A stretch of DNA of 63,897 bases, the filler included, from Ministeria vibrans ATCC 50519 (lineage: Eukaryota; Protista; Filasterea): NCBI GenBank assembly GCA_943704425.1. It is 11 parts of 11 records of this genome, joined end to end, with 100 filler letters (N's around TTAATTAATTAA, not from the genome) between each part and the next. Parts side by side here need not be neighbours in the genome. Positions count along the whole stretch, not along the records: positions 30,197 to 50,412 come from CALSCP010002381.1; 10 more parts are not named here. One strand, given 5' to 3'. Under the pieces are notes generated by a model. That model was not told where the DNA came from and ran no database searches. It saw nothing but the letters and a program-made list of their open reading frames with translations. Of the stretch, positions 1-63,897 are shown one piece after another. Position numbers and translations under genes: made by a program. Each line of letters begins with the position of its first letter. The first letter of the stretch is position 1.

Positions 1-90
<90 letters not shown>

Positions 91-102
91 TTTGTACACA
101 CC

Positions 103-3019
103 TCGTGCTCATTGACTTTCTTCTCGACTGGCCATCGGTCAACTCCTGGCTCTCCTTCTGGCAACAACGCAAACACCAGCTCGGATCGCCCCTTTTTCGG
201 TGCAACAGTGGTTGTAAAATTAAATCTATATAATATACAACAGTTAAGTTTCGCGCTCAAAATGGCATAAAACAAAAAAAGAGACCTGTGTAAAAGATCC
301 TCCATTGATAGAAGAATATCGCGCTCTTTTGATGCCCAAACGCCGCCAGCATTGCGTGCCAGATCCGCCTGCAGATGCATTCCCTTCTTCGCCTTGGACG
401 TGCACAAGTAGCTCAACTCACGCGCCCACCACTCAGGCTACAAGAAAGAGAGAGAGAATAAAAATAGGGAGAGTGAGAGAAGAAAACACACAGAGAGTGT
501 GTGTGTGTGTGTATGTGTGTGAAAAGCAAATTGTAGCATCGCAGAGAGGGAACAATGTGATTACCTTGAGAAAGACAAAGGTACTGAGTTCGGGATCGTG
601 TTCGAAGTAGAGCAGTTCGCGCTGCTGTCGCATGTACTTAAGCAGCTCGTTGGTGACGGTAGCGGAGTCGGTGCCATTGAGCAGCATACGACTAACATAA
701 CCGCGAAACCGGTCATAGTCAATCACTGTAGAGTTGAAAATGTGAGTCTGAAATCAAAATGCGATGTCACGCGAGTTCTACCGGGAATTTGAGCGTCTGA
801 CGCGAGAGACTTGAGGGAGTTGCGGAAGGCATTGTACTCTTTGAAGAGGCCACGACACGTGTCGTCGAGCTCAAAGAGCGCATTAAGGACCGACGTGCGA
901 ACTTCGTCCATTGAAATGTTGCCACCCTTCTGGCCAGGGTCCGGATTCGTTCCACTCACCCCAAAGAAGCCTTTCACCTAGATACAGAAACAAAGAGAGA
1001 GACAGAAAGAAAGAGAGAGACAGAGAGACAGAGAGAGGAAAAACGAGAGAAAGAGAGAGAGAGAGGGAAAACGAGAAAAAGAGAAAGAGAAAAGAAAGAG
1101 AACAAAGTGAAAGAGAGAGAGAATGAGAAAATGGAACAGTAAATGGCGTGTTGATACGTGTTTTGACTTGGCCGGTCCCAGATACTCACGGACCACATCC
1201 AACACATACTTGACGGCCTTGTCGCTGCTTGAGCGGTCGTCCGAGGTGAAGCGGGGATCGTCACGATGGGTGCCAACAACAAAGATGTGTGTGTGGGGCG
1301 CATGGGCATATACACGCAGAATGTTGTGCTCAATGTTAGCCAGGACAAAGTCGCTCGTGTCGAGCAAAGAAAAGCAGATGATGGCAATGCCGTTGTCGGT
1401 GATGAAAAAGGATTGTGCAGAGAGCGCATTCTAACAAAAGAGCAGAGAGAGAATGACAAATGCCCTCCCATCACTCACTCCCTAATATTCACTTACGGTA
1501 TCTCCTGAGAATTCGGTGACGGGCAACGAGACAGTGAGAGGGCAGGTGGCGCGCGGAGTGAAGTTAACAACCATGCTGTGCGACGTCATGTCCATGCCGG
1601 GTCTGTGTATTGCAATATCTGCTGCTTCCACCTCGTCGGACTTCTTGACATCAAACGTCTTCCAGCGCGTCCACTTTTCGGTGCGACAGAGAGAACGGGC
1701 TAGAGCCGTTTTGCCGACGCCCGTGTCGCCCATGACCATGACGTGTGCGCCGACGCATATGTTGCTGACGTACCCTTCGCTCACGAGACGCTCGCGCAGG
1801 GCAAAGACGACGTCGCGCGTGCCGCGGAGCACGGTCTGCGGCAGCGGAAAGACGAGGGGGCAGTCGGTGCACACGAGATTGATGAGCTCGGTGAGCATGG
1901 CGTAGGTGGGAGGGATCTCTGTGATGGGGTTTCGCGACACGTTGAGACTGTTGAGCTTGCGAAGACGACCCAGCTCGGGCGGCAAATACTTGATTTCGTT
2001 CTTTTCTACATTGAGCGTGGCCATCTCGTTGAGGCGAACCAGGCTGCTGGGCAGTGCCGAGAGCGCGTTGTGGCTCGCATCCAACATGACAATGTGCGTG
2101 AGACGCCCGACTGTCTCTGGCAGCGCCACCAGACCATTATGTGACACGTCCAGCACTTTAAGCTTGGCCATGTTGCCGATGCTGTTGGGCAAGTTGGTCA
2201 GCTCGTTGTCCTTCAGGTGCAGCTCCGTCAGGTTGGTCAGCAGGCCAACGTCGGGCGGGAGACGCGTCAGCCGGTTTCGCTCCACACTCACGTAGGTGAG
2301 TGTTTCAAGGCGACACAGCTCCACAGGCAGCATGGTGGTGTTGTTCTTGTTCGATACAAACACCTCGAGCAACGAGAGTCCCTCCAGGAGCTCAGGTGCG
2401 ACTAAACGAATGACAGTGCATGATTGAGATCATGAAAAATAAAAATATATAAAAAAAACAAACACACAAAGACACAATAGGAAAACGGATCGCACTGGCA
2501 AAAGGCAGGGAGGGGAGAGGAAGGGAGGAGGGTTTCTTACTTGCGTCGAGTTGGTTGTTGGAAATGCGCAGCTCGAGAAGCGCAGAGAGCTTTGCGCTGA
2601 AGGCTTTGGGAAAGGCCGTCAGGTGAGTGCTGGAGAGGTCCAGGTGGCGCAGGCGGACGCCCAGGTCAAGGATGCGGTCGGGGAACTCCATTAGCGAGAG
2701 CTGCATGGCATCAGAGGAGGTGAGAGAGGCGTTAGAGGAGCGGAAGAAGAAGGGGGAAACGCAGGGAAGGCAAACCCCGCAGCAGATCCAACGCCACAGA
2801 GGCAACAGGCGCCCGACAATGCAGCGCGTCTCGGTCGCAGGGGGTTCACAGACGGGCTGTGCACAGGGTGGGGGCGTCGAGAAGGCAGCAAAGCGGCGTC
2901 GTCGGCGGTTTCACACGAGAGGACCGTCGGAGGTGCAATCAACGGCGGACTACTGATCATCCTACCTTGCTCAAGTCGAGCGAGCCCGACGTCTCGGCTT
3001 CCTTGACGCGCACCTCCAT
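103..3019 (-). CDS. Roco-family protein (LRR-ROC GTPase-COR), multi-exon, 3' end runs off window/contig
   Basis: ATG at 3019 (MEVRVKEAETSGSLDLSK, then GT intron); ~10 LRRs (LxxLxLxxNxLxxLP); P-loop GDTGVGKTAL; G3-like EFSG; ROC G4 VVGTHRD; COR-like LLYFEHDPELSTFVFL and FALLPEGEPGVDRWP; GT-AG introns between these blocks. Confidence 0.85.
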
Positions 3020-3530
3020 TGTGTTCTACCGGAGAGTGAAAAACAAAAGTGACAACACTCGTCACTCAGATGACAATTGACGCAACAGTGAATAACAACT
3101 GAGTTTACGGACAAGAACACATAATTATATTTTATTCTCAGGATAAATACTCGCTGAATAGACAGAATAATCAATCATGAGCCTTCATGTAAATAAAACA
3201 AGCATTGGCTTGATGGAATTTAAGGAGACTATGAGACTGGAAACGAGAAATTTGGTGGAAATTTGCGGTTCTTTTTCAACCCAAAATCTGAATCCGACAT
3301 ACAATTAAAGTCATTCAGAAAAGACGATAATGAGTCGCATCATACAGCGGTCAACACTTACTGGTTACGTATTTACAGCGCCTATCTGAAGAAAATAGCA
3401 GAGAAAGAGTGCGGTCTGTGTAGGTAACTGTGTGTAACAGAAAAGATGATCAGTAAAGGTCGTGAGTTAATCGACTATTCGACTTATCGTCACTCAGTCA
3501 CTCACATATTTAATATTCTGATACGAAACG

Positions 3531-3725
3531 ATGCAGATGGAAATTGATGTTGCCACGCAGTCGCGCCTGGAAGCGGCCAACGTGCTGTCGCCCGACGTCG
3601 TCGCCAAGTATCATGCTGCCAGCGAAATCACCGCACGCACTCTCGCCATTCTCGCCCAGGAGTGCGTGGCTGGCGCGCGCGTGGCCACGCTGTGTGCGCA
3701 GGGCAATGCATACGTCGAGGGAGAG
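3531..3725 (+). CDS. PA2G4: Proliferation-associated 2G4/EBP1-like protein, first exon only
   Basis: LSPDVVAKYHAASEITARTLAILAQECVAGARVATLCAQGNAYVEGE matches the PA2G4 N-terminus; GTACGC donor follows; remainder lost at contig break 4247. Confidence 0.7.
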
Positions 3726-4247
3726 GTACGCAATATGGCCGCGGGCGTCCGTGGGCGGCACCGGCGTGCACGCCGCCCGTTTCAACCCATCGCTTCATCT
3801 TGCACGTGTCCCCATTCTGGACCCTTTTGAGCCCACCGACGACTTCCTGCCACTATGTGACTGTGTTCCCATCCTCTTCTCGCCCCATTGACCCTCCAAA
3901 GCGCTCCCTGCCTCTTAAACACGAAGTTCATTTTTTCTCAAGTCATCTTGCGAAATGCGTTTTTTTTTTCTCATTGTCTATCTACGCCTTCTCCTAAGCA
4001 CCTCGTGTCTTCGCTCACACGCGAGTGTGGAATCTCTGTGATACTGCGCCTTTCCTGTACTCATACGTGCCCTTTTGACCCTCTCCATCTCTTGTTCTCT
4101 TTCTCTCCATTACTTCCATCATTGTTCTCTCTCTGTTCTCTCTCTCTTGTTCTCTCTCTATCACTTGTTCTCTCTCTTGTTCTCTCTATCACTTGTTCTC
4201 TCTCTTGTTCTCTCTATCACTTGTTCTCTTTCTATCTCTCTCTCTCT

Positions 4248-4347
4248 NNNNNNNNNNNNNNNNNNNNNNNNNNNNNNNNNNNNNNNNNNNNTTAATTAAT
4301 TAANNNNNNNNNNNNNNNNNNNNNNNNNNNNNNNNNNNNNNNNNNNN
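4248..4347. other. Artificial contig spacer N44-TTAATTAATTAA-N44 (also at 5715, 21405, 24213, 26001, 30097, 50413, 56243, 58396, 60578)
   Basis: Identical 100-bp structure occurs 10 times; TTAATTAATTAA places stops in all six frames. Confidence 0.97.
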
Positions 4348-4435
4348 GTATGTATGTATGTATGTATGTGTATGTATGTATGTGTGTGTCCTGTGGTGTG
4401 TCTTTGTGGTGTGTGTGTGAGTGTGTGTCGCTTAC

Positions 4436-4926
4436 GCTGAGAATGTCACAGAGAGTCTTGAGGCAACTTTCGTTCTTGACCGTCGCCAGATTGTCCTGAC
4501 CAGCAACTTCAGTGTCGTTAAACTCAAGATTTCCAATGGTCAGTACAGCAGCGACCAATTGAAAGCACTACGGAAAGAGAGAGACAGAGACAGAGAGAAA
4601 CATAGGGAGAACGAAACAAAGTGGTAGAGGGGATAAGAGGAGGGAGAAAGAAACAAAGTGATAAAGAACCATTGTTAGATACAGTGCCAGACTACTAATA
4701 CTTCCGTACGTGCTGCTTGTCGAGCTTGGTGAAGCCACACACGTCCATGGCCGTCGTCGTCTCCTTGTACCACGTCTTGTCGTCAATGCCAGACACCTTC
4801 ATCACATTGCTCGCTGTCAGGTACTTGTACGAATCGGCTGAGCCCAAGTGCAGCGCTTCTTTCTCAGGGTGTGCCGCAAGCATCTACAACCAACCAAAGT
4901 CGACCATATCAATCAAATCACTCAAT

Positions 4927-4966
<40 letters not shown>

Positions 4967-5571
4967 TGTACCTGGTAGAAGATGTGGAATGAACGCTCCT
5001 CTGGATGCCGACGAACCACTCGCGACTTCTCAAGAAGGTACTCGGTAATGCGTCCACCCACCGGATCGCCACGGTAGTTAAACTCAATCTCAAAGTACTT
5101 TCCAAAACGCGACGAGTTGTTGTTGCGCACCGTCTTGGCATTGCCAAACGCCTCAAGCAGTGGGTTCGACTCCAGAATCTGTTGCTTCACCTACAACAAC
5201 AACAAAGACACGTCAAAAAACCCCCCCACACCTATCAAACCCATGCACACACACGGACCTTTTCAACATCAGCTCGCTTCGAACTGACCGCCGCAATGTA
5301 CTCCATAATCTTCTTGGACGCCTCCGTCTTTCCAGCACCAGACTCTCCGCTGATAATCACACACTGATTCTCGCGGTTCTGCACCATGTTGCGAACGCAG
5401 TTGTCCGACACCTACAAGTCACAAAAAAGGTGTCAGAGAAGTCAACAGAAACGCACAGTCGTTTCCACTTACAGCGTAGACGTGGGGAGGGTTCTCGTAC
5501 AACATTCGGTTGCGGTACTTGCCGAGAGTCGATGGTCCGTACAGACCCTTGATCATCTTGTACGGATTTAC
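4436..5571 (-). CDS. MYO1: Class I myosin heavy chain, N-terminal motor exons (continues at 24146)
   Basis: [29 protein letters not shown]-loop, [42 protein letters not shown]. Confidence 0.95.
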
Positions 5572-5638
5572 TGTGAGGCGATGGAGTAGTGTGAGCACAA
5601 CAAACATTGACATGACACGACTTGAGCGACTCAGATTG

Positions 5639-5672
<34 letters not shown>

Positions 5673-5814
5673 TTGTTTCTTTCTCACTCTCATCACTTTC
5701 GCTCTTTCTCGCTCNNNNNNNNNNNNNNNNNNNNNNNNNNNNNNNNNNNNNNNNNNNNTTAATTAATTAANNNNNNNNNNNNNNNNNNNNNNNNNNNNNN
5801 NNNNNNNNNNNNNN

Positions 5815-5872
<58 letters not shown>

Positions 5873-5985
5873 CGAAGTGATAGAGAGAGGGAGAGAGAGA
5901 GAGAGAGGAGAAACAAAGTGATAGAGAGAGAAACAAAGTGAGAGAGAGAGAGAGAAACAAAGTGATAGAGAGAGAGAAACAAAAT

Positions 5986-6868
5986 ACCTTCTTTGTCGGC
6001 CCTTGCGTTTCCCGTGTACGGACGCTTCTTATAGGGCTTCTCGAGCAAGGCCTTGACCAGCGTCGCAATGGGTGTCTGTGCGTCCATGACAACCGGTGAC
6101 ACGAGAAAGCGCTCAAGCGACTCGTTCACCTAATGATGCATCAGCAACCAGTCGTCAAGTTACAAGTTGGCTTCTCGATTCAAACCTACCTCATCTTCCA
6201 TAAGCTGTCGGGTGTACGTGACCGATTGGATGCACTCGAGAACCGACTTGATTTTGCTTGATTCCAGTGCGTCGCACAGGATCGAGCACACCTGAGTGCG
6301 CGCCCTCTCCTGCTCCTCTTCCACTTCGGCATTCAGACTGCGCCAGAGAACAACACCACCCAATGAGTGACAATCCAGCGCGACACCCCGAATGCATGGC
6401 GTACCTTTTCATTTCCTTCTTGAGCGTGTGGATCGACTCGAGGGACTCGACTGCGGCGACGGGCGCCGCCACGTCGTCAGAGGCCGAACGGGACAGAATG
6501 AGTCCTTTAGCGTTGCGCGACACGACCGCTGCAAGACTCGGACACAGTTCGTGGACCACTGCGGCGGACGGGTACCAGCGGATCGTCTGGAGTGGGCTGT
6601 CACAAAGCAAAAGCCGACTTTGTCGCTCGACAAACGTCTCAAGCTTCGATTCGAGCAATGCCGCTCGCTCGCTCAGCGGTTTCGACGCAATGCGCTCCCA
6701 AAACTCCTTCAACGTCACTCTGTCGGCAGCCGTCAGCCCCTGGCCGCCGGCATTGTCGTCGTTGTCGTCGTTGCCGCTGCCATGCTCCAGAAACCGGTCG
6801 ACTGCGCTCGTCCAGTCGCTGGCGCGTAAAACGGCGAGGGGTACAGACACTGTCGTGTGTCGTGACAT
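5986..6868 (-). CDS. Hypothetical helical/coiled-coil protein, 5' exons, truncated by gap
   Basis: ATG 6868; exon blocks joined by GT-AG introns (KEMK|SLNAEVEEEQERAR...MEDE|VNESLERFL...ADKE); no recognised family. Confidence 0.6.
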
Positions 6869-7071
6869 GGTATCAACTCAGCACAACGTAAAAGATATGA
6901 CTTGAGTCTTTGATTTATACATGATCGTGTGAATTAGTCCGTTTCATTCTATTTGCAGTTGACTTGAAAGTGGAGTAGACAAGTCAGTAGACACAAGCTC
7001 ACAAGTCAGTGAAGTAACCAGAGTCCCAAGAAGCAAGACTCGCGTGGCTGTCGGATTGCTCGAGGGGCTGG

Positions 7072-13617
<6,546 letters not shown>

Positions 13618-13676
13618 TAAAATGAAGACGTGTTAAAGACCCAAAAAAAAGTGTATAATGTACAATCGAGCGACAC

Positions 13677-15554
13677 TCAGGGGGCACCAAAGTTGAGACC
13701 AATGCCAAACTTGGACTTATCCTGAGAAAAGTCATGGACACCCGTAAGACAGAGGGTGAGAGGGAACTGCAGAATCTGCTGATCAATCGTCGCCGCAATC
13801 ATTCCGTTGGTGTCGACCTGTCCGCGCACAATGCCAGTGCGGAACATGAACTGGTAGCCCACAGTGCACAGCGACGACAACTGAATCGAAACGAAAAGAA
13901 AAAAGAAAAAAAAGATGGAGAGAAACCAATTAATATCAGTTCAGATAGGCACAAAAAGAGAAACACTAAAAACTAATATAATTATCACCTTGCGAAGGTC
14001 GACTTCGAGTTCGGTGCAGAAGGCGCCCTTGCCCTTTCCGACCTGCTGGACGTGCGTGGCAGCGGCAATGCCCTGCGGGCTGAACGACAGTGTGCTAATG
14101 CTCTCTTGGCCGCGGTACCGGCCCGCCAGAAACACTCCGCTGTCCTCAATATTACCCTCCATCTGAAAGGCGACAGGATATGGCATCAATATGTCATTGA
14201 TGCACAAGATGTGGTGCATACCTGGTACATGAGCTCGGCACCCAGTGCAATTGTCGGCGTAATGCTCTGGAGGTAGTTGGCCAGGAACACGCCAGACTTG
14301 TCCAACAGACTGCCGTTGACCGTCTTCAAGCTCATGTGGAAGTCACTCCCCCTCAGCTCCACCTCCGACTGGTATCCCCAGCTCTTTCCGTGCGTCTGAG
14401 AGAAAACAACAACGAAAGCGATAACAGTTTGTATTGAGTGTTTATAGAGTGCATATGATTGCTCTGTTAAGATACCTGGAGGTTCAGCTTGGTGCGCACC
14501 ATGGAGTTCCACATGTGAATGACGGTGCCACTGACGTTGCCCGAGTGGTCAACGTTGCCCATGAGAATGGGATAGGCCTGCAGAGACAGAGAGACGACAG
14601 AAGCAGAGAGAGAGAGAGAGAGAACAAGTTGGAATGAGAGACGGGTATGACTCGACTTCTTTGCGTTGTACCTCTTCGCCCGCGCCCTTGTTCGCACCCA
14701 TGTAGGTGGGAGCAAAGTTGTACTCGGAACCCTTGGAGCCGCCAAGCTGAAACTGGTGCCTATACGCCAATGCGGAGAGAGGGTGGATGAGCAAAGGCGC
14801 TGGAGAGCCACTGCGCCGACTGGGGGGGGCGCTGGGCGCGCAGCCTGGAGCGCATTGCACACAGCGGCATGCGGTTGGCATGGAGTCGGCAGCGTGCGAT
14901 CTCCGTGTGAGCCGCAGCGAATGAGACACGAGCGAGCGAATGACAAAATGAAACTGTCCGGTGTGCGCCTGGTGCGTCCGCTATCGCCCATTTCCACAGA
15001 GGGACACGTTGGAAAAGACGCGTATGCGTGTGATCGTCGCGTGGCCGGCGGCGAACAGGGCCCGAGAAAGGGAATGACAAATTCGCACGCGAAGAGACTC
15101 AGTGGGGCTCAAAAAAAAAAAAAAAAAAAAAAAAGGAGAAGGGACAAAAAAGAGAGAGACTTACGTGACGGTGAACTGTTCCGTGAGGGGCATGGACGAG
15201 GCAAAGCGGAAGCCTTCCAGTGCGTGGCTGGACGCGAACATGTCTACGGATGTGCGAAGAAAGGAGAAAACGTGAGGGAAGAGAGAGACTCACGCGAAAA
15301 GCACATCGCCAGCGCAAGGAAGGGCGGCGGAGGGCGCGCGGGGCCGGGAGGGCGCGTGGGGTACCTTTGCATTCGCGGTGGAGGTGCTCGAAGGTGCCGG
15401 GGTAGCGCGAGGGCGTCTTGGCGGGCGCGGGAGCCGCAGGGGCAGCCGAGGCGGCCGCTGCAGCCGCCGCTGTGCCTGCCGCGTCGGCAGCAGGGGGCGC
15501 GGATGAAGGCACTCCCACGAGGGGCGCTTGGAGGGTGTCAGTGACGTTAGCCAT
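13677..15554 (-). CDS. TOMM40: Mitochondrial outer membrane translocase TOM40
   Basis: Pro/Ala-rich N-terminus, YPGTFEHLHRECK, YNFAPTYMG, YPILMGNVDHSGNVSG, YLQSITPTIALGAELMY, GYQFMFRTGIVRGQVDTNG, DKSKFGIGLNFG. Confidence 0.93.
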
Positions 15555-15846
15555 ACCAAATTATTTGGATTTTCATTTTTGATTTTTCGTCTGGGATTTA
15601 CTCATGATCACTCTGATCCACCTCTGATCACACTCTGATCATGCCTGATGAGCGAAGATGAAGCGAGGATGAGAAAGTTAGAATCAAAATTCAAATGAGT
15701 ATCAATGCTACATACTAAAAATGCTCAATTTCTGAGTCAGTGAGTCTACTTTTCAGTGACTTTTCAGTTTACTCACAAATTATGTCGACTAAAAAGTAAA
15801 AATCAGTCAGACGTCAATTTTTTATTCACCATCCACTTGTGCTCGA

Positions 15847-16259
15847 ATGGCACTTGTTCTTGGCATTGGTGTCGGTCTACTCATCGTTGTCATATTATGG
15901 TCGCTTCTGGCGCTGTCGTGCGTTGCAGCGGCGCGAAGTTCAGCATTGCTGAAATACGCTGCTGTGGGGGCCGTTGGCGTCGTGGTCGTGACGCTTGTGC
16001 TGGTGCTGTCGCCCAGGAAGTCTGCGGACGAGGCAGAAGGAGACTTTCCGACGGTAAGGCGTCAATCCAAAGCAAACGACACATTGACACTCCAATTGAC
16101 ACTCGTTTGACACTTCTTTGACACTCGTTTGATCTGTAGGATGCGTCGTATGCGGCGCGTGTTGCCGTCACCACCCTTGCCAGCCTGTGTGCTGTGTCGG
16201 CCCTTCTGCTGGTCTGTAAATTTGAAGTGATGGAGCAGCGACGAGCAAAGCTGCTGTAA
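15847..16259 (+). CDS. TMEM218: TMEM218-like ciliary transition-zone membrane protein (2 exons)
   Basis: MALVLGIGVGLLIVVILW start, three TM segments, exon 2 DASYAARVAV...VMEQRRAKLL* resembles the TMEM218 C-terminus. Confidence 0.75.
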
Positions 16260-16525
16260 ATTCTTATGTATGATACGATTGAAATGAACAACACTGTGAA
16301 ACTTATTGACAGACGACAAAGGCGAGTCGTAAAGGATGGAGTCGATGGGTTGTGAACCGGTAGGCCGGGTAGGGGATCAAACAGACCCATCAGACATCAG
16401 TAGAGACTGAGGGCGAGAGAGTCACCAGTCGAGAGATTCTGCGATTCGAGCAGAAAGTCAAAGCCTTTGAATAAAATTTAAACTCTGATCAGAATTGTTC
16501 ATTTCTACTGCTTGTATTGCGCAAC

Positions 16526-17565
16526 ATGGCTAGCGAAGACTACACGTGGGAACGAGAGGCACAGGTACACACTGGAGAGTGTGGCATGTCTTCACGATTT
16601 CTTTTGAGATTTTGACAAGGCGCAAAATTCAAAAAAAAAAACTTTCGTGTTTCGTTGTAGTTTCTGGGCTTTACACCGGTCGCCTTCTGCGACGGAATCA
16701 TCAATGCAGTAAACGACTACCTGTTTGACGGCATTGACGGCGTTCAGGTGAGACGAGAAGTGTGAAAAATTTGCAAGACAAATTTTGAAAGTTTTTTGTA
16801 GAGTGGTTTCTTAAAAGACGGCGCAATGAGTGAGGAGACAGTACGGGCGGGGTGCAATAGATTGCTTTCAAAGCTCCAGGATGCGACGGACGCGCGTTTC
16901 GACCTGTTTGAGCTGTACGTGCTCAACAACATTTTTCGAATTCCCGCGTCGGTCTGTGTGCCGGGCGACGAGCCACTGTGGGCCGCGACGGCGTGCAGCG
17001 GCGGCGAGGAGGCGTGTGCAAGAAAAGAACAGGAGCTTGACGCGGAGATTGTGCAGCTGCGGCGTCAGTTGCGAGCGGAGCGGTACATTGAGCGCAAGAA
17101 CAAGGCTGAACTTGCGGTGTTGGAGAAGGCAGTGGCGACGGGCGGAAAGATCCTGTCGCTGCACAAGGCGGCAGAGGCGCACGGTAAGGAGCCACGAGAC
17201 AAGGGGGATTTCTGACGCTCATGCTGGGTTGGGGCTGTGTAGCAAAGCACGAGAGTGTGTATCCCCTTGGCGAACACGTTTCGTTTCTGTGCGAGCAGGC
17301 AGAGGAGCTGAAGGGACTTCTAGCGGGTACACTGAAGCGCAAGGCAGCAACCATGGACAGTAGCAGTAGTAGTGGAGAGGTGAGCGCGGCCGACGTGTCG
17401 TTGTGGGACGTGCGACGCAAAGCAGTGCGCGTTGAGGGAGTCAAGGCTGCCTGTTTGCAGACAGGGCGACGATNNNNNNNNNNGGGGGAGGGGGGGGTTG
17501 CTCTTACCGTTGTTGATTTCTTTTTGGCGTAGGATCTGTTGACGAAACTCAATGGGAGTGCATAA
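16526..17565 (+). CDS. MIS12: Kinetochore protein Mis12
   Basis: EAQ|FLGFTPVAFCDGIINAVNDYL and DARFDLFELYVLNNIFRIP are Mis12 signature blocks, followed by a coiled coil; 5 exons. Confidence 0.85.
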
Positions 17566-17866
17566 GAAAGATTACGAATCGAAAATGGCAGAGAGAGGGG
17601 GAATCGAATGAACGAATTTAACTGTGAATATTATTATTGTCAATGTGCTATCATACCAAGTTATTGTGTACGCTGCAGGAGAAAGAGGAATCAAAAATGG
17701 ACTGGCACGACACTTCCTCGACTTGGTTGTTAGTATTGTCTGATTTCACTTGAATAACTTGGATCTGAGTGGATTTGCGATCTAAAAAATAAACAATGCA
17801 AACTGATCATTCACTCGTGCCATTAATCATTATTAGAATTGCAACTTGTGACAGCCATCTGCCAAT

Positions 17867-19713
17867 ATGTCTGACAACGAGGAGAAGCCAGCGGCGGCTG
17901 CCGAGGAGCCAAGCAAGCCTGAGAATGAGCCAGGCAAGCCTGAGGAGCAGGCACAGGCGACGTCTGCTGCTGACGGCGCTGCTGCAGCCTCTCCTGAGGA
18001 CACACCGGGTGCGCCGGCGGAGGAGAAGACCCCTGCCAGCGCCGGGGCGGCGACGGAGGCAGAGGCAGCGCCTGCGGCGGAGAGTGGTGAGAAGGAGGAG
18101 GGGCTCCAAGACGGAACTACCGACGAGGCTCCGGCTGCAGCCGCGGATGAGGCGGCGGCGGCGGCTGCCGAGGCGCCCACGGGCAATGGCGACGGCGGGG
18201 AGGGGGCGGGCGGGGAGCAGGAGAAGCAGGAGGAGGCGGAGGACGACGCAGACGCAGATGCCAATGTCATCACTGAAGAACCCAGAAAACAATCCATTCC
18301 GGATCCCGCCGAGGCAGACAAGCCTCCGCTGCGTCTTGAGCAGCAGGAGTTCAACGCCGACTACTGCAGCTGCGTAAGAATCCCAAAAATTTGCCTTTTT
18401 TTAAAAAAAAACTTTTTTGTGTTTTTTATTTTTATGAGTGTCTCTTGTGCTCTCTCTGTACTTCCCATTCTTACGCAATGAGGCTCCTGTGTGCAGTGGG
18501 TGTGTGTTTGTCAACATGGAGAGGGCGGTGTGTGCGTTGCGTGCCGTTTAGTGTGTTTGTTGTTGTGGCAACGGACTCTGTTTGCTCTACATAGAGCGTC
18601 GCTTAGTGTTTGTGCATTCTTCTTTTCACACTCATATTTGATGCCATGGTAGGGGGTTGCCAAGGGCGAGCGTACGTCGCTGTTCTACAACGTCGTCTTC
18701 AGCAACAAGAAGGGCGCCAAGTTCTCAAGGGAGAACATCACTGAGCTGCTGTCGGCGCACGAGCTCACAGTGTGCTTTCGCGGACGCGCACTCGACGGGT
18801 CATTCCACAAGGCGGCGCTCAAGCTCAGTTTTGTGGGGCAGCCTGTTATGGAGAAGGTATATGTATATACTTATTTAATTATAATGTTATTGTAGTTTAT
18901 AATACTACTATAATAATTGTGTTGTTGTATTGGTGGAATCATTTCGAGTTACCCTGCTGTTTGACTAAGTCAATCTGTTCCTTCACGCTGGGTGTGTCTT
19001 CTGTAGATGATTAACTCGTTGGCGCAGAGCAAAATGTCCTCCGTACGAACAAACTTTCCATTTATGTGAATTGCAAGTGACGCTCCTTTTGTGCGTGCAT
19101 GTAGATCCTGTTGGATTGTAAGAATGTGGCATCAATTGACAATAAGAAGAACTGGACGAAGGTCAGCGAGCGTTTTCCAATGCACATCCATTGCTTAACT
19201 TTTGTTCTGTTGTTCTTGTGTGGGTCTCTCTTGCTTGTCTGTGTCTTAGGCGTTTGATGGAAAAGCGTTACAGTGGGTAAGAGAAGAAACACAAAAGGCG
19301 ACCAGTGACGCAATTGACCATTGACTCATGCGAATCTTTGTAGAAAACGGGCACAAAGCGTTGTGAAGTAAGAGAAAGAGAGCGAGAGACAGTGAGAGAG
19401 ATGAGTGTGTGAAATGGGCTGAGTGTGTTTGTTGTGTTCAGGTGTACATTCTGACGGCCAAGACGCAAGAGCAGGTGGACGCAGTGTTCTCCTTCCACTC
19501 CGACTATGTCCACAAGTGGCGCGCACGCCCCTCCTTCTGCTGTCCGTGCATCGGGTACGCAACTTTACCGACACCACAAACACACATTCTCACCTTTCTC
19601 TCGATCACTTTGCTTCTCTCTCTCTTTTTTTCTCCTTCAGATGCATTTGCTGCCATTTGGCCAACACTGCCGAGGTTAAGTTTCCCCGTCAGGCCCGTCT
19701 CAATTACATGTGA
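17867..19713 (+). CDS. Hypothetical protein with long Ala/Glu-rich N-terminus and Cys-rich C-terminus (multi-exon)
   Basis: Exon 1 AE-rich, then several small GT-AG exons ending ...HKWRARPSFCCPCIG|CICCHLANTAEVKFPRQARLNYM*. Confidence 0.65.
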
Positions 19714-19807
19714 TCAGTGATCAGTGAACTTTTTCATTTTCTTTTTCTTTTTTTTTGTTTTTGTTTACTTTGTTGTCTAAACTTTTCAAATTTCACTATT
19801 GTCTTCG

Positions 19808-20842
19808 ATGGTGTCCTCGCGACAACTGCTCTTGATCGTGGGCATCGTAGGCAGCGCGAGTTTGTGCTACTACGCGTTGAACGTCAGTAACAGAAGTGAC
19901 TTGCGGACCGAAACGACTGTCCCCAGCGCAGTCTCTGTCGTCGCAGCCGTCCAAGAGGCTGAGCCGCCGTTGGTAGACGTGGCCACGACGGAGACGGAGA
20001 CAGAGTCGGCCAGTAGCGCCGGCGAAGAGACCGATCGTTCGCCGCCGTGCCCCGCCTGCCCTGCGTGCGATGCAATGGCGCCGCCGCCCACAACCGTCTA
20101 CCAACCGTACACCCTGCTGGACGACGAGTCGTTTGGCGCGTCGGGCGACCTCCATGTGTGTGTGGGTGTGCGTACGTTTGCCGGTCACATCAGCAACGGC
20201 GGTCTTCTGGCGCTGCTCTCGTCGCTCGTCAGCCAAGACTACGGCATCCTCGATGTCTTCATCTTCGACACGGGCGTGGGCAACGCCGAGGCCCGTCGTG
20301 AAGCCTTCCTCAACGTCCTCAAGATGCTGCGCGACGCTCGCGTCCACCTCGCACGCGAAACACTCATCCCCAGCGACAACACTGTGTACAAATCGCGACC
20401 TGATTTTGCGCCCACAGATCGTTTCCTCGCGCGCATGCTTGAGCTCACCAAGAACGACGCCAAGCACTGCTCGCACTTTCTCATCACTCAAGGCGACAAC
20501 TACTACGCGCCGACGTTCCTCTCGACCCTTCTGCCCCACTTGCGCGATCCCAAGACCATTGTGGCCGGTACCGACTTTATCAACAAGGTGGGCCACCATC
20601 CAGACCACCCAGGTCAGTTTCTCAGCAAGGCTGGCATGATTCGTCTGGCCTACCGCGTCAACTTCTACGACTTGGGCTCGGCCGTGTATGCGCGCGCTGC
20701 CTGCGCCGCCACCTCCTTTCTCTCGGCCACACGCGAACGCCCTCTCTACGCCGCCGACGCCTGGTTCATGGAGGATGTCTTGGCCAAGTTTCCCTCGGAG
20801 AACAAGGTCATAGTGCCCATGCCTCTCTTTTCACACAACTAA
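19808..20842 (+). CDS. Intronless type II membrane GT-A/GT2-like glycosyltransferase
   Basis: N-terminal TM, Pro/Thr/Glu stem, LHVCVGVRTF, ALLSSLVSQDY..LDVFIFDT, HFLITQGDNYY (DxD-like), DLGSAVY, ADAWF. Confidence 0.6.
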   Translation: MVSSRQLLLIVGIVGSASLCYYALNVSNRSDLRTETTVPSAVSVVAAVQEAEPPLVDVATTETETESASSAGEETDRSPPCPACPACDAMAPPPTTVYQPYTLLDDESFGASGDLHVCVGVRTFAGHISNGGLLALLSSLVSQDYGILDVFIFDTGVGNAEARREAFLNVLKMLRDARVHLARETLIPSDNTVYKSRPDFAPTDRFLARMLELTKNDAKHCSHFLITQGDNYYAPTFLSTLLPHLRDPKTIVAGTDFINKVGHHPDHPGQFLSKAGMIRLAYRVNFYDLGSAVYARAACAATSFLSATRERPLYAADAWFMEDVLAKFPSENKVIVPMPLFSHN

Positions 20843-20968
20843 TATGTCAGTTGTATGATTTGGTTCTGTATCTGTACAAAAAAATTGTTTTCATTCTAAT
20901 ATTATTTTTAGGACGGTTTGAATAGAAAAAAAAGTGAAAAAATAAGTATAATGATTGTATAAAATATA

Positions 20969-21404
20969 CTACGGCGAAGGAACCGCCGGAGGAGCACTGA
21001 CCACGCCATTGTCGTCGCGGTACAGCAGAATGTCGCCCTCGTTGGGCGGGACGTCCCAGTCTCTCCAGATCCGACCTGCTAGGAGTGCCTGCCTCATGCC
21101 GGGGGGAGCCATTGCCTGTAGACGTCGTCGTAGGTCGCGCACAGAGATGACGGGATCGCCAGGCGCAAACCCTTCGCGCGTGGGTCCCAGTGCGCGCACC
21201 AGAAGCTCCGTCAGCTGGCTCTGCGATTTGTCATCGGTTAGATATCCATTCGCATGTGGTAAGGAGCTGGTGAGGATCTGGCGCGCATAGCCTGGCATAG
21301 GTGCGGCCAAATTTGCGCCAATGTCGTCCTTGACGAGCGCACCTGAGTTGCAAAAGTCTGCAATGACGAGCACATTGCAGCCCTGCCACGAGACTTGCCC
21401 ACTC
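20969..21404 (-). CDS. C-terminal part of a clan CD (caspase/metacaspase-like) peptidase-domain protein
   Basis: Hydrophobic strand plus D-x-C-x-S-G motif (VLVIADFCNSG), then ILTSS...GY and TELLVRAL blocks typical of C14 C-terminal halves; 5' part lost at gap. Confidence 0.55.
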
Positions 21405-21505
21405 NNNNNNNNNNNNNNNNNNNNNNNNNNNNNNNNNNNNNNNNNNNNTTAATTAATTAANNNNNNNNNNNNNNNNNNNNNNNNNNNNNNNNNNNNNNNN
21501 NNNNC

Positions 21506-21569
<64 letters not shown>

Positions 21570-23585
21570 CAATTCCTGGGGGCAGACCCGACTTGACGTG
21601 CACCACAAAGGAGCCTGTGGCCGTCTTGGCGGGTCGTGGGTCCTCCGTTCCCTCCGATGAAGGCTCAAATGTGAGTGTGGTCGCTTTGCCTACACCACGC
21701 ACACACATACAGACACCGTCAGTCACTTTCAACAATTCCTCGTGATAATAATATGGACGTACCGCCCTTGAGAGTAATGCTGAGGCTATTGCTAAAGTCA
21801 ATCTTGAGTGTGGAACCGCTCATTTTCTCCTTGAAAATCTCGTTGAGAGCCACTGCGGCCTCCGTCTTGCGCGTCGCAATGACAGCCAAGTCGTACGGAC
21901 GCGCATGAAACACAATGTAATTGTCCGCCAGTTTACTACTCAAACAGTCAGGGTTGTGAGTCAGTCATTCTCCATTCATCTCAGAACTATAGTATATATA
22001 CCTGAGACTGACACCAGTGATGTCGGAGAAGGGAATGCGACGCTTGACGGAGCCGCTGGTAGCCTTTCCGTTGAGGGAGAGGGAGTAGATGGCCTTGTCG
22101 GTGATCATGAGGCCGCGCGACACCTGCGTGTGACCCGCACCACGCAACTTGACTACTCGATCGGCAAACAGCACTTGAATGTCCTGGTTCTTGCTGAGAA
22201 TCGCCTTGGAGAATTTCTCCTTGCGCATGTTGATGTAGTCACCGTGGTACTTGCGGTTCAGCGACCACTGACGACGTGCCTTGTGGTCTATACAAAAATA
22301 TTTCCTTTTAGACCACACACAGACACATTGCATTAACGTACCTTTAAGGACATCTTGAGAGACAGCGCGGACAAGCAGCCAGAAACGACGCAGTGCAAAG
22401 GCCCTCCAAGCCTTTTGAATCTTGCGCACGACCATGTCAAGCGCGGCAGCACGCTTCTCCTCCAACTCAAGCACCGTCTGGGGGTCCTTGATGAACACCT
22501 TAGTCTTGCCGTACTGCACGGGACCTGCCTGCTTGATCTTGCTCATGATCAACTCACACCCTTCCTTGTCGCTCCCCGAGTACTGCGGCCAAGTTGCCGT
22601 GTCGCACATCTTGAAGCGCTGCATAAAGTGCACATAGGCCATGCGAAACGCAAATCCGGCGCGACGTACACGCACGTTCTCCACAAGACCCAAGTACTTC
22701 ACCTACCAGACAAACGAACAAAGAAAAGAATCAGAAAAAAAAATACATAATATCTTTCCCCCCACAATGAAATAAGCGTATACGCTACCTGTTCGCGAGA
22801 GCGATCCGTGTCAAATGTGTTGGCCGCCTTCTTCTCGTTAGGCTTGATGCAGCGCACGTAGTGCGGCACACATGCCTTGAGCGCATCCATCAGCGACGAC
22901 ACCTGATTTCAAATTTGCACGTCACGAGAATTTAGAAATGGCTTCCTCTTTTTGAGCACTCTTTTATCCACGCGTTACCTGGTTCTTGAACTGGAAGCCA
23001 GCAGTGAGGGGACGCTTGGACGGGCCCTTGGCAACCTCGGCATCGTTTTCGAAGAGCTCGTTGGCCAAAATGACACCGCACTTGGAGTGCATGAGCTCAA
23101 TGAGGTTGATATACAGCTGATCCTTGTTCTTGTCCAGAATCTTCTCGGTGCCGTACTCGACGTCGCCTGCAAAGTGGTGGATGCCAAACTTCTCTGTAAT
23201 TTCCAAGGAAGATGGAATAAAGAAATGTGTGAGGATCGAATACAGAAGAAGCAAGTGGGAATGACAAGTCAACAAGCGACACGAGAAAACGACGGAAGCA
23301 GAAGAGCAACAAACGTACCGGGGGTTGCGCCCTGAGGAATAAAGCGATCGTGCTTAACGTTGCCACGGAGCTTGTTAAGGAAGGACTGGTCGGTTCCCTT
23401 GGGGAAGAGACACTCTTCGTCGAGCAAGTCAAAAATGCCACCGCGCTTCTCAATCATGTCGCAGCAGGGCTTGTTGTCGTAGTACTCAACAGGAGTCCAC
23501 TCAATGCCTAACAAGAGACAGACCAATAAGCTGTTTTTCTCTCTCTCTCTCAAATTTTTATTTGTTCCTCCTCTCCCTCTCTTCC

Positions 23586-23668
<83 letters not shown>

Positions 23669-24146
23669 GATTCCACTATTACCTTCAGCGACATACTCCT
23701 CCTGCTCCTTTCGGAGAGTCAGCTCAATGAAAATTTGCTGCAATTTCTCGTTGACGAAGTTGATGCAGAGTTGCTCAAACGAGTTGTTGTCAAATATTTC
23801 AAAGCCATAGATATCAAGCACGCCAATGACAGTCGCAGGGTTGGACTCGAACATGGTCTCGTTGATCTTGGCAGCAATCTGAAAACAAAAAATAAAGGAG
23901 TGGTGAGACACAACAAGTTATGGTGCGGTGCATCAACGAATATAAATCAGTCACGTCAACGAATAGACCACACAAATCACGAATAAAAGAATACATACCC
24001 ACTGGAAGAGACGCTGGTAGATGCCACTGGCAAGAGAGTCACGCGAGTAGGCGGCCTGCTCGGCAGTCAGTGTGCTGTGCATGGTCTCACCGGCAGCTGA
24101 GATGGTACGGTGTGTGAGTGCGTTCTCAAGGTCCGGCATAGACACC
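21570..24146 (-). CDS. MYO1: Class I myosin heavy chain, rest of motor, IQ and TH1 tail
   Basis: [70 protein letters not shown]1 ([17 protein letters not shown]). Confidence 0.95.
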
Positions 24147-25197
24147 TACATGACAAAAAATGAGGGCCTGTTCTGTCTGTCTGTGTGTGTGTGTCTGTGT
24201 GTGTGTGTGTACNNNNNNNNNNNNNNNNNNNNNNNNNNNNNNNNNNNNNNNNNNNNTTAATTAATTAANNNNNNNNNNNNNNNNNNNNNNNNNNNNNNNN
24301 NNNNNNNNNNNNAGGAACGACGGGTGCACAGGTTGAGTTGTTTTTTGACGTGGATTCGCAGTGTACCAGAGCGAGACGCCAAAAGTCAGTTTGCATGACG
24401 TGTTGATTGGGTGTGTATGTTCGCGAGAAGAGGGGAATGAAAAATTGTAACCAAGTAGAAAATGAAAAATAAATATTATTATTATGAAAAGTTGACTGAA
24501 TAAGAAATTTATTGTAATACATTCATGACATCCAATTGGTGGTGAAAACGATTCTATAGCCTCTACGTACTCTGTTGTAATTTGTTCAACACACTGCGAG
24601 GACCGCGAATAACTGTGATGGCTGTGTTGTTATTGTTTCCAAAAGTGATCTCATAGTGAAACGGGAAATGCACCACCTTACACCTTAAGCTTAGTGATCA
24701 GGAGACATTTAGACGCCCCTGCGAGCAAGTGAGCACATTTTAACATAGGAACGAGCCTTGCGTTTGTCACTCGAACATTGACATGAATAAGTTTAGTAAT
24801 ACGCTGCGTATTCGTTTGATCGACTGTATATAACTGAATTAGCAGAGATACGAGTGCGGATTATTCACTACATTAACAGCTAGGACACAAGACAGTCTCC
24901 CTCCCTTCCGCCGGTCCATCTATCTATCTCTCTCCTCTTGTCGCTTTCGTCGCAACAAAAATGCTTGATCAAAATGCTGGAGCGACTGGCGTGCGTTGGG
25001 ACTGGACTTTCCCCTTTGTGAGGTGTGGCAGCACACGCAGTGAACGTGGCGCGTCGCGTACAAGACGCACAGAAGAAAAGAGACGGGATAAAACAAAAAT
25101 GAAAGGTTGTCGTTTACAGTACAGCAGAGAAAGAGAAACCGAAAAAAGAAAAAAAGAGAAAGAGGAAGAAAGAAGAGAGATAGATAGGTAGATAGAT

Positions 25198-25238
<41 letters not shown>

Positions 25239-25376
25239 AAGTGATAGAGAGAGACAAAGTGATAGAGAGAGACAAAGTGATAGAGAGAGACAAAGTGATA
25301 GAGAGAGACAAAGTGATAGAGAGAGACAAAGTGATAGAGAGAAAGACAAAGTGATGGAGAGAGGGAAAGAGAAGAG

Positions 25377-25874
25377 TTACAAATTCGGTTCGACCATTTG
25401 AAAGAAGCCGGTGCAGGTAGCAGGAGTGCCCTGATCGGTGAACTGGATTTTACAGCTTATGATCAACTCGCGGGGTGTTGGCCTGATGTGAGCGACGGCG
25501 CGGAAGTTGAAGGACGGTTTGCGCTGCGCCATCGCAAGCGACAACTCTTTGGTGAAGCGGGCCCAGTCGACGGTGTCAAACACCCTTTGAAAAGATAGAT
25601 ACAGAAAGAGAGAGGAAGAAAAATAGAGAGAGAGAAACAAAGTGAGAGAGAAACAAATCGAGAAACAAAGTGATGGAAAGACGGTATGACAAACAATGGC
25701 AAGTTAGAGTATGTGTCGCAAGAATTCGTGTGTGCTTGTTAGAAGAAACCTGAAGAGAATGTCGTGGTTGAGAGGCTCAGAGAGGAGCTCCTCGACCGAG
25801 TAGCCCAGTGTGTCGGCGCCGTGTTTGTTTACATATACATTTACGGCCTCCATCGATGCCATGTTCGTGATCAC
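25377..25874 (-). CDS. PAS-domain-like protein, 3' exons
   Basis: NVYVNKHGADTLGYSVEELL (PAS core pattern) followed by a terminal beta hairpin (IQFTDQGTPATCTGFFQ). Confidence 0.55.
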
Positions 25875-25911
25875 CTTGAAGAACACACAAGAGAATGTGT
25901 AAGAAAGAAGA

Positions 25912-26000
<89 letters not shown>

Positions 26001-26209
26001 NNNNNNNNNNNNNNNNNNNNNNNNNNNNNNNNNNNNNNNNNNNNTTAATTAATTAANNNNNNNNNNNNNNNNNNNNNNNNNNNNNNNNNNNNNNNNNNNN
26101 TTTTTCCTTTTTTTTTTTTTTTTTTTGCTGTCAATCGTTCCTTACACTTCTTCTTTTCTCTCTTCCTCTGTCTCTCTCTCTCTGTGTATGTCTCTTTCTC
26201 GTGTACCAG

Positions 26210-26418
26210 GGATCTCGTGGTGTGCTTGTGCGTGACTTCCACCACTTGCCGTGCGAGCTGACTCTGGTCGGCGACGGCAAGAAGCTCCGTGTGGACATCT
26301 GGTTTGGCAACCGAAAGGACGTCGCCAGCGTGCGCACCATTTGCTCGCATGTTACCAACATGATCACCGGTGTGATGCAGGTAAAGAAGGGGCGTGCATG
26401 TGGAACAGACCACACCTC

Positions 26419-26460
<42 letters not shown>

Positions 26461-26806
26461 CTGACACGGGGTCGTGACTTTGTAGGGCTTCAAGGTGAAG
26501 ATGCGTTTTGTGTACGCTCACTTCCCCATCAACGTCAACATCTCCGACGACGCTACGTCGATTGAGATCCGCAACTTCCTCGGAGAGAAGGTGGTGCGCG
26601 TTGTGAAGATGCAGCCGGGCGTGACGGTCAAGACGGACACGGTCAAGGACACCATCATCCTCGAGGGCAACGACCTCGAGGCGACCACCCGCTCCGCCGC
26701 CCTCATCCAACAGTCGACGACCGCCAAGAACAAGGACATCCGCAAGTTCCTTGATGGAATCTACGTATCCGAGAAGGGCAACATCGACGAGCTTCCCGAG
26801 GAATAA
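26210..26806 (+). CDS. RPL9: 60S ribosomal protein L9 (uL6), 5' end in gap
   Basis: [25 protein letters not shown]; [13 protein letters not shown]; [18 protein letters not shown]. Confidence 0.97.
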
Positions 26807-27040
26807 ACCCAAAAACCTTTTTGATTCTTTCTCAAAACAAAACTATAAGACCGCGTACTCTCCGTTTCTTTTTCGTTTTTGGTCGCGCGGTGCTTTTTAG
26901 CAGTTCTTGACGTAGGGCAACATTGACGAGCTTGTCGAGGAATAAACTGAAACTGAAACCTTTTTGATTCTTTCTCAAAACAAAACAAAAAGATGGTGTG
27001 TACTGTCCGTTTCTTTTGCTTTTTCGTTCTGCGGTGCTTT

Positions 27041-27772
27041 TTAGCGGTTCTTGAAGTAGTTCATGAGACGCTCAAAAGCAGCACCCTCCTCACCAAAGTC
27101 CTAAAGAGAACCAATGCGAGTGAGTGACACACGACAGAGATATCACAAAATGGACAAAAAAATAATGTGATTGCTCAGAGTTAACATTGATATTCCGGTT
27201 TGTTAAGCATTATCCTCAAAGTATTAGTGGTACTCAGAAGAGGGAGCTGTGTTATCATCAGGGCAAAACCAACAAAATATGGGGAGACACAAACAAGAAA
27301 AAGAGACTTACAGTGACGACGACACAGCTGGCACCCACGACCTTGCGGGCGGCACCCTCCTGGTCGATCTTGCAGAGACCCGCCCACTGGCCGAGCATCT
27401 TGCTGTCGTCCACCTTGATCAGGTTGATCTGGTACTCGGTGCAGAGTCCCTCGACGAGCTTGACGTAGTTGGCCTCGTCACAGCTCGACGACAGAACGCA
27501 CAGGTGCGCCTGACGCTTGTCCAGTGCCTTGGCGCACTCGTGGAGGCCGCGCTTCAGGCCGTCCGCGACAAGGGCGTTCTTGAGCACCTGCTGCAGGGCA
27601 GTCATCACGTCCATCTCCTCGACGGGCGCGGCAACAGCCTCGACAGCCGCAGCAACTTCAGTCACATCTCTACACACACACAAGAGAGAGAAAAAAAAAA
27701 AAAAAAAGAATAATTAATATCAAAGCCAGTGTCCCGCCGCGCCTTCTGCATAGTCTCTTACCCTTCGGACAT
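27041..27772 (-). CDS. RPS12: 40S ribosomal protein S12 (eS12), 3 exons
   Basis: MSEG|[51 protein letters not shown]|[19 protein letters not shown]. Confidence 0.97.
27171..27266 (-). ncRNA. Intronic box C/D snoRNA, SNORD100-like (18S rRNA Gm guide)
   Basis: Minus strand: TTGCcc-TGATGA(C)-taacacaGCTCCCTCTt-CTGA(D')-..-TGAGGA(C')-..CCGGAAT..-CTGA(D)-GCAA; terminal TTGC/GCAA stem; guide complementary to conserved 18S AGAGGGAGC; lies in the last RPS12 intron. Confidence 0.88.
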
Positions 27773-28360
27773 GGTAGTATTTAGTCGTCGGTCCTCGCTA
27801 CAAATTGAATATAAAACATTGTCACATTTCAGTAAGACTTTTTTTTTCGTGACTTTTTCGTTCGTGCAATCCCATTTAACCTTACATGCGTTGAGAAAAA
27901 AGTGTTTAGGGGGAGTTGGTCGAAGCGGGAATGCACGAGCCTGCAGGGGAGACAGCGACGGGGTCAGTGGGCAGCGCATCCACGTTGGAACAAAAAAAAA
28001 AAAAAAAGATGAAGAAACGATAAAACGACAGATATGGGAGAGGGGGAGGCAAGAGAGGGGGAGAGATAGGGTGGTGGGAGAGAGGGAGGCTCTGTGTGGA
28101 GGGGGGGGGGTGAGGGGGCGAGAGGAAACGCGAACGAAAAGTCGAACGAAAGAAAAAGGCTCAAAATGGCAATGAAGAAAGGCATGAAGGAAGCATGAGA
28201 GTGTCCAAGTAGATCACAAGAGATGCTTACCAACAAGGATTCAAAAAAAAAGAGACTCGGAGAGTGATCAGTGAAGGACTCAAAAGTCAAAAGTCCATAG
28301 TCATTAAATGTCATTTCAATTGTGCTCTCTCCGCACTCACTGATCACTCAAATTAGTTAG

Positions 28361-29882
28361 ATGGACCGTCGATGGGGCGCCCGTGAAGGGACATCAGACG
28401 CTATGGTGATGGGTGGCGGCGACGAAATTATGGAAGGTGTCATCTGCCCAATGTGTATGAAGGATATGCGAACTGTCGAGCTGCTTCTGCGCCATTTCGA
28501 AGAGGTATGCGGCGTCGCACCCCCTGCATGCATGCATGCGTACATGCATGCGTGCCACATGGTGCGTGTGCGTTGGAGCTGATGGCGTAACAAGCACAAA
28601 CGGATTTCGCGTCGACGCCATCCGTCGCTGAGCCGCCTTGAATGCCCGCACCTCGTGTGTGGTCTTCAGCTCACCACGCGCACACTCGCTTTTGCTTTGA
28701 CATGTCCAGTCAAACTCGCTTTGCTTCTTTTTTTTACTCATCTGTGTTTCGGCGCTGGTCTCTCCCACTCACTTTGTTTCTTTCCCCTCCACTCCCCCTC
28801 TCCCTCTCCTTCCCTTCGCAGGCGCACAAGGACGAAGACAAGGCCAAGGTCTCTGGCTTTGCCAAGAAACTGTTCAAGGGACGTCGCCACAAGCACAAGG
28901 ACGCAGGAGGGGGCGGGAGCGAGCGCACAGGAGGAGGAGGAGGCAGCCTTGGTGCGAATGGCTCGGGAGGCGGCGGATCGGGCGATGCTGACGATCGTGG
29001 CGCTGGCACTGACGTCGACATCAATGGGGGTCTCGACGCGTCGGAGGCCAACTCGCTGCGCGCCCGGGTGCGTGCCGATGGCCAAAAGCCCGGCATTGCT
29101 CGCCAACTTACGAGTGCCTTTCTCACCCTTCGCGGCAAAACAACGTCGCGCATCGAACTCGAAACGAACAAACTGCTCAATCGACTGGAAAAGCTCACAA
29201 ACGCTCTCAAGACTGAGGTACGTGTGTAATAAGTAGCCAGAAAAGAAAGCAGGGGTAAAAACAAACAATTGCATTTTTCAGGGCTCTATTTCAAAGATGG
29301 AGAAACAAGTGGTGGAGTGGCAACCGGACCGATCGGTGAGCGAATGTCCCGAGTGCCACCAGAAACTTGGGATGCTGACACGCAAGCATCACTGTCGATT
29401 GTGCGGCTGTGTCATGTGCAAAGATGACGGCTGCAGTGTGCTTGTGACGCTCGCTGACGCACGTCGTCTGGTAGAGCCCGCCGGTGCCGCCGCACGCATT
29501 GCTCGCGTATGCACCTTGCATAGACTATGATATGCTCACTCACACTTTTTCTCTCTCTTTCTTTCTATTACTCTGTTTCTTTCCATTATTTTGTTGCCAT
29601 TCCTCTCCTCTTTGTTTTTTTTTCACCTCCCCTCTCTTTCTCGTATATGTGTTTGATAGGAAGCTGCAGCACAGCGTAACGACGTGGGCATTCGCGTGTG
29701 TCGGTCCTGCATGCAACTGCTCTACAAGCGCTCCCGTCTCAGCTCTCTCCGCACTCCCGCAACCGGTGCTGCTGCCGCCGCAAGTAAACCTCCACGCTAC
29801 CTCACCCTCTACAGTAAGCTCTCCCTCCAGCGCGAACGCATCGAGGAGCAGTGGCCTCGCTTCTTGAAAAAGGCCCAAGCGG
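28361..29882 (+). CDS. RBSN: Rabenosyn-5/Vac1 (C2H2 finger, Rbsn region, FYVE), 3' end lost at gap
   Basis: EGVICPMCMKD..LLRHFEE|AH; IELETNKLLNRLEKL; EKQVVEWQPD..CPEC..RKHHCRLCGCVMC..IRVCRSC. Confidence 0.9.
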
Positions 29883-30053
29883 TACATATTACAATCGAAT
29901 TTTTGTCTCGCTAAACTCTCTCTCTCTCTATCACTTTGTTTCTCCCTCCCTTCTCTCTCTCTCTATCACTTTGTTTCTCTCTCTCTCTATCACTTTGTTT
30001 CTCCCTCCCTTCTCTCTCTCTATCACTTTGTTTCTCTCTCTCTCTCTATCACT

Positions 30054-30096
<43 letters not shown>

Positions 30097-30196
30097 NNNN
30101 NNNNNNNNNNNNNNNNNNNNNNNNNNNNNNNNNNNNNNNNTTAATTAATTAANNNNNNNNNNNNNNNNNNNNNNNNNNNNNNNNNNNNNNNNNNNN

Positions 30197-30300
<104 letters not shown>

Positions 30301-30354
30301 TTAATAATATTAATAATAATATTAAAATCATTATTATTACTTTTTGCATCACAG

Positions 30355-30675
30355 TATGGGACTTGGATCGTAATGTGTGTGTGGGCACACTGGTGGGCCA
30401 TCGTGACGGACTGACAGCCGTGTCCTTCAATGACCGGTGGATTGTGACCGCATCGATGGACCATACCATGCGCGTGTATGACGCAACGACGGGCGATATG
30501 GCACGCGTGCTGGGCGGCCATCGCAAGGAGGTGCAGTCGGTGGTGCTTTGTGATGCGCTTGTGGTCTCAGGCAGCTGGGACAACACGATGCGTCTGTGGA
30601 ATGTCAACACTGGGGAGTGTTTGCATGTGCTTGCTGGCCACACCGGTAAGTGTGTGTGTGTATGAACATGCAATG

Positions 30676-30711
<36 letters not shown>

Positions 30712-31201
30712 GGTAGGGTCTGTGTATTGTGTGTGTGTGGACACAGAGCGACAGCGGATTATTAGTGGGAGTGGCGATCGAACGATTCGGATATGGTCGT
30801 TAGGGACGGGTGAGTGTCTGCGGGTGATTGAGCAGGCACATCGGGATACCATTGCGTGTATGGCACTGGTGCAGGGCAGCGAGCGACCCGCCATGCTTGT
30901 GACGGGCAGCTTTGACAACAGTCTGGCGCTGTGGAACCTGGCGACGGGCGCACGAGTGCATGCGCTGGTTGGACACGCTGGAGAAGTGTGGTGTGTGCAG
31001 GTGTCGAGTAGTCACACGCATGTGCTGTCGGGCTCTATGGACGCCACCATGCGCATGTGGGATGTTCAGACGGGCCTGTGCGTGCAGAGCTTTTATGTGG
31101 GGGCCGCGGTCGTTGCCATGCATGTGGACCATGCCAAGGCGATTCTTGGTTGCGACGATGCGAGTCTCTCCATTTATGACTTTTCCATCGTCATTGACTA
31201 A
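30355..31201 (+). CDS. WD40-repeat protein (FBXW7/beta-TrCP-like propeller), 3' part
   Basis: Repeated GH...SGSxDxTxRxW motifs, at least 6 blades; 5' part in gap. Confidence 0.85.
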
Positions 31202-31576
31202 CATGAATAGTATATGATTGTACACAAGTAATGTAATTACAATTGTCATCTCTTTTTTAGAAAAGTATATGATTGGACACAAGTAATGTAATTACAATGT
31301 AATGACAATTGTCATCTGTAGACATGCAAAAAAAAAGAAAATCAATATATAATCGAGAGCTCGCTCAGCTGTTAGCTGTATTCATTTACTACTCAATGTC
31401 AAAAGAATCAAACAAGACATTGCACAAAATAACAAAATAGAGAATCGAGAGCAAATAAGAAAAAAGTAATAGTAAAAAAGTTGAAACTTCAAGACCAAAG
31501 TCCAATATCTTTTTTTTCTTTATTAGCTCATTAACGTGTGGTCCAGTCCAAGTGCCCAGGAGCAGAGCAAGCCGCC

Positions 31577-34500
31577 ATGGAAGACACCAACGCCACCGCG
31601 TGGCTTTGCGAGGCGTTCGGTGCAAGTCGCGAACGCGTCGCGTCTCTCTTGAAACAATACTCTAACGACGCTGCACGCGTCACGGAAATGTAAGCGTCAG
31701 TGGCTGTGTGTATCGGGATGGCGATGGTGCTCCTGCTTGTTTGTGTGTAACCGTTTCATGTCTCAATATTAATTTTTGTTTTTTTTTTTAAAAAACAAAA
31801 AATCATTGTTTCCTTCATTCCAGTCTGTTGGCGACTCCCAAGGCTATGGTTCAACCGCAACCTTCTCGGAGCATTCTCTTGCCGCCCAACGATGTGGCAA
31901 GTGCCACGACGACTGCGAAGAAACGACCGTTGGCGCCACCAAGCGACGTTGTTGTGCTGAACGGAAATGGCGCGCTTTTGCGAACACTTGGCTCGGTCGT
32001 CGTGCAAGCGTACTCTACGCGCAGTGGCAAGGGCATTCTTCGACCAGAGGAGGAAGTGGTTCTTGAGTGCACAGTTATGCAGGAGAAAGGGAAGAAACGT
32101 GGTCGGTTTGGCTCAGGCTCGTCGCAATCTCAGGGTTCCGCCCCCCCACCGGCCATTGTACGCTTTTACCGCGCACGTGACCACCTCGAGGTTGGCCGTG
32201 TGCCCAACGATGTTACACGCTGGCTCTCCGTCTTGCTGGCGGACGGTCTTATTGCTGTGCGTGGCACTGTTGTCGATGCTCCTCAGGTTATGCAGACCAT
32301 GACCAACGTGCTTCTCAACCTCACCGTCTCACTCACGGCCACTGCATTTACTCCGCTCGCTCACTCTCGCACCACAGGCGTTTCGGCACCTGCCGCCATT
32401 GCCTCGTCGTCTTCGCTTTCCGTCTCGCCCACAAGTCAGGATGCTGATGCTCGCGATGCCATGCTCCAACTGCGTCGCGACGCCTTTGCCTCACTCTTTG
32501 GTCTCTGTTGTGTGCCCCAACGTCGTGGCACTAGCACTCAACAACCCCAAGATAATCACGACCAACATGCGTTTGCTGAGACACCAACCGCCACAGCTGA
32601 TCTGTTTCATCTGGAAAACTTGTATGGCGACGCCACCGACGACGACGACGCCCTCTTGCCCGAACGCACTCCTCGCGACGGAGCCATGATGGCCAAACTC
32701 ACCCCTTACCAAAAACAGGCTCTCTACTGGATGACCCATCGCGAAGAGCACGACAACGGCACCGCAACTATCACTGCCGAGGGGCATTCCAAAAGTGACA
32801 CCATTCACCCGCTTTGGGTCGAATATTCCGTTCAAGGTGGCACTTCCATGTTCTACTTTAGTCCCTTCAGCGGCGAGGTCACGCTGGAGTTTCCATCGGC
32901 AACACAGACAACGTGCGGTGGCATTTTGGCGGACGAAATGGGATTGGGCAAGACAGGTAGGAGGGAATTTTTTTAAAAGAAAACCAGGGATTAATTTAAT
33001 TGACTTGCGTTCGTTTTGTAGTTGAAATGCTCTCGCTTGTGATGGAGAATGCGGGGGAGGGAAGCAAGAACGAGAGTCGTGCGACACTTGTAGTGGCTCC
33101 GTTGACCCTTGTTTCGCAATGGCAAGACGAGGCGTTGCTCCACACCACTCTTGGTGACGATCGTGTCCTTCTGTACTACGGCCCGGAGCGATCAGCTGTG
33201 ACCCAGCGCGCACTCACAACGCAGTACGACATTGTTATCACCACCTATGGTACAGTCTCGTCTGAGTATGAGTCGCTCTCTTCCGATGCTTCCGGCTCTT
33301 CGACGTCCCTCTTTTCCGTTCCTTTTCGACGTCTCATTTTAGGTATATTTGCGAATGCACAATGAATAATTGCATAAGACATAATCGTTTTTTGTTATTC
33401 TTTCATTATTGTTAGACGAAGCACACACCATCAAGAACCCCCAGTCGACCGTGTCTAAGGCGTGCACTGCGCTACGTGCACGTCGTCGCTGGTGCGTGAC
33501 GGGTACACCAGTACAAAACCAACTGGGCGATCTCTTTTCGCTCTTTCGCTTTCTCCATGCGCAGCCTTGGTCGTCACGACCCTTTTGGCGTGCCAACATC
33601 GAGGTGCCCTTTGAGCGCAAGGAAGCACGCGCGCTCGATGTACTTCGATCGGTTCTGCAGCCCATGATGCTGAGGCGCACCAAAAACACTCGGGATCGTC
33701 ATGGCGCGCCAATCCTGCAACTGCCGCCCGTCGATGAGCAGATTATTGAAGTTCATTTGTCGGCTCCTGAGCGAGACTTTTACGACGCACTCTTTAAGGG
33801 TAGTCGCACACGTTTTAGCGATTTTGTTCGTCGTGGTACCGCACTCTCTAACTACGCCACGGTCCTTGAGTTGCTCCTTCGACTTCGTCAAGTACGTTTT
33901 TGTTTCCGTTGTTGTGCATCATTGTTTTCATTGTGTGTTTCCTTTTTTTTTTTTTGGCTTTTTTTTCTTTCAATGGTCTAGGCGTGTGACCATCCCTTTT
34001 TATTATCATCTGCATCACGCGACACGGCTGGCGTTGACCTTGAGGCCTTGATGAATCGGTTTTTGTCCGCTGAGAATGGCCAGTCGACAGAATTTGTTGA
34101 GTCGGTGCGTCGACAAATCTCAAGTTTCGAGGACGAGGCGCCGGTGAGTGCAGAAGCAAGCGTTGCTGTGAATGTGGATGATGAGGATTTGATGGTGGTG
34201 GGAAGAGACAGTGCTCAGACTGCCGGTTGTAGTAGCAGTGGTAATGGTGGTGATGATGCCACGGAGGACGCGGAGTGTCCGATCTGTTTGGACCGGCCCG
34301 AGAAGGCCGTTATTCTCCCGTGTTTGCACATTGGCTGTGGTGAGTGTCTCGTGCCTATTATCACGCGACTCGGTGCTTGTCCCGTGTGCCAGCGTGCGCT
34401 TACCGTCGACGACCTGGTGGACGTGGAGACTGTGCGATCGGCCGAGGTGCGCAAGCAGCAGCAGAAACAAGGCGGGAGTGTGGATGACGAGAGTGGCTGG

Positions 34501-35782
34501 CGACCCTCGACCAAACTGACGCTGCTCACGGAGGATCTTGTTCGCGTGCGCGACGACGATAACCAGGTTGCTGATGGAAGACGCACCACCAAGTCGGTGG
34601 TGTTCTCGCAGTTTACCAGCATGTTGAATCTGTGCGAGGTGGCACTGCGTCGTGAGAATATTGCTTTTGTACGCATTGACGGGTCGCACACGCAGGCGGT
34701 GCGCCGACGTGTAATTGAGACCTTTTCGCGTGACCCTACCGTACGGGTCTTTCTTCTGTCTCTCCGAGTTGGCGGCGTGGGTCTCAACCTTACTTCGGCT
34801 ACTCGGGTAAGATTAAAATAGTATAATACGTCTTATTAACGTTATGCTTTTCCATACTACATTTAGGTTTACCTTTTGGATCTGTGGTGGAACCCAGCCG
34901 TTGAGCTTCAGGCCATCAACCGAGTGCATCGTATTGGGCAGCAGCATCCCGTTGTTGTGCGACGCTTTGTAGTGGTCGACTCCATTGAAGTAAGAGATAG
35001 AGAGCGAGAGGGGAGAGGGAGAGAGAAACAAAGTGATGGACACAAACAGATAGGCAGAGAGAGGGAGAAAGAAACAAAGTGATAGAGAGAAGGGAGAAAG
35101 AAACAAAGTGATAAAGAGAAGGGAGAAAGAAACAAAGTGATAAAGAGAGAGGGAGAAAGAAACAAAGTGATAAAGAGAAGGGAGAAAGAAACAAAGTGAT
35201 AGAGAGAAGGGAGAAAGAAACAAAGTGATAAAGAGAGAGGGAGAAAGAAACAAAGTGATAGAGAGAAGGGAGAAAGAAACAAAGTGATAAAGAGAAGGGA
35301 GAAAGAAACAAAGTGATAGAGAGAAGGGAGAAAGAAACAAAGTGATAGAGAGAAGGGAGAAAGAAACAAAGTGATAAAGAGAAGGGAGAAAGAAACAAAG
35401 TGATAGAGAGAAGGGAGAAAGAAACAAAGTGATAAAGAGAAGGGAGAAAGAAACAAAGTGATAAAGAGAGAGGGAGAAAGAAACAAGATGATAGAGAGAG
35501 AAGGGAGAAAGAACCAAAGTGATAGAGAGAGAGGGAGAAAGAACCAAAGTGATAGAAAGAGAGAACAGAACCACCATGGTCTTATTAGTATTCTTGGTGA
35601 AGTGAGAGTGGTCGTCAAGAGATAATACTCATCATCTCATCGGGTGATTTTTGCAGGAGCGGCTATTGCGATTGCAGAAGAAGAAAGAGGCTCTTGCACG
35701 TCACGCGCTGACCAAGTCGACAGAGGGTGCCGATGAGAAGGGTCAGCGGTTGGAGGACCTCAGAATGTTGTTTGAATTGTAG
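31577..35782 (+). CDS. RAD5: RAD5/HLTF DNA repair helicase-E3 ligase (HIRAN, SNF2, RING, helicase C)
   Basis: HIRAN IVRF..EVGRVP; YQKQALYWM; [13 protein letters not shown]; LDEAHTIKN; TGTPVQN; CPICLD..PCLHIGC..CPVC; VVFSQFT; [21 protein letters not shown]. Confidence 0.93.
34990..35560. repeat. Intronic minisatellite, ~29-31 bp unit GGGAGAAAGAAACAAAGTGATA(A/G)AGAGAA
   Basis: Roughly 17 tandem units visible in the last RAD5 intron; the same core recurs in many other introns. Confidence 0.9.
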
Positions 35783-36034
35783 AATAGGAACGTGTAATAG
35801 TTGTCATCTTTGAAGAGTTTGTGAGTTGCAAAAGTGAAGAAATGAGAAAGTCCCTCCACTTTGATCGTCTATTAATATCATGAATGCGTCACGGAACGAC
35901 AGAACACATAGTGAGAACCCATCGACCATGATGGCGAAAGTAGAAGCGACTTCGAGAGAAGGAGAAAAAAAAAATCTCTTTAAACTAAAATTATGACTGT
36001 TTTCTTTTTTGCACATTTCTCTGAATGTCACTTG

Positions 36035-37783
36035 TCACTCTTCCGCTTGCGTTGTTTGAGTGAGTCCTTCAGCAACCGCAAAGCGCCAAAGGAAGCTCTG
36101 TGAGTTCTCTGGCATGTTTGTCGCAGCAAGAGCCTCGCGAGTCAGTCCTGAGCAAACCCCAATACAAAGACAGAATTGAGTTGTGTGTGTTATGAATAAT
36201 TGATAAGAAAACATATATTTGTGCAACCTACCTGATTCTCCGCCAAGTGCTTTGATTTTGCCACAAATTTGGTCAATTTTGGCAGTGAGAAGAGTGACAA
36301 AGGCCGAATTGCTTGAATCGTCCGCACTGGCCGCTAAAAACAACAACACCGTCAGGGGAGCATGAGAGAAAAAGAGAAAGAAATAATTGTACCTTCCATC
36401 AGAGTCTTTGCAAGTTCCTTTTGTACCTAAAAGCACACCAAAACAAACAAAAACAGACATGTTAGACTCCGTAACACACACACGCACCATAAATACACCT
36501 ACACATACACAATACAGAGAGAGACAGAGAGAAACAGAGGGGAGAAAGAAAAAAAAGTGATAGGAGAGAGAAACAAAGTGATATATAGAGAGAGAAATAA
36601 AGTAATAGAAACGAAATGAGAGAGAGAGAAACGAAGTGATAGAAACGATACGACAGAGAGAGAGAGACAAATGAAGTGATAAAAGGAGAAACGGAGTGAT
36701 AGAGAACAAAAAAACACACAAAGATAGAGATATTCAAATACCTTTCCCATGGCAAAGGTGGCCGTGGCGTGATCTGCGACCATGATGCTCCCGTCGACCA
36801 TGTTGGCCACAATGTCGTACAGGTCGTCGCGATCCTCGGCCCGCCCATCGACAAACCCCGCCACAACGTGTGTTTCGTCGCTAAGGTCTGCACACTCGGC
36901 TTCGTTAAGGTCGTGCAGTGCGTGGACCATGCTTGATGAGTTTGCGCGGTGGAACGCGAACAATGCAATCGCACTGCAAACACACACACACACACACACG
37001 CAATACACAATCGTTTAAGTACGCCATAAAAACCAGTCGTTTTGCGGGGAGTGGGAGTCGTGTTGGACTGTGTGTTATTACCTGGTAAACGCTAGCACCT
37101 TTTCCGTGTCGGGGCCAATGACAAAAATGCGTTGTTTAAGGAGCATGGCGGTCATGATGATGATGGATTCGACGCCAAACAGGTCAACCACAGCCTTGAG
37201 CGATCCTGACGTCGCCAGTCTCTTCGCTGCCGAGCTGTCCCCGTCGTATTCCGCTGCAAGGAACTTCTTGCCCCCTCCGCTGCATTTTCCCTTGACGAGC
37301 GCACCCAAAAAGGCTGGAAAGCAACGGAGCGAGCGTCACATTACAAAGGCAAGGCTGTTCGTTGTCGATTGTGTCGTACCTTTGAGAACTAACGTCGCAT
37401 CGCCTGTTGCAGCAAACTGGGCCGATAATAACGAGCAGAGATCCTTCCATTTGGCAGGGTAGAACGACCTGGTCAGGAGCACCACTGTGAAAGAGGTGAC
37501 CTGAGAAAGAGAGAAAAATTGAAAATAAAAAAATTCAATGAAGCTGGTCGTCTCTTTGGGGCTTGTGGAGGGATTCTCCGGGCGTACTTGGGGCAGACAG
37601 TCGGTCTCCTGGACGATGCGGTGGCACAGGTTGAAGTGGGTTCCGTCGAACTGGCCGCAGCGGAACGGGACAGTCTCTGCGGGAGCGGTTTTGCCCAGAA
37701 GGCCTATGATGTTGACGGGAGGAAAGTGGCGATTTAGAGCGGAAAAGACAATTCAGGGGACGACTGCGTCGTGGCAGACACCG

Positions 37784-37874
<91 letters not shown>

Positions 37875-38084
37875 NNNNNNNNTCAGGGGACGACTGCGTC
37901 GTGGCAGACACCGGAGAGAGAGAGAGAGAGAGAGAGGAGTACCTGTCTTAAGAAGGATGACCTGGCGCGTCGTTTCGTCGAGCGTCGGGTAGACAGAGGT
38001 GAATTCGACGACGTTGTCGGTGTCGCGCTCAATAATGGCCACGCCAATCAGGTCGGGGCGGCTGTCGCCCTCGCTCAGCGACAT
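36035..38084 (-). CDS. DENND10: DENND10/FAM45 DENN-domain protein
   Basis: IIERDTD..VYP; FTVVLLTRSFYPAKW; TAMLLKQRIFV; VAGFVD..RDDLYD; FAMGK|VQKELA; FLWRFAVAEGL. Confidence 0.85.
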
Positions 38085-38313
38085 TGTAGTGAATGTATAG
38101 GGTGGAGGGGAGGGTGAGAAGGGTCAAGAGTGAATAAAGACTGACAGTCTGACACAAACAAACGGACAAGTATTGTGAACTGTTGTAATGTTGTTTGAAA
38201 ATTAACGCAAGACGTATAATATGACTTGATTCTCTATTAATTATTTTTCTACTGCTTCAGATTACAAATATACATAAGTATTGTATTGGCGTGTCGTCTG
38301 AGTACATACTCAC

Positions 38314-44202
<5,889 letters not shown>

Positions 44203-44437
44203 GGGATGCTTGAAAGTTGAAAAATAATAATGCTATTCTTAATTCTACTCTACTTTCTAGATTTCTATCAATTCTTATCAAAACTGAAAAAAAAACTGGA
44301 AAAAAATTGGCTTCACTATAAAAAAACACACACACAAACTCTCTCTCTCAGATCGCCCTTTGCTCTCTCCCACTCTCATTTTCTCTCTCAATAGTCAATA
44401 CGTTGTACGTGAGGTTACGGGTTGGCGTTGTCCTTGT

Positions 44438-44590
44438 CTAAGCGCGGAATCGGGCGAGCACGCGACGGTCCTCGTCCGTAATGCAATAGTACGTCTCCAG
44501 GTCGTCGTCTTCGTCGTCGTCGGACGAGCTCATGCTGGTGTGGTCCATGCGCTCCGCCTCGTTCTTAACATCATAGCCATCACTGTCGGT

Positions 44591-44622
<32 letters not shown>

Positions 44623-45718
44623 TGCTGTCGTCGTCGTCGTCGCTGTTGTCGTCGTCGTCGTCGCTGCTGTCGCTGCTGTCGCTGCTGTCGCTGTTGTCGC
44701 TGTTGTTGTTCTGTCTGTAGGGGCAAGAGGCCGCAGTCGCAGCCAAGCGTTTGCCGCCCATTTTAGCGGGTTTGGGAACGGAGTCTGCGTTGAAGTTGAA
44801 TCTGTCGGTCATCTTCATGGGTTTGCCGCCAGCCATCGACGATCCCATGGTGACCGTAAACTCACCCGTTCGCTTCCTTTTCTTCTGCTTCTGCTCCTCG
44901 TCGGCCCGAGACATATTGGGGTTGGTTTGGGACGACTTCCACGCAATGCACAGGCTGCTCTCCTGATCGGACGTGTATGAGATCGACACGGACCCTGAAT
45001 TGCTGTGACCTTTTGCGGTAGAAGCAGCAGCAGCTCGGGTGGCTTTAATTTTGATCTCGCGTGGACCATCTCCGCCCGCAAGAGTTGAGCCGCGAGATGC
45101 AGATACCAACAGGTTGGTGCTAAACACGTCAGCAAGCGCTTTGAGCAACAAATTGACGATGCAGCGAGCTTTGTGGCCGACTGAGCCGACATGGTTCAGC
45201 TCAGCGGGGACGTACTCATCAATGAACGCCTTCGGGTCCGCAAAGACTTCAGCTGCCGCCCGCTTCATGTTGGTCTTATTCTTAGGCTTCATTTTGACCG
45301 TTTTCTCAAGTGACGTGACGTCGCGCATGTCGACCGTCGGCGACAGCGCCTCCTCCAAATTTCCTGACGGGGAAATCGTCGGTAGAATTTCCTCCGTCTT
45401 TCTCTGATAGTCAAGCAAGAATGCGATCGGAGCGACCCCCTTCTTGTTCATCACACCAATACAAGTGGCAAACGCGCGGAAGGCCACGCGACGGTCATGG
45501 GCGGAGTAGTTACTGTTGTTGATGGAGGAAAGATGGACAAGCGGAAGATGGACAGGCGGAGACGGATTGGCTTGCGTCTGGGCGGTGTTGAGGGCAGTGC
45601 GAACTGCATCAATGAGTACCTACAGTTACGGGAGAGAGAAAGAGAGAGAGAGAGACCGCGCGTGGTCAGGTCGTAGGGAATAGATCAATCAATTAGTTAG
45701 TACGTCGGGCGATGACAT
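44438..45718 (-). CDS. Unknown-family protein A (novel domain, basic patch, Asp/Ser-rich tail)
   Basis: Micro-exon MSSPD (45718-45704), phase-0 GT-AG intron, exon 45619-44438; alignable by eye to the two neighbouring ORFs. Confidence 0.75.
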
Positions 45719-46361
45719 TGCAATGATTCTCGATGGAAACGGGTCAACTCACGCAAGTGACAAGTGGTATTGGCTCTAGTGAGTCTAGTCAGTACTCGTC
45801 TACTCGATAGGGTAGACGGGCGTACGCACTAAAGAGAGAGAGAAAAAACTGATTATTTGGGAAATTTTCCAATAAATTTTTTTTATTCTCATTTTCTTGC
45901 ATTTGTGTAAATTTGCAAAGATCGAAAAAACCGCAACAGCACAAAATATATCAGCGCTACTCAAGTTTTGGCCAGACCTGGTGTAACCACTGTGTCACAT
46001 GATGCATTCCCTGCATTCCCTGAAGTCGCCAGTCCTCCTGAAGAAGAGATTGCTGATAATACTTTTCATTTTTTCGACAATAAACATTGAGTCGACAAAC
46101 TCAGACGCTGAACTCCAGAACCGCACGATCAGTCGGGCCATGGAGTGGTTGGGGTCTTGGCTGGGGACTGGGAGCAGAATGGAGGCGCTGCAGTGGCAGT
46201 TGAGTGAAGACTGATTTTCTTGCATTTTTCGGCAAGAGTTAATCGTCCCATTGAGATGATCGCACAGAATTGAATTCGCACTAAAATACAATTTTAATTG
46301 CTTCTCCTTCTTCCCCCGTTCCAAACCGGCTACTTCGTCGTTGTCCCCACACCTACTCCCC

Positions 46362-48691
46362 ATGTCTGGACCACCGTCACCGTCCTCTAGGGTAAAAATA
46401 TATTCGTCCAGTTTTTCTTTTTTTGTCTCATTCTCAACTCAACTGAACGCCTCGTTCGGCACCTCTGCCTCATGGCTAACTCATTGGCTGTGTTACTGTG
46501 TACTGTTTAGAAAGCCAGCGATAGCGGTAGCTCGCCAGTGACCGACTTGGATTTGGACGAAATATTTCTCTATTTTCCGCCGAGCGATTTGAACCTCAAC
46601 TTCTCGAGCGCGCAGCGGCAGGTCGCCTTTCACGCGTTCATGGGCGTGTGCAATACCCTCGCGACATCTCTTTCAAAATTTTTGGCGCGCCCTGAGCCGG
46701 AGAGACGCATAGAGATTGACAGATTTGCTCCGCGCGACAATCTCGGCAACGGCTACACAACCCACAGCGACATTGCACACGATATTGTCTTCCGCCTCTT
46801 CAATCACCTCGGCCGTGTCTTTCACGAACAACGGTTTACTCATGCGACGCGCATTACGACTCGATTTTGTGCCCGCGGCTCCACCGCAAAGACTCCGCAT
46901 GTACGATTTAGCGCGGCCCGTCGCGACGCACAAAACGTCATACACGAGGGACAATTGGTGTATTCTGTTGACATCAATCACGAGTTCAAGCTGCAATGGG
47001 AGGGCTCAAAGCCGCCGAAAGACAATGCGAAGAAAGAGAAGAGAACGGCGCCGGCGGATGAGACGGAGACGGAGAAGGGGACGGGGACTGAGCGCCGGGC
47101 CCGATCCAAGGCGAGGAAAGACGTGAAAAAGACAAAGACGACAGCTGCGTCAACGTCGAGCGCTATGGCGGGCAACGACATGTCCAGCCGTGCATTTGGT
47201 TTGTCTTTTGACAGCGCTGCGTTCGAAGTGCCGAGCTATGTCGACGAGATGGAGGTGCGCTGCACGACGGAGACGGTTGCCTATACTGCCGTACAGACTC
47301 TGGCGGGGCCGTCAATGGATGAGAGCGACGACAACGACAACGACGTCTCTTCAGTCACCGCCGCTGCTGCTGTGGGAACAAGCAACCCAGGCTACCAGAA
47401 TGATGATAACGACGACGGCCACAGGCTTATTCCGCAAGGCAAATTCCCACCCTCAATGGGCGCACGCTGCACTGTCGCCTCTGCCGCTGCGTTCTCAATG
47501 CCAGCGTCTGTTGAGGACAACGGTGATGATGACGATGACAACGACAATGAATTGGTTGCCATGGGCGCACGCTGCACTGTCGCCTCTGCCGCTGCGTTCT
47601 CAATGCAAGGGTTCGTTGATGATGATGATGATGATGATGACAACGATGACGACGAGTTTATCCCGCAAGGCCAATTGCCTCTCGCAATGGGCGCACCCCG
47701 CACTATCGCGTCTGCCGCTGCGTTTTCAATGCAAGGTTTTGCTGTTGATGATGATGATGATGACGACGACGACGACGACTGGGACGAAAAGCTGGTTGCA
47801 ATGAGTGCAGACGAGGTGGCTGCGAGTGTTTTGTTGGCCATGGACACGCTGGCGCTTGACGACGACAATGATGATGACGACGACGATGACGACGATGACG
47901 ACGACGACGACGACGACGACGACAGGCTTATTCCGCAAGGCAAATTACCACCCTCAATGGGCGCACGCTGCACTGTCGCCTCTGCCGCTGCGTTCTCAAT
48001 GCCAGTGCCTGTTGAGGACGACGGTGATGATGACGATGACGACGACGATGAATTTGTTGCCATGGGCGCACGCTGCACTGTCGCCTCTGCCGCTGCGTTC
48101 TCAATGCAAGGGTTCGTTGATGATGATGATGATGACAACGACGACGACGACGAGTTTATCCCGCAAGGCCAATTGCCTCCCGCAAAGGGCGCACGCCGCA
48201 CTATCGCGTCTGCCGCTGCGTTTTCAATGCAAGAGTTTGTTGTTGATGATGATGATGATGATGATGATGATGACGACGACGACAGGGACGAAAACGACGA
48301 CGACGACAGGGACGAAAAGCTGGTTGCAATGAGTGCAGACGAGGTGGCTGCGAGTGTTTTGTTGGCCATGGACACGCTGGCGCTTGACGACGACAATGAT
48401 GATGACGACGACGATGACGATAACGACGACGATGACGACGACGACGACGACGAGTCACCGGTAGAGCCATCTACCCCGAGCCGTGTGACGCACACAGAGA
48501 CAACTGCCATCGTCCCAGCGAGTAGATCAACCGCCGACGGCCACAACGACGTCGACGAATCGGGTGAGGAGGACGATGGCGACACCACAGAGACGGATGC
48601 GTCGGAAAATGCCGATGAAAAGGAGGCGTACGAGGCCATCTCAGAGGAAGACGCTCTCCTCATTTCAAAGTATTACGCCAAAGTTCCCTGA
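46362..48691 (+). CDS. Unknown-family protein B (novel domain, basic patch, duplicated poly-Asp repeats)
   Basis: Micro-exon MSGPPSPSSR (46362-46391), phase-0 intron to 46510, then a >720-codon open exon. Confidence 0.8.
47421..48450 (+). repeat. Internal ~500-bp tandem duplication in protein B
   Basis: ACAGGCTTATTCCGCAAGGC at 47421 and 47922; MGARCTVASAAAFSM-type subrepeat x6 separated by GAT/GAC runs. Confidence 0.9.
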
Positions 48692-49552
48692 AGCAAGTAA
48701 AAAATTCATCTCTCCCAAAAATGACAAAGACTAAGAAAACATGTAAATTTTGTATATCCTTCATCAAGAGGGTGCTTCACGCATTCTGTTTTGTACTAAA
48801 CTAGTAAAAGAGTTAGTATCGCTGGCGGAGTGGCTGTCACCGACCTCTCGTTTGTGGTCATTTTCTAAGTAAACAAACCACACTTTTTATCACTCTCTCG
48901 AAAATCTTACTTGTCGGCTGGTCAGACCTACGACGGCCACCAGTTCATCAATCACCATTGAGGAAGTACATGTCTTTAGTAATGATATTGATTATCATTA
49001 TGAGAGTCTTGCTTTGAATAACATCAGTCCCCTTCGCTATTATGCATAAAAATGGAGCGGAGAAAGTTTGGAGAATCCCCTAACATGCAGACCTCTCTCC
49101 TTTCACTTACAGCTTCGAGGCCTTACCTCAATGCAAAAATATTACTTATTAGTACTCTAAATTTCTTTCAAATCAATCTTTGCATATGGATGCAGCCAGG
49201 GGGTATAAATAGTCGTCAAAGACATCAAAAGGCAATTAATTTTCAATTTCAGAACTAGAACTTTTTCCAACATCATTTTTATACCCTTTTTGAGACTTGA
49301 GAGTCGAGGTCAGTCTGTAGGACTTATAAGCAACCAAAATCCATTTATCTTGTGCTTACAATTAGAGAGCTAGGTCGGGTCGCATTCAAATTACCCACTT
49401 TACATTTTTGGACGAAGTAAATTTAATGTGTTTTCGTCCACATGCGATAGCTGCACGTGCACTCAAGCCTTTTTCGTCCTCAAAGTCTAGTCTTTTTATT
49501 CGCTTTGTTCATCAACTATCAAACAAGCAAAATCGCTTATGTTTATAGCATC

Positions 49553-50258
49553 ATGAGTCAAACAGTAAGGCATTATTATTACACTCAATATGATTTTTTT
49601 CTTTTTTTTCTCCACACACCGCCAAGAATTTCATGCAATTGGTGTGTTACCGTTGTACCTTCTCTTGCCAACCCTTTTCCGTCAAACATAGACTGATGTC
49701 AGCGATGTGATACCGACCAGCCAGAATCTCGGGTGGATGCTGAAGCACGAGAACAACATCCAGCATTTCAACGCACAACAGCGAAAACGCGGATTTCTGA
49801 TCTTTATGAATTTATGCAATACTATCAGCATGTCTATTGTCAAATTCCAGGCTCTCACCGACGATCAGAAGCACCAATACATTGACGAGTACGCACCGAG
49901 AAACACAATTCAAGGCGTGACGACCGACAGCGACATCATTCACGAGTTGGTATACTGTTTGTTCAACGTGTTGGGTGCGGTGTTTGCCAGCGGTTTGTAC
50001 ACCAGCGGCACGAGAATATCAACACGATTCAGTACATGCGGCAGTGGCGGCACCAACGTTGCAGCAACCCCTCCACTCATCAAAATAAGCGCGACACGCA
50101 AGACGCCTCGGCACCACGGCCACTTTGTAATGACGCTCGAGACGGAGGGTCACTTTAGCTTTTTCTGGTGTCCTGCGCGCACGAAAGACCACAATGGCGA
50201 CGAAAGGCCATCAAAGCGACTCAAAAGAGTACGCAAAAGAAAAAGAATGAAGAATTGA
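49553..50258 (+). CDS. Unknown-family protein C (novel domain only, C-terminal NLS-like patch)
   Basis: Micro-exon MSQT (49553-49564), phase-0 intron GTAAGG..ATAG to 49691, single large exon; clear similarity to the protein B N-domain. Confidence 0.78.
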
Positions 50259-50316
50259 AGATCAGATGTTGTTTTTTGTAGGTTACGGAAAACAGTTGCA
50301 AAGAAACATAAAAGTC

Positions 50317-50412
<96 letters not shown>

Positions 50413-50588
50413 NNNNNNNNNNNNNNNNNNNNNNNNNNNNNNNNNNNNNNNNNNNNTTAATTAATTAANNNNNNNNNNNNNNNNNNNNNNNNNNNNNNNN
50501 NNNNNNNNNNNNCCCCCCTCCCCCCGCCTCTCCCGCACGCCTTCCATTGTCACCAACTTCTGATTCATGTGTTGGTAACCTATTGCAG

Positions 50589-51139
50589 GTCGTACACGAC
50601 AAACCAGTTTCCAACAGAGTACATTCCGACTGTGTATGACAATTATTCCGCCAATGTTCTTGTTGATGGTCAAGTCACCCATCTCTCCCTGTGGGACACA
50701 GCAGGACAGGTGAGTGCATTCTACACACCTACTATTGATATTTTCATCCCATGACCGACTCGAAACCCATTTTCAGGACGACTACGATCGACTCCGTCCG
50801 CTGAGCTATCCTGGCACAGATATTTTTATGATTACCTTCTCCGTTGCAAGTCACACGTCACTGGCCAATGTCACACACAAGTGGGTGCCTGAGATTCGCC
50901 ACCACAGCCCGTCGACCGCGTTTTTGCTGGTGGGACTTCAGGCGGACAAGCGAACAAACACAGACGAGACAGTCTCATACCCTCAAGGTTTGTGCGCTGC
51001 AAAGCAACTTGGCGCCTACAAATACCTCGAGTGCAGTGCGTTTACACAGAAGGGACTCAAGACTGTGTTTGACGAGGCCATTCGGGCTGCCATCTCACCA
51101 GTAGTACCTGTAAAGAAAGGCAAGTGTACGTTGCTCTAG
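50589..51139 (+). CDS. Rac/Cdc42-like Rho GTPase, 5' exon in gap
   Basis: [26 protein letters not shown]|[33 protein letters not shown]. Confidence 0.93.
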
Positions 51140-51429
51140 AAGAACGGGCACTTCACCGTCTCTGTACAATACACAACACCACTCATCATCATTGTTTGAA
51201 GGAATCAAATTTTTTTATTACAATACTATGATAAGAACAAACAATAAAAATTAATAATAATAATAATAACAATAATTTATTATTATTATTATTATCATTT
51301 TATTGTATTATTGCGTACAGCTCTAATATCGATTTTTCCCTTTCTTCTTTTCCTTGAGTAAACCTTTTACTTTAATCATTATTAAAATTTAAATAATAAT
51401 AATTATTATTGTTTTTATTATTATTAGCT

Positions 51430-53620
51430 TTACAAATTTACACGGTATTGGCTGGCATCAATCTGAGCAAGCACAGCCTTGATGGGCTCCAAGGCCCAGA
51501 GCATGTCGGCGTCACGAAGAGTCATGAGGAGGCGAGGGCCCGATTCGCGGAAGCGGCAGTTGGTGATGTTGGCACAGGAGCGGTGGAAGTGATTGATGCG
51601 GAGTTGTTTGTGGCGGTCGAGCTGAAGAGAATGCGGTGGAGTGAGGAGGGTGCGTGGGAGAACGTAGTGGACGGACATGTGGTCGACACGTGAGGTGTGC
51701 ACGATGGCCTTGCTGTTGCCGTTGCCCGAGCGCACGGGTACGTAGACGTAGCGTGCGAGCAAGGGCGACTGAGGAGGCGACGGCTGTGCCAGTCCGCCGT
51801 AAAGGACCATCCAAAGACGTAGCGACGCCCGATTCTGGTTGCTCTCAAGCAGTTGGGCGAGTATCCTTCGGGTGGACTCAGCGTGAGGTTGGTGGTGAAG
51901 GAACTCGTCAAGATCAATAAAGAGGGTCCATTCATCCCGGTGGTGTTTGGCGCGCCAGAGACAGTGGTCCATGGCAGGGGTCTGATCAAACGAAGGTTTC
52001 ACACGCACCAGCGGCTCGCGCGCGTACTCATCATCGTACGGCGGCCACACAGTGCGCGTGACCACACCTGCCCGCTCAAAGGGCGCCAGCAGATCGCCCA
52101 GTGCGTCAAAGCGATCGTACATGTAGAAATGCTGGACGCCCACAAGGAGATGGTAGGCGAGCCACTCACGCACCGCCGCCCGACTGATGTTGCTGTGTAG
52201 CGGCTGCGTACACGCAACAACCTTGCGTGCGGGGGCAGGAGGCGCACCCAGACACACCGGCACGGACAGGTTGAACGAGCCCCTAACAAACAGTAGAATT
52301 AGTGGCAAAGCGGTAGGGGTTGATTTCATACTGAGTGTCGGTGAAAAAGACATGGTCATGAGGGCGCCAGGGGTGCGCAAGGGCAGCAGGGAAGTCGCAA
52401 GTGACAGTGTGCACGTAGTTGCCGTACTCAATGATAGCCGGCAGGGGTTTGGACACACCTGGTACAACGCACAGAGGCGTCCGCTCCCGATGGAACGTGT
52501 AGTCCATGGGCGCTCGGCTCTCTGAGTGTCGTGCGTTTACATTGTCAAAGTCCTCTGATCCTCCCAGGATCACTAGTTTCTCCCCACGCACAAATGCCTG
52601 CAAGACAAAAAACGGATGAGAGGCAAATACACCCCCTCCAAAGTCAAGTAGAAAACGAATGAACTCGAAGATGATACATTGCAAGACAAACAAGAGAAAC
52701 AAAAGTCAAAGCGAACGAGAAGCCACGGAAAAAAAAACCGGAAGGAGCCACAGATATACAAAACTCAAAGACACATGGATAAACGAATATCAAAACACAG
52801 CGAAACAAAACAACAACAGCAGAGTATAAACAATCGAACATACATGGTGAACGAAACGAAATGTCACGAAAAGAATATCAGACACACACACACACACAAT
52901 ATGATCACAATACCAATATGATCCAATATGATCACAATACCAATATGATCACAATACCAAGCAGAAACCAAAGGAATGGAAATGACAAAGGTATAAGGAT
53001 GACAGTCGAATGAGTACCTGGTAGGTGAAGAACTGGACCGTGCGATAGGGCGCCACAAGCGACTTGATGCGTCCCGTCGAGCGGAAGTCGGGCTGACACA
53101 AGCCGGAGCTGGTCGCGGCGGAGGCAGTACCACCGCCCACGGGCACGCTGGAAGGAGGCTTCTCGACCAGCGAGATGGCTCCTTGAACGCCTGGGGCGTT
53201 GTTGTTTGCGCTGTTGCGGATGGCACTGACGGAGCGCACTGTTGGTGCGTTTGCTGCGGCCTTTGCCTTAAGCTCCGCCTGCTCGGCACGCCAGCGCTGC
53301 TTCTTGAGCGCCGAGAAGAAGAAGAAGTTGTGCCAGACGTCCTCGCTGACGGCGTCCATGTGGGCGTGGGCGTCGCTGAGGCCCGTCGGGTGGCCGCCAA
53401 CGCGCTTTCCCTTGGCAATTTCGTCCATGCGCCACTCACGCACCGCGCCAAACACCTTCCCGTGTCGATGCACGTCCAGCGACCAAGCGCCTTGATCATT
53501 GCGATTGTCTGCAGCCGTTGGATTCGACACGAACACGTACGATCGAGTGAGCCACACCAGACACACTACGACAGCACCCGCAACGACGCCGGCCGTCATT
53601 CTCTTCATGCTTGCATCCAC
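51430..53620 (-). CDS. GT92/DUF23-like type II membrane glycosyltransferase (3 exons)
   Basis: N-terminal TM; VVACTQPL..VREWLAYHLLVGVQHFYMYD; DHCLWRAK..EWTLFIDLDEFL; KAIV, INHF. Confidence 0.8.
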
Positions 53621-54164
53621 AAGATGTCGAGATCACTGCAAATCACTGCAAATGCACTGGACAAGCGTCGTCACTCGTCACAAGACCAGCCAAGACAGTC
53701 AATGAATAGTGAATAAAATAATGATTATTCAGCAGACAACACAACTGATTTTAATATAATAATAAAAGCGTCGTCACTCGTCACAAGACCAGCCAAGACA
53801 GTCAATGAATAGTGAATAAAATAATGATTATTCAGCAGACAACACAACTGATTTTAATATAATAATAATAAATATATTATTATTTTTTATGATTTTATAT
53901 ATATAATTAATGCTACAAGAAGTGAGCAACTCACTCAGACAGAGAATTGAGAAAAAAAAAGTAATAAGTAAACAAACAGTGATAGCACAAAAATAAGGTT
54001 GAGTTCTGTTGAGGTCAAAGAGTCGTCACATTTTTAAAATTTCTTATATTTAACAATAATAATACCTGATTCTCTCTATTCTCTATTATTCTTTTCTTGT
54101 TATAATTATTATATTTCTCATTATTATAGCTTAGGTTATTAAATATTCTTATCAATTATTAGTT

Positions 54165-55232
54165 TTATTCAGTCTTTGGCGTTTTGCCTTTTTCCTTTCG
54201 CTTGTGCTGAATTTGCGCGCGAATGCTTGCCCGCTCAGCCTCGGTCGCCTTCAACGCCGCCTGACGTGCCTTGGGGTTGGGCTGTGCCTTGATGCTCTGT
54301 CGGATCTTCTCGAGAGACTCTTTGAGCTGTGCCAGTGTCACAGGTGCGGGTATTTCCTCGGGCGTTTCCTCCGCCTCCGCACTCACCGCTTCCACTTTGA
54401 CAGGATTGCTTGGCTCTTCCGCTCGACTCGTCTCAGGATTCTTCTTCTTGTCGCTCTTGATGGGCGCAAGCGCGGCCACTAGTGCCTCGCGCTTTGCCTT
54501 TACCACCGCCAGGTGCTCTTGGATCGCTTGGCGCTCCGCTGTCGCACTCTCGCGCGCTGCAATTTTTTCCTCCTTGGTCGCTGTGGCGCTCACTGCAGAT
54601 CGCACCCCCTTGAGATTCGAGCGCAATGTGGCCTCAAGCTCGCGCGTTGCTTGAATCTCCGCACGTGTCTTTTCCATGACAGCCTTGCGCTTCTCTTGCA
54701 CTGCCTTGAGTTGTTCCTGCAGCTGCGTTGTCTCTGCCACACGCGTGTCCACTTCGTCACGCAGTAGCTGCGCTGCGTCAACAGGGGTCATGGTGACGTC
54801 ATGCGCCGTGGTCTCCTCCGTTGAAGGTGTCGCTGTCTCAACCGATGCCTGCTCAGCAGCAGGTTGTTCGGCCGTTGGAGCTGAATGGCAGCGATGGCGG
54901 CGCTCCAGGCGCACAATGAGGTAGCGCTTGCGGTCACAACGCTCTGGTCCGCTCGGGTGCTCCTCGTTGCTCTCCTCCGGCTGCGCCGTCTGACGGCGGC
55001 AGTGACGCCGGCACTCTTCGTGCTTCTCTTTCATGGCTTCCGCCCTCTTGACGGCGCGAAGATGGCACATGCGCAGGCGGCGTTGGATGAACTCGGGATC
55101 CTGTTCGAGTTTGTTTTGGATGTGGGTTGAAATTTTGGCGGCTCGCTCGAAAAAGCGTGCCAGCTTGATTTGTGCCACCTGGGGCGTCGGCAATGTGGTA
55201 GTAGTAGTGTTGGTTGATGTTGTGGAGCTCAT
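54165..55232 (-). CDS. Intronless hypothetical coiled-coil protein
   Basis: Long GC-rich ORF from ATG 55232 (MSSTTSTN) with heptad-rich E/K/A segments; TATAAAAG ~45 nt upstream. Confidence 0.7.
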   Translation of the reverse strand: MSSTTSTNTTTTTLPTPQVAQIKLARFFERAAKISTHIQNKLEQDPEFIQRRLRMCHLRAVKRAEAMKEKHEECRRHCRRQTAQPEESNEEHPSGPERCDRKRYLIVRLERRHRCHSAPTAEQPAAEQASVETATPSTEETTAHDVTMTPVDAAQLLRDEVDTRVAETTQLQEQLKAVQEKRKAVMEKTRAEIQATRELEATLRSNLKGVRSAVSATATKEEKIAARESATAERQAIQEHLAVVKAKREALVAALAPIKSDKKKNPETSRAEEPSNPVKVEAVSAEAEETPEEIPAPVTLAQLKESLEKIRQSIKAQPNPKARQAALKATEAERASIRAQIQHKRKEKGKTPKTE

Positions 55233-55271
55233 GATGATGAATTTTAATGACAAGAGAATGAATTGTGTGAG

Positions 55272-55282
55272 CGCTTTTATAC
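55272..55282 (-). promoter_or_regulatory. Putative TATA box
   Basis: GTATAAAAGCG on the minus strand ~45 nt upstream of ATG 55232. Confidence 0.35.
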
Positions 55283-55949
55283 ACAAGAAAGTTCGCCAAG
55301 AAGCTGCCAAGATATTTATAAGACTCCAAATTCCAAGACCAAACACCCCAAGAACGTTTTTTTTCGGGGTCTATATCAAGCAAGAGACCATCCAGCTTGA
55401 AATCTTGAATGTTCCAATGCTGATTATGCTGATTATGCTGCTGACTGGCTTAGCTTTCGACAAAGAGGACAACTCAGAGACACGTTTGACATGTATTTAC
55501 ATTTCTCAAACATCACAACAGAGTGCTCCTGGCGTCGACAACCACCTCCCCAACACCTCATTTTTACTACACAAGCTAAACATAACATTATCGCAGCATG
55601 CGACCATGAGCGTGCTTCACATTCGATGAACTTGATCCCTCGTTGAAAATTCTCAACTCCACAAATTACTTCTCAACTCCAAAATCCCACTCCTCTCTCA
55701 CGTTTCCACCGCCTCTGACACACTGCTACATGCAAATTCAATCAACCTTTTATCCAATCGTCACCTCGTCATCCTTTGGATATACCTACATCATCAGGAG
55801 GTTCTTTCGACGTCGTCATGATGACACTTTATTACGCAATTCCCCGACGTGTAATTATTTAAAAATATCTCCGCTTCCTCTCCTCACTTTTATTCTCTCT
55901 TTCCCTTCTTCACATCCTTCCACACGGGTCTGCTTCCTCAGACACACTA

Positions 55950-56242
55950 ATGACTTCTCTTTTGACCCGTTTGTCTCAGGCCTTTGCTGCACCAACTTTC
56001 CCGCCGACGTGCAACGACGTTCCCCAGTCCAAGCCGCTGCCGGGCCAGGTGGCCAATAGCGCAGGTGGTCACTCGTACCAGGCCAGCGACGAAGAACGCC
56101 TTACGCGCTTCCTTGTGCTCGGCACCGAAGGGGGCACCTTTTACGCCAAGGAGCGCGATCTCAACATTGAAAACGTCGAGGTGCTCCAGCGAATGCTCGC
56201 CGACGGCAAGGGGCCCCAAGTGGTCCAGACGGTGCGCGACAT
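55950..56242 (+). CDS. RO60: Ro60/TROVE2 RNA-binding protein, 5' part
   Basis: QVANSAGGHSY..DEERLTRFLVLGTEGGTFY is the Ro60 TROVE N-terminal signature; truncated at gap. Confidence 0.9.
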
Positions 56243-56787
56243 NNNNNNNNNNNNNNNNNNNNNNNNNNNNNNNNNNNNNNNNNNNNTTAATTAATTAANN
56301 NNNNNNNNNNNNNNNNNNNNNNNNNNNNNNNNNNNNNNNNNNGGTCTAGGGGGGGGGGGGCGGAGTGTGGGAGTGAGTGTGAGAGTGAGAGAGAGAGAGT
56401 GAGTGAGAGTGAGTGAGAGTGGGTAACACGAAAAGTGTTATCACAAGACATCAACAAAAATCGTACAGTCACGGGCGACGATCGTGTCTCCTCTTGGCGA
56501 TAGCACAAAGAATTGCGACAGCATCTTCGAAAAAGAAAAACACAAAAAGAGTAATAACTTATAACTTATAGCTAATGAAAATCAGTCATAACATTCAAAC
56601 GATCAACTCACGATCGACTGGAAACCCTCGAGAGTCTAGCACGTAGTTTGACGCATAGTTTCCCTGAAAAGAGTCAAAAGACTCGCCCAGCTACTCCCGA
56701 CACCCTGTCTAAGGCACACACTCACTGTTAACATTTTTCCCCTTCGAATTACAAAAATAATGAGTTTACTAATCATTCATTTTCAGT

Positions 56788-58080
56788 ATGATTTTGACCG
56801 CTGCGCTTGCCGTCGCCTTCGTCGCCCTGGCGTCGGCCGACTCGTCGTCAGTTGTAGATAGTCTTCAATTTGGCAACATGCGCGATGAATCGACACACGC
56901 CGTCAAGGCAATCAACGCAACGGCACTGGAGAAAGGTAAACGCGACGGTGCGGTCTCGCTGTGTCAACAAACACTCACACTGCCCAGGCCCCTTTGGTGA
57001 AACGGCCCGCCAGCTGCTTCCGGGCGGCCGTCTTTCCTTTGCACTAGAGCCTGCACTGTATGTGACTGTGAAGTTCTGGGGCGGTCAGAATTCGGCGCCA
57101 GATGGTCAATCCGACGCGCGCTATCTGACAACCTTCTTTTTTGACCCGCTGACGGGCGCACAGTACGGCGACGCGCTCGCGAACCCCCCCGAGTTGGATT
57201 ACGTCGACTGTGATGCTGTTGCGGACCAGCCCATGGAGGGCCGCTGGGAATACAGCACCTATGTGATTCCGGGCAATTGGACCATCAACGGAAAGATGCA
57301 CTTGACGGTGGGCACAGGCACCTTCAACAAGTACGGCCACGAATACCACACACCAAGCCGCGCCGTCTACCGTGCCTACGCCCACAACGAGCCGTTTTTC
57401 CAGCCAGACCCCTCCGCGGAAGACCAAGGGGCTCTCCCGGCCATGGCTCCCTCACCCTCCGTGCCCCACGACCAACAACTCGCTGCGCTGCGCACCCGCA
57501 TCAACATGGCTGTCGATCAGTTTATGAAAAGTCAGCTCTTTGGTGACACCTGGAATGCGCGCGTTGCCAATGGCAGTGCACCCGCCATCATGACTGGAGC
57601 ACTCTCTGAGGTATACCACGAATGCCACTTGCACAACAAACAACCTCTCCTTTTACAACGTGCTCCTCGGTTCTCGTAGACAAGTGGCGATTCGAGCTGG
57701 ACCGTCCAAGAGTGGAAAGACAACGTGATTCGCGGTCCACTGAGCCACAACAACAATAATCTGCGGGCGCTTGAGGTGTTTGGGCGGGCCTTTTACGACT
57801 CAAACTCCCCTCACTACCGTTCCTTTGAGATGCTCGAGCGCATCGCGTCCGGTCTCGATTTCTATTCCATTGCTCAAGGTAAGTTATAGAGAAAGGAGGA
57901 GAGAGAAAGAACAACGTAATACAGAGAGAGAGTGTGTGTGAGGGAGAGAGAAGAAGATAGAAGAGCCCCAGTTGATTCTGTGATGTTTAGGTGCCAATGG
58001 TGGCTATGACGACACAAATCATCACAATTCTTACATTGGAGCACCCGACCGCATAAACGCCTCCGGCTGTCTCGAAGGTT

Positions 58081-58121
<41 letters not shown>

Positions 58122-58395
58122 GCACGTACATATAAACATATACCAAAACACACCACACATACATACTTACATACACCACAAGACATACACACGCGCCTCC
58201 TTTCTCTCTCTCTCTCTTTCTCCCCACCTTGTGTCTCTAATACTAGTATCGCTGTAGGATACGGACACATTGGATTGTCTCGGGGTTTTCTACGTGTGTA
58301 CTCTGAGCTGAAGCGCACAGGATTGCTTGAGCAAACAGTGGACTCGGATGACAACCCGCACACACCTAATGTGACGCGCACGGTCGCCTACTGCA
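56788..58395 (+). CDS. Secreted protein of an uncharacterised bacterial-like family, 5' part
   Basis: Signal peptide; DSLQFGN..ESTH, GPFGETARQLLPGG.LSF, YVTVKFWG, GRWEYSTY.IP, SRAVYRAYAH; GT-AG introns. Confidence 0.6.
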
Positions 58396-58495
58396 NNNNN
58401 NNNNNNNNNNNNNNNNNNNNNNNNNNNNNNNNNNNNNNNTTAATTAATTAANNNNNNNNNNNNNNNNNNNNNNNNNNNNNNNNNNNNNNNNNNNN

Positions 58496-58598
<103 letters not shown>

Positions 58599-58610
58599 GT
58601 GTCGTCTTAC

Positions 58611-60003
58611 GGCCTTCTCAATGAGTTTCACAAGGTTCTTGGGCTTTCCCTCCTGATGAGCGCGCTTCTCCTGCTCCGCCGCACTAAACTCAAATTTACT
58701 GAAATGAAATCGTGTTGCAGTGCTGTCGCTCTGCTGTTGCTTCTGCTTTGACGTGTGGGGAGACGCCTGTGGCTTTCCGGCGAATGGATCGGGGACCTTT
58801 GCAGCAGCGACTGCTCTTGATTGACGTGCGTTCAGTTTGCGCTGTTTGACGGCCGCCTGGCGTTGCTGCTTCTTCTCTGCCTTGGTAAGTCGTTTCTTGG
58901 TCGGTTGTTGTTGTTGCTGATGTGCTTCTTGTTGTGCTTGCTGTTGTTGTGCTTGTTCTTGTTTGATCCGTGGTCGTCGCGCCGCTTCCTTTTCGCGCAG
59001 TCGCGCGTGCAATCGTTGGCGCAGAGACTCGATGGATTCCGGTCCACTTAGTTTCACTGTTGGGCCCTCTGTTGCTGTTGTTGTCGTGGTGGAAGTGTTA
59101 CTGTTGCTTGCTGCCGTGCCATTGCGTTTTCTTTTTGCGCCTAACACACAAATAAAGAAAATGAGTAAACACACATAATTATGATAAAATAAGGGGAACT
59201 GTACCTGGCTTGGGCTTCTCTGCCTCGTCTTCTTCGTCGCTGTCTTCATCACTGTCTTCGTCATCATCCTCATCCTCCTCCTCGTCGTCGTCGTCGTCGT
59301 CATCCCCCACCATCTCATCAAATGTCATATCTACATCACCCTCCTCATCCTCATCCTCATCCTCATCGTCCTCATCGTCCTCGTCGTCGTCGTCCTCCTC
59401 CTCCTCCTCATCGTCATCCTCCTCATCGCCGCCACTCTCCTCCACCATCATCCGCATCTCCTTCTCCTTCCGCTGCTTCATGGCCGCGCGTGCCTCCGCA
59501 ACGCCCTCCAGCCGCTCCTCCTCAATGCGACCCAGCACAGCACTCGACGACAGTGACTCCATCTGCTCCGGATCCAAACGCCGCTTCTTCGCTTTTTTCG
59601 ACCGCTCCTTAATCTCCTACACGTCAAAGCAGTAGGTCACACGAGAGAAAGTGAGCATTCAAAGGGCCCTTCCCCCTCAAACAGACGATTTGTTCTTCTT
59701 GGTCGCAACTTCTTTTTTTTTTTTTTTTTCCCCACGCTACTCCCTCCAAACGGCGCGCATCCGCCCCCTTTTCGGCACTGACCTGCTTCGGCGCCCGCTC
59801 CGAGTGGTTCTTGTAGTACGACGTCGACGGCATGTCGGCCGGTCGGTTTGCGCTGGACACATAGTGCTGCACCGGCACCGTGTTGACCAGCCCGTCGAAG
59901 TAGTTCGCCAGTGAAGATGCCCGAGACTGCCGTGCGATCGCGTTAGTGCCATAAAGCCCATTTTTCTGTGTCTCTTTGCACTCGACGCATGTCTTACCTC
60001 CAT
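58611..60003 (-). CDS. SURF6: SURF6/Rrp14 nucleolar protein, 5' part
   Basis: ME|SRASSLANYFDGLVNTVPVQHY (RRP14 N-domain), AKKRRLDP, acidic tract, SIESLRQRLHARL, FHFSKFEF. Confidence 0.85.
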
Positions 60004-60439
60004 TTGTGAATAAAACTGAAAATAAATGATTAATGATCACATTCTTCGGAGCCGTCAGCAGTAGCCCGCCAAGGACCAAGCATAAAGCAGCAAGTGGTAA
60101 GTAGTAGTAGCCGAGTGTAGCAGACCTATAACATATCAGTACACACACACTAGACTTCAAGTTGAACTCATTCACAACTCATTCAAATTGACTCATCGTC
60201 AATCGAGCATTCACTATGGCCCATGAGGCATGAGCCATGCGCACTTTTCATTGAACCCACGTCTAACTTTGAATCATACAAAGCGCAAGAAGAAGAATAC
60301 AACCCCTTAATCTCACATTAATCTATCAAGATCAACATTAAAGCAAATACAAAATTTGAAATTGCTTTTCACCTTTCAGAATTCAGATTTCTTTCCTCTT
60401 TCTCCCTAACCCTCTCTCTGCGCCCCTCCCCGTTGCACC

Positions 60440-60512
60440 ATGCTGCGTCTTGTCGGAATGGTCGCAGCTGTTCTTCTGGCCGCCTATGTGCCTGCGTCCA
60501 GCGCCCTTCGTC
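60440..60512 (+). CDS. First exon of a secreted protein (signal peptide)
   Basis: MLRLVGMVAAVLLAAYVPASSALR then GTACGT donor; contig ends. Confidence 0.45.
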
Positions 60513-61187
60513 GTACGTCCAGCCCTTTTCCGTCACTTTTGAGTGTCTCAACGTCATCCGTTTTTTTTTTTTTTTTTNNNNNNNNNNNNNNNNNNNNNNN
60601 NNNNNNNNNNNNNNNNNNNNNTTAATTAATTAANNNNNNNNNNNNNNNNNNNNNNNNNNNNNNNNNNNNNNNNNNNNAAAAAAAAGGTGTGCGACACCCC
60701 CCGTTCACATCTGGTCTCCCACGATATTACTTGCGAAGGCTTGCACGAGCTTAACTTGAGTGTTCGGAAGAGAACTCGTGTTTCCTCGTGAATATGGACG
60801 CACAAGAACAAAAGAGCTCTTTTGTGCTCTAAGTCCCTATTTTTAATCTTAAAATGTGTGTAAGCAAATAATAAGTCAACAAGACATTAAGATGACTAAG
60901 TTAACAATACATTAAGATGACTAAGTCAACAAAAGCACTAAAATGTCAAAAGACTGACAGTATTTTGGAAGATGTTTAAAATCTTTTAATCAAGACGTGT
61001 TCAGCTGCTCGCTCTTCTGTTCTGATTTATGCTAAATATGCGATCGATATATTCCTATTTCCTACGTCCTGTTAACGAACCGATAATGTAATGAATAATC
61101 GTTGATTCTTTGATGATGTTTCATTACCCATAAATTAACTCATCTCACCAAACTTAAATCCTTTCTTTTCTCTCATTTTTCTGCACC

Positions 61188-63230
61188 ATGAGCAAGTCGA
61201 AGAAGTCAAAGTCAAAGTCGTCCAACAAGAAGGGAGGTGGCGCCAAGTCGACGGCGGCAGCAGCCGCTGCTTCGTCTTCCGCCGCGGACGTTACACCGGT
61301 CATCGCTGAGGAGCCCGTCCTGCAGGTGGGCGTTGGTATCTCCTTTGGAGGCACCTCGATCTGTGCAGCTGTGTGTCGCGGCGACGAGTCGCCCGAGACG
61401 CATCTTCTCCTGGCAGAGGTACAATCGCACACGTGGAAAGAAAAAAAACTCATCCATCGAGACTCAACCCCGCCTCTCCTGTTCTCCTTCTCTCTCTCTC
61501 TCTTTCTCTCTCCCGGTTCCCCTCCGCCCCGTAGACTGTCTGTTCCGAGGCCGGTGACCGCGTGACGCCCGCTCTTGTGACCTACCCGACGGAGGCGGAC
61601 GGCGAAGCGGTCCTGGGCAATGCCGCGAAGCAGGAGTACGCACGTTTCCTCAAACAGTCCGCCTGGGGCGCCGTCCATCTTCTGTCGGGCGACCAAGAGG
61701 CTATTGAGGCCGTCAAGGCGCGCGGCTCAGTGTCCATTGTCGACAACGAAAAGGGTGACGGGAAATCGTTCAAGGTATGTCCTCTACAATGTCGTTTGAT
61801 CGTCGTCTCCTGTTCTCATTGACATGTTGTCTTGTTGTAGATTAAGGGAGCGGACGACACGACTTTGCTGTACGATCCGGAGGACTCGGTGCGTCGCCTG
61901 TGCGAGCGCATGCGGGAGATCACATCGGCCTTCCTGCACGGCACAGTCAATCGTGCCGTCATTAGTGTCCCCGTTGCCTTCTCCGACTTTGCCGTGGCGC
62001 GCATTGTTGACGCGGCCAACTCGGTCGGCCTTACGGTGCAGCGGACGTTGCGCAAGCCGGCCGCAGCACTGCTTGCGACGGGTCTGCTGGGCGAGCGCGG
62101 ACAGACGCGCACCGTGGTGGCCTTTGATGCAGGTGCGAGCAGTGTTGCCGTCACCGTGTATGTCATCAGTAATGGTCTCCTGCGCGAGATTGCGACCGTC
62201 GTGGACCACTCTGTGGGCGGTCACGATTTTGACAATGTGCTTGCTGATCACTTTGCCGACGAATTCCGTCGCCAAAGAAACATTGACATCAGAGAGAGGT
62301 AAAAAAAAAAAAGTTTTATTATTATTGTTATTATTATTATTAACATAATCTCTATCTCTTTGTTTCTCCATCCTTTTTTTTTGTGCGTGTGTATTAGCCG
62401 CAAGTCACTGGCGAAACTTCGACTGGCGTGTGAAGTGTGCAAGCGGACACTGACTAGCAGCAGTTCGGCGACGGTTCACGTTGAGTCGATCCATGACGGC
62501 GTCGACCTGAACGGCAGCATCAACCGCGCTCGCTTTGAGCTGCTCGCAGCGGGGCTTTTCAAGAGAGCACTGGCGGTCGTCTCGCGTGCGCTGGCCAAGG
62601 CCGACATTGACGAGGACGCCGTAGACAAGTTTGTCTGTCTCGGCGGTGCGTCACGCATCCCTAAAGTCAGTGCCATGCTCACCGAGTTTTTTGGTGGCCT
62701 GGAGCCATCCAACGACGCTGTCCTGCTCAACGACGAAGTGGCCGCCCACGGTGCTGCCATTCAGGTACACACACGCAGATAATTAATTTACAACGCCTAA
62801 ATCATGCTGTTTGTAGGCACACCTGTTGCTTGAGGACGAGACGGCCGACGAGGACCTGAAGTACACGACGGTCCCCGTTCTGCCGACGCGTCTGGGCGTT
62901 GTGAATGGCGACGGAGAGGTCGTGACTGTTATGGTTGCAGGCACTGCTCTTCCTGCGACCGCCAAGTGGACCTTTGAAGGTCACGATGCCACTCAGACGC
63001 GCTTCAGTGTTTCGCTCGTGAGTGGTGTGTCGGCCGATCCCTCGCAGTGCACACCTCTCTGCACAGTGGGTCTTGAGGCAACGCCTTCCGTTGCACCCAC
63101 CGAAGATGAGCCCGTTGAGGTTGAGCTGACCGTCACTGTCAGTGCCGATGGCAGCGCTTCCGTCTCGCTCGCTCACGCCGACTCCGCCAAGACGGTCGTC
63201 TGCGCTCTCCCCGCCCCAAACAAGTCGTGA
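61188..63230 (+). CDS. HSPA14: Atypical Hsp70, HSPA14/Ssz1 (ribosome-associated complex)
   Basis: VGISFG, EAGDRVTPALV, AVISVP, PAAALLA, VGGHDFD, KLRLACEVCKRTL, INRARFE, GGASRIPK, DEVAAHGAAIQ; truncated substrate-binding domain without lid. Confidence 0.85.
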
Positions 63231-63417
63231 TTGATTGATTCTATGTTGGTTTCTGTATTTGATGATTACAATCGTATTCCCGTCTCTCTCCACAGCTGAA
63301 TTCGTCACATAGCAGCACACAAGTCGTGATTGATTGATTCTATGTTGGTTTCTGTATTTGATGATTACAATCGTATTCCCGTCTCTCTCCACAGCTGAAT
63401 TCGTCACATAGCAGTAA

Positions 63418-63698
63418 TCAGAGTAGGTGTAATCTTCGAACTTCTTTGAACTATGAAAAGTTGCATTGAGTGAGTTTTGTGTAGGTTTGTGTCACATTGA
63501 GTGTATCTTCACCTGTTGTGGCAGCTCCATCAGTGCATTCAATGCAAACGATGCTTCTTCACACTCGGGCTATTCACAACAATAACAATACCCCAGGATC
63601 AATTCATCGGTCTCCTTTCGCTCGGCTTTTTTTTCATACCCGACACTTTCGCATGAGCTGATGGAAATTGACAAATTGCAGATTATCGAACTTGCGCG
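63418..63698 (-). CDS. RGLG/copine-type VWA protein, last three exons
   Basis: Exons 63698-63640 RKFDNLQFVNFH, 63569-63513 EASFALNALMELPQQ, 63450-63418 FKEVRRLHLL*; matches the FDNFQFVNF..FALxALMEIP motif. Confidence 0.8.
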
Positions 63699-63897
63699 CT
63701 ACGAAGAGAGAGGAGAAAGAGATGAAGGAGGGAGAAAGAAACAAAGTGATAGAGAGAGAAAAGAGGGGAAAAGAAACAAAGTGATGGAGAGAGAGAAAAG
63801 AGGGAAAAAGAAACAAAGTGATAGGAGAGAGGGGGAGTTACAGAGATGAACAAAAGATATGAAAATGGGTTTTACATTCCAAATGGTCGTCATAATG

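Follow-up and report, generated by a model that had tools for sequence, protein, structure and literature searches.

Three clustered paralogs of Ministeria vibrans encode an unrecognised domain followed by a basic patch and, in two of them, an acidic tail

A cluster of three open reading frames, here called A, B and C, lies on one contig (CALSCP010002381.1) of Ministeria vibrans ATCC 50519 (assembly GCA_943704425.1). The window is the whole stretch of DNA that was analysed, 63,897 nucleotides in length, and its positions are used throughout. Table 1 lists the features of the locus. The peptide blocks with which a first-pass annotation had defined a shared domain are all found in the translations of A, B and C, in the order that it gave. 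The contig is rich in micro- and minisatellites.

Table 1. Features of the A/B/C locus, in window positions. Exon 1 and intron entries are putative.
Feature	Position	Strand	Details and evidence
ORF A	44438-45787	-	translation holds the peptide blocks
A, exon 1	45704..45718	-	MSSPD; ATG, then in-frame GTACTAAC donor; sequence only
A, intron	45620..45703	-	phase 0, 84 nt; GTACTAAC...CTGTAG, CT-rich tract before acceptor
A, exon 2	44438..45619	-	393 codons + stop; open frame, GC3 0.70
A, shared domain	44939..45511	-	NYSAHD...LCIAW, 191 aa including 60-aa insert; alignment, hhalign E 4.6e-6
A, 60-aa insert	45239-45418	-	between first helix and FIDEYVP
A, basic patch	44870..44887	-	QKKRKR; translation
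A, Ser/Asp then poly-Asp tract	44513..44710	-	translation
A, C-terminal motif	44441..44506	-	DDLETYYCITDEDRRVLARFRA, common to B; Smith-Waterman
A-B spacer	45719..46361	.	643 nt, between divergent start codons
ORF B	46400-48691	+	translation holds the peptide blocks
B, exon 1	46362..46391	+	MSGPPSPSSR; sequence only
B, intron	46392..46510	+	phase 0, 119 nt; GTAAAAAT...CTGTTTAG
B, exon 2	46511..48691	+	726 codons + stop; ORF
B, shared domain	46598..46999	+	NFSSAQ...FKLQW, 134 aa, pI 10.15; BLASTP, alignment, model
B, basic region	47030..47137	+	KKEKR...RRARSKARKDVKKTK; translation
B, acidic tail	47389..48453	+	recent tandem duplication; units ~501-528 nt apart, 91-93% identical
B, C-terminal motif	48623..48688	+	EAYEAISEEDALLISKYYAKVP, common to A; Smith-Waterman
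ORF C	49560-50258	+	translation holds the peptide blocks
C, exon 1	49553..49564	+	MSQT; alternative: internal ATG at 49737, no intron
C, intron	49565..49691	+	phase 0, 127 nt, T-rich; GTAAGGCA...AAACATAG
C, exon 2	49692..50258	+	188 codons + stop; ORF
C, shared domain	49764..50168	+	HFNAQQ...FSFFW, 135 aa, pI 8.9; BLASTP, model
C, basic C-terminus	50214..50255	+	KRLKRVRKRKRMKN; translation

The three genes are real paralogs, as had been proposed: pairwise BLASTP, profile alignment and shuffling all place their similarity above chance. B and C share 38% identity over 138 aa (BLASTP, E 2e-29). A is a divergent copy, interrupted by 60 inserted residues in which no splice signals were found, and its similarity to the other two is significant. 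It matches C in the central and C-terminal part (E 3e-5), B in the N-terminal helix (E 1e-3; both pairwise comparisons) and a profile of B and C over 93 columns (hhalign, probability 86.5%, E 4.6e-6). Smith-Waterman scores give a z of 5.8-7.4, and none of 2000 shuffles scores as high. Domain identity among the three paralogs is ~25-40%. Between B and C, identity at the first, second and third codon positions is 0.55, 0.65 and 0.34; the third is near saturation while the first and second are conserved, the pattern to be expected from protein-coding constraint. The GC3 of A, B and C (0.61-0.70) is level with or slightly higher than that of the RAD5-like and TSP1 genes next to them (0.50-0.62).

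AlphaFold models of the B and C domains, built on a four-row alignment and of only moderate confidence (B: pLDDT 66.7, pTM 0.63; C: pLDDT 72.6, pTM 0.70, all five models 67-73), agree in the order of their elements, i.e. four helices and then an antiparallel sheet of four strands. The domain is thus predicted to be an alpha+beta fold of ~135 residues, with a conserved Trp ending the sheet. Of the earlier description the helices, the sheet and the Trp are retained, but the three strands become four; the first of these is predicted to be TRITTRF/TRISTRF.

All three genes need a short exon upstream, and they appear to be spliced alike: the DNA can be read as a Met-Ser micro-exon of 4-10 codons, a phase-0 GTA..TAG intron of 84-127 nt and one large exon, the acceptor of each putative intron being the TAG that bounds the open reading frame. 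In A and B no ATG lies in frame ahead of the conserved N-terminal block, because the start codon would lie in the micro-exon. An exon 1 of this kind can be modelled by chance in ~16% of shuffled upstream sequences per gene, and in 3/3 genes with a chance of ~0.4%. The neighbouring RAD5-like gene has an intron of ~66 nt by the same kind of reading, and the putative introns of A, B and C are likewise short and of the GT..AG type. The first-pass annotation held C to be domain-only. This is correct for the open reading frame, but the whole gene may have an extra exon, the sequence part that holds it stopping 154 nt past the C stop codon, inside an (AC)n run.

The layout of a folded domain, a basic patch and, in A and B, an acidic tail is as previously described. 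The domain has a pI of 8.9-10.2, compared with whole-protein values of 9.8 for C, 4.8 for A and 4.05 for B. In each protein a K/R patch lies 10-50 residues past the conserved Trp, with matches by eye to the classical NLS core, K-K/R-X-K/R (KKRKR in A; KKEKR and RKDVKK in B; KRLKR and RKRKR in C). The B tail has a net charge of -135, and each of its duplicated units holds three MGARCTVASAAAFSM-type sub-repeats together with runs of poly-Asp. Taken as wholes, the tails of A and B have no significant BLASTP similarity; they end in a common motif (Smith-Waterman score 42 versus 17.8 +/- 3.9 for shuffles, z 6.3; 0/2000 reach it). No signal peptide or long hydrophobic or membrane segment was found in the translations or the inferred N-termini.

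The domain, unrecognised in the first pass, has no match in Pfam, PHROGs, PDB sequences, PDB folds, BFVD or 1.84 billion representative proteins. No homologs were found among the latter, nor were relatives found in scans of metagenome, viral (IMG/VR) and prokaryotic contigs. No Pfam family was accepted by hmmscan, with whole proteins taken to E 1 and domains alone to E 10. The PDB sequence-profile search gave only 2gf4 (E 0.087). Foldseek found no significant neighbour in the PDB (best E 0.02, TM 0.2-0.3), and therefore no function can be transferred from the fold; the best viral match in BFVD was also non-significant (E 0.01). Cytochrome c1 (PF02167) was considered and rejected, as C alone approaches the cut-off (19.4 bits versus 22.8), A and B do not match and C has no CXXCH. 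An exon of the neighbouring RAD5 gene, used as a query, found itself and then only matches at 36-41% identity. Because the host lineage has hardly been sampled, the lack of relatives argues only weakly for a true restriction to it.

Three known folds have some likeness to the domain. NTF2-like and SnoaL-like proteins, of ~130 residues with helices and then an antiparallel sheet, are the commonest class of weak matches in both fold searches (3hx8, 3er7, SacM/AkaM, LinA, the Tim44 C-terminal domain and ARC6). The best of these for the B model has E 0.022, probability 0.75 and TM 0.24-0.30, and for the C model all matches of any class have E >0.1. The NTF2-like cone packs three helices into a strongly curved sheet; four strands are predicted here instead of its usual five or six, and there is no sequence signal. 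The nuclear adaptors LDB1/LDB2 (Chip, SEUSS, Adn1) have N-terminal helices and an antiparallel sheet with an NLS directly after, the order also predicted for A, B and C with their NLS-like patches. Their structures 6ptl, 6s9s, 9bpo and 9ozv are non-significant matches of the B model, itself of moderate confidence (E 0.075-0.23, TM ~0.2, rmsd 12-14 A; for 6ptl E 0.075, TM 0.23, rmsd 12.8 A; for 6s9s E 0.08). Unlike LDB1/LDB2, A, B and C have no LIM-interaction domain, the A and B tails are poly-Asp, and hmmscan at the above thresholds found no match to LIM_bind (PF01803). COMMD proteins (~190 residues), in which N-terminal helices lead into a beta meander, are the top Foldseek matches of the better model, that of C (E 0.12-0.3, TM 0.16-0.24, rmsd >18 A). 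A helix closes the COMM domain; the DSSP strings of the B and C models lack it. With this, no Pfam COMM match and a Foldseek TM of at most 0.24, we reject COMMD membership.

The best explanation of the locus is that A, B and C are, as far as the DNA can be read, genuine paralogs that code for protein, are spliced and belong to a eukaryotic chromosome. As to their function, we tentatively propose a lineage-restricted family of nuclear DNA- or chromatin-binding proteins, whose acidic tails could be activation or histone-binding modules. The basic domains, the K/R patches and the charge of the B tail are consistent with a role in chromatin or transcription; nuclear localisation and every functional step are what we infer from them. 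The patch of classical NLS type directly after the domain would bring the proteins into the nucleus, where the domain and the basic stretch that extends it may bind DNA, RNA or chromatin. In A and B the poly-Asp tails, in which hydrophobic or aromatic motifs are embedded, might then act with the C-terminal motif to recruit the transcription machinery. Alternatively, their targets could be histones or other basic partners, or the basic domain itself, which they might regulate by folding back on it. Binding of histone H2A-H2B by acidic segments that carry aromatic anchors is well established for Anp32E, Spt16, YL1, Nap1 and APLF (PMC6101569), in line with the proposal. C could compete without output, because it consists of the domain and basic patch only, by occupying the same sites or partners. 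Equally compatible is that the basic domain binds the acidic tail of a partner.

A basic DNA-binding domain with an acidic tail is found in HMGB-type proteins and classical acidic activators. The succession of basic domain, basic linker and acidic tail is alike, and by analogy the tail-less C may resemble a natural competitor; however, Pfam finds no HMG box or known DNA-binding domain in A, B or C. A stronger form of the proposal, in which the fold and family are new, an undescribed DNA- or chromatin-binding module that defines a class of nuclear regulators specific to this lineage, with A and B as activator or chaperone and C as competitor expressed from one locus, seems to us rather unlikely.

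Could A and B instead be chaperones of histones or other basic proteins? The N-terminal domain would then oligomerise, as an NTF2-like cone or a COMMD-like handshake, and poly-Asp tails with aromatic anchors would shield the basic partner, as in nucleoplasmin, NAP1/SET, ANP32E and the APLF acidic domain. In these and in Spt16, a folded domain, an NLS and a long acidic disordered tail are combined, a layout that the domain, NLS-like patch and tail of A and B resemble; it is that of nucleoplasmin (PMC5738438). The weak fold neighbours are also mostly dimerising alpha+beta modules (COMMD rings, NTF2-like/SnoaL domains and the self-association domain of LDB1/LDB2). In the B tail, DDDEF, DDDDEF, DDDDDDDDEF and D11-W resemble cap-anchor motifs (PMC6101569), acidic stretches whose aromatic anchor binds the alpha1-alpha2 patch of H2B. 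Their excess is, however, non-significant: [DE]3+ followed by F/W occurs 4 times versus 1.57 expected (126/2000 shuffles reach this), in copies that are non-independent because the tail is a recent duplication, and 0 times in the A tail. Furthermore, every fold match is non-significant (E at least 0.02, TM at most 0.3), the folded domain is unrelated to those of the chaperones by Pfam and PDB searches, with no Pfam match to NAP/SET, nucleoplasmin, the ANP32 leucine-rich repeats or COMM, and its basic charge is unusual for a core adjoining histones. C, moreover, has no acidic tail. A chaperone is thus conceivable, though on the whole unlikely.

Tracts of poly-Asp and Ser/Asp are characteristic of proteins that bind calcium or belong to a mineral matrix. 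Fast-evolving orphan genes without a nuclear role, e.g. for a cytosolic or secreted poly-Asp protein that binds Ca2+ or is associated with mineral, would fit these tracts in the tails, the lack of homologs in all proteins searched and the B tail, whose recent duplication shows that it evolves quickly. The K/R patches would then be incidental, but their position is kept in 3/3 paralogs despite the low domain identity, the inferred N-termini have no signal peptide or membrane segment and C has no acidic tract, all of which make this reading distinctly improbable.

The viral or transposon origin also raised in the first pass fares worse. Genes that are clustered, lineage-restricted and homolog-less, in a contig full of satellites, might be borne by a mobile element or an integrated virus. 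Against this, the genes are flanked by no terminal inverted or long direct repeats, only by low-complexity runs of GAC and GA; the translations yielded no domain of a transposase, integrase, reverse transcriptase or capsid; and IMG/VR, PHROGs and BFVD gave no relatives. With a GC3 close to that of the flanking host genes and three putative introns resembling that of the RAD5-like gene, such an origin is very unlikely. That the frames are chance or decaying and non-functional might be argued from gene models read from DNA only and, unless the splice models are correct, from the missing ATG in A and B, yet is highly improbable given 188-726 codons, conserved codon positions 1 and 2 beside a nearly saturated position 3, agreeing folds of B and C and a micro-exon and intron matched in 3/3 genes.

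Should the fold of the proposed nuclear family prove to be a new one that binds nucleic acid or chromatin, the known lineage-specific nuclear regulators would gain a family from a eukaryotic group nearly absent in databases. With two acid-tailed forms and one tail-less form, the locus would then also be a compact natural test case. For now A, B and C make up one more family of orphan genes, of value mainly as an annotation pointer once the genomes of relatives come. Such families are frequent in the genomes of protists and other under-sampled groups. No motif of at least 10 nt is common to the A-B spacer and the region upstream of C, and the spacer itself is a possible promoter region shared by the divergent A and B.

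Three adjacent genes, A (44438-45787, minus strand), B (46400-48691, plus strand) and C (49560-50258, plus strand), share a domain of about 135 residues that ends in a conserved Trp. The first-pass annotation had called them paralogs on the basis of a series of short peptide blocks. All of these blocks are found in the translations of A, B and C, in the order stated, and BLASTP, hhalign and shuffle tests all agree on the relationship. B and C are plainly paralogous: BLASTP aligns them over 138 residues with 38% identity (E 2e-29). Gene A is more distant. Two of its segments match the others co-linearly, the N-terminal helix to B (E 1e-3) and the central and C-terminal part to C (E 3e-5). With hhalign, A is matched by the B+C profile over 93 columns (probability 86.5%, E 4.6e-6). 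Furthermore, the A-B and A-C local scores are 5.8-7.4 SD above the shuffle mean, a level that none of 2000 shuffles reaches.

The two matching segments of A flank an insert of 60 residues that B and C lack, placed after the first helix and before the FIDEYVP block. We considered whether this insert is an unrecognised intron, but its DNA lacks a GTA donor, an acceptor and a pyrimidine tract and has a coding-like composition, and we take it as coding. MAFFT applied to the whole of A, B and C placed it wrongly, and that alignment was replaced by one in which the two conserved pieces of A are separate rows beside B and C. At codon positions 1, 2 and 3, B and C have identities of 0.55, 0.65 and 0.34, the pattern that protein-level selection produces. 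GC3 is 0.61-0.70 in A, B and C, compared with 0.50-0.62 in the neighbouring RAD5-like, TSP1 and WD40 genes. A tblastn search found no further copies of the domain within the contig part that carries the three genes (30197-50412).

The open reading frames appear to lack a short first exon. In A and B the first in-frame ATG lies downstream of the conserved N-terminal block, and in all three genes the bounding 5' stop is a TAG that follows a pyrimidine-rich stretch. Some 84-127 nt upstream of this TAG each gene has an ATG and then an in-frame GTA donor. On the resulting models (see the table) all three proteins would start with Met-Ser, and all three introns would be phase 0. Shuffled upstream sequences yield a compatible exon-1 model about 16% of the time per gene, giving about 0.4% for three out of three, a figure that stands before counting the TAG identity of all three bounding stops. 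Short introns have a parallel in the adjacent RAD5-like gene, where the segment at 34048-34818 is followed by an intron of about 66 nt (GTAAG..TTTAG) and then another exon. The proposed N-termini of A, B and C show no signal peptide, and the A-B spacer shares no motif of at least 10 nt with the sequence upstream of C. At the other end of C, the stop is 29 residues past the Trp and the contig part ends 154 nt further on, in an (AC)47 run. As there is also an in-frame AGA|GTACGC 27 nt before the stop, C may have a further 3' exon.

The domain was initially described as unrecognised, and this holds for every library searched (Pfam, PHROGs, PDB, BFVD and 1.84 billion proteins). Pfam gives no match common to A, B and C, either with whole proteins or with the domains alone. 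The one match near threshold, of C to cytochrome c1, scores 19.4 bits where 22.8 is required; neither A nor B shows it and CXXCH is lacking, and we attribute it to chance. PHROGs gives no match, and HMMER with the domain profile returns no matches at E <=1e-3 among 1.84 billion representative proteins. The sequence profile finds nothing in the PDB beyond 2gf4 (E 0.087). No relative was found in JGI metagenome contigs (scanned with the B+C alignment), IMG/VR or prokaryotic genomes. A word-indexed search with C gave no match, C itself included; the B and C ORFs are not on record among public gene calls, and the A ORF is likewise unrecorded.

How far this result reaches depends on how the lineage is sampled. 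The protein encoded by the RAD5-like exon at 34048-34818 recurs unchanged on an ENA metagenome scaffold of 1218 nt (ERZ23497376, SCHR19-1_SAMN09406036_METAG-scaffold_13866). Positions 1-1218 of the scaffold correspond to approximately 33957-35170 here, and the DNA is near-identical, with a few positions differing. On this evidence one public metagenome contains the source species in small amount; the literature search found no mention of the sample accession SAMN09406036. The next best matches to this exon have only 36-41% identity, and the best match to the HIRAN-containing ORF only 31%. Among the proteins of similar length that these searches cover, the collection thus contains nothing closely related to the source organism. 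At the sensitivity of HMMER, the domain is therefore missing from the life sampled so far, a result that is silent on its spread within its own lineage. Eukaryotes that are poorly sampled often have such lineage-restricted families.

The domain was modelled with AlphaFold2 on an alignment in four rows, namely B, C and the two conserved pieces of A. The model of B has a pLDDT of 66.7 and a pTM of 0.63, and that of C a pLDDT of 72.6 (five models span 67-73) and a pTM of 0.70. Both are predicted to have the same order of elements: four helices, the fourth of them long, then four antiparallel strands, of which the last runs to the invariant Trp. Confidence is low in the Gly/Ser-rich loop that joins strands 1 and 2. 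Foldseek finds no PDB match to either model at E <=1e-3, and the best BFVD match has E 0.0098 and an rmsd of 19 Å, so the fold is left unclassified. For the B model the best PDB matches come from NTF2-like/SnoaL proteins and from the self-association domain of LDB1/LDB2 (E 0.02-0.2, TM 0.2-0.3); for the C model they come from COMMD proteins and once more from NTF2-like proteins (E above 0.1). The recurrence of NTF2-like modules among matches to predicted models is a lead, not a result, and no literature joining LDB1 and NTF2-like proteins was found.

The main clue to function comes from the distribution of charge. The domain is basic (pI 9.3 in A, 10.15 in B and 8.9 in C). In each protein a K/R patch lies 10-50 residues further on; A has KKRKR, B has KKEKR...RRARSKARKDVKKTK and C has KRLKRVRKRKR. 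Past the patch, A has a Ser/Asp and poly-Asp tract, and B has a tail of 563 residues with a net charge of -135. The acidic tail of B (47389-48453, plus strand) is the product of a recent tandem duplication and is probably polymorphic in length; its units, spaced about 501-528 nt, share 91-93% DNA identity. Every unit contains MGARCTVASAAAFSM-type sub-repeats, three in number, together with poly-Asp runs and one KLVAMSADEVAASVLLAMDTLAL segment, the nested sub-repeats measuring 105-126 nt. The whole tails of A and B are not significantly similar by BLASTP, and their post-domain segments are marginal in a shuffle test (z 2.7). Clear likeness is limited to the last 22-30 residues (z 6.3), which carry a common motif after the acidic tracts, ETYYCITDEDRRVLARF in A (44441-44506, minus strand) and EAYEAISEEDALLISKYY in B (48623-48688, plus strand). 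It can be written E-x-Y-x-x-I-[ST]-[DE]-E-D-x-x-[VL]-[LI]-[AS]-[RK]-[FY], and scores 42 against 17.8 +/- 3.9 for shuffles, none of 2000 reaching 42. The first-pass annotation does not mention this motif.

The layout is modular and of a known kind (basic domain, NLS-like patch, acidic tail), with at its core a domain that has no match, and the nuclear role proposed earlier fits these sequence features. We tentatively favour such a role, at rather less than even confidence. The basic folded domain would bind nucleic acid or chromatin in the nucleus; the tails of A and B, with their embedded hydrophobic or aromatic motifs, could be activation, histone-binding or auto-inhibitory modules; and C may be a tail-less competitor or partner. 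The main rival reading, which is less likely, makes the proteins chaperones of histones or other basic proteins, with an oligomerising N-terminal domain. It is favoured by the type of weak fold neighbours obtained and by the DDDEF, DDDDEF and D11-W motifs in the tail of B, which resemble the cap-anchor motifs of Anp32E, Spt16, YL1, Nap1 and APLF (PMC6101569). Against it, the core domain is basic, and such motifs are not significantly in excess, as 126 of 2000 shuffles have as many. A literature search for 'DEF Y motif' as an exact phrase gave nothing. A non-nuclear role for poly-Asp in cation binding seems improbable. We give very little credence to mobile-element or viral cargo, for which there are neither terminal repeats nor viral relatives, and equally little to non-functional ORFs.

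Features of the contig part carrying A, B and C, with the proposed first exons and introns
Feature	Position	Strand	Remark
(TAA)43 array	30197-30325		very start of the part
WD40-repeat protein gene, C-terminal/3' part	30650-31198	+
RAD5/HLTF-like gene (HIRAN, SNF2, RING, Helicase_C)	31828-34818 and beyond	+	several exons
RAD5/HLTF-like: HIRAN and start of SNF2	31828-32973	+
RAD5/HLTF-like: SNF2	33409-33978	+
RAD5/HLTF-like: RING plus Helicase_C	34048-34818	+
Dispersed minisatellite, 29-nt unit AGAGAGAAGGGAGAAAGAAACAAAGTGAT	35056-35560, 36541-36710, 43433-43579; 38922-39078		last site in reverse orientation
(GA)44	37786-37874
Imperfect (AG) array	39591-40033		about 220 units
Very large thrombospondin type-1 (TSP1_spondin) repeat gene	ORFs at 40226-43338	-
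A intron, putative	45620-45703	-	phase 0; from sequence
A exon 1, putative	45704-45718	-	MSSPD; from sequence
B exon 1, putative	46362-46391	+	MSGPPSPSSR; from sequence
B intron, putative	46392-46510	+	phase 0; from sequence
C exon 1, putative	49553-49564	+	MSQT; from sequence
C intron, putative	49565-49691	+	phase 0; from sequence
(AC)47	50318-50412		right edge of the part

The contig part is eukaryotic nuclear DNA, with no sign of a human source, and the cluster fills its right-hand 6 kb; no tRNA or Rfam family matches within it. Directly downstream of A, on the same strand, the TSP1_spondin gene has three consecutive ORFs with at least 13 repeats (7, 4 and 2). A T32 run precedes the C-terminal part of the WD40 gene. 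The part is rich in (GA)n and (AC)n microsatellites, and its contig end at 50412 is probably explained by the (AC)47 run. The 29-nt minisatellite occupies several intronic or intergenic sites, with 17 copies in the largest array, and fills the intron of the RAD5-like gene that comes next after the one of about 66 nt.
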